Positions 1 through 32,000 of a stretch of DNA of 32,000 nt are shown one piece after another (the stretch's first letter is position 1; each line of letters opens with the position of its first letter). This DNA is from Nostoc sp. PCC 7120 = FACHB-418. Lineage in GTDB: Bacteria > Cyanobacteriota > Cyanobacteriia > Cyanobacteriales > Nostocaceae. The stretch covers positions 4,140,001-4,172,000 of the forward strand of contig NC_003272.1 of assembly GCF_000009705.1 (NCBI RefSeq). The letters run 5' to 3'. The translations under genes and the position numbers were made by a program. A model generated the notes under the pieces. The model was not told the DNA's origin, did no database searches, and saw only the letters and a program-made list of their open reading frames with translations.

Positions 1-517
1 GTTCTACAATACCTTCGTTTACTGCATCAGCACTGAGTTTGCCTTGTTGCACCAGTTCCGCTACTTGACGACAGGCTCTAGTAATTTCGTTGCGACTGCC
101 ATAGTTGACTGCAACAGTAAAGTGAATTGCTTGATTATTTAATGTCTCTGTCATGGAGCGTTCCATTTCCGTTTGTAGTGACTTGGGTAATGCTGTCAAA
201 TCGCCAATAAAGGAAATTCTCACTCCTTCTCGGTGCATTTGCGATAATTCCCGGCGCAGTAATCGCTCAAATAAAAGCATCAGAAAATCTACTTCTTCGA
301 TGGGACGCTGCCAATTTTCCGTAGAGAAGGCGTAGGCGGTGAGGGCTTTGATTCCCCAATCTTTACAGCAGCGCAAGAGTTCTTTGAGTGTTCTTGCGCC
401 TTGGCGATGTCCGGCTATGCGTGGTAATCCTCGGCTAGTTGCCCATCTGCCGTTACCATCCATGATGACGGCTATGTGTTGGGGGATTTTTTGGGGATCT
501 AAGTCTGGGGGGGTCAT
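1..517 (-). CDS. uppS: isoprenyl transferase / undecaprenyl-diphosphate synthase (cis-prenyltransferase), 3' end cut by window edge
   Basis: Absent from the ORF track because it runs off the window. My reverse-complement translation from the ATG at 517-515 reads [72 protein letters not shown]... This carries the DGNGRWA and FSTENW signatures of the UppS family. Confidence 0.9.
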
Positions 518-577
518 TTTTGGTGTTGATGGGTGGATTGGGGGAAAGTTCACGCAGAGGAGAGTATAGAGGGGTTA

Positions 578-1510
578 TTAACTACTTAGTAGATTGTTGA
601 GATATTTTGGGTTAAGGGTGTTGTGCCATGTCCACAGGCGGCGCATGGTTTGGGTTGATGTGTAGATGAGGGTGGCTTTGTTGGTGAGTGTCCAGGCGTT
701 CCAGTTAAGTGTATTCATCATGCGGCGTAGGGTTCGCATGAGGTTGTTACGTTGATAGGTTTGGGAACGGGTTTTGATGAGGGTGCGCCCTACTCGGATT
801 AGTCCTGTGTCAGGAAAAGCCCAAACTCCAAAGCCCCAGAATTTGGTCATGTGGTTGATTTCGTCTTTCGTGAGTTCTTCGAGAACTTCTTGGAGTGCGC
901 CTGTTGTGTGCGCCATTAGCCACAGGTAAAGGCAGGTTGCACCGTATTCTGTGGCTACGCGGTGTAAGCCGTGGCGATAGAGGTCTTCTTGGGGGTCATT
1001 TGTGGGGAGGTAGCCTCTGATTGTACGATGTTTAGGGGTGATTTTCTCCCCTGTTAATTGGGTGTAGATTTTGATTAATGCGGGTGTGTGTTGACGTTCT
1101 TCTTTTTCCCACAAACCAAGTTCTTGGAGTTCGCCATCTCCATCGACTGTTCCACCGACAAACCGCGCCATCTGGGGATGTAACTTTTCTAAATATTGCC
1201 GACTGGTTTGGGTGTAGCCTCGAATGGGGGCTTCTGTGTCCATTGCACCGATCAATATAGATAAAAATACTTCTGGTTCTATACCGATAATTTGGTTGCG
1301 GTTAATGGCTTGCCAGTCAATTAGTTTCCAGGGACGCGCTTGGGGATTGGCAAATTGTATCGGTAAATCTTGCAAGCGAGCGCGTAGTATTTCGACTGCA
1401 ATATATTTATCTATGAGGGAGCGAATACGGCTCTGTGTTTGCCAGTAGTGAGGATGAGCATAGCTTTGTGCCGCCGATGCTTCTAGTTGTGGGCTGGTGG
1501 TATCAAGCAT
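578..1510 (-). CDS. di-iron carboxylate (ferritin-like / acyl-ACP-desaturase-like) protein
   Basis: 310-aa ORF with two ExxH iron-ligand motifs in the expected context: WEKEERQH and TKDEINH. These compare with WTAEENRHG and ADEKRHE of soluble acyl-ACP desaturases. Co-directional with uppS, 60 nt upstream of it. Confidence 0.6.
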   Translation of the reverse strand: MLDTTSPQLEASAAQSYAHPHYWQTQSRIRSLIDKYIAVEILRARLQDLPIQFANPQARPWKLIDWQAINRNQIIGIEPEVFLSILIGAMDTEAPIRGYTQTSRQYLEKLHPQMARFVGGTVDGDGELQELGLWEKEERQHTPALIKIYTQLTGEKITPKHRTIRGYLPTNDPQEDLYRHGLHRVATEYGATCLYLWLMAHTTGALQEVLEELTKDEINHMTKFWGFGVWAFPDTGLIRVGRTLIKTRSQTYQRNNLMRTLRRMMNTLNWNAWTLTNKATLIYTSTQTMRRLWTWHNTLNPKYLNNLLSS

Positions 1511-1563
1511 AATTTTTATACTATGACTTCTATGCCCAATAGCCTAAGCGATCGCACCAGCGT

Positions 1564-1625
1564 TTGTCAGTCGGCTAAAGTCGGCAGTTTTATGTGATTC
1601 AGTTGGAAAAGTCAGGGAAAAAGTC
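1564..1625 (+). repeat. intergenic repeat copy A (TTGTCAGTCGG ... GGAAAAGTCAGGGAAAAAGTC)
   Basis: Shares TTGTCAGTC(G/A)G and the GAAAAGTCnGG-AAAA(A)GTC box with copies at 3334-3371 and 3713-3741. All three copies are in the same orientation. Confidence 0.6.
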
Positions 1626-1665
1626 TTTGGTTTAGTATATATCTATTGTATAGAGTTTATTAAGT

Positions 1666-2568
1666 ATGAAAGTCTACGATATATACTCAAAGCGTCAAAC
1701 AAGGCTAAGAGAAGAATTTCCTGATGTTTATCAGTATGTTGATATCCCTCAACCGCTTCGCGTGCAGATTGCTTACATTATTTATGATGTTATAGCTGAA
1801 CCTGTAGATATAGAATTAATAAAGAGTTTTAGCGAAATTTATAGCAGACTATACCGTGAATACGGTAAGTTAAAACAATCAATTGTAGGCAAGGATATAA
1901 TTAATCTTTTTATGTTCAATACTGAGAAAACAGAACATACTCTTGATTTTATAGAGTTAAGTTTTAAATTGATTGACTATACATATAGAAACAGAATGGC
2001 ATTTATTAAAAATTCAAAAATTACAGCCGATGAAGCAATTAAAGAATTAAACTTCAGGTTTAGAGAACACGGATTAGGTTATCAATATGAGTCAGGTAAA
2101 ATTATCAAAATTGATTCTCAGATAATTCATGCTGAAGCAGTCAAGCCAGTTTTACACTTGCTAAGTGATAGCAGATTTCAGGGAGTGAATGAGGAATTTC
2201 TAAAAGCACACGAACACTACAGACATGGACACTACAAGGAATGTCTTGTTGAATGTCTCAAGGCTTTTGAGAGTACTATGAAAACTATATGTGATACTCA
2301 AGGATGGAGTTACCAGCCTGGAGACACAGCTAAAAAACTTATTAATGTTTGCTTTCAGAACAATCTAATTCCTACTTATTTACAAGACCAATTTTCTTCA
2401 CTTAGACAAAATCTTGAAAGTGGAGTGCCTACCATGAGAAATAAAAATGGTGGTCATGGTCAAGGTTCTCAACCACTTAATGTCCCACAATACTTTGCTG
2501 GCTATCAACTTCATATGACGGCAAGCACAATCCTATTTTTGTTAGAAGCAGAGAAGACGCTGCCTTAA
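1666..2568 (+). CDS. AbiJ-like abortive-infection protein (AbiJ-type N-terminal domain plus C-terminal HEPN)
   Basis: The N-terminus MKVYDIYSKRQTRLREEFPDVYQYVDIPQPLRVQIAYII matches my recollection of the STM4504/AbiJ-NTD family (FSKRQ..PDVY.YD.IP..LRVQI). The C-terminus has an Rx5H HEPN motif, R258-NKNGG-H264 (nt 2437-2457). The gene is visibly AT-richer than its neighbours and has no HIP1 site. Confidence 0.65.
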   Translation: MKVYDIYSKRQTRLREEFPDVYQYVDIPQPLRVQIAYIIYDVIAEPVDIELIKSFSEIYSRLYREYGKLKQSIVGKDIINLFMFNTEKTEHTLDFIELSFKLIDYTYRNRMAFIKNSKITADEAIKELNFRFREHGLGYQYESGKIIKIDSQIIHAEAVKPVLHLLSDSRFQGVNEEFLKAHEHYRHGHYKECLVECLKAFESTMKTICDTQGWSYQPGDTAKKLINVCFQNNLIPTYLQDQFSSLRQNLESGVPTMRNKNGGHGQGSQPLNVPQYFAGYQLHMTASTILFLLEAEKTLP

Positions 2569-2582
2569 AGTTAATTTTTACT

Positions 2583-3263
2583 TTATTCTGGCAGTTCTCC
2601 AAATTGCTGGCGATAACGCTCAAGTTGTTTTTGTACTGCTTCTAGCTGTTCTTCTGGGGTTTGATATCGCTTTCCTTGTTGGTCATACCAATATAAAACC
2701 TGACGCTGTAAATCACCAGAAATATACTGTCCTCTACCAATTCCCAACCCAATTTCTGACATCCAAAAGGGTTCACCGATTTGTAATTGGTAGCCACCAT
2801 TTACTAGACGATAAACTTCAAAAGGTTGGTGGCGATCGCGCTGCCAATACTCTGGATTATAAATAATGTAGTATAGTACCCCTAGCTTGGCGTAAGTATC
2901 TAATTTCTTGTCGTATTCTCCACCAGGAGTTAAAGAGACAATTTCTAAAGCCAGTATAGGTGCAATATTGTCTTCTTCCCAAACAACATAGCTTTTACGA
3001 GATTTATCTGCTTTGCGGCGTTCTACACCTAAGCTCAAAAATCCGTCCGGCACAATTGGCACAAGTGGACTGACCCCTGTTGTATGATAAACGCCCATAT
3101 CAACACCGAAAAACCAGTCTTTACGGTTTGCCCAAATATATTCCAGTAAGAATAGGAGCAAGTTGGGAATAAAATTTTGGTCTTCGTTATCCACAGGGGT
3201 ATCGTCTGAACAAGGAAGTTCAGCACTGCTAGGTAAAGAGAGGCGAGGGTCGGATTTCACCAT
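2583..3263 (-). CDS. Uma2 (DUF820) family restriction-endonuclease-like protein
   Basis: 226 aa. Typical cyanobacterial Uma2 layout: IPNLLL...W...D..VY....SPLVPD.F, LALEIVS (PD-(D/E)xK core), Y.KLGV.YYIIYNP. The C-terminal tail is coiled-coil-like. Confidence 0.8.
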   Translation of the reverse strand: MVKSDPRLSLPSSAELPCSDDTPVDNEDQNFIPNLLLFLLEYIWANRKDWFFGVDMGVYHTTGVSPLVPIVPDGFLSLGVERRKADKSRKSYVVWEEDNIAPILALEIVSLTPGGEYDKKLDTYAKLGVLYYIIYNPEYWQRDRHQPFEVYRLVNGGYQLQIGEPFWMSEIGLGIGRGQYISGDLQRQVLYWYDQQGKRYQTPEEQLEAVQKQLERYRQQFGELPE

Positions 3264-3333
3264 AGATAATGATGGTGTTGAGATGACCTAATGATTTTTA
3301 TTGTATTCGACAATAGGGCTTTATTGTTTGCGC

Positions 3334-3371
3334 TTGTCAGTCAGGTTTAGAAAAGTCTAGGAGAAAATCGG
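3334..3371 (+). repeat. intergenic repeat copy B (TTGTCAGTCAGG ... AGAAAAGTCTAGGAGAAAATCGG)
   Basis: Lies immediately 3' of the PTP-like gene stop (3377). Same orientation as copies A and C. Confidence 0.6.
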
Positions 3372-3376
3372 ATGTC

Positions 3377-3706
3377 TTAATATGTACCTAACAACGGCAG
3401 CACTTTTTTCTTTAATATCTCAATTAAAGCTGGTTCCATATACTCAAATTCATCTGGTATATCTAAACATATAACTCTTTTATTTTTGAGAAAAGGCTGG
3501 AAATTTTTGGCTAATTTCTGTTTATGTAGCTGCTCCATAACAAAAATAATATCAGCCCATTCGATAGCTTCTGAGGAAACTGGAACCTCTGCATAATGGT
3601 CTAAACCCGCCGAATCCGTTTCCAATCCTTCATATTCAGCAAATACAACCTCAGCAGTGGGACTACGCAATCTATTTTGACTACAAATAAATAAAATTTT
3701 CTTCAT
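3377..3706 (-). CDS. short low-molecular-weight phosphotyrosine phosphatase-like protein
   Basis: 109 aa. N-terminal P-loop ILFICSQNRLRS fits CX5R(S/T). Only about two-thirds the length of canonical LMW-PTP/ArsC-type enzymes. Confidence 0.65.
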   Translation of the reverse strand: MKKILFICSQNRLRSPTAEVVFAEYEGLETDSAGLDHYAEVPVSSEAIEWADIIFVMEQLHKQKLAKNFQPFLKNKRVICLDIPDEFEYMEPALIEILKKKVLPLLGTY

Positions 3707-3712
3707 GATTAT

Positions 3713-3741
3713 AAAGTCAGAAAAGTCTGGTAAAAAGTCGG
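3713..3741 (+). repeat. intergenic repeat copy C (AAAGTCAGAAAAGTCTGGTAAAAAGTCGG)
   Basis: 7 nt upstream of the PTP-like start codon and 91 nt upstream of the STAND gene. Three AAAGTC boxes are followed by the palindrome GATTCatcGAATC (3741-3753). Confidence 0.6.
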
Positions 3742-3831
3742 ATTCATCGAATCTTATCCGAAAGATGGGGCAGAAGAATTGTAGATTAACCTATAGTTCT
3801 CAAATTTAACTACCCTCGTCATTGCATAATA

Positions 3832-6207
3832 ATGGACGCTGAAGCAGCATTAGCATGGTTAGACACCATAATTCCTGCTCAGACCGGGGAACGGTTGAGC
3901 GATTTGCAAAAAGTTATTGTTGTGCAGGTTTGGTTGGGTAGGAAATATTTGGATATTGCCCGTGCTTATGGTTGTACGGAAGGACACGCTAAGGATGCTG
4001 GCTCACATTTATGGAAACTGCTTTCTCAAGTACTGCGGGAGAGGATTACCAAGAGTAATTGTCGCGCTACGTTGGAACGAGTGCTGAGAAAAACTACGGC
4101 TATATCTGGTCTAATTGATTACCAAAAATTGACCCAACAACCTACACCTAAATTAGAGGATAGCAATTTTTTAGGTAGGGAGGAAGCGATCGCTCACCTA
4201 AATACTCTAGTAAATCCAGGCTCGAAAGTGATTGTCGTCCAAGGTGAGGGGGGTTTAGGCAAAACTACTCTCGCCCAGCAATATCTCCAAACTCAGGGTT
4301 TTGACTTGGTTTTAGAACTGTTAATGGCGAAGGAAACCCAAAACATTACCCCGGCGGAACGGGTGGTGGAAGAATGGCTCAAACAAGACTTTGGGGAAGA
4401 ACCAGGGGTAGAGTTTGGTGTGACGTTGGGACGACTCAAGCGCCAACTCCACAATCGGCGGATTGGGGTGTTAATTGATAATCTGGAACCTGCATTAGAT
4501 CAACAAGGTCGTTTGATTCCGCTTCACCGCAATTATGTAGAACTGTTGCGGGTTTTGGCTGATGTTAGGGTGCAGTCGGTAACGTTGATTACTAGCCGCG
4601 ATCGCCTGTGTGAACCTGGTTTAAATGTGCATCACTATCGGCTTCCAGGTTTGGATCAAAGCGCATGGCAAAAGTTTTTTAGTAACCGTGGGTTAACTAT
4701 CAACTTGCCTATCTTGCAACAAATACATCATACTTACGGCGGTAATGCCAAAGCAATGGGGATTCTCTGCGGGGCGATGCAGGAAGATTTCGGCGGGGAT
4801 ATGGCGCTTTATTGGCAAGAAAATCATGGTGATCCTTTAGCCGCAACAGATTTAAAGAATTTAGCGGTGAGTCAAATTAATCGTTTGCAAGCCCTTGATC
4901 CCCAAGCCTATCGCCTACTGTGCCGTTTGGGATGTTATCGTTACCAAGATATACCCACCATTCCCTCATCAGGACTGTTTTCTTTACTTTGGGATGTTCC
5001 CGCGTCTGAACATCGTCAACTTATTGCTTCCCTGAGAAATCGCTCTTTAGTGGAGTGTCATCAAGGGGAATATTGGCTACATCCGGTAATTCGCGCCGAG
5101 GCGATCGCTCGTTTACGTACCAGTGATGAGTGGGAAATAACCAATCACAAGGCTGCCGATTTTTGGACAGCTAGTATTCCCAAAATTGCCACATTTCAAG
5201 ATGCTTTACAAGCGCTAGAAGCATATTATCACTACATAGACATCAACGAATTTGAGTTAGCAGGTAAGGTAATTCTCAAGAGTCGCAATAATCAATGGCA
5301 GCAGTTTTTACCCTTGGGAAGTACCTTGTATCGGATGGGTTTGATTCAGCCGATATTAACAGCAATTAATCAAGTTTTAAAAAATATTCAGCATGACCAA
5401 AACTTAAGTGAATTGTACAATATATTGGGTGATTTACATTGGATAACAGGGAATATTAGTCAAGCGATCGCCTGTCAGGAAAAAACCATCAATCTGACAA
5501 CACAAGCCCTGAAATCACTCGTACCGCAACCAGAGAATAAACATAAAGTCTACTATTTGAGAATGTTAGAAGTAGATTCTCTCTTAAGTATTGGTCTTTA
5601 TAAGATAGATTTGTGGGAACTGGAAGACGCTGCCAAATTATTTCAACAAGTAATTTACCTAGCCCAAAATACAGACCATCATCGCTGGGCAGAAAAAGCT
5701 TCTGTATGTTTAGCCTTAGTCAATTCATACTTAGGTTTATGTGATGCTGCTTATTTATTAGCAGATGTAGCTTACCGAAATATTAAAAAAGAAGCAATTA
5801 TAGAGACAGGAAGATTCGCTTATTTCATTCAAATATTAGGTCAAACCTATGTTAATTTAGGAGACTTTACCAAAGCAAAGGAAATGTTTCACCAAGCTTT
5901 GACCTTTGCGGAAGAAAGCCATTATATGCAGGTTAAAGCAAAAACCCTGAATGGATTAGCAGAAATTCATCGCCAACAAGCAGATTATCCATTAGCCCTG
6001 GCTTATCATACAGAAGCAATCGAACTTTTAGATAAAATCGGCGCTAAATGTGACCTAGCTGAAACCTATTTTCAATTAGGTTTAACTTATAAAAAAATGG
6101 CAAAGTCTGATGCCAGTCAAAAGTATTTTACTCAAGCAATAAATTTATTTACAGAAATTAAAGCCCCTAATCAAGTTGACAAAATTTCCATAACTGCCAG
6201 TTTTTAG
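3832..6207 (+). CDS. STAND NTPase: N-terminal HTH-like module, NB-ARC ATPase, C-terminal TPR array
   Basis: Walker A VVQGEGGLGKTTLAQQY. Walker B RIGVLIDNLE. NB-ARC-like TLITSRDR and GGNAKAM (GLPL-like). C-terminal TPR-like repeats, for example LGQTYVNLGDFTKAKEMFHQALTFAEE and YFQLGLTYKKMAKSDASQKYFTQAINLF. The N-terminal LSDLQKVIVVQVWLGRKYLDIARAYGCTEGHAKDAGSHLWKLL resembles a sigma-70 region 4/LuxR-type HTH. Confidence 0.8.
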   Translation: MDAEAALAWLDTIIPAQTGERLSDLQKVIVVQVWLGRKYLDIARAYGCTEGHAKDAGSHLWKLLSQVLRERITKSNCRATLERVLRKTTAISGLIDYQKLTQQPTPKLEDSNFLGREEAIAHLNTLVNPGSKVIVVQGEGGLGKTTLAQQYLQTQGFDLVLELLMAKETQNITPAERVVEEWLKQDFGEEPGVEFGVTLGRLKRQLHNRRIGVLIDNLEPALDQQGRLIPLHRNYVELLRVLADVRVQSVTLITSRDRLCEPGLNVHHYRLPGLDQSAWQKFFSNRGLTINLPILQQIHHTYGGNAKAMGILCGAMQEDFGGDMALYWQENHGDPLAATDLKNLAVSQINRLQALDPQAYRLLCRLGCYRYQDIPTIPSSGLFSLLWDVPASEHRQLIASLRNRSLVECHQGEYWLHPVIRAEAIARLRTSDEWEITNHKAADFWTASIPKIATFQDALQALEAYYHYIDINEFELAGKVILKSRNNQWQQFLPLGSTLYRMGLIQPILTAINQVLKNIQHDQNLSELYNILGDLHWITGNISQAIACQEKTINLTTQALKSLVPQPENKHKVYYLRMLEVDSLLSIGLYKIDLWELEDAAKLFQQVIYLAQNTDHHRWAEKASVCLALVNSYLGLCDAAYLLADVAYRNIKKEAIIETGRFAYFIQILGQTYVNLGDFTKAKEMFHQALTFAEESHYMQVKAKTLNGLAEIHRQQADYPLALAYHTEAIELLDKIGAKCDLAETYFQLGLTYKKMAKSDASQKYFTQAINLFTEIKAPNQVDKISITASF

Positions 6208-6238
6208 ACCACCACTTCCCCTAAACCCACCTTTCAAG

Positions 6239-6445
6239 CTAAATTCCACGTCCTGGCTTACAATCTACGAAACCTAATGCTTCTGTGTCCAGAAAACTGG
6301 CGATCGCCATCTCAATGACTGCTTCAATAGGATACTCAATTTCCGTGGCACGAGCGATGAGAGCATCTCGAATTCGCTCAGGTAGACGCTCTAAAATGAT
6401 TTCGGCATCAACGGCAGAAAGTTGCTCGTAGATTTTGGTCGCCAT
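6239..6445 (-). CDS. small ribbon-helix-helix-like protein (68 aa), putative partner of the upstream GIY-YIG protein
   Basis: I prefer the ATG at 6445 (MATKIYEQL...) over the ORF-track start at 6475, because a GAAAGGTGAAGC Shine-Dalgarno-like string sits just 5' of it. The pattern LPERIRDALIARATEIEYPIEAVIEMAIASFLD fits strand-helix-helix. It starts 4 nt after the GIY-YIG stop. Confidence 0.5.
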   Translation of the reverse strand: MATKIYEQLSAVDAEIILERLPERIRDALIARATEIEYPIEAVIEMAIASFLDTEALGFVDCKPGRGI

Positions 6446-6449
6446 AGCT

Positions 6450-6827
6450 TCACCTTTCGGTTGGAATTTGGACATTATAAGGCGGTTCAGTAGCTCTCAG
6501 GATGATTGCTTCTAACTCCAATAGTAACCCAGGGTTTTCCCAGTAAGAAATTTCTTGCCAGGCAATCCGCACATCTTTATCTTGATACTGATCAAGCCAC
6601 GCCCACAGAAAAGCCTTGTGTCCACCACTGAAACGTCCCCGCAAACTCTTAGTTTTACCGATGTAGAGTAACCCATCATTTTTGTGCCTGATTGCATAGA
6701 TACCAGGATGAGGAGGAATATCGTTAAATTCACGGTTCAATGGCTGGCATTGTTCAAACGGAGTAAAGGCGATTATATCTAAGATTCTCCGAGCTTGAGC
6801 TTGCAGTTCAGAGTCTTTCGTTGCCAT
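6450..6827 (-). CDS. GIY-YIG nuclease domain protein
   Basis: GIYAIRHKNDGLLYIGKTKSLRGRF contains the GIY, YIG and conserved Arg motifs. A later E (LELEAIIL) fits the catalytic Glu. I prefer the ATG at 6827, since the ORF-track start at 6869 is a TTG. Confidence 0.75.
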   Translation of the reverse strand: MATKDSELQAQARRILDIIAFTPFEQCQPLNREFNDIPPHPGIYAIRHKNDGLLYIGKTKSLRGRFSGGHKAFLWAWLDQYQDKDVRIAWQEISYWENPGLLLELEAIILRATEPPYNVQIPTER

Positions 6828-7163
6828 GAAAATAAAAAGGCTAATTACACAGGATTTATGTTCCCACAAATTTTGTCCCAGCCTAAATATTGAGCGCCAT
6901 CATTCAATTGAACATGAACAAATATTGATAACAAAATTTGCTGAACTTTAAGATTCATGTAATTTGCCAAGCCTGGAGTTGTTTCCAGTACAACCTGAAT
7001 CATAATCAGGAAGTAGTTTTGAGCGAATCGCCACACGAAAAGACCCCGAAACACCCCACTTCATGGCGGCTACAAGTTTTGGGACAATCAGCATCAACAA
7101 ACTAATCAAGCACTTATAGTCCCGTTTTGATGATTATTCAAGTTTACAAGGGAGTAAAACATA

Positions 7164-8690
7164 ATGAAATTGGCTTACTGGATGTATGCAGGCCCCGCCC
7201 ACATTGGCACTTTGCGAGTCGCAACTTCATTTAAAAACGTCCATGCTATTATGCACGCGCCTCTGGGTGATGACTACTTTAATGTCATGCGCTCAATGCT
7301 ATCGCGGGAGAGGGACTTCACACCAGTAACAACCAGTGTGGTTGACCGCCATGTTTTAGCCCGTGGTTCTCAAGAAAAGGTGGTAGATAATATTACCCGC
7401 AAAGATGCAGAAGAACGCCCAGATTTAATTGTCTTAACTCCCACCTGTACCTCCAGTATTCTGCAAGAAGACCTAGAAAACTTCGTCGAACGCGCCCAGT
7501 TGGAGGCAAAAGGGGACGTGTTGCTGGCGGATGTGAACCACTATCGGGTAAACGAACTGCAAGCAGGCGATCGCACTCTCCACCAAATTGTTCAATACTA
7601 TATTGAAAAAGCCCGCAAAAAAGGCGAACTCCCAGAAGGTAAAACCGCCAAGCCCTCAGTTAACATCATCGGCATTTCTACCCTGGGGTTCCACAATAAC
7701 CACGACTGCACCGAACTCAAAAGGCTGATGGCTGATTTGGGAATTGAGGTCAACGCGGTCATTCCTGAAGGCGCTTCTGTTCACGAGTTGAAGAATTTAC
7801 CCAGAGCTTGGTTTAACCTCGTTCCTTACCGGGAATTGGGTTTAATGACAGCTAATTACCTAGAAAAGGAATTTGGCACACCTTGCATAGATATTGTGCC
7901 AATGGGTGTAGTAGAAACTGCCCGTTGTATCCGTAAGATTCAGGAAGTGATTAACGCTCAAGGTGCTGATGTTAATTACGAAGACTACATCAACGAGCAA
8001 ACCTTGTATGTATCCCAAGCTGCTTGGTTCTCCCGTTCCATCGACTGTCAAAACCTGACTGGTAAAAAAGCCGTTGTTTTTGGCGACAACACCCACGCCG
8101 CCGCCTTGACAAAGATTTTGTCACGAGAAATGGGGATTCACGTTGTTTGGGCGGGAACCTACTGCAAGTATGATGCTGATTGGTTCCGCGAACAGGTAAG
8201 CGAGTATTGCGATGAAGTTCTGATTACCGAAGATCATGGGGAAATTGGGGATGCGATCGCCCGTGTTGAACCCTCTGCCATCTTCGGTACACAAATGGAA
8301 CGCCACGTTGGTAAGCGTTTAGATATTCCTTGTGGTGTGATTGCTGCACCCATTCACGTACAAAACTTCCCCATCGGTTACAAACCATTCTTGGGTTATG
8401 AAGGAACCAATCAAATTACCGATTTAATCTACAATTCCTTCACTTTAGGTATGGAAGACCACCTATTAGAAATATTTGGTGGACACGATACGAAGGAAGT
8501 AATTACTAAAGGTATTTCTGCTGGTTCTGACCTGAGTTGGACAAAAGATGGCTTGGCAGAATTGAATAAAATTCCTGGTTTTGTGCGCGGAAAAGTCAAG
8601 CGGAATACAGAAAAATTCGCACGCGATCGCGGTTTCAAAGATATCTCAGCAGAGGTGTTATATGCAGCCAAGGAAGCGGTAGGAGCATAA
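7164..8690 (+). CDS. chlB: light-independent protochlorophyllide reductase subunit B
   Basis: 508 aa. [46 protein letters not shown]... is the canonical ChlB N-terminus. Length and C-terminus are as expected. A GGGAG Shine-Dalgarno-like string lies upstream. Confidence 0.95.
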
Positions 8691-8693
8691 ACA

Positions 8694-8718
8694 AGTGCTG
8701 AGTACTGAGTGAATTGAG
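8694..8718 (+). repeat. STRR-like heptamer-type repeat (AGTGCTGAGTACTGAGTGAATTGAG) just 3' of chlB
   Basis: Shares AGTGCTGAGTAnTGAGT with the repeat at 24411-24437. Confidence 0.55.
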
Positions 8719-8750
8719 CGCGGATAGGGCGCAGGGAGCCATTATTTCTT

Positions 8751-8823
8751 AATTTTGAATTTTGCGGAAAGTGGGCGGTGTCGGTTTCCGTCCCGCCCAA
8801 CTTTCCAAGAAGAATTTTGAATT
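8751..8823. repeat. GC-rich hairpin flanked by 11-nt direct repeats (AATTTTGAATT)
   Basis: Direct repeats lie at 8751-8761 and 8813-8823. The arms GGAAAGTGGGCGG (8766-8778) and CCGCCCAACTTTCC (8793-8806) are complementary with one bulged A. Confidence 0.6.
8766..8806 (+). terminator. possible chlB terminator hairpin
   Basis: 13-bp GC-rich stem about 75 nt after the chlB stop. There is no clean U-tract, so the assignment is tentative. Confidence 0.4.
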
Positions 8824-9011
8824 GATCACCTCCTTGTCCCTATCCATAGCTAGATGCAAACAATCAATATTTATCGTTAGTTATATTTTGTAGGTTAATA
8901 TTCTCTATATCTTGAGAGATATTGCATTGTTATTTAAGAAAATCCATACTCAATAAGACTTATGGAGTGCATACTACAAGATATATATATTAATTGCGAG
9001 TTGTTTGCCAA

Positions 9012-11609
9012 ATGTCAAACGTTGATCAAGTTAACTATGAACTTGCTGATGAATTAACAGCTTTACGACAACGTATAGCTGAATTAGAACAACTAGAAAA
9101 GCAATATCAGCATAAGCAAGTAGAACTTGAACGGCACATAGAAGATTTGCAGGCAAAACTAAGAACATTACATATAACCAATGTTGACATCGAAAGCCAT
9201 CTAGAACCTGTTACTTTGCAGCGACTCCAGCAAGAAATTTCTCAAAGACAACAGGTAGATGCAGCTTTAACGGAAAGTGAAGAAAGGTGGAGGCTGGCTT
9301 TAGATGCTGCCAATTTGGGTTTTTGGGATTGGAATGTCCTGACTGCAAAAGTGGTCTGGTCAGAAAATCATGAGCGGCTGTTTGGTTTAGTTTCAGGTAG
9401 TTTTGATGGCACTTATGAGACGTTTTTATCCTGTGTTCACCCCGAAGATAGGGAATCAGTCATACAGGTTATTGGTGTTTGTTTAGAAAACAAAACTGAT
9501 TACTATGATGAATTTCGCATTGTTTGGCCAGACAAAAGTATACATTGGATTGCAGCTAAAGGTAGATTTTTCTATAACGACCAAGGACAGCCAGTGCGGA
9601 TGATTGGGGTTTGCATGGATATTACCAAAAGCAAACGCACAGAAGAAAATAATCGACAACTAGCAACCCAAGTTCAAGAACAAGCAAATGTCTTAAATGC
9701 CATCCTCGCTACATCCGTTGATCATATTTATATCTTTAATCGTACTGGTCACTATCAGTATGTCAGTCATGGTGGTGCTGCTGTTTTGGGTCTTTATCCA
9801 CAGCAGATGATTGGTAAAACTGTGCAAGAACTTAATTTACCTCAAGAATTAATAGACAAGGTAAATGGTCAATTTCTGGCGGTTATGAAAGCTGGGAAAC
9901 CAGTCAAAGACGAATGTGAATATGTAGCGGCAGATGGTAAACATTATTATGAATATATTTTGACACCGCTACGCAACATTGACCACAACATTGAGGGTGT
10001 GATTACAGTCTCGCGCGATATGACCGAACACAAACGCGCTGAACAATCTATCCGCAATAGTGAAGCCAGATTCCGCCGTTTGTTTGAGTCTAACTTGATT
10101 GGGGTAGCTTTTTGGAATGTGGATGGTTTTATTACAGATGCCAATGATGCTTATTTACAACTAGTTGGCTACACCCGCGAACAATTTAACACCTTAGGCA
10201 AAATTAATTGGCGAGAACTTACCCCTCCAGATTATAAACATTTGGACGATCGCGCGATCGCGGAAGTCAAAACCAACGGCATTTCTCGAATTTACGAAAA
10301 GCAATACATTCAACGCAATGGTAGACGGGTGTCGATTGTGCTGGGAATCGCTTTACTTGATGACTCTGATGAGCAAGGTGTGGCTTTTGTCCTAGATATT
10401 AGCGAACGCAAATTGGCAGAACAACAACGCGATCGCCTATTATGTGCTGAGAGAATAGCCCGTAAAGATGCAGAAATCGCTAACCGTATCAAAGATGAAT
10501 TTTTGGCGGTTCTCTCTCACGAACTACGTACCCCCCTCAACCCTATTTTAGGCTGGTCAAAATTACTGCGTTCTCGTCAGTTTGATGCTGCAACTACAGA
10601 CCGCGCTTTAGAAACTATTGAACGCAACGCTACACTACAAACCCAGTTAATTGAAGATTTATTAGATGTCTCACGCATCCTCCAAGGAAAATTAAGCCTC
10701 AATATTTGTCCTGTCAGTTTGCCAATTGTCATTGGAGCAGCAATTGATACTGTACGGCTAGCAGCAGAAGCCAAAGAAATTAAAATTCAAAATGTGTTCG
10801 ACCCTAACTTGGGTCAAGTTATGGGTGATGCCAATCGTCTACAACAAGTAGTCTGGAATCTGCTTTCTAACGCAGTTAAATTTACATCCCCCGGTGGTAC
10901 AGTAGAAATCCATCTCAAAGCCGTTAATGATCAAGCACAGATTCAAGTAATTGATACAGGTAAAGGAATTACACCAGAGTTTTTACCTTATGTGTTCGAT
11001 TACTTCCGTCAGGCTGATGGCACGACGACACGTAACTTTGGTGGCTTAGGTTTAGGACTAGCAATTGTGCGTCAAGTCGTAGAACTGCATGGAGGTACAG
11101 TTCAGGCCAAAAGTCCAGGGGACGGATTAGGGGCTACTTTTACCGTTAATTTACCACTCTCACCCAAAAATGAAGCAATGAACCATGAGGATAAAAATCC
11201 TGTATCAGCTAACTTTCAACCTGCCACTCTTTCAGGCGTGAGAGTTTTGATTGTAGATGATGAACCAGACATCCGCGACTTAGTTACCTTTATTCTGGAA
11301 GATTATGATGTAAAAGTCATAGCCGTCTCATCGGCACAAGAAGCCCTAGAAGCCCTATCCCAATCTCTACCAGATATTATAGTTAGTGATATTGGAATGC
11401 CAGATGTAGACGGTTATATGCTGATGCGTCAACTCAGACAACGATCGCCCCAAGAAGGAGGGAATCTGCCGGCGATCGCCCTCACAGCCTACGCTGGAGA
11501 AATTAATCAAAAACAAGCCCTAGCCGCCGGATTCCAACTGCACATATCCAAGCCCGTAGATCCAGATGCTTTAATTGAGGCGATCGGTAATTTGGTCAAT
11601 AATCAATAA
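9012..11609 (+). CDS. hybrid sensor histidine kinase / response regulator with multiple PAS domains
   Basis: Coiled-coil N-terminus and three PAS/PAC-like blocks. HisKA FLAVLSHELRTPLNPILGW. HATPase GGLGLGLAIVRQVVELHGG. Receiver VLIVDDEPDIRD...SDIGMPDVDGY...KP. The ATG at 9012 is preferred over the TTG at 8994. Confidence 0.9.
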   Translation: MSNVDQVNYELADELTALRQRIAELEQLEKQYQHKQVELERHIEDLQAKLRTLHITNVDIESHLEPVTLQRLQQEISQRQQVDAALTESEERWRLALDAANLGFWDWNVLTAKVVWSENHERLFGLVSGSFDGTYETFLSCVHPEDRESVIQVIGVCLENKTDYYDEFRIVWPDKSIHWIAAKGRFFYNDQGQPVRMIGVCMDITKSKRTEENNRQLATQVQEQANVLNAILATSVDHIYIFNRTGHYQYVSHGGAAVLGLYPQQMIGKTVQELNLPQELIDKVNGQFLAVMKAGKPVKDECEYVAADGKHYYEYILTPLRNIDHNIEGVITVSRDMTEHKRAEQSIRNSEARFRRLFESNLIGVAFWNVDGFITDANDAYLQLVGYTREQFNTLGKINWRELTPPDYKHLDDRAIAEVKTNGISRIYEKQYIQRNGRRVSIVLGIALLDDSDEQGVAFVLDISERKLAEQQRDRLLCAERIARKDAEIANRIKDEFLAVLSHELRTPLNPILGWSKLLRSRQFDAATTDRALETIERNATLQTQLIEDLLDVSRILQGKLSLNICPVSLPIVIGAAIDTVRLAAEAKEIKIQNVFDPNLGQVMGDANRLQQVVWNLLSNAVKFTSPGGTVEIHLKAVNDQAQIQVIDTGKGITPEFLPYVFDYFRQADGTTTRNFGGLGLGLAIVRQVVELHGGTVQAKSPGDGLGATFTVNLPLSPKNEAMNHEDKNPVSANFQPATLSGVRVLIVDDEPDIRDLVTFILEDYDVKVIAVSSAQEALEALSQSLPDIIVSDIGMPDVDGYMLMRQLRQRSPQEGGNLPAIALTAYAGEINQKQALAAGFQLHISKPVDPDALIEAIGNLVNNQ

Positions 11610-11645
11610 GTGCATGAGTGCAACTTCTGGTTATCTATTATTCCA

Positions 11646-13790
11646 ATGGCCGATATCAAAACATTAATTATTGACAACTACGACTCTTATACTTTTAATC
11701 TCTACCAGATGATTGCTGAAGTCAACGGAGAGTTGCCCCTTGTTATTCATAATGACAAATTAGATTGGTATGAATTAAAACAACTTGTTTTTGATAATAT
11801 AGTCATTTCTCCTGGGCCTGGTCGTCCTGAAAACCCTAAAGATTTCGGTATTTGTCAACAGATACTACAAAACTATTTAGATGTTCCCTTGCTTGGTGTT
11901 TGTCTTGGTCACCAAGGAATTGGTCATTATTATGGTGGTAAGGTCATCCACGCACCAGAACCTAAACATGGTCGATTGAGTCATGTTTATCATAATGGTG
12001 GTGATTTATTCCAAGAAATTCCTACACCTTTTCAAGTTGTCCGCTATCATTCTTTGCTGGTTGCGGAAGAATTGCCCAGTTGTTTAGAAAAAGTAGCCTG
12101 GACTGAAGACGGGTTGGTAATGGGGTTGCGTCATCGTCATTTGCCATTGTGGGGGGTGCAGTTTCACCCAGAATCTATCTGTAGTGAGTATGGATATAAA
12201 TTGCTGGAAAACTTCCAAGCCATTACGGAAGGATTCATCCGCCAAAATGGTAGACATCGCCCCAAATTAGAAAGCAAAAGTTTCTCTATTTCTCCTAACT
12301 CACCTATTCCAGCGCCATCCCAAGAATTTACTGTTTGTAGCCAAAAACTAGATTATTACCTTGATACAGAACAGACATTTGTTCATCTTTTTGGTGAAGA
12401 TCCTCATGCTTTTTGGCTTGATAGTAGCCTTGTAGAACCAGGATTATCCCGTTTCTCTTTTATGGGAGGAAGCGGGGGGATAAACAGTTTACTCGTTTCT
12501 TACTGCACCCAATCTCAAGAATTGACGATTACACAATCGGGTAAGGTGACACGCACTCAAGAGAGTATTTTTGACTATCTCAAACGCGAAATTAATCGTC
12601 GCCGTTGCCCATCTGATGAGCTACCTTTTGATTTTAACTGTGGTTTTGTGGGCTACTTTGGTTATGAACTGAAGGCAAAATCCGGGTCTGGGTTAGAGCA
12701 TCCCTCATTATTTCCCGATGCTATCTTGATTTTAAGCGATCGCCTGATTGCTTTTGACCACCAAGAGCAAACCACTTACTTAGTTTACCTCGCCCCTGTG
12801 GGTGAAACAGCACCAGCCCAAGCCTGGTTTGAACTAACTGAAAAACGTCTGCGGACACTCCCGCCTCTTCCTCCCCTCGTTCCTAGTACTACATCTCACC
12901 CCGTTACTTTCCGTTTAAGTCGGTCATACCAGACATATAAAGATGATATTTCTAGATGTCTCAAAGAAATTCGTGAGGGGGAAACTTACCAAGTTTGCCT
13001 GACTAATCGATTATGCACAGACACAATTGCTGATCCATTGGAATTTTATCGCCGATTACGCCAAGTTAATCCGGCTCCCTACTCTGCTTTTCTACGGTTT
13101 GGTGAGATGGCGATCGCCTGTTCTTCCCCGGAGCGATTTCTGCAAATTGACCGTCAAGGCTGGGTAGAAACCAAGCCGATCAAGGGAACTGTACGCCGGG
13201 GAGAGACTCCCGAAGAAGATTTTTTACTCCGGGAAAGTTTGCGTAGCAGCGAAAAAGAGCGATCCGAAAACTTAATGATTGTTGATTTATTACGCAACGA
13301 TTTAGGGCGAGTTTGCCAAGTCGGGAGTATCCATGTTCCCAAATTAATGGATGTAGAAAGTTATGCAACGGTGCATCAACTTGTCAGCACTATCCGTGGT
13401 TTATTATCCCCCGACATGGACGCAACCGACTGCATTCGTCTGGCATTTCCGGGCGGCTCGATGACAGGTGCGCCTAAACTGAGAACGATGGAGATTATTG
13501 ATCAACTTGAGCAAGAGGCGCGGGGAGTTTATTCAGGGGCGATCGGTTTTTTGGGTGTAAACGGTACAGCCGACTTGAATATTGTCATCCGTACCGCCGT
13601 ACTGACACCAAATCAAACTTCTATTGGTATAGGGGGTGGGATTGTCGCACTCTCTGATGTGGAAATGGAATTTCAAGAAACTATCCTCAAAGCTAATGCG
13701 CTAATTCAGGCGATGCTCTTGACTGTTCACGGAGAATATCATCCTAGTCTTTACCGTATTTTAGGAATGCCCACAGAGGTTTTCTGTTGA
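11646..13790 (+). CDS. pabAB: aminodeoxychorismate synthase, fused glutamine amidotransferase (PabA) and component I (PabB)
   Basis: N-terminal class-I GATase (LLGVCLGHQ, FHPES). The C-terminal chorismate-binding domain carries PIKGT, the PabB-type Lys (TrpE has PIAGT), and AFPGGSMTGAPK. The ATG at 11646 is preferred over the GTG at 11610. Confidence 0.85.
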   Translation: MADIKTLIIDNYDSYTFNLYQMIAEVNGELPLVIHNDKLDWYELKQLVFDNIVISPGPGRPENPKDFGICQQILQNYLDVPLLGVCLGHQGIGHYYGGKVIHAPEPKHGRLSHVYHNGGDLFQEIPTPFQVVRYHSLLVAEELPSCLEKVAWTEDGLVMGLRHRHLPLWGVQFHPESICSEYGYKLLENFQAITEGFIRQNGRHRPKLESKSFSISPNSPIPAPSQEFTVCSQKLDYYLDTEQTFVHLFGEDPHAFWLDSSLVEPGLSRFSFMGGSGGINSLLVSYCTQSQELTITQSGKVTRTQESIFDYLKREINRRRCPSDELPFDFNCGFVGYFGYELKAKSGSGLEHPSLFPDAILILSDRLIAFDHQEQTTYLVYLAPVGETAPAQAWFELTEKRLRTLPPLPPLVPSTTSHPVTFRLSRSYQTYKDDISRCLKEIREGETYQVCLTNRLCTDTIADPLEFYRRLRQVNPAPYSAFLRFGEMAIACSSPERFLQIDRQGWVETKPIKGTVRRGETPEEDFLLRESLRSSEKERSENLMIVDLLRNDLGRVCQVGSIHVPKLMDVESYATVHQLVSTIRGLLSPDMDATDCIRLAFPGGSMTGAPKLRTMEIIDQLEQEARGVYSGAIGFLGVNGTADLNIVIRTAVLTPNQTSIGIGGGIVALSDVEMEFQETILKANALIQAMLLTVHGEYHPSLYRILGMPTEVFC

Positions 13791-13859
13791 GACTAGATAT
13801 AAGGGTTTTCACTGATTTAAATTTCCAGACTTGCTGCTAAATTTCTTTGAGGTTTCCCT

Positions 13860-14849
13860 ATGCCAATTTACGTTTACTGGGGCGAAGATGACTTTGCGAT
13901 CGCCAAAGCAGTGACAACATTACGCGATCGCGTCCTTGATCCCCTGTGGACTAGTTTTAACTACACCAGTTTTCCCCCAGAAGACGGCGACGCAGCTATC
14001 CAGGCGTTAAACCAAGTCATGACACCAGCTTTTGGCGCTGGGGGAAGGTTAGTTTGGCTGATGAATACTAACCTCTTACAAAATTGTCCTGAGAATGTAT
14101 TGGCAGAACTAACGCGCACTTTATCAGTAATTCCCGAAAATTCCTTTTTATTGCTTACCTGCCATAATAAACCAGATGAACGCTTGAAATCCACAAAATT
14201 ACTGAAGCAATCCGCCACTGAATTTCGAGAATTTCCCCTCATTCCCCCTTGGAAGACAGAATTATTGATCCAATCTGTGAATCAAGCTGCTCAAACGGTG
14301 GGAGTAAAACTTACACCAAAATCAGCCGAACTTTTAGCAGAAGCTGTAGGTAATGATACACGCCTGCTTTACAATGAGATGGAGAAATTACGCCTATACG
14401 CTGAGGATAGCAATCGGCCTATTGAAGAAAATACTGTTACTCGGTTAGTCAGAAATACAACCCACAATAGCTTACAACTAGCAGCAGCGATTAGAGTTGG
14501 CGACACAGCTAAAGCTTTAACTATTTTGGCTGATCTCATCAATGCTGCTGAACCAGAATTGCGGATAATAGCCACCTTAATCGGTCAATTTCGCACTTGG
14601 TTATGGGTGAAACTGATGGTAGAAAGTGGAGAACGCAATCCCCAGGCGATCGCCCAAGCTGCTGAAATCGGCAACCCTAAACGTATCTACTTTCTTCAGC
14701 AAGAAGTCCAACCACTTTCCCTCAGGCAGTTAATTTCTTGTCTACCATTATTACTAGAGTTGGAGGTTACTGTTAAACAAGGCCGGGCTGAAATATCAAT
14801 ACTTCAAATTAAAATCATAGAACTTTGTCAACTATGTCAACGCATCTAA
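13860..14849 (+). CDS. holA: DNA polymerase III delta subunit
   Basis: 329 aa. The MPIYVYWGEDDF... start, overall length and helical C-terminal domain are typical of cyanobacterial HolA. Confidence 0.8.
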   Translation: MPIYVYWGEDDFAIAKAVTTLRDRVLDPLWTSFNYTSFPPEDGDAAIQALNQVMTPAFGAGGRLVWLMNTNLLQNCPENVLAELTRTLSVIPENSFLLLTCHNKPDERLKSTKLLKQSATEFREFPLIPPWKTELLIQSVNQAAQTVGVKLTPKSAELLAEAVGNDTRLLYNEMEKLRLYAEDSNRPIEENTVTRLVRNTTHNSLQLAAAIRVGDTAKALTILADLINAAEPELRIIATLIGQFRTWLWVKLMVESGERNPQAIAQAAEIGNPKRIYFLQQEVQPLSLRQLISCLPLLLELEVTVKQGRAEISILQIKIIELCQLCQRI

Positions 14850-14988
14850 AAAAATATTTTCATAGATGCTACGAGTTGCCGGAACTTATCACTCACAAAA
14901 TAAATCAAAGTTACTAATATATCCTTGCTGTCTTTCTGTGTCATACCTGATGAAGATGATTAATCAAGCTTTTTACCGACGAACTAGT

Positions 14989-15423
14989 ATGCAAAATCTA
15001 CTTGTCAAAACTTTGTTTTTTGGCATTTTCACCAGTACTAGTTTGTTTATCAGTACTGTGAGCTTAAAAGCTAATGCTCAAAATCAATCGTTTAACAATA
15101 CGGAAATCACTGGCTATGCTCAAGCTGTATTGGCAATGGAGCCAGCACGTCAACAAGCCTTTGGAGAAATTAAAAGAATTGTCGGTGATAGAGAGGTTCC
15201 CAAGATTGTTTGTAATGAGCCTAATAGCATGAATGCTCTACCAGGTAAGGCTAGAGATATTGCTGTCAATTACTGTAATCATTCTCAAAAAATTGTTAGT
15301 GATTATGGTCTGACTATAGATCAATTTAATAGAATAACGCGGGAAATCCAAAGTAATAACAACTTAAAAAGGCAGGTTTACAATACATTAATTCGCCTAC
15401 AGAAAAATACTAACTCTCAATAG
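14989..15423 (+). CDS. secreted DUF4168-like protein
   Basis: Signal-peptide-like MQNLLVKTLFFGIFTSTSLFISTVSLKANA, then YAQAVLAMEPARQQAFGEIKRI ... GLTIDQFNRITREIQ, which resembles DUF4168. The start is uncertain (ATGs at 14866, 14950 and 14989). Confidence 0.5.
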   Translation: MQNLLVKTLFFGIFTSTSLFISTVSLKANAQNQSFNNTEITGYAQAVLAMEPARQQAFGEIKRIVGDREVPKIVCNEPNSMNALPGKARDIAVNYCNHSQKIVSDYGLTIDQFNRITREIQSNNNLKRQVYNTLIRLQKNTNSQ

Positions 15424-15564
15424 TTAAAACCATGCTTTTAGTTCACCCTATTATCTTGGCGTGAATATTCTAAATTAGCATAAGGACGACAGTAAAAATT
15501 TTATTCTATTTGTTTTTGATGAAGACTTTTCCCAAATAAAGGCGAAACAGATCAATAGCATTGT

Positions 15565-15948
15565 TCAGTTGTCGGTACTTAGCGTAACCACGCTTCCGGC
15601 AATCACTTTCCAGTTGTTTTCAAATAGCTTCCAAACCCTGAGATAGCGGAATTTGCCATTAATTTCTTGCCCTAAATAGTTTCCTTGTATCTCTACTGTG
15701 ACGGCAACAACAACGTCGTCTCCGACCACACTTAGTATTAGCTCACTTGATTCAACTGTATGCAGGTTGATGTTTCCCGAACGGTAATTTTCCAGATCCA
15801 TCGCTTTCGTTGCCGTTTCGCCACTTGGCCCGTTAAACAGAAGCTCATCGTGAAGCAGTTTATCCAAAAGTTTCACATTATTGGTTTTCATCGCTGAGAG
15901 AAGATTTTTCTCGTTAGCAATGACCTGGGCTTTATGGGTGGTATCCAT
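15565..15948 (-). CDS. NTF2/SnoaL-like (DUF4440-like) small protein
   Basis: 127 aa. The pattern of N-terminal helices followed by a curved beta-sheet (LLHDELLFNGPSGE...YLRVWKLFENNWKVIAGSV) is typical of the NTF2-like fold. Confidence 0.5.
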   Translation of the reverse strand: MDTTHKAQVIANEKNLLSAMKTNNVKLLDKLLHDELLFNGPSGETATKAMDLENYRSGNINLHTVESSELILSVVGDDVVVAVTVEIQGNYLGQEINGKFRYLRVWKLFENNWKVIAGSVVTLSTDN

Positions 15949-16021
15949 GCTGTTTGTTGTTTGATTTGAACAGAAAATAAAACTTTAACATTCTCACTGG
16001 GCTAGAGCCACAGTGATTCCA

Positions 16022-16082
16022 AAAATCTTAATTCATGAGTAAAAAACTGGATAAAATAATTTTACTAATGAATTAAGATTTT
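16022..16082 (-). terminator. long AT-rich hairpin 7 nt downstream of the LuxR-type gene stop
   Basis: Arms 16022-16044 and 16060-16082 give 22 bp with one G-A mismatch (16037/16067) and a 15-nt loop. On the minus strand the 3' arm ends in a U-run. Confidence 0.5.
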
Positions 16083-16089
16083 CATCGAT

Positions 16090-16689
16090 TCATTGGTGAA
16101 CAGCTACGAATGCCTGGCGTTTAGCATGAATATTCTTCATGTGCTTCTTGACAGTATTGATAGTAATGTAAAGCTGGGCGGCAATTTCTTTATAGCTATT
16201 ATGAGAGCGATAAAGTCGCCAGATTTCAGCTTCTCTAGGAGTGAGATCGTATTTCCTGATTTCGGCGATCGCTGCATTTTTTAAAGATTCATACTGATTC
16301 TCAATAGTTACTAATAAACAAGATGTGATGAACCGTTCTAGCTTAACTAATCTGACACGAACCCTTAGTGTATTTGATTTATCGAGCATAATCTCATCAG
16401 ATAAAATCAGATTCTTTTCAGGATATAAATTATGAGTATTTAGCAAGAGTTGGCACAATTTCCAAATTATCGGCGGAATAAGTTGAGAATCAAAACTACC
16501 TTGACTTAGCTGGCAACATAAATGATAAGCTGACGCATTGGCATGAACTATTTCTCCGGCATTAGTCAAAATAAGAATGCCATCTTCTAGTCTTTCCATG
16601 ACTTCTTGTAAAAAGTTGGCTTTCGTTTCTTTTGATGAAACTTCTATTTGCTCCGATGTCTTTGTGAAAGTCATCATAGATTTTTTCAA
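16090..16689 (-). CDS. LuxR-family transcriptional regulator with N-terminal PAS-like domain
   Basis: The C-terminal LTPREAEIWRLYRSHNSYKEIAAQLYITINTVKKHMKNIHAK is a LuxR/GerE HTH. The N-terminal LEDGILILTNAGEIVHANASA is PAS-like. Confidence 0.8.
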   Translation of the reverse strand: MKKSMMTFTKTSEQIEVSSKETKANFLQEVMERLEDGILILTNAGEIVHANASAYHLCCQLSQGSFDSQLIPPIIWKLCQLLLNTHNLYPEKNLILSDEIMLDKSNTLRVRVRLVKLERFITSCLLVTIENQYESLKNAAIAEIRKYDLTPREAEIWRLYRSHNSYKEIAAQLYITINTVKKHMKNIHAKRQAFVAVHQ

Positions 16690-17105
16690 TTTTTGTAAAG
16701 GAAAAGAGTTGATAGAGTTGGCAAGAATAAATTGAAAAGTGTGAACTAATGTAAAATTATTGTAATTAGGTTGATACTAAGAACCTGCATCTCAAATAAA
16801 GGCTGTCAACTCAGTTTTTCCATAGATTAACCTTGCTATAAACCTTTATTTATCTATGCCGTCCTAGCTAAATCTGACAATGTTGTTAACAGTATCAATA
16901 AAATACAACTGTCCAATTCTCTATTTCGGATATATCGGCTAAAATCGGGCAGTGGGAGCCAAGTAAAATTCTTCCTTATATTCTCCATTGTCATAGGGAA
17001 TCGGCGATTTATGTCTGTAAATAGCTGCTAAATGTTTGGATAATGGCAAAATTCTGTGACAATAGATGAACAGTAAGCCGGAATATCTACCTATCCAAGC
17101 TACTT

Positions 17106-18062
17106 ATGAACCAAAGTTCCCAAGACAGACCGTTGCGACCTAAACCATTGCAATCATCTTTTCAGTGGCTTTATGCTTTTTGGAAATTTTCCCGCCCACA
17201 CACAATTATTGGCACAAGTCTCAGTGTTTTGGGCTTATATTTAATTTCTATCGCCGTCAGTTCCACCGGTTTTGCCCTGACGCAGATAAACTCCGTTTTA
17301 GGAGCATGGCTGGCCTGTCTCTGTGGCAATGTTTATATTGTGGGGTTAAATCAATTAGAAGATATTGAAATTGATAAAGTTAATAAACCTCATTTACCTC
17401 TAGCTTCGGGAGAATTTAGCCGCAAACAAGGACGGATAATTGTAATTCTCACGGGAATTACCGCCATAGTATTAGCTTGGTTAAATGGCCCTTATTTATT
17501 TGGTATGGTGGCGGTGAGTTTAGCCATTGGTACTGCCTATTCTTTACCACCAATTCGTTTAAAACAGTTTCCCTTTTGGGCGGCCTTGTGTATTTTTTCA
17601 GTAAGGGGAACGATTGTTAATTTAGGATTATATCTGCACTTCAGTTGGCTACTACAGAATAAACAGTCAATTCCTCTACCTGTATGGATATTAACGGTAT
17701 TTATTTTAATATTTACCTTTGCGATCGCCATCTTTAAAGATATCCCTGATATGGAAGGCGATCGCCTCTACAATATTACCACTCTCACCATCCAACTAGG
17801 GCCACAAGCTGTCTTTAATTTGGCAATGTGGGTATTAACGGTTTGCTACTTGGGTATGGTGATAATTGGTGTGCTGCGGCTAGGTACAATTAACTCAGTG
17901 TTTCTGGTCGTGACTCATTTAGTAATTCTCTGTTGGATGTGGATGCAGAGTTTAGCCGTAGACATACATGACAAAACGGCGATCGCTCAATTCTATCAAT
18001 TTATTTGGAAGCTCTTTTTCCTAGAATATTTAATGTTTCCCATTGCCTGTCTTTTAGCTTAA
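17106..18062 (+). CDS. hpt: homogentisate phytyltransferase (UbiA-family prenyltransferase, tocopherol pathway)
   Basis: NQLEDIEIDKVNKPHLPLASGE and KDIPDMEGD are the two Asp-rich motifs in the form typical of cyanobacterial/plant HPT. About 9 predicted TM helices. Confidence 0.75.
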   Translation: MNQSSQDRPLRPKPLQSSFQWLYAFWKFSRPHTIIGTSLSVLGLYLISIAVSSTGFALTQINSVLGAWLACLCGNVYIVGLNQLEDIEIDKVNKPHLPLASGEFSRKQGRIIVILTGITAIVLAWLNGPYLFGMVAVSLAIGTAYSLPPIRLKQFPFWAALCIFSVRGTIVNLGLYLHFSWLLQNKQSIPLPVWILTVFILIFTFAIAIFKDIPDMEGDRLYNITTLTIQLGPQAVFNLAMWVLTVCYLGMVIIGVLRLGTINSVFLVVTHLVILCWMWMQSLAVDIHDKTAIAQFYQFIWKLFFLEYLMFPIACLLA

Positions 18063-18066
18063 AACT

Positions 18067-18534
18067 ATGCTCGACAATCTGCAATTAACTGATATTTTGG
18101 CAACTGTTGCCGTCCTTGTTAGTATTACATTCCTAATTTATTTCGCTGGAAAAACCTTAATTACTGCTAATTCATTTCAAAAAGGAGTTAGTCTTTATCA
18201 ACAAAAAGATTATCCAGGTGCAGAAGCAGCTTTTCGCAAAGTTATAGCTATCAACTCAACCAATGATGTAGTCCGCTTGTTTTTAGGAGATGTTTTAAGA
18301 GAACAAGGTAAAGTTGCAGAAGCAACAGAATTGTTCCAAGAAGTGATTAACCGCAGCCCAAAAAATCCTCAAGGTTACTTACGTCTAGCAACTATTCTCA
18401 TGCAGCAAGAGAAACAAGCAGAAGCTAAAACTAATTTGCAAAAGGCTCAAGAATTGTTGCAAAAACAACGTCAACCAGAAACAGCCAAAAGGGTTGCTAA
18501 ATTATTAGAGCAAATGAATACTAAGACAATCTGA
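18067..18534 (+). CDS. membrane-anchored TPR repeat protein
   Basis: N-terminal TM helix, then TPR-like repeats (YQQKDYPGAEAAFRKVIAINSTN, LGDVLREQGKVAEATELFQEVINRSPKN). Starts 4 nt after the HPT stop. Confidence 0.7.
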   Translation: MLDNLQLTDILATVAVLVSITFLIYFAGKTLITANSFQKGVSLYQQKDYPGAEAAFRKVIAINSTNDVVRLFLGDVLREQGKVAEATELFQEVINRSPKNPQGYLRLATILMQQEKQAEAKTNLQKAQELLQKQRQPETAKRVAKLLEQMNTKTI

Positions 18535-18587
18535 GTAATATGAGTGATGTTTACGACGATGCTACCCCTACGCACTAATCTAAAATC

Positions 18588-20141
18588 ATGACTCAACAAA
18601 ATGGCAAAGTTTACCTTGTAGGTGCGGGGCCGGGAGATGTGGCATACCTCACAGTGAAAGCTTATAATCTACTGGCTACGGCTCAAGTGTTGGTTTATGA
18701 TGCCCTAGTGGATGAGCAATTGTTGCAGTGTGTATCATCTGATTGTCTGAAACTAGATGTAGGGAAGCGTGGCGGTAAACCCAGCACACCGCAAACGGAA
18801 ATCAATAATTTATTAGTTAAGTTCTGCCAAGAAGGTGCATTAGTCGTTAGGTTGAAATCAGGTGACCCGTTTATTTTTGGTCGGAGTACCTCAGAAATTG
18901 AGGCTTTGAAAGCAGCAGGCTGTGAATTTGAAGTAGTACCAGGAATTTCCTCAGCTATAGCAGCACCTTTATTAGCAGGAATCCCGCTTACAGACCCGGT
19001 GATGAGTCGTTGCTTTGCAGTGCTGACAGCCCATGAACCAGAAGTTTTAGACTGGGAGGCGCTATCAAGGTTAGACACCCTAGTCATATTAATGGGTGGG
19101 AAAAACCTCGCAGATATTGTACATGAACTTCTACGGAGAGAGCGATCGCATCTCACACCTATAGCTATTATTCGCTGGGCAGGAACCCCCAGTCAAGAAA
19201 TTTGGACTGGTCAACTGGGGGATATTCTCCAACAAACAGCAGGTTTATCTCTCTCCCCAGTCGTTATCGTCATTGGTGAAGTCGTCAGGCTACGCAAGTA
19301 CCTACAACCTGAGAAAATATTTCCAGAGAACTCAACTACACCTATGTCCAGCAACCAACCTCTCACTGGAAAAACCATCCTCGTCACCCGTTCATCTGGT
19401 CAATCGAGTCAATTTAGCGATCGCCTAACTACACTTGGCGCTACAGTAATTGAAATGCCAGCGTTAGAAATAGGCCCCCCTTCTAGTTGGAAAGAGTTAG
19501 ATCAGGCGATCGCTAATTTATCTCACTTTGACTGGTTAATTCTCACTTCCACCAACGGCGTAGATTATTTCTTTGAAAGGCTATATATCCAAGGTAAAGA
19601 TACTCGTGCTTTAGCTGGGTTAAAAATCGCTGTCGTTGGGGAAAAAACCTCCCAAAGCCTCAAACAAAGAGGAATCCAAGCAGATTTTATTCCCCCTAAC
19701 TTTGTGGCTGATTCTTTAGTAGAGCATTTTCCCGAATCACTACTAAATAAAAAGATTTTATTCCCCAGAGTGGAAAGCGGCGGTAGGGAAATTTTAGTCA
19801 AAGAATTATCCGCAAAAGGTGCAGATGTCATTGAAGTAGCTGCTTATCAATCTTGTTGTCCCACTAGTATTCCCCTAGCAGCAGAACTAGCCTTAAAAAA
19901 TCGCACAATACATATCATTACCTTTGCCAGTTCTAAAACCGTGCAGTTTTTCTGTCAACTTGCAGACAAAATATTTCCTCACAATATTCCCAATGCTTTA
20001 GAAGGAATATGTATTGCTTCCATCGGACCCCAAACTTCAAAAACTTGTCATACCCTATTAGGTAGAGTCGATATAGAAGCTGAAGAATACACCTTAGATG
20101 GATTAACCCAAGCAATCATCCAATGGTCATTAAAACCCTAA
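18588..20141 (+). CDS. cobA: uroporphyrinogen-III C-methyltransferase fused to uroporphyrinogen-III synthase
   Basis: N-terminal GKVYLVGAGPGDVAYLTVKA...VYDALV...RLKSGDPFIFGR (SUMT). C-terminal LTGKTILVTRSSGQSS...LILTSTNGV (HemD). Confidence 0.85.
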   Translation: MTQQNGKVYLVGAGPGDVAYLTVKAYNLLATAQVLVYDALVDEQLLQCVSSDCLKLDVGKRGGKPSTPQTEINNLLVKFCQEGALVVRLKSGDPFIFGRSTSEIEALKAAGCEFEVVPGISSAIAAPLLAGIPLTDPVMSRCFAVLTAHEPEVLDWEALSRLDTLVILMGGKNLADIVHELLRRERSHLTPIAIIRWAGTPSQEIWTGQLGDILQQTAGLSLSPVVIVIGEVVRLRKYLQPEKIFPENSTTPMSSNQPLTGKTILVTRSSGQSSQFSDRLTTLGATVIEMPALEIGPPSSWKELDQAIANLSHFDWLILTSTNGVDYFFERLYIQGKDTRALAGLKIAVVGEKTSQSLKQRGIQADFIPPNFVADSLVEHFPESLLNKKILFPRVESGGREILVKELSAKGADVIEVAAYQSCCPTSIPLAAELALKNRTIHIITFASSKTVQFFCQLADKIFPHNIPNALEGICIASIGPQTSKTCHTLLGRVDIEAEEYTLDGLTQAIIQWSLKP

Positions 20142-20340
20142 AACCCTCATCAATGAACCAATCAAAATAACTTCCCTAAATCCCAGCCAATCAGCTTCAA
20201 AAAACCTCCGCGTCACTCTGCTCTTACCTCCCATCCCTCTGCGTTAAAAAAATTGCCTAATTTATACAAATTATCATTCATTATTACTAATACTAGTCAT
20301 TTTTGATGCTAAAACAAGAATAACTAATCACAGTGTATAT

Positions 20341-22437
20341 ATGGTAACTCCAAATAAAGAAAAAGCATTATTACTGTTACGTCAGGCATTAGATAACCCA
20401 ACATCTAATTTTCGTCCAGGACAGTGGGAAGCAATAGAAGAATTAATTGAAAGGCGATCACGTTTACTCGTCGTCCAACGTACTGGCTGGGGTAAAAGCT
20501 TAGTTTATTTTTTAGCAACAAAACTATTGAGAGATAAAGGTGCTGGCTGTACCCTTTTAATTTCACCCCTACTAGCCTTGATGCGAAATCAAATTGCAGC
20601 CGCACAACGCATTGGAATCAAAGCTGCAACAATTAACTCTAGTAATCAAGATGAATGGCGAGCCGTCAAAACACAATTATTAGCAGGACAAGTAGATATT
20701 TTACTGATTTCCCCTGAAAGACTAGCTAATAATGATTTTAGGGAGAATATTCTCTTACCAATATCTCAAAGTATAGGCTTATTTGTAGTTGATGAAGCCC
20801 ATTGTATTTCTGATTGGGGGCATGACTTTCGCCCTGATTATCGGCGAATTGTGAGAATTTTACAAGGACTACCAAAAAATATTCCTATCCTCGCTACAAC
20901 GGCTACTGCTAATAACCGAGTTATTGATGATATTATCGCTCAATTAGGTGCTAATTTGCAGGTTGTGAGAGGTAATTTAACTAGAGAAAGTCTGCGGTTG
21001 CAAAATATTTCCCTTCCCAGTCCAGCAGCAAGAATGGCTTGGTTAGTCGAACAATTACCTCAACTACCTGGAAGCGGAATCATCTATACATTAACAGTGA
21101 GAGATGCTAATCGGGTTGCTAACTGGTTACAAACTCAAGGCATTAATGCTAAGTCATACCATAGCGATTTAGAAAGTGATATTCGTATAACATTAGAAGA
21201 CGAACTATTAAATAATCAAATTAAAGCTTTAGTAGCGACTACGGCTTTAGGTATGGGTTTTGATAAACCAGATTTAGGTTTTGTGATTCATTATCAACGC
21301 CCTGGTTCGGTTGTCCACTATTATCAACAAGTAGGCAGAGCAGGTAGAGCAGTAGACATTGCTTATGGCATTCTTCTGAGTGGTGATGAAGATGAGGAAA
21401 TTACTAACTACTTTATTAATACAGCTTTTCCCCCACAAATTCATACTCAACAGGTTCTGAACATACTCAACCAAGAAGAAGGTCTTTCAGTACCACAATT
21501 AGAACAAAAATTAAATCTTTCTAGAGGACAAATCGACAAAGTTTTAAAACTGTTATCATTGGAATCTCCTAGCCCAGTCACTAAAATAGATTCTAAATGG
21601 TATGTGACTGCTATTAACTATCAATATGATGAACAAAAAATTGCCAACTTAACAGCAATTCGCCGCCAAGAACAAGCCACAATGTCAGCATATATGCAGA
21701 GTCAACAATGCTTAATGGCTTTTCTGGCAACCGAATTAGATGACGCAAATCCGCAAAATTGTGGTAAATGTGCTGTTTGCGTAGGTAGACCTTTGCTACC
21801 AGTAAATTGTTCAATAGAAATGCTAAATCAAGCTGTTTTATATTTACGTCGCAGTCAACAAATCATTGAACCGCGTAAACAATGGCCCTCACAAGCATTA
21901 CTCAGTTATAAATTTTCTGGAAATATTAGCAATAATTTAAGGGCGCAGGAAGGAAGGGCATTATCATTGTGGGGTGATGCTGGTTGGGGTGAATTAGTAA
22001 AACAAGGTAAATATAGAGATAATTATTTTAATGATGTATTGGTGCAAGGTACTGTAGAGATGATTAAACGTTGGCAACCACAACCGTTTCCTAGTTGGGT
22101 GACTTGTGTGCCTTCATTAAATCGTCCAGAACTTGTACCAAACTTTGCTCAAAGGTTAGCTGAGAAGCTAGGTATAACTTTTGTGCCAATTGTGCGTAAG
22201 GTTAAGCAAACACAGCTACAGAAAGATATGAGCAACAGTTACCAACAAGCTCATAATTTGGATGGCGCATTTAAAATTGATGCTTGGCCAGGAATTGGTG
22301 GTTCTGTATTCTTAGTGGATGATATGGTAGATTCCCGTTGGACTTTTACTGTAATTGCGGCGCTTTTACGCGGTGCTGGTAGTGGACAGGTTTTTCCTGT
22401 GGCATTAGCCCTCAATACATTAGGTCAAGGGGATTAG
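20341..22437 (+). CDS. RecQ-family helicase fused to a C-terminal ComF-like phosphoribosyltransferase domain (PsyrT/RqlH-like)
   Basis: Helicase motifs: VVQRTGWGKSLVY (I), FVVDEAHCISDWGHDFRPDY (II, RecQ-type), LATTATA (III), HYYQQVGRAGR (VI). Cys cluster CGKCAVC. C-terminus: WVTCVPS...QTQLQKDMSNSYQQAHNLDGAFKI...VFLVDDMVDSRWT, the ComFC/PRTase layout with an atypical PRPP loop (DSR in place of TTG). Confidence 0.8.
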   Translation: MVTPNKEKALLLLRQALDNPTSNFRPGQWEAIEELIERRSRLLVVQRTGWGKSLVYFLATKLLRDKGAGCTLLISPLLALMRNQIAAAQRIGIKAATINSSNQDEWRAVKTQLLAGQVDILLISPERLANNDFRENILLPISQSIGLFVVDEAHCISDWGHDFRPDYRRIVRILQGLPKNIPILATTATANNRVIDDIIAQLGANLQVVRGNLTRESLRLQNISLPSPAARMAWLVEQLPQLPGSGIIYTLTVRDANRVANWLQTQGINAKSYHSDLESDIRITLEDELLNNQIKALVATTALGMGFDKPDLGFVIHYQRPGSVVHYYQQVGRAGRAVDIAYGILLSGDEDEEITNYFINTAFPPQIHTQQVLNILNQEEGLSVPQLEQKLNLSRGQIDKVLKLLSLESPSPVTKIDSKWYVTAINYQYDEQKIANLTAIRRQEQATMSAYMQSQQCLMAFLATELDDANPQNCGKCAVCVGRPLLPVNCSIEMLNQAVLYLRRSQQIIEPRKQWPSQALLSYKFSGNISNNLRAQEGRALSLWGDAGWGELVKQGKYRDNYFNDVLVQGTVEMIKRWQPQPFPSWVTCVPSLNRPELVPNFAQRLAEKLGITFVPIVRKVKQTQLQKDMSNSYQQAHNLDGAFKIDAWPGIGGSVFLVDDMVDSRWTFTVIAALLRGAGSGQVFPVALALNTLGQGD

Positions 22438-22443
22438 AAGACG

Positions 22444-23691
22444 ATGTTAAATCATGTTTTGCCACCGGATACTCAAGCAATTTTGCTCTTGTGTGCTAGC
22501 TTTGGGCAAAGTCGCCAAGTTGAACCACAACCCTTAACCTTAAGTGAGTATAATTCTTTAGCTGAATGGTTGCTGCAACAGGAAATGCGTCCAGCACATT
22601 TACTCGAATCAACAGTAAAAGAACAATTAAAACAACTTCATATCAGTAAACTTGACCCTGAGAGGCTGTTAGCTTTATTAGCACGGGGCGCAATGCTAAG
22701 TTTAGCCGTAGAAAAATGGACAAGTCGCGGATTATGGATACTTGGACGTAGTGACGCACAGTATCCTAAACTACTGAAACAGCGTCTAAAACATTCAGCA
22801 CCAGCAATTCTTTATGGCGTTGGCAAGATTGAACTTTTGTCACAGGGAGGACTAGCAATTGTCGGTTCCCGTGACGTAGATGAAGAGTTACTTGCTTATA
22901 CGCGAAAAGTTGCAGAAACTAGCGCTTTAGACGGAATGCAGGTAATTTCCGGTGCAGCCCGTGGTGTAGACCAAGAGGCTATGTTAAGTATTTTGAATGC
23001 TGGAGGCACATCTGTTGGTGTACTGGCGGATAGTTTGACCAAAGCCGCAGTCAATAGCAAGTATCGCTCCAGTCTTAAAGAAGGTAGACTAGCGCTAATT
23101 TCTAGTTATGATCCTGACGCTGGTTTCAATACTGGTAATGCAATGGGGCGCAACAAGTACATTTATGCTCTAGCTGATTACGCCCTTGTAGTTAATTCTT
23201 CTTTCGGTCAAGGAGGTACTTGGGCTGGTGCGGTAGAGGCTCTTTCTCGACTCAAAGAAATACCAGTCTTTGTGCGAATGGCTCCAACCGCATCAGAAGG
23301 TAATCGGCAATTACATAATCAGGGAGCAAAACCTTTTCCACCTGAACCTTGGAATGGTTCTTTAAATAAACTATTAGCAAAAGCTAGTTCTCTGGTTGAA
23401 TCGATTGATACCAATATCATCCAGCTTCCTCCAGAAAAATCCCAGGATACACAAAGCCACGAGTTATCATCAACCCCGCAAAACATCTATGAAGCTGTTT
23501 TACCTTTCATTCTTGGTCATTTACAGCAACCAAAGGATGCAAAAACTTTGGCACAATGTTTAGAAGTCCAACCATCTCAAATGCAAGAATGGTTGAAAAA
23601 AGCAGTACAAGAAGGGAAAGTGAGAAAAACTAATAGGCCAGTGGCTTATATAGCTAATCAACTTGTCACTCAACTTTCTTTATTGTCATAA
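22444..23691 (+). CDS. DprA/Smf-like (SLOG-fold) protein with C-terminal winged-helix (PsyrA/RqlI-like)
   Basis: LAIVGSRDVDEE, VISGAARGVDQEA, GVLADSL, MGRNKYIYALADYALVV and GGTWAGAVEAL match the DprA Rossmann core. The C-terminal IYEAVLPFILGHLQQPKDAKTLAQCLEVQPSQMQEWLKKAVQEGKV looks like a wHTH. Starts 6 nt after the helicase stop. Confidence 0.75.
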   Translation: MLNHVLPPDTQAILLLCASFGQSRQVEPQPLTLSEYNSLAEWLLQQEMRPAHLLESTVKEQLKQLHISKLDPERLLALLARGAMLSLAVEKWTSRGLWILGRSDAQYPKLLKQRLKHSAPAILYGVGKIELLSQGGLAIVGSRDVDEELLAYTRKVAETSALDGMQVISGAARGVDQEAMLSILNAGGTSVGVLADSLTKAAVNSKYRSSLKEGRLALISSYDPDAGFNTGNAMGRNKYIYALADYALVVNSSFGQGGTWAGAVEALSRLKEIPVFVRMAPTASEGNRQLHNQGAKPFPPEPWNGSLNKLLAKASSLVESIDTNIIQLPPEKSQDTQSHELSSTPQNIYEAVLPFILGHLQQPKDAKTLAQCLEVQPSQMQEWLKKAVQEGKVRKTNRPVAYIANQLVTQLSLLS

Positions 23692-23725
23692 AACAGTCTC
23701 CAAACCACATTAAAATAATTGCACA

Positions 23726-24418
23726 ATGCTCACCCCACAGGAGTATCCAGTTGTGCAGCCGGACTTAATGGGTTTAGAAATCAGTAAAGGAGAACTGAGA
23801 CGCTTAACTGGGGTGTCACCAGAGAGAGTCCTTCGTCCTGGTGCGATCGCTAACCGTCAACAGCGCTTAAAATTTTGGCAGAATGAAATCTCGTTAGTAT
23901 TTGTACTATCTATAGTCATTGTTGGCTTAATTTACGGCTTGATTATTCTGCCAGCAATCGGTTCGGCAATTTCGTTAGGTATAATTTTATTCATTATAGT
24001 TGCAGTAGTGCTGTTACTAGGGCGATCGCTCTGGCAACGTCTCCAAACCCCAAAGGTACTCATAAAGCTTTTAGATGCAGTTGACCATTATCACGCCTTA
24101 ATCGTAGCGGTGGATGTAAACGACCAGTTGGCAGTGTCTGGAGATTTAGATAATAGTCTTGATGATAGAGAGCAAGTTATCACCACCTTGCAACTGTTAC
24201 GAGAAGATTTAGTCCAAGCTTTGAAAACAGCGCGGCTTTTGCGGGATAATAAAAAACTGCTTGCTAATCAACAAGAGCTATTTGTCAATAATGTCACCAA
24301 TATTCAAGCCATTAAAGACAGTACTCAGGCTAGCGAATATGGTCAGATTATCAATCAATTATTGCAGATTGACCTTGATGTACAAGCAGAATTGAGAAAA
24401 TTACAATCTCAGTGCTGA
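23726..24418 (+). CDS. membrane protein (two TM helices) with C-terminal coiled coil, function unknown
   Basis: Hydrophobic stretches ISLVFVLSIVIVGLIYGLIILPAI and ISLGIILFIIVAVVLLLG. The C-terminal half is heptad-rich. It contains two HIP1 sites, unlike the two genes upstream. Confidence 0.55.
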   Translation: MLTPQEYPVVQPDLMGLEISKGELRRLTGVSPERVLRPGAIANRQQRLKFWQNEISLVFVLSIVIVGLIYGLIILPAIGSAISLGIILFIIVAVVLLLGRSLWQRLQTPKVLIKLLDAVDHYHALIVAVDVNDQLAVSGDLDNSLDDREQVITTLQLLREDLVQALKTARLLRDNKKLLANQQELFVNNVTNIQAIKDSTQASEYGQIINQLLQIDLDVQAELRKLQSQC

Positions 24419-24437
24419 GTAATGAGTAATGAGTAAA
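24411..24437 (+). repeat. STRR-like heptamer tandem repeat (TGAGTAA x3) overlapping the stop codon
   Basis: AGTGCTGAGTAATGAGTAATGAGTAAA. The TGA of the first unit (24416-24418) is the stop codon of the upstream gene. Confidence 0.7.
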
Positions 24438-24527
24438 TCATTCATTAACGATGTACTTGCTACAAGCACCTTATAAACTTGCTTTTCACTTAGCACTTTC
24501 TAACTCCGCACTCACCCACTCTTCATT

Positions 24528-25853
24528 ATGAGCAACAAACCAAAAATAATTGTCTTGGATGATGACCCTACCGGTTCTCAAACAGTCCATAGCTGTTTGC
24601 TGCTGATGCGTTGGGATGTGGAGACTTTACGCACAGGCTTGAGGGATGAGGCACCGATTGTCTTTATACTTACTAATACTAGAGCATTACCAGCAGAATC
24701 AGCCGCATCAGTGACTAGAGAGGTCTGCCAAAACTTGAAGGTAGCGCTGGCTGCTGAAGGCGTGAATGACTTTCTCGTTGTCAGCCGTTCTGATTCTACC
24801 TTGCGCGGACATTATCCTATTGAAACCGATGCGATCGCTCAAGAATTAGGCCCTTTTGATGCCCATTTTCTTGTCCCTGCTTTCTTTGAGGGGGGACGCA
24901 TCACCCGCGACAGCATACATTACTTAATTATTGATGGTGTACCTACCCCAGTTCACGAAACTGAATTTGCGCGTGATTCAGTTTTTGCCTACCATTACAG
25001 CTACTTACCTAAGTATGTGGAGGAAAAAACCAAAGGTAGTATTAATGCTGAGTCTGTGGAACGGTTCTTACTAAACGATATTCGTGCTGGAAGTTTAGAA
25101 CGCTTACTCAAACTGACAGGTAATCGATGCGGTGTCGTGGATGGGGAAACTCAAGCGGATCTCAACCGTTTTGCTGTGGATGTATTAGCCGCCGCCAGTC
25201 AAGGTAAACGCTTTCTATTCCGCAGTGCTGCCAGTATTTTAACAGCATTGGCTGCCCTCCCTCCCCAGCCAATCGCCGCCGAAAATATGGCTGAGTATGT
25301 GCGAAAAAGTAAGCCAGGAGCCGTAATAGTCGGTTCTCATGTCAAAAAGACCACACAGCAACTAGAGGCACTGTTGGAAGTTGCGGGAACAGTGGGAATC
25401 GAAGTTAATGTGTCACGATTGCTTGATAATCAGATAGATGCAGCTAATATACTGTTATCTGAAATTAAAACGAGTGTTGAGGAAGTACACGAATCTGGTA
25501 AAACACCAGTAGTTTATACGAGTCGTCAAGAACTCACATTTAAGGATGTTAAAACGCGGTTGGATTTTGGCATCAAAGTATCAAGTTTATTAATGGATAT
25601 TGTCCGTAATTTCCCCCCTGACATTGGATTTCTCATCAGTAAGGGGGGAATTACTTCCAATGATGTATTAAGCACTGGATTAGCTTTAACTTCTGCCCGA
25701 TTGCTTGGTCAAATTTTACCTGGATGTTCGATGGTGCTAACATCGTCTAACCACCCTCAATTTCCCGATTTACCAGTAGTATTGTTTCCAGGGAACGTTG
25801 GTGATACTAACGCCTTGGGAAAAGTTTATCAAAGATTAACTAAAAATACTTAA
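24528..25853 (+). CDS. four-carbon acid sugar kinase family protein (DUF1537, OtnK/DtnK-like)
   Basis: The N-terminal IIVLDDDPTGSQTV signature and the length of about 440 aa are typical of the family. Confidence 0.7.
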   Translation: MSNKPKIIVLDDDPTGSQTVHSCLLLMRWDVETLRTGLRDEAPIVFILTNTRALPAESAASVTREVCQNLKVALAAEGVNDFLVVSRSDSTLRGHYPIETDAIAQELGPFDAHFLVPAFFEGGRITRDSIHYLIIDGVPTPVHETEFARDSVFAYHYSYLPKYVEEKTKGSINAESVERFLLNDIRAGSLERLLKLTGNRCGVVDGETQADLNRFAVDVLAAASQGKRFLFRSAASILTALAALPPQPIAAENMAEYVRKSKPGAVIVGSHVKKTTQQLEALLEVAGTVGIEVNVSRLLDNQIDAANILLSEIKTSVEEVHESGKTPVVYTSRQELTFKDVKTRLDFGIKVSSLLMDIVRNFPPDIGFLISKGGITSNDVLSTGLALTSARLLGQILPGCSMVLTSSNHPQFPDLPVVLFPGNVGDTNALGKVYQRLTKNT

Positions 25854-25933
25854 GTGAGGATGTTGTTGTAATTAGCAACTAGTTTAATATTGGTAATTAC
25901 CGGGTCTGTCCCTCGTCTTTTGGCTGGTACTGC

Positions 25934-27034
25934 ATGACTTCTGATTCTGCCATCCCCAATTTAGGGTCAAATTCTGCATTTTCGGATGCAGAGTCTAATT
26001 CTACCGTTGTCAATCCCAAGTCAAATTCTACGTCGCCTGATGCAGAATCTAACTCGGTGATTCCTGATGCGGAACTAAATTCTGTTCTTCAGTACTTAAA
26101 GTTAAATGCTGAAGTTACTAATGTCGAGTCCGATGCGCCAATGGTGGATGAGCAGGTCAATTCTGCACCTGCTCATATCAACTTACCCGACCTCGACTTA
26201 GATTTAGAACCAATTTCTCCGGCGACAGATGTAAACTCTAACTCTGGTTGGTTGAGTCTGAATTCTCCTGAGTCAGTGGTGGATAATAAAGTCAAAAATA
26301 ATATCCAAGTACAATTAAAAACAGAAGCTGGACGACTATTAGTAGTTTTACCTACCGAATTACAAGTACCTGCAACCGAATTTACTTGGTCTGATATCTG
26401 GCAACAATTGAAGTTCCGTTTAAATGCGGGCGATCGCCTCCGTACCCGGAACACAACCGTACACCTAGTAGCATACGATCGCCTGTTAGATGGTAGGCAA
26501 CTGCAACAACTCGCGGAAACCTTTAGTGAAGTGCAACTGCAACTCAAATCTGTTGCTACCAGTCGCCGACAAACGGCGATCGCGGCCGTCACATCCGGTT
26601 ATTCTGTAGAACAATTACAACCAGAAACCATCCTCAGTTCGGAACCGAAAGCAACTTCCACACCCCAAGCCGACGCTCTGTATCTGGAAATGACCATCCG
26701 TTCTGGAGTGGAAATTCGTCACCCAGGCACAGTAATTTTATTGGGAGATATCAATCCAGGTGGTATCGTAGTGGCAGATGGCGACATTCTGGTGTGGGGT
26801 CGTCTGCGGGGAATCGCTCATGCAGGGGCTGGGGGTAATCGTGATTGTCTCATCATGTCCCTGCAAATGGAACCAACCCAATTGCGTATCGCTGATGCTG
26901 TAGCTAGAGCGCCAGAAAAATCACCGACGCACTTTTTCCCCGAAGTAGCACATATTACTTCACAAGGAATACGTATCGTCAGATCTACTGATTTTTCTAG
27001 AAACCAAATAAGTAAGATCAATCAGACACCATAA
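25934..27034 (+). CDS. minC: septum site-determining protein MinC with long low-complexity N-terminal extension
   Basis: The C-terminal beta-helix region GTVILLGDINPGGIVVADGDILVWGRLRGIAHAG is canonical MinC. It is followed by minD and minE. Confidence 0.85.
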   Translation: MTSDSAIPNLGSNSAFSDAESNSTVVNPKSNSTSPDAESNSVIPDAELNSVLQYLKLNAEVTNVESDAPMVDEQVNSAPAHINLPDLDLDLEPISPATDVNSNSGWLSLNSPESVVDNKVKNNIQVQLKTEAGRLLVVLPTELQVPATEFTWSDIWQQLKFRLNAGDRLRTRNTTVHLVAYDRLLDGRQLQQLAETFSEVQLQLKSVATSRRQTAIAAVTSGYSVEQLQPETILSSEPKATSTPQADALYLEMTIRSGVEIRHPGTVILLGDINPGGIVVADGDILVWGRLRGIAHAGAGGNRDCLIMSLQMEPTQLRIADAVARAPEKSPTHFFPEVAHITSQGIRIVRSTDFSRNQISKINQTP

Positions 27035-27079
27035 ATATTTAAGATATTTGTCTAACCATAAATCCAGCACATAGTTATC

Positions 27080-28212
<1,133 letters not shown>

Positions 28213-28303
28213 ATGTACTGTTTTTATGATTTATTAACGAGTTTGTCAATTGACAACACATCGTTAGATTATGCTGCTCAATAATTTATACACAACTATG
28301 GTT

Positions 28304-28822
28304 TTAGGTAATTCCTCGAAAACCATAATAAATACAAGCTAAACTACCAACTATATAAACAAACCAGGTCAGAAAAAAACCAATCGCTCTTCCAGGTGAA
28401 GGGCCGTAAGTTTGAATTACTCCCCAAGCATGGGCAACACGAGCAAAAGTCAGTATAGCCCCAAGTAACCATACCAGCCAAGTCTCACCCTGCATAAGTT
28501 CCAGTGCTAATACAAACAGTAATCCATGAGGTACATACTCAGTGAAATTGCCGTAGGCTCTAACCTTACGTTGCAGTAAGCCATCATCACTTTCATCACT
28601 TTTGGTATTGGCGATTAGTTTTTGAGTTGTAGTCTCAACCATAGTAGCCCAAGCATTAGGGCTTGCCAGTGGGTCTGGCTGTTTGGCTACATCGTCTGGT
28701 GATTCGCCATGCCAGATCCTAGTTTTTGTCCGTTCCATTACCGCAATATAAGAGAGAGTTAAAGCAGTAAGACCATTGATCCCGATGAAAAGGGTAGATA
28801 CGGGTATTAGGTTTTTCATCAT
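28304..28822 (-). CDS. MAPEG family membrane protein
   Basis: RAYGNFTEYVPHGLLFVLALEL matches the MAPEG signature (R..N..E..P). Four predicted TM segments. Confidence 0.65.
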   Translation of the reverse strand: MMKNLIPVSTLFIGINGLTALTLSYIAVMERTKTRIWHGESPDDVAKQPDPLASPNAWATMVETTTQKLIANTKSDESDDGLLQRKVRAYGNFTEYVPHGLLFVLALELMQGETWLVWLLGAILTFARVAHAWGVIQTYGPSPGRAIGFFLTWFVYIVGSLACIYYGFRGIT

Positions 28823-28892
28823 TGTGATTTCTTACACTACCTATATTCACAACTTTATTTGGAATCATACGATTATTAACCTGCCCCTGGGC

Positions 28893-28932
28893 AAAAAAAT
28901 TCCCGTCATCAACAGTAGTGACAACGGGAATT
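28893..28932 (-). terminator. Rho-independent terminator of the 28951-30225 gene
   Basis: 9-bp perfect stem AATTCCCGT (28898-28906) / ACGGGAATT (28924-28932). On the minus strand it is followed by a U-run (the plus-strand A7 at 28893-28899). It ends 18 nt after the stop. Confidence 0.7.
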
Positions 28933-28950
28933 CGTCATATTTACTGCCCA

Positions 28951-30225
28951 CTAGCGGGAAGCAACCTGTGGCCCTGCCCAGACTTGTGTCAGCTTATCAC
29001 CATAAGTAATTGGCTGGTCTGCATCCGTTGTGGCTGCTGTTTTACCGTCAATAGCAACTTTGACTAAAGGCCATTCTTCCTCACCCATTTCGCCAGCACG
29101 GAAGATTACATGATCTGGGTCGTTTTTACTCCAGCCTAATAACACAGCAATTTTTTCATGCTCATTTACCTCTTGAGCGGGAGCAACTGTATTAGTTTGA
29201 TTCTTTTGCAGATCCCAAATTACAGCTTGATCTGTCGAATCCCCGGTGTTGAATATACCTTCAAACTTGCGTGCTAAAAAGCGATCGCTTTTTTCTGACC
29301 AACTCACAGGCACTAAAACCCCTATTTTGCCATCGTTGTCAGCTGGTTCTGCTGATACTTGCTGTGTAGCTAATAAAGGATCATTGGTAATAGTAGTGGC
29401 AGCCATCACCCGTAATTTCTTTGTTTGTCTATCTTCTACAAACAAAACACTATTCACTTTAGTGTTGTGCATTTCGGGTTTAACTTCAATTTGTACTCGA
29501 CTATAAACAGCATACTTGCCATCAGGAGAAACTACAGGCACACTGCGGTAGTAACGCACTCCCGAACCACCTCTAGAACCCATAGCTTCTTGAGTTGACA
29601 AAATCCATTGCCAAGGAATTGGATGAGGGCTACCAATGGGATCTGCTTGTGCCTCTGCTCCCTCTTGGGGTTCCTCAAAAGATATATCTGGGGTGGAGGT
29701 TGGTGTTGATGGTTTCAGGCTGGATGCAGCTTGACTCGCAACTAATGAATGAGCTTCAGACACTGCATTCAAAATCGCTTGGTCTTTTTGTTTGAGAAGT
29801 TGAACATCTGATTTTTCACTCACAGGTAACTCTGTCGTTGGTGCGAGTTCAACTGCTGCTAGGAGTTTGTTTGTATGCGAGTATTTTTTCGCTACTAGAG
29901 ACTCTAGGTTGTCGGCTGGTAATATTTGTGGTTTCTCGTCAACCACTAGTTCCTGTGGAAAACCTGCAAGTTCTCCCATTCTGGAGTTGACTTGACTTGC
30001 TGTTAAGACTTCCGCCAAATTTTGTTCACTAATAACAGCCGCTTCCTTTGGTACAGCGTCAGGTGTCTCTGTTTCCGTACTGATTTTAGCGATCGCTTTC
30101 GATGGCTTTGCTGAACTAGAATGACCTGATGCTGCCACTAAGGGAGCAATTAACATGATAACAACAACATAATTAAGAAATGGTTGCACGCGGAACCATC
30201 CTGACAGCAAGAGGGGTTTAAGCAT
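28951..30225 (-). CDS. membrane-anchored or secreted hypothetical protein
   Basis: The ATG at 30225 (MLKPLLLSGWF...VVVIMLIAPLVAASG, signal/anchor) is preferred over the TTG at 30267. A Ser/Thr/Pro/Glu-rich linker precedes a C-terminal domain of about 230 aa. No family recognised. Confidence 0.6.
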   Translation of the reverse strand: MLKPLLLSGWFRVQPFLNYVVVIMLIAPLVAASGHSSSAKPSKAIAKISTETETPDAVPKEAAVISEQNLAEVLTASQVNSRMGELAGFPQELVVDEKPQILPADNLESLVAKKYSHTNKLLAAVELAPTTELPVSEKSDVQLLKQKDQAILNAVSEAHSLVASQAASSLKPSTPTSTPDISFEEPQEGAEAQADPIGSPHPIPWQWILSTQEAMGSRGGSGVRYYRSVPVVSPDGKYAVYSRVQIEVKPEMHNTKVNSVLFVEDRQTKKLRVMAATTITNDPLLATQQVSAEPADNDGKIGVLVPVSWSEKSDRFLARKFEGIFNTGDSTDQAVIWDLQKNQTNTVAPAQEVNEHEKIAVLLGWSKNDPDHVIFRAGEMGEEEWPLVKVAIDGKTAATTDADQPITYGDKLTQVWAGPQVASR

Positions 30226-31022
30226 GGGTGGGACTCTCCAGAGGGGCGGTTGCTGTATGAGGCGCAAGTTTATTCGACTAAGGAAGCAGGCTGTTGATTA
30301 CAGGTATAACAACAAACTCAAGGATTTAACTAGATTAAATGAGATTATTTTTTTAAATTTGCAGATTTTTACAAAAGTACAGTTTCATTCTTTACACCTT
30401 GTAATTCAAAGTATCGGTTATTACTGAAAAATGCCAACAAAAAACATCAGCAGATTTACTGCCGATTTATTACTTAAAATAGGGATTTTCTACTCTTCAA
30501 ACAAAGAGCATTGAAGGGATAATCTGAGCCACAGATTTCTGATAGCCCAAAACATAAACGATAGCTGGACTGTCCGGTTAGCGTGATTAACAGCGAAGCA
30601 TAAAAAATTACTCTGTTGATATTCAGCTACAACAGTACAGACCCTGATAATGGTTTAAGTGAGGCGTTACTTTGAAAATTGGGAAAGCTGACGCACAAGA
30701 TATATTACCCGAAAAACCACATTATCATCTACCCTTAGGTAGAAATTAATATTGGGTTTTTGAGTAACTTCGCTACAATCTTAGCTAAATAGCTGAGAAA
30801 ATAGCCACAGAAATTTGCTTGGTAGACGTAGCTAAATAATTAAAGTCACTAGCTCCACAGACAGTTATTAGCCATCTAGATGCTGGTTAACTTAGTCACA
30901 AGTTTACCAAGAAAATCTTAGTTTTGCCACCGTATATTCAATTATTCGTTGCCAATAAAAAGTGCATATTGGGTAATGAGAAGTGGTGAGGACAAGAAGT
31001 AGGGGAGCGAAGGGAAAAGATA

Positions 31023-31057
31023 TACTGGCAACTGACCACTGGCAACTGACCACTGAT
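31023..31057 (+). repeat. STRR-type heptamer tandem repeat (ACTGGCA ACTGACC, x2.5)
   Basis: The 14-mer ACTGGCAACTGACC occurs at 31023-31036 and 31037-31050, followed by a partial unit. The repeat ends 9 nt before the ATG at 31066. Confidence 0.8.
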
Positions 31058-31072
31058 TAATAACTAATGAAA

Positions 31073-32000
31073 ATTGTATTTTTTGGTACACCTGAATTTG
31101 CTGTTCCTACTTTAGAAAAATTGCTAATTAACCCTGAATTTGATGTTTTAGCCGTTATTACTCAACCGGATAAACGTCGGGAACGTGGGAATAAATTAAC
31201 ACCTTCGCCTGTAAAAAATGTGGCGATGTCCTACAGTCAGTGGGAGAACATCGCTCATGATTTACCAGTATGGCAACCGGAAAGGATAAAAAAAGATACT
31301 GAAACTTTGAATAGACTTAAGGAATTAGACGTAGATGCCTTTGTTGTGGTGGCCTATGGGCAAATTTTGCCACAAAAAATCCTTAATATACCGAAATTGG
31401 GTTCCGTGAACGTACATGGGTCGATTTTGCCCCAGTACCGAGGTGCTGCACCTATTCAATGGTGTTTGTATAACGGGGAAACAGAAACGGGGATCACGAC
31501 AATGTTAATGGATGTCGGTATGGATACTGGGGCAATGCTACTGAAAGCAACCACACCCATAGGCTTGCTCGATAATGCTGATGATGTAGCCCAGAAACTA
31601 TCTGTGATTGGTGGAGATTTATTAATAGAAACCTTACACAAGCTACAGCAAAAGGAGATTCAACCAATCCCGCAAGATAATGCTGCTGCGACTTATGCTT
31701 CTTTAATTCAAAAGCAAGATTATGGTTTAGATTGGTCAAGGAGTGCGCTGCAACTGCACAATCAAATTAGAGGATTTTACCCAAATTGTATAACTACCTT
31801 CCGTAACCAACCTCTGAAGATTACAGCCTCCTTTCCCCTTGGTGCTGCTTACCGTGAGGAACTACCACCAGAATTACAGAAAATGTTGCAAAAATTGCCT
31901 GATTTATCACAGATATCGGGTAGCCCAGGAGAAGTAGTCAGCATAACCAAGGGAGTTGGTGCGATCGCTCAAACTGGCGAAGGACTTTTACTTTTACGAG
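31073..32000 (+). CDS. fmt: methionyl-tRNA formyltransferase, 3' end cut by window edge; 5' end anomalous
   Basis: Absent from the ORF track because it runs off the window. The frame reads (L/M)[17 protein letters not shown]...[19 protein letters not shown]...[14 protein letters not shown]...[17 protein letters not shown], which is canonical Fmt. The only in-frame start after the stop at 31067-31069 is the TTG at 31073. The expected ATG at 31066 is one frame off. Confidence 0.85.
31228..31251 (+). other. 24-nt in-frame insertion inside fmt that splits a HIP1 octamer
   Basis: GCGAT(31223-31227)-[gtcctacagtcagtgggagaacat]-CGC(31252-31254). Removing the 24 nt gives GTGGCGATCGCTCATGAT (VAIAHD) and restores both an intact GCGATCGC and the E. 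coli Fmt spacing between SPVK and LPV. Confidence 0.6.

Follow-up and report, generated by a model that had tools for sequence, protein, structure and literature searches.

The interval between all3433 and chlB in Nostoc sp. PCC 7120 is probably a mosaic of three unrelated parts, namely the gene alr3437, a cargo hotspot located between all3433 and alr3437, and a pair of small genes including a GIY-YIG nuclease gene. The ORF check of the window (the whole stretch of 32,000 nt that was analyzed) confirmed six real ORFs in this interval, called here g1 to g6, with orientations +, -, -, +, - and -, as given in the preliminary description of this DNA. On the left side, the 5' part of uppS (all3432) is found on the minus strand at 1..517, with DGNGRWA in its translation, and is a conserved flank outside the islet; PF01255 (Prenyltransf) was called at the orthologous uppS loci. 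It is followed by all3433 (578..1510, minus strand), the conserved left anchor of the hotspot, which encodes a ferritin-like protein with two ExxH motifs. This protein is an exact match to BAB75132 ("ferritin-like domain-containing protein") and has orthologs in 80 Nostoc-type loci, with 78-98% identity. On the right side, chlB (7164..8690, plus strand) is indeed a housekeeping gene (TIGR01278, 2.6e-236), but as a border it is valid in few lineages, being adjacent only in those of PCC 7120, A. variabilis, N. parmelioides, Aliinostoc and Trichormus. No integrase or transposase domains were found among the ORFs scanned in the window and no tRNA within the 32 kb, both in agreement with the earlier reading, which correctly held that this is not a classical integrative island. 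The domain names proposed earlier are supported by profiles, except that g5, described as RHH-like, has no Pfam hit and weak fold matches only. A theme of nucleic acid attack or sensing had been ascribed to all six genes, and the phosphatase g3 has neither.

The gene alr3437 (g4; 3832..6207, plus strand) forms the right anchor of the hotspot. It is resident in heterocyst-forming cyanobacteria and does not belong to the cargo. It encodes a STAND protein built of HTH_VMAP-M9, NB-ARC and TPR domains. The NB-ARC domain scores 25.7 bits against a cut-off of 23.5 and contains a Walker A motif (GEGGLGKT) and a Walker-B-like one (VLIDNLE), while the TPRs are recognized by TPR_12 (2e-19) in addition to TPR_MalT-like matches. 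The N-terminus is HTH_VMAP-M9 (PF26355) according to the precomputed Pfam call in orthologs, and no enzymatic effector domain fused to the protein was found. The AF2 model of this 95-aa HTH has a pLDDT of 88.5, and its top fold matches are nearly all sigma-70 region 4 or LuxR-NarL HTH domains (TM up to 0.7 on the target, rmsd 2.2 Å), individually non-significant with E of 0.1-1. PADLOC gave only a generic TPR match, and none of its Avs profiles matched.

The best 120 homologs listed are full-length orthologs with 66-93% identity, from Nostoc, Calothrix, Tolypothrix, Fischerella, Scytonema, Rivularia and Mastigocoleus. In an alignment of 17 sequences, 313 of the 791 columns are invariant and every domain is conserved, including the TPRs. 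The ortholog adjoins that of all3433 in 56 of the 68 loci with enough flank, and the mean identity is 84.2% for alr3437 versus 81.5% for all3433. In Fischerella and Rivularia, the triad of uppS, all3433 and the divergent STAND gene has the same arrangement without cargo, with two R-like elements (see below for the repeat R) 150-210 nt apart and nothing inserted between them; three Tolypothrix/Calothrix genomes have a spacer of about 200 nt with one R. The preliminary description had counted the STAND gene as a member of an accessory islet and had named conserved synteny in Nostocales as what would speak against such an islet. Since alr3437 is conserved order-wide beside uppS and all3433, and as well as this housekeeping neighbor, the islet reading falls for this gene.

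We infer that alr3437 encodes a regulator rather than an immune sensor serving its neighbors, and it possibly regulates the divergent pair formed by all3433–uppS and alr3437. In one nitrogen step-down data set, log2 fold changes at 9 h were +1.35 for all3432, +1.67 for all3433 and +1.55 for alr3437, and the transcription units between all3433 and alr3437 are outside the nitrogen-regulated list (PMC10287535, supplement 2). The HTH_VMAP-M9 domain is named after the VMAP proteins, which belong to proposed conflict systems of multicellular bacteria (PMC7159879), so that alr3437 might conceivably act as a conserved sensor in conflict.

A genuine cargo hotspot is located between all3433 and alr3437, in a spacer bounded by copies of a repeat called here R. 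The 46 different sets of genes found there among 58 species genomes, with gaps ranging from 203 to 4260 nt, include PIN toxin–antitoxin pairs, SUKH, an AbiJ-like gene, a PhoX-like gene, a kinase, WD40 and a signal peptidase. Recognized defence genes are found in the spacer of other species, such as a PARIS-like AriAB/OLD nuclease (6e-30) and a type IV HNH enzyme (1.9e-24), together with ordinary genes. The variable hotspot that the preliminary description proposed to look for by alignments across Nostocales therefore holds for this spacer and not for alr3437, which is fixed, and its suggestion of a small defence hotspot is supported by the 46 contents and by the defence genes present in some of them. 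Two entire units, with breakpoints in R, distinguish the window from N. parmelioides, and in A. variabilis a hydrolase, an SDR and an oxidoreductase are found in place of the AbiJ-like and Uma2 genes. One cassette, made of an antitoxin and a PIN gene, is flanked by direct repeats of 85-95 nt. The orientation of cassettes in the spacer is mixed, and no recombinase was found in any cargo variant scanned.

R is a 22-nt element with two direct AAAAGTCGG half-sites 12 nt apart; on inspection it proves to be a direct repeat that lacks an inverted-repeat core, and its sequence gives no sign of an attC-type hairpin. Within the window, GAAAAGTCnnGnnAAAAnTC is found at 1606, 3350 and 3720, always on the plus strand and nowhere else. 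The chance expectation is 0.13 and none of 100 shuffles gave three matches, so the repeat noted earlier in the intergenic regions is real. The first copy, R1 (core 1606-1625), is at the end of a conserved segment upstream of all3433 (1561..1626, plus strand), and in 43 loci this segment with R is found at a distance of about 118 nt from the ortholog of all3433. R2 (3336..3373, plus strand; core 3350-3369) is preceded by TTGTCAGTCAGG, a shortened copy of the all3433-side flank, and is a breakpoint of the difference between the window and N. parmelioides. R3 (core 3720-3739) lies with the conserved alr3437 upstream segment GGATTCATCGAATCTTATCCGAAA at 3719..3763 on the plus strand, a combination that is nearly invariant in 52 loci, where it precedes the STAND start by about 95 nt. 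Beyond bounding the slot, R recurs at some junctions inside it, and the junctions between the AbiJ-like and Uma2 genes and between Uma2 and the antitoxin have no R, with breakpoints about 20-40 nt from it. In other genomes, the search for R covered 21-kb pieces. The R regex gave 128 matches in 1.5 Mb, about 100 of them within this spacer in a single orientation, while the other 22 have nothing in common with R beyond the pattern. In metagenomes, the cyanobacterial matches all adjoin homologs of all3433 or alr3437. Judged by its very high conservation together with its flank, R would fit a regulatory element.

Three genes occupy the slot in PCC 7120. The first, g1 (1666..2568, plus strand), which we take to be alr3434 from the numbering, is a sporadic cargo gene present in 7 of the 58 loci and missing from the N. 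parmelioides locus, which is otherwise 94-95% identical. Its GC content is 0.32-0.35 against 0.50 in the left flank. The encoded protein is AbiJ-like with a HEPN-type C-terminal domain: it matches AbiJ_NTD4 (1e-20), DUF7014 (6e-52) and the NCBIfam model STM4504/CBY_0614 (NF046078; 5e-121, 403 bits against a cut-off of 150), and the motif RNKN(G/A)GH, which is an Rx5H of HEPN type, is invariant across 8 orthologs. PADLOC matched it to PDC-S32 (1.6e-8), spanning only the N-terminal two-thirds. This makes g1 at most a candidate abortive-infection RNase.

The second gene, g2 (all3435; 2583..3263, minus strand), belongs to the Uma2 PD-(D/E)xK family (PF05685; 7.5e-13, 48.8 bits against a cut-off of 27) and has a weak PADLOC match to PDC-S03. 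Its orthologs are found in 33-36 of 56-58 loci with 84-93% identity, being absent from the empty-site genomes and from N. parmelioides. No other gene of the slot has been resident in Nostoc for as long, as it has been inherited since early Nostoc. Other Nostoc genomes also have a Uma2 paralog on the downstream side of the STAND gene.

The third gene, g3 (all3436; 3377..3706, minus strand), encodes a mini LMW-PTP-like protein of 109 aa, compared with about 150 aa of the full-length fold. The LMWPc profile scores 31.9 bits against a cut-off of 23.2, and the P-loop C8-x5-R14-S is readable at residues 7-15 (ICSQNRLRS), the CX5R(S/T) motif being at the N-terminus. YwlE matches span residues 4-31 and 15-72, a possible DP-loop general acid is present in IPDEFEY, and the NCBIfam Wzb model reaches 20 bits against a cut-off of 243. 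The gene is a relocated bare-ORF cassette. It lies 3 nt and 12 nt from the flanking R copies, and its homologs in N. spongiaeforme and N. piscinale are at another locus, on the lgt side, with DNA homology that covers exactly the ORF (82-84%). At the 56-58 STAND-bearing loci, g3 homologs are found only in the closest relatives.

The third part of the interval is the pair g6 and g5, both on the minus strand. The first gene of the pair, g6 (6450..6827), has a likely start ATG at 6827, and the resulting 125 aa are the length of hundreds of homologs. It contains a GIY-YIG domain (PF01541; 3e-13, 50.2 bits against a cut-off of 22.6) with readable motifs (GIYAI…LLYIG…RGRF…LELE) and the conserved Arg and Glu. 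The second gene, g5 (6239..6445), is annotated with 78 aa from 6475, and its likely start is the ATG at 6445, giving 68 aa and a gap of 4 nt to g6. No PADLOC, Pfam or NCBIfam model covers g5; its model has three helices (pLDDT 79), and the best fold matches, CopG, Arc and VapB, are weak, with E above 2. We found 800 homologs of g6 with 80-97% identity across cyanobacterial orders and 1835 of g5, mostly of 68 aa, with 79-91% identity. The small gene always follows a GIY-YIG gene at 4-5 nt in 4 unrelated genomes, this gap being seen in 5 genomes of different orders, and the module is 80-86% identical across cyanobacterial orders in unrelated contexts. The DNA homology with other orders starts about 48 nt ahead of g6 and ends at the g5 stop. 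A segment with both genes (6196..6923) represents an insertion that Trichormus sp. M33 does not have between alr3437 and chlB, and at the 56-58 STAND-bearing loci GIY-YIG genes are found only in the closest relatives. The partnership proposed earlier is thus a conserved pair, yet an independent mobile module instead of a part of one islet. We suggest that it is a separate, horizontally spreading module that would have landed between alr3437 and chlB. From the way it is built, the likeliest reading is a toxin–antitoxin-like module or a selfish nuclease module.

The earlier alternative of a composite system, in which the STAND NTPase would sense infection and act as one module with the HEPN, PD-(D/E)xK and GIY-YIG nucleases, is very improbable. 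STAND proteins with TPR sensors are known as antiviral sensors, these genes adjoin each other, alr3437 shares its HTH type with VMAP conflict proteins, and the AbiJ-like protein matches the PADLOC candidate PDC-S32. However, these genes do not co-occur across genomes: Uma2 is found in 33-36 and the AbiJ-like gene in 7 of the 56-58 STAND loci, and the composite module was rejected for this reason. The STAND gene has 46 sets of neighbors or is alone, as in Tolypothrix, Calothrix, Fischerella and Rivularia. Neither the AbiJ-like nor the Uma2 gene is present in the closest relative, and the GIY-YIG pair is present without a STAND gene in four other orders. The mixed orientation of the genes means that they form no operon, and neither Avs nor another system model matched. 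The PADLOC run proposed earlier returned only the candidate or generic hits reported above for g1, g2 and alr3437. This lack of a complete system would also be expected if common Nostocales accessory genes were side by side by chance at a site that is not special, an unlikely possibility to which the Uma2 paralogs downstream of the STAND gene would conform as well. Filamentous cyanobacteria are very rich in Uma2, PIN, HEPN and STAND genes. Nevertheless, a single spacer varies in this manner while both anchors stay fixed, and its breakpoints cluster at a locus-specific repeat, which is unexpected for a random intergenic site.

We therefore favor a hotspot in which the spacer between R-bearing promoter regions would tolerate insertions, each cargo item being presumably self-contained and gained or lost when homologous recombination takes place in the conserved anchors and from one R copy to another. 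Hotspots without integrases and tRNAs are attributed to homologous recombination in the flanks. Such exchanges would explain the differences by entire R-bounded units among close relatives, as well as the duplication of R or of longer promoter stretches at certain internal junctions. On the other hand, homologous recombination alone fails to explain R regenerated at internal junctions, the 85-95-nt repeats around the antitoxin and PIN cassette, and the ORF-trimmed phosphatase cassette, which look more like site-directed insertion. R could be an attachment-type site for a recombinase encoded elsewhere, with cassettes regenerating R at each junction, a reading that we consider rather doubtful, although somewhat less so than a chance assembly. 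R flanks the cargo on both sides and recurs at some of the internal junctions, always in one orientation, "empty" sites with one R exist, near-identical genomes differ by whole R-bounded units, and the phosphatase is a bare ORF hugging two R copies. Against it, neither the window nor any scanned cargo variant has an integrase, R lacks the core and hairpin signs expected of such a site, cassettes are in mixed orientation, and many junctions are devoid of R. A regulatory element would instead account for how strongly R and its flank are conserved, and since two R-like elements exist without cargo in distant genomes, the duplication need not stem from insertion.

Compared with known systems, the build of alr3437 (HTH, P-loop NTPase and TPR-like repeats) is that of STAND transcription regulators such as AfsR, composed of a SARP DNA-binding domain, NB-ARC and TPR, and MalT, with an NTPase, a TPR-like sensor and a LuxR HTH. 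It is also divergent from a conserved putative target operon and under purifying selection along its whole length, as in this type. However, its HTH belongs to a different family (PF26355), and the AfsR and MalT profile matches are restricted to the TPR part and below cut-offs. Avs and other antiviral STAND NTPases share with it the NTPase core and the C-terminal TPR sensor, but alr3437 has neither an enzymatic effector nor a PADLOC Avs match, and it is a fixed single-copy ortholog across the order whereas Avs-type genes are patchy. The candidate RNase g1 resembles AbiJ of Lactococcus and the STM4504/CBY_0614 family in combining an AbiJ N-terminal domain with an Rx5H C-terminal domain, although in Pfam the latter is DUF7014 and not a named HEPN family.

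The GIY-YIG pair is similar to type II toxin–antitoxin systems (VapBC, ParDE) in having two small co-directional genes, 4 nt apart, for a nuclease and a small DNA-binding-like partner, and its horizontal spread has reached sites that are unrelated to each other, frequently among RM and TA genes. It differs from them in that the nuclease gene comes first, and we know of no characterized GIY-YIG toxin of this type. Free-standing GIY-YIG homing endonucleases have a DNA-binding extension that g6 lacks.

As in integron gene cassettes, the cargo of the spacer consists of short, sometimes bare ORFs at a fixed site separated by a recurring sequence, but neither intI nor an attC-like imperfect palindrome is present, the cassettes do not share one orientation, and many junctions lack the repeat. 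The concepts of defence islands and of chromosomal integration hotspots between core genes are reportedly those of Makarova et al. in 2011 and of Oliveira, Touchon and Rocha in 2017. The spacer shares with such regions the conserved anchors, the species-variable content rich in toxin–antitoxin, nuclease and defence genes, and the lack of an integrase or tRNA. In contrast to known hotspots, its position is within a divergent promoter region, copies of a conserved cis-element of 22 nt form its borders, longer promoter pieces are duplicated at some internal junctions, and the cargo units of 0.35-1.7 kb include plain metabolic and signalling genes.

Six ORFs occupy positions 1511-7163 in the orientation given by the preliminary description, and its domain calls for them were confirmed by profile searches. 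The first (1666-2568, + strand) encodes a protein with AbiJ_NTD4 and DUF7014 domains that passes the NCBIfam STM4504/CBY_0614 model with 403 bits. It is followed by a Uma2 gene (2583-3263, - strand), a gene whose 109-aa LMW-PTP-like product contains a CX5R-S loop (3377-3706, - strand), the STAND gene with NB-ARC and TPR domains (3832-6207, + strand), and a pair formed by a 68-aa ORF, to which profile searches assigned no family, and a GIY-YIG gene. The flanks are uppS (all3432, 1-517) and all3433 (578-1510), a ferritin-like protein with two ExxH motifs, on one side, and chlB beyond the pair on the other. Exact protein matches (BAB75132-75135) identify the window as part of the PCC 7120 chromosome. 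The names all3433 and alr3437 (the STAND gene) come from a published table (PMC10287535, supplement 2), and the tags alr3434, all3435 and all3436 for the first three ORFs were inferred from the numbering. No tRNA was found in the 32-kb window and no integrase or transposase domain in the ORFs scanned, so the interval is indeed not a classical integrative island; integron and tRNA-island models were discarded, there being no tRNA, integrase or attC-like structure. An Rfam scan of 1-12 kb gave nothing real (the sole match was a snoRNA, E 0.73), and in a promoter/terminator consensus scan promoter-like sites were rarer than in shuffles. Sequence searches of the PDB with the AbiJ-like protein and the N-terminus of alr3437 returned no meaningful match. 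The literature search found no locus tag of the interval in main texts, and, among the titles and abstracts listed for Uma2 and GIY-YIG toxin–antitoxin pairs, no paper on these genes. Elsewhere in the window, at 20341-23691, a 698-aa DEAD/ResIII helicase is directly followed by a 415-aa DprA-like/SLOG protein (DNA_processg_A, LDcluster4), which looks like a two-gene nucleic-acid module amid housekeeping genes.

The genes of the window were mapped onto 80 loci, anchored on all3433, in species-representative genomes, of which most are Nostoc and some are Tolypothrix, Calothrix, Aliinostoc and Trichormus. An ortholog of alr3437 adjoins that of all3433 in 56 of the 68 loci whose flanks are long enough, and its mean identity is 84.2% vs 81.5% for all3433. 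Among the matches listed in a database search, full-length orthologs occur across Nostocales with 66-93% identity, including Fischerella, Scytonema, Rivularia and Mastigocoleus, and all domains are conserved, the TPR array too. In Fischerella sp. JS2 and Rivularia sp. PCC 7116, uppS and the all3433 ortholog are followed by ~420 nt of cargo-free spacer and the divergent STAND gene. Given this fixed neighborhood, the Nostocales-wide orthologs and the cargo-free gene order, alr3437 is a resident gene of the order, outside any accessory islet. The interval had been taken as a whole for an accessory islet, possibly a composite system of a STAND sensor and its effectors. The composite system is contradicted by a resident that is found without cargo and by the independence of the GIY-YIG pair. 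The islet survives in part, as a cargo slot and a mobile nuclease pair, while its largest gene does not belong to it; aligned across Nostocales, the slot is hypervariable and alr3437 is conserved at a fixed place.

Some loci depart from this order around the STAND gene. In the MAG of Nostoc sp. P12650 (L056:3137-3973) the ortholog is split into a 278-aa ORF with the HTH and P-loop part and a remainder, either by a frameshift or by an assembly error. In many Nostoc (L018, L028, L035, L037, L041 and others), no chlB is found 3' of the STAND gene; its place is taken by a block with a 515-640-aa protein (DUF4157-type by eye, with no Pfam match), a second Uma2 paralog and a 663-aa AAA ATPase, which indicates that the downstream side is also rearranged between lineages.

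The spacer between all3433 and alr3437, which we call the slot, varies from 203 to 4260 nt, and the 58 genomes show 46 distinct gene sets in it. Uma2 is found there in 36 genomes and the AbiJ-like gene in 7. Other recurrent cargo families include two different antitoxin+PIN pairs, SUKH/SMI1 proteins, a pentapeptide-repeat protein, a PhoX-like protein and an HNH protein matching type IV restriction enzymes (1.9e-24); a fused PARIS-like AriAB/OLD nuclease (6e-30) is present in a single species. Ordinary genes are present as well (a histidine kinase, a WD40 protein, a signal peptidase). In a locus of the A. variabilis type (L152:2840-7749), the slot contains an alpha/beta hydrolase, an SDR and a pyridine-nucleotide disulfide oxidoreductase, with a 137-aa ORF before and a 65-aa ORF after them, then the same phosphatase cassette as in PCC 7120, adjoining the STAND gene; metabolic cargo is thus accepted too. 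No recombinase domain was found among the slot cargo variants. The number of gene sets and the recognized defense and conflict cargo support the other earlier proposal, a small defense hotspot, for the slot only: it is a genuine cargo hotspot, with a content that is conflict-rich and not purely defensive. As clear empty, single-cargo and multi-cargo states exist, insertion and loss could be tracked experimentally at this compact and very active site of a genetically tractable cyanobacterium, and the slot could double as a neutral landing site.

In comparison with Trichormus sp. M33, the GIY-YIG gene and its 68-aa partner are carried by an inserted segment in the alr3437–chlB spacer (~6196-6923). 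For the 125-aa GIY-YIG protein there are 800 homologs, of which the best 120 have 72-97% identity and belong to Nostocales, Synechocystis sp. PCC 7509, Leptolyngbya, Microcoleus, Phormidium, Symploca and others; the partner has 1835 homologs with similar identity. A gap of 4-5 nt separates the two genes in four genomes of different orders, where their contexts are unrelated: flanked by type I restriction genes and accompanied by Uma2 and PIN genes, next to a DUF433/DUF5615 pair, next to a HEPN_Swt1 protein, and between helicase gene fragments. DNA homology (76-86%) is limited to the pair and up to ~48 nt upstream. Such homology in unrelated contexts across orders indicates that the pair is a genuine module that is conserved, spreads horizontally and is independent of the STAND gene. 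The 68-aa product is helical, its best fold matches being weak ones to RHH proteins, and no PADLOC model matches either protein. Judged by its build, this widespread, uncharacterized and nearly invariant cyanobacterial module is toxin–antitoxin-like or selfish-nuclease-like, and it may be a new family of one of these types. In Microcoleus (L149:1231-3520), the pair and a 215-aa ORF lie between two opposite-strand ERCC3_RAD25_C/Helicase_C fragments, as if inserted into a helicase gene. The 68-aa gene seemed to stand alone in the alr3437–chlB spacer of Aliinostoc sp. HNIBRCY26 (L020:6981-7220), with no GIY-YIG gene adjoining; reading of the DNA revealed a decayed remnant, disrupted by a ~25-nt insertion with an in-frame stop, which looks like what is left of the mobile pair at this spacer.

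The intergenic repeat noticed earlier is real. The core of this 22-nt element, R (GAAAAGTCnnGnnAAAAnTC), is present in three copies (1606, 3350 and 3720), all on the + strand, with no other in 32 kb and a chance expectation of 0.13; the 22 pattern matches elsewhere in 1.5 Mb have only the search pattern in common with R. It lies ~118 nt from the all3433 ortholog in 43 loci, preceded by the conserved segment TTTTGTCAGTCGGCTGAAGTCGGCAGTTTTATGTGAT…, and ~95 nt 5' of the STAND start in 52 loci, followed by the nearly invariant GGATTTACAGAATCTTATCCGAAAA. All copies have a single orientation. Every cyanobacterial match in metagenomes adjoins all3433/alr3437 genes. The other metagenome matches, the majority, belong to a tandem 12-nt minisatellite, (AAAAGTCGGGAA/AAAAGTCGAGAA)n, common in coral-type contigs (L083-L144); it is unrelated to R, its match to the pattern being coincidental. 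An nhmmer profile of R for decayed copies added nothing and missed the 3350 copy itself. In three Tolypothrix/Calothrix genomes the spacer is ~200 nt and contains a single R with both flanks, and in Fischerella and Rivularia two R-like elements are separated by 150-210 nt and enclose nothing. The simplest reading of these sequences is that R would be a cis-element of both divergent promoters, composed of two direct AAAAGTCGG half-sites with 12-nt spacing, which would make the DNA between the two copies a permissive landing place. A second conserved footprint, CTGTAGAnTnAnnTATAGTT, is found 5' of alr3437 (3770-3830) and in the STAND-side flanks of other loci; it contains the near-palindrome TAGATTAA(T/C)CTA, ~40-60 nt before the start codon, which could be an operator or a -10 region.

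The R copies mark rearrangement points. Between PCC 7120 and N. parmelioides FACHB-3921 the flanking DNA is 94-96% identical and two whole units differ: the former has the AbiJ-like and Uma2 genes between the copies at 1606 and 3350, the latter an antitoxin and a PIN gene between an R-like copy and the STAND-side R, with the breakpoints within R. In seven genomes the antitoxin+PIN cassette beside all3433 has direct repeats of 85-95 nt on both sides, which consist of the promoter segment and R and begin at a GCGATCGC site. The phosphatase cassette is trimmed to its ORF, 3 nt and 12 nt from the adjoining R copies; in N. spongiaeforme and N. piscinale its relatives are at another locus, beside lgt, with DNA homology over exactly the 330-nt ORF. 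A dedicated recombination site used in trans could be imagined, which we consider unlikely; since many slot junctions have no R and their breakpoints fall 20-40 nt from it, we favor cargo turnover by homologous recombination, which would act within the anchors and on pairs of R-containing repeats. The idea that every insertion duplicates R is weakened by the cargo-free pairs of R-like elements in Fischerella and Rivularia.

The locus specificity of R, its constant orientation, its position directly 5' of several rightward cargo genes and of alr3437, and its duplication at some internal junctions would also suit a more ambitious explanation, which we find quite improbable, that Alr3437 and R constitute an R-linked regulon of plug-in conflict genes. 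Alr3437 would then be a conserved sensor of multicellular cyanobacteria whose HTH binds the AAAAGTCGG direct repeats, and each new cargo unit would land beside R or carry its own copy, so that toxins and nucleases (AbiJ-like HEPN, PIN pairs) would come under one STAND sensor, in a modular, transcription-based immune locus. In a weaker version, R would be a new kind of attachment site, working without a locally encoded recombinase.

RNA-seq of PCC 7120 found all3432, all3433 and alr3437 induced ~3-fold 9 h after nitrogen step-down (log2 +1.35, +1.67 and +1.55), with alr3437 at log2 +1.64 at 24 h (PMC10287535, supplement 2); the cargo units between all3433 and alr3437 are absent from the nitrogen-regulated list of that supplement, and an antisense unit, TU02239, lies opposite alr3437 (PMC10287535). 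As a speculation, the timing would fit heterocyst envelope formation.

In alr3437 orthologs the first 95 residues are called PF26355 HTH_VMAP-M9. The AlphaFold model of the N-terminus has a pLDDT of 88.5, and nearly all its PDB fold matches are sigma-70 region 4 or LuxR/NarL/FixJ DNA-binding domains (rmsd 2.2 Å to NarL), with weak E-values of 0.1-1, as expected for a domain of only 60 residues. The Walker A motif is GEGGLGKT, no enzymatic effector domain was found, and the sole PADLOC match is a generic TPR model. The Pfam name of the HTH family comes from the variable middle regions of VMAP proteins, proposed as parts of conflict systems in multicellular bacteria (Kaur et al., PMC7159879), and for this reason a conflict-related sensor role is possible. 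A regulatory household role is favored by purifying selection across the order and by the fixed position, and we suggest that alr3437 merits study as a regulator, being an order-wide core gene induced by nitrogen step-down in a model organism. For annotation, the lesson is that a STAND protein amid nucleases is not automatically an immune sensor. The interval is a new instance of a known feature type, unusual for the locus-specific repeat at its cargo junctions and for the nearly invariant GIY-YIG pair, and its resident protein has the same build as the STAND transcription regulators AfsR and MalT, unlike that of Avs-type antiviral proteins.

What the first reader, a model, noticed from the sequence alone, without database searches (positions are those of the whole stretch)
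20341..23691. RecQ-like helicase-ComF/PRTase fusion plus DprA-like protein: PsyrTA/RqlHI-type module that mirrors the competence machinery
Gene 1 combines a complete RecQ-type SF2 core (DEAH...DWGHDFRPDY) with a C-terminal ComFC-like PRTase domain whose PRPP loop is atypical (VDDMVDSRWT). Gene 2, 6 nt downstream, is a DprA/Smf (SLOG) Rossmann domain with a C-terminal winged helix. As I recall, helicase-PRTase plus COG0758 pairs were described as the psyrTA toxin-antitoxin family (also called RqlHI) and later shown to protect against phage. Their mechanism is unresolved, and I do not know of one characterised in cyanobacteria. The domain set also parallels the ComFA helicase, ComFC PRTase-like protein and DprA that process incoming ssDNA during natural transformation. 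That suggests a system acting on invading or replicating ssDNA, or on a nucleotide signal. The downstream TM/coiled-coil gene (23726-24418) may or may not belong to it.
Basis: partly seen in the sequence, partly recalled or inferred. Interest (0 to 1): 0.75.

Follow-up and report, generated by a model that had tools for sequence, protein, structure and literature searches.

The report
Known PsyrTA (RqlHI) toxin-antitoxin defence pair
These two genes are a textbook copy of the already described PsyrTA/RqlHI helicase-toxin plus DprA-like antitoxin module, sitting in an Anabaena/Nostoc PCC 7120-type chromosome; it is a correct call, but an ordinary one.

Summary
Two co-oriented ORFs lie at 20341-22437 (698 aa) and 22444-23691 (415 aa), 6 nt apart. 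Both match the PADLOC PsyrT and PsyrA models end to end (E=0, 1017 bits; 3.3e-140, 466 bits).

Gene 1 has the published RqlH architecture: RecQ-type motor, RqlH-specific linker, tetracysteine zinc domain, ComF-like PRTase domain, no HRDC. Its "atypical" PRPP loop (LVDDxVDSxWTxT) is the family consensus. Gene 2 is a DprA/SLOG protein scoring below the canonical DprA threshold.

The ComF/DprA competence parallel was already published in 2012 and 2015.

The third gene (23726-24418) is not part of the module. Its orthologues sit directly upstream of a sugar kinase and minCDE in three Nostocales genomes with no PsyrTA nearby. The pair also occurs without it on a Nostoc plasmid and across many phyla.

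In Nostocales the pair is common but accessory: present, absent or relocated, often beside small toxin-antitoxin genes.

The likely mechanism, inferred by homology, is that the PRTase domain is a genotoxic effector restrained by PsyrA and released on infection.

No experimental work on this cyanobacterial copy was found. Known kind, low interest.

The parts
20142..20340 (+). 199-nt AT-rich intergenic region upstream of psyrT; presumed promoter region
   Evidence: Sequence read. The consensus scan found no sigma-70-like site on the + strand here. The promoter role is inferred, not shown.
20341..22437 (+). psyrT / rqlH: RecQ-like helicase fused to a ComF-like PRTase (698 aa), the presumed toxin/effector
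   Evidence: ORF. PADLOC PsyrT E=0, full length. AlphaFold model pLDDT 90.9, pTM 0.86.
20404..21378 (+). RecQ-type SF2 motor (residues ~22-346): Walker A GWGKS (K52), DEAH 151-154, QQVGRAGR 329-336
   Evidence: Pfam DEAD and Helicase_C. NCBIfam recQ_fam subfamily 264.3 bits, above the 219.8 cut-off. PDB RecQ 1oyw 2.2e-60 by sequence. Foldseek 1OYW E 3.8e-29, TMt 0.69, in an alignment that extends beyond the motor. Motif positions.
21436..21606 (+). RqlH-specific linker (residues ~366-422), predicted winged-helix-like insert between the motor and the zinc domain
   Evidence: Secondary structure H366-378, H384-390, H395-407, E413-416, E419-422 at pLDDT about 88-94. Weak Pfam HTH_11 3.6e-4 at residues 370-406. 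A ~90-aa linker is described for M. smegmatis RqlH (PMC3378886).
21631..21852 (+). Tetracysteine zinc-binding domain (C457, C474, C477, C480; C-x16-C-x2-C-x2-C)
   Evidence: Cysteine positions. Weak Pfam RecQ_Zn_bind 0.0021 at residues 438-480. RecQ_Zn_bind is hit in 15 of 40 C-terminal fragments of homologues.
21853..22419 (+). ComF-like type I PRTase domain (residues ~505-693), the presumed toxic effector domain
   Evidence: Profile against PDB: PRPP synthetase 4e-07, HGPRT, PurF. Pribosyltran in 38/40 homologues. GntX/comF in 32-34/40. The domain family has 1531 representative clusters at E<=1e-3.
22309..22350 (+). PRPP-binding loop FLVDDMVDSRWTFT (residues 657-670), corresponding by sequence pattern to the DIVD663 motif whose mutation abolishes E. 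coli RqlH toxicity
   Evidence: D661, S665 and T668 are invariant; L658, D660, W667 and T670 are >=90% conserved. Mutagenesis in PMC4670107. I did not align the F11 protein directly.
22438..22443 (+). 6-nt spacer between psyrT and psyrA (operon-like coupling)
22444..23691 (+). psyrA / rqlI: DprA-like (SLOG) protein (415 aa), the presumed antitoxin
   Evidence: PADLOC PsyrA 3.3e-140, full length. A 100%-identical protein, P0121, is named DprA in Anabaena sp. FACHB-709.
22720..23334 (+). DprA/SLOG Rossmann domain (residues 93-297)
   Evidence: Pfam DNA_processg_A 4.2e-37 and LDcluster4 2.2e-07. PDB DprA 3uqz 2.1e-06 and ShosA 9vzo 0.0027. TIGR00732 scores 98.6, below the 191.15 cut-off.
23485..23655 (+). 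Probable C-terminal winged helix (residues ~348-404)
   Evidence: H348-359, H366-372, H377-389, E393-395, E402-404 at pLDDT 75-86, in an otherwise poor model. An HTH domain at the RqlI C-terminus is described, and is dispensable for antitoxin activity, in PMC4670107.

Best explanation
The two genes are the PsyrT-PsyrA (also called RqlH-RqlI) module of an Anabaena/Nostoc sp. PCC 7120-type chromosome.

Shown here: both proteins are full-length members of the family, with every catalytic signature intact, arranged toxin first and antitoxin 6 nt downstream.

Mechanism, inferred from the characterised E. coli, M. smegmatis and related ShosTA systems:
- PsyrT is a 3'-5' ssDNA translocase/helicase. 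Its C-terminal ComF-like PRTase domain is a PRPP-dependent genotoxic effector that causes SOS induction, filamentation and growth arrest.
- PsyrA binds PsyrT directly. Together with the helicase domain it keeps the PRTase silent.
- Phage infection releases the PRTase, and the infected cell arrests or dies before phage release (abortive infection). The trigger could be loss of a labile PsyrA after host shut-off, or competition for PsyrA by phage ssDNA or replication intermediates.

The substrate and product of the PRTase, and the trigger, are unknown for the whole family.

Gene 3 is an unrelated neighbour.
For: - Membership: PADLOC PsyrT E=0 and PsyrA 3.3e-140, both full length.
- Architecture identical to published RqlH: motor, linker, Cys4 zinc domain, ComF-like PRTase, no HRDC (PMC3378886).
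- Catalytic residues conserved. K52, D661, S665 and T668 are invariant; E152, A153, H154, D660 and W667 are at least 90% conserved.
- The pair is conserved as a unit. A PsyrA homologue lies directly downstream of PsyrT in 71 of the 80 best loci across many phyla.
- Accessory, mobile behaviour:
  - present, absent or relocated among Nostocales;
  - on Nostoc plasmid pNPM3;
  - inside a type I restriction-modification operon on an E. coli IncF plasmid;
  - often next to PemK, PIN, DUF29 and UPF0175 toxin-antitoxin genes.
- Function by homology:
  - RqlH toxicity needs the PRPP-loop aspartates, is neutralised by RqlI, and the two proteins co-immunoprecipitate (PMC4670107);
  - PsyrTA protects against phage, and a psyrA deletion could not be transformed (Millman 2022 preprint);
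  - the ShosT PRTase needs PRPP binding for toxicity, and ShosA binds ssDNA and RecA (PMC12961424 and PMC11961720).
Against: - No experiment exists for this copy or for any cyanobacterial copy.
- The immediate neighbours in the window are housekeeping genes (cobA-hemD upstream; gene 3, a sugar kinase and minCDE downstream), not a defence island.
- In five Nostocales genomes the pair sits at the same site, and its divergence tracks that of the neighbouring genes. That looks like long vertical residence rather than recent mobility.
- A native E. coli PsyrTA showed no protection against the phages tested (10.1101/2024.12.20.629700).
- Russell & Mulvey favoured a cooperative DNA-maintenance role.
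- Many Gram-positive bacteria carry RqlH without RqlI, so the helicase is not toxic in every background.
Confidence: 0.85

Rival explanations
1. The pair is a domesticated DNA-maintenance module. RqlH and RqlI act together as a RecQ-like helicase plus a DprA-like recombination mediator in repair or recombination of the polyploid Nostocales chromosome, and toxicity is only a by-product of imbalance.
For: The pair lies at the same chromosomal position, upstream of gene 3, the kinase and minCDE, in PCC 7120-type, Nostoc NIES-2111, Calothrix PCC 7507, Anabaena cylindrica and a Stigonema MAG. Its identities (91/82/78/74%) track those of MinD (99/92/93/88%) and the kinase (90/81/81/80%). More than 100 clusters of 75-92% identical orthologues come from many Nostocales genera and other filamentous cyanobacteria. 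Mycobacteria with RqlH lack classical RecQ (PMC3378886). A cooperative model was proposed in PMC4670107.
Against: The pair is absent from that site in Nostoc PCC 7524, Cylindrospermum PCC 7417 and Nostoc CENA543. It is relocated in Dolichospermum, Aphanizomenon and Gloeotrichia and plasmid-borne in Nostoc N6. It scores below the RecQ and DprA equivalog cut-offs. Nostoc PCC 7120 is reported to carry two recQ genes (PMC5101192). An rqlHI double deletion in E. coli had no fitness phenotype.
Confidence: 0.1
2. The pair is a selfish addiction (toxin-antitoxin) module with no defence or repair benefit, kept only because losing it kills the cell.
For: Toxin-antitoxin behaviour is shown in E. coli and was found originally by shotgun cloning (PMC4670107; Sberro 2013, as cited). 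There are plasmid copies. Other small toxin-antitoxin genes cluster beside it in several Nostocales. A native E. coli system gave no protection in one study.
Against: Heterologous PsyrTA gave phage protection (Millman 2022). Two large multi-domain proteins with conserved catalytic residues across phyla are costly for a pure addiction element.
Confidence: 0.04
3. The pair is part of the natural-transformation machinery, a fused ComFA/ComFC analogue plus a DprA paralogue that handles incoming ssDNA. A variant is a three-gene system that includes the TM protein at 23726-24418.
For: There is domain-level resemblance to ComF and DprA. The gap to gene 3 is only 34-61 nt and no terminator was detected.
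Against: TIGR00201 comF scores 16 bits against a 233.55 cut-off, and TIGR00732 dprA 98.6 against 191.15. Surveys find ComF and DprA orthologues of the Synechocystis proteins across cyanobacteria, including heterocystous strains (PMC9429965 and PMC7292380). Gene 3 orthologues sit next to the kinase and minCDE without PsyrTA in three genomes. They are separated from PsyrA by 1.2-4 kb of inserted genes in two others. They are absent from the plasmid copy and from every non-Nostocales locus examined.
Confidence: 0.01

Closest known systems
RqlH-RqlI of extraintestinal pathogenic E. coli F11 (Russell & Mulvey 2015, PMC4670107), which is the same family as PsyrTA (Sberro 2013; Millman 2022)
   Same: Same two-gene order and tight linkage. 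Same domain architecture in both proteins. PRPP-loop aspartates, Walker A lysine and DEAH box are conserved. An E. coli plasmid orthologue is 53% (T) and 36% (A) identical over the full length.
   Different: The host is a filamentous cyanobacterium. The genes are 6 nt apart rather than overlapping. The immediate context is housekeeping genes, whereas the E. coli plasmid copy lies inside a type I restriction-modification operon. No functional data exist for this copy.
Mycobacterium smegmatis RqlH (Ordonez, Unciuleac & Shuman 2012, PMC3378886)
   Same: RecQ-like ATPase, ~90-aa linker, tetracysteine zinc domain, ComF-like PRTase C-domain, no HRDC, about 690 aa. M. smegmatis RqlH is biochemically a 3'-5' translocase and helicase. 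A related Mycobacterium colombiense locus is 52% identical.
   Different: Nearly all Gram-positive bacteria, M. smegmatis included, are reported to have RqlH without RqlI. Here the DprA-like partner is present.
ShosTA (PMC11961720, PMC12961424)
   Same: A PRTase-domain toxin paired with a DprA-like antitoxin. The window's PsyrA hits the PADLOC ShosA model at 4.3e-25 and the ShosA structures weakly. The probable logic is shared: PRPP-dependent genotoxicity countered by a DprA-like protein.
   Different: ShosT has an N-terminal pyrophosphatase-fold domain and no helicase. ShosA reportedly neutralises without binding ShosT, whereas RqlI binds RqlH. PsyrT gives no ShosT hit.
Canonical RecQ, DprA and ComFA/ComFC of DNA repair and natural transformation
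   Same: Homologous domains: RecQ catalytic core fold, DprA Rossmann/SLOG fold, ComF-type PRTase module.
   Different: Scores fall below every equivalog cut-off (RecQ 307.7/640.2; DprA 98.6/191.15; comF 16/233.55). There is no HRDC domain. The domains are fused and paired differently. The module is accessory, not core.

Membership tests
PsyrTA / RqlHI | Toxin protein matches the family profile over its full length | tested here: met
   PADLOC PDLC03928 PsyrT E=0, 1016.7 bits, residues 5-693 against profile 4-685/689.
PsyrTA / RqlHI | RecQ-like SF2 motor with intact ATPase motifs | tested here: met
   GWGKS at 49, DEAH at 151, QQVGRAGR at 329. recQ_fam subfamily 264.3 bits, above the 219.8 cut-off. 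Foldseek RecQ core E 3.8e-29.
PsyrTA / RqlHI | RqlH-specific linker followed by a tetracysteine zinc domain, and no HRDC domain | tested here: met
   C457-x16-C474-x2-C477-x2-C480. The linker at 366-422 is modelled as a winged helix. No HRDC hit in Pfam.
PsyrTA / RqlHI | C-terminal ComF-like PRTase domain with the PRPP-loop acidic residues needed for toxicity | tested here: met
   LVDDMVDSRWT at 658-668, with D661 invariant and D660 at least 90% conserved. PRTase profile hits. Mutagenesis precedent DIVD663.
PsyrTA / RqlHI | Antitoxin is a DprA/SLOG protein matching the PsyrA profile over its full length | tested here: met
   PADLOC PDLC03927 3.3e-140, residues 6-403 against profile 3-395/398. 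Pfam DNA_processg_A 4.2e-37.
PsyrTA / RqlHI | Gene order helicase first then DprA-like gene, same strand, adjacent or overlapping | tested here: met
   6-nt spacer. Same order in 71 of 80 related loci. This order is stated as a rule in PMC4670107.
PsyrTA / RqlHI | PsyrT is toxic alone and neutralised by PsyrA, and the two proteins interact | not testable with these tools
   Needs expression and co-immunoprecipitation experiments. Shown only for E. coli.
PsyrTA / RqlHI | Confers protection against phage | not testable with these tools
   Needs cyanophage challenge. Shown heterologously by Millman 2022. One native E. coli system gave a negative result.
Canonical RecQ (TIGR01389) | Score above the equivalog cut-off, and HRDC domain present | tested here: not met
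   307.7 bits against a 640.2 cut-off. No HRDC hit.
Canonical DprA (TIGR00732) | Score above the equivalog cut-off | tested here: not met
   98.6 bits against a 191.15 cut-off. PRK10736 scores 66 against 495.
ComF/ComFC (TIGR00201; GntX NF008616) | Score above the family cut-off as a stand-alone ~200-250 aa ComF protein | tested here: not met
   comF 16 bits against 233.55; GntX 22 bits against 304. The resemblance is at domain level only.
ShosTA | Toxin with an N-terminal pyrophosphatase fold plus PRTase, matching the ShosT model | tested here: not met
   No ShosT hit for gene 1. Only gene 2 hits ShosA, partially (87-277, 4.3e-25).
DpdF (7-deazaguanine DNA modification system helicase) | Score above the NCBIfam DpdF equivalog cut-off, with dpd neighbours | tested here: not met
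   NF041063 scores 166.3 against 550. The PADLOC DpdF hits are far weaker than the PsyrT hit. No dpd genes are in the window.

The most novel reading that the evidence does not exclude
In heterocystous cyanobacteria the module may have been retained at one chromosomal site (upstream of gene 3, the kinase and minCDE) since early in Nostocales evolution. It may have acquired a host function in managing ssDNA or recombination in these highly polyploid filaments, or in policing incoming DNA during transformation or conjugation, rather than serving only as a phage-triggered suicide switch. Because the window matches the genetically tractable model Anabaena/Nostoc PCC 7120, this copy could be used to identify the still unknown substrate of the helicase-linked PRTase.
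Probability: 0.12. Interest if true: 0.45.

Novelty: already known. Interest (0 to 1): 0.18.

Why it matters
The practical value is modest.

- It corrects database names for this pair. Sources in the protein collection call these proteins "RecQ family helicase", "RecG" or "DNA-processing protein DprA".
- It cautions against counting these genes as the organism's repair or competence genes.
- It shows that the model cyanobacterium Anabaena/Nostoc PCC 7120 very probably carries a native PsyrTA. That host would be convenient for the family's open questions: what the PRTase acts on, and what triggers it.

It does not reveal a new kind of system.

Tried and rejected
- **Fold search for the PRTase domain.** Foldseek of the full-length PsyrT model returned only RecQ-family helicases in the 50 rows shown, and the model cannot be cropped. 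I replaced it with profile searches of the isolated C-domain.
- **Structure of PsyrA.** The AlphaFold model from 25 close homologues was poor (pLDDT 49.8). I ran no fold search on it. The winged-helix claim therefore rests on secondary structure and on the published RqlI description.
- **Separate canonical recQ, dprA and comF in the same genome.** I could not test this directly. I relied on equivalog cut-offs and published surveys.
- **Gene 3 as a third component.** Rejected.
- **Insertion scars.** No convincing flanking direct or inverted repeats.
- **Non-coding features.** No tRNA and no Rfam family in the window. No terminator between the three genes and no consensus promoter upstream.
- **Phage-borne copies.** No full-length match in 50,697 phage records.
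- **Locus-tag literature search.** alr3450-alr3455 found only minC.
- **One look-up failed.** The Scytonema hofmannii protein P0016 was not on record.

Full report
**1. What is in the sequence**

The first ends in TAG at 22437, and six bases later the second starts. A third co-oriented ORF runs 23726..24418 (230 aa). Gene callers in identical public contigs start it at 23753, giving 221 aa. GC content across the region (0.375-0.419) lies within the window's overall range. The antisense ORFs inside the region are all 66 aa. There is no tRNA and no Rfam family anywhere in the window. No terminator-like site separates the three genes, and no consensus promoter was found in the 199-nt AT-rich spacer upstream.

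**2. Where the window comes from**

The PsyrA protein is 100% identical to a protein named for Anabaena sp. FACHB-709. That protein is seen on 148 contigs, the longest of 6,413,771 bp. From memory, that is the chromosome length of Anabaena/Nostoc sp. PCC 7120. Three public contigs carry the same genes at 100% identity and in the same order. The downstream minC corresponds to Alr3455 (PMC7766704). Counting back, the pair would be roughly alr3451/alr3452. This is inferred, not verified. No paper in the searchable library mentions alr3450 to alr3454.

**3. Identity of the pair**

- PADLOC's PsyrT model matches gene 1 with E=0 (1016.7 bits, residues 5-693 against profile 4-685/689).
- Its PsyrA model matches gene 2 with 3.3e-140 (465.7 bits, 6-403 against 3-395/398).
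- Gene 3 matches nothing in PADLOC, Pfam or NCBIfam.
- Gene 1 passes the RecQ-family subfamily cut-off (264.3 > 219.8) but fails the RecQ equivalog (307.7 < 640.2).
- Gene 2 fails the DprA equivalog (98.6 < 191.15).

So these are paralogous relatives of RecQ and DprA, not the canonical enzymes.

**4. Anatomy of PsyrT**

- The helicase motifs are all present: GWGKS at 49, DEAH at 151, DWGHDFRPDY at 158, QQVGRAGR at 329.
- An AlphaFold model built from 39 sequences is confident (pLDDT 90.9, pTM 0.86). Its best PDB match is the E. coli RecQ catalytic core (1OYW, E 3.8e-29, TMt 0.69).
- After the motor comes a segment at 366-422, modelled as three helices and a two-strand wing. It has a weak HTH_11 hit. 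This corresponds to the ~90-aa RqlH-specific linker of M. smegmatis RqlH (PMC3378886).
- Next is a C457-x16-C474-x2-C477-x2-C480 zinc motif.
- Last is the C-terminal domain.

**5. The C-terminal PRTase domain**

For the window sequence alone the PRTase signal is weak (Pribosyltran 0.036). At family level it is clear:
- Pribosyltran hits 38 of 40 diverse C-domain homologues.
- A profile of the domain hits PRPP synthetases (4e-07), HGPRTs and PurF in the PDB across the PRPP loop.
- GntX (a ComF homologue, from memory) and TIGR00201 comF hit 32 and 34 of 40 members, best 3.5e-10 and 6.6e-09. GntX is the window domain's top NCBIfam hit at 9.2e-05.

D661, S665 and T668 are invariant, and L658, D660, W667 and T670 are at least 90% conserved. 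By sequence pattern it corresponds to the DIVD663 motif whose mutation abolishes E. coli RqlH toxicity. I did not align the F11 protein directly. The domain family is moderately large, with 1531 representative clusters at E<=1e-3 and 214 at 1e-30 in 1.84 billion representatives.

**6. Anatomy of PsyrA**

The DprA/SLOG Rossmann domain spans residues 93-297. The closest solved relatives are pneumococcal DprA (3uqz, 2.1e-06) and, weakly, ShosA. The structure model is poor (pLDDT 49.8). Only the last ~55 residues are confident, and they show a helix-helix-helix-strand-strand pattern. That fits the C-terminal HTH reported for RqlI, which is dispensable for antitoxin activity.

**7. Distribution and context**

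At least 598 GTDB species genomes across many phyla encode a full-length relative. In 71 of the 80 best loci a PsyrA homologue lies directly downstream. The top 120 protein clusters are 74-98% identical and almost all come from Nostocales or other filamentous cyanobacteria.

| Position of the pair | Genomes |
|---|---|
| Upstream of gene 3, an SBD_N/NBD_C sugar kinase and minCDE | PCC 7120-type, Nostoc NIES-2111, Calothrix PCC 7507, Anabaena cylindrica, a Stigonema MAG |
| Elsewhere in the chromosome | Dolichospermum UHCC 0684, Aphanizomenon FACHB-1287, Gloeotrichia |
| On a plasmid (44.8-kb pNPM3) | Nostoc N6 |
| Not within 8 kb upstream of gene 3, the kinase and minCDE | Nostoc PCC 7524, Cylindrospermum PCC 7417, Nostoc CENA543 |

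At the shared site, the pair's identities track those of its neighbours. In Calothrix and A. cylindrica, small toxin-antitoxin genes and a DNA methylase have been inserted between PsyrA and gene 3. On an E. coli IncF plasmid the pair is embedded in a type I restriction-modification operon. No phage record carries a full-length copy.

The module is therefore common in Nostocales but accessory. It sits in a variable region, which fits a defence or toxin-antitoxin element better than a core repair or competence gene.

**8. Gene 3**

It has one long hydrophobic stretch (residues 50-106, enough for two membrane helices). Whether the tail forms a coiled coil was not tested. Its 311 detectable homologues appear restricted to Nostocales. 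Three observations show it belongs to the kinase-minCDE block and not to PsyrTA:
- It stays next to the kinase and minCDE whether or not PsyrTA is present.
- It is separated from PsyrA by 1.2-4 kb in two genomes.
- It is missing from every PsyrTA locus examined outside that site.

**9. Mechanism**

Shown here are family membership, intact catalytic signatures, operon-like arrangement and accessory distribution.

Known from characterised relatives:
- E. coli RqlH alone induces SOS, filamentation and mutagenesis. This requires the PRPP-loop residues and is countered by RqlI, which binds RqlH. Helicase-dead mutants are also harmful, which suggests the motor helps restrain the PRTase.
- PsyrTA protects against phage when transplanted, and a psyrA deletion could not be transformed.
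- In the related ShosTA system, PRPP binding is essential for toxicity, purine metabolism is disturbed, and the DprA-like antitoxin binds ssDNA and RecA and is intrinsically unstable.

Inferred for this locus: PsyrA holds a PRPP-dependent genotoxic PRTase in check. Infection releases it, either through decay of PsyrA after host shut-off or through phage ssDNA or replication intermediates engaging PsyrA or the helicase. The infected cell then arrests or dies. The PRTase acceptor and the trigger are unknown for the whole family.

**10. Comparison with what is known, and novelty**

Every defining sequence feature of PsyrTA/RqlHI that could be tested here is met. The two functional features, toxicity with neutralisation and phage protection, cannot be tested with these tools.

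- The ComF/DprA competence analogy was published in 2012 and 2015.
- Presence in cyanobacteria was noted then.
- PsyrTA appears in a survey of bloom-forming cyanobacteria.
- I found no experimental study of a cyanobacterial copy.

The finding is a correct recognition of a known system, so interest is low. The most novel reading still open is that this long-resident copy has a host DNA-handling role in Nostocales. The evidence for it is only positional conservation in some lineages.

Noticed in passing
window 23726-24418 (gene callers: 23753-24418): A protein apparently restricted to Nostocales, with no database family. It has one long hydrophobic stretch, enough for two membrane helices. It is conserved immediately upstream of an SBD_N/NBD_C sugar kinase and minCDE, with or without PsyrTA nearby. 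Its constant linkage to the Min cell-division genes might hint at a division-related role.
   Followed up: yes
L082 13336-14423; L084 8442-9775 and 13395-18514; L091 9258-9762; L094 4947-5721; L095 888-3990: The region just upstream of the gene 3, kinase and minCDE block is a variable hotspot in Nostocales. It is filled in different genomes with DUF29, PemK, PIN, UPF0175/Unstab_antitox, DUF433/DUF5615, Uma2 and DNA-methylase genes. In the window the only occupant is PsyrTA.
   Followed up: partly
window 1666-2568 (+), 2583-3263 (-), 3832-6207 (+): About 15 kb upstream lies a second group of defence-flavoured genes. One is an AbiJ_NTD4 + DUF7014 protein (weak PADLOC PDC-S32, 1.6e-08). One is a Uma2 putative restriction endonuclease (weak PDC-S03). 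One is a 791-aa NB-ARC/AAA_16 + TPR STAND-type NTPase.
   Followed up: partly
L086 700-10127 (E. coli IncF plasmid NZ_OX030731.1): Here the PsyrT-PsyrA pair is inserted between hsdS and hsdR of a type I restriction-modification operon (hsdM-hsdS-psyrT-psyrA-hsdR).
   Followed up: partly
PADLOC models PDLC02866 (255 aa) and PDLC02869 (74 aa), matched by window residues 459-691 and 627-691: Two PADLOC profiles labelled DpdF match only the ComF-like PRTase C-domain of PsyrT, at 7e-21 and 1.1e-17. Part of the DpdF model set therefore seems to describe RqlH-type C-domains and could cause mislabelling of fragments.
   Followed up: no
L092 13890-17663 (Gloeotrichia echinulata), minus strand: Next to this relocated PsyrTA is a three-gene cluster: a HATPase_c_3/HATPase_c protein (687 aa), a 233-aa protein with no family, and a Lactamase_B protein with a weak Anti-Pycsar_Apyc1 hit. 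It may be another defence or counter-defence unit.
   Followed up: no
L091 3871-8681 and 12104-13567 (Dolichospermum UHCC 0684): Five tandem paralogous genes of 282-294 aa with no Pfam family lie upstream of this PsyrTA. The PsyrA there is called as 487 aa, longer than the usual ~400-430 aa.
   Followed up: no
protein database names for P0008, P0052, P0080, P0107, P0121 and others: Orthologues of this pair are variously named RecG, RecQ, 'SMF family protein' or 'DNA-processing protein DprA' with competence GO terms. Surveys that count recQ or dprA genes by name or by BLAST may pick up this module instead.
   Followed up: no
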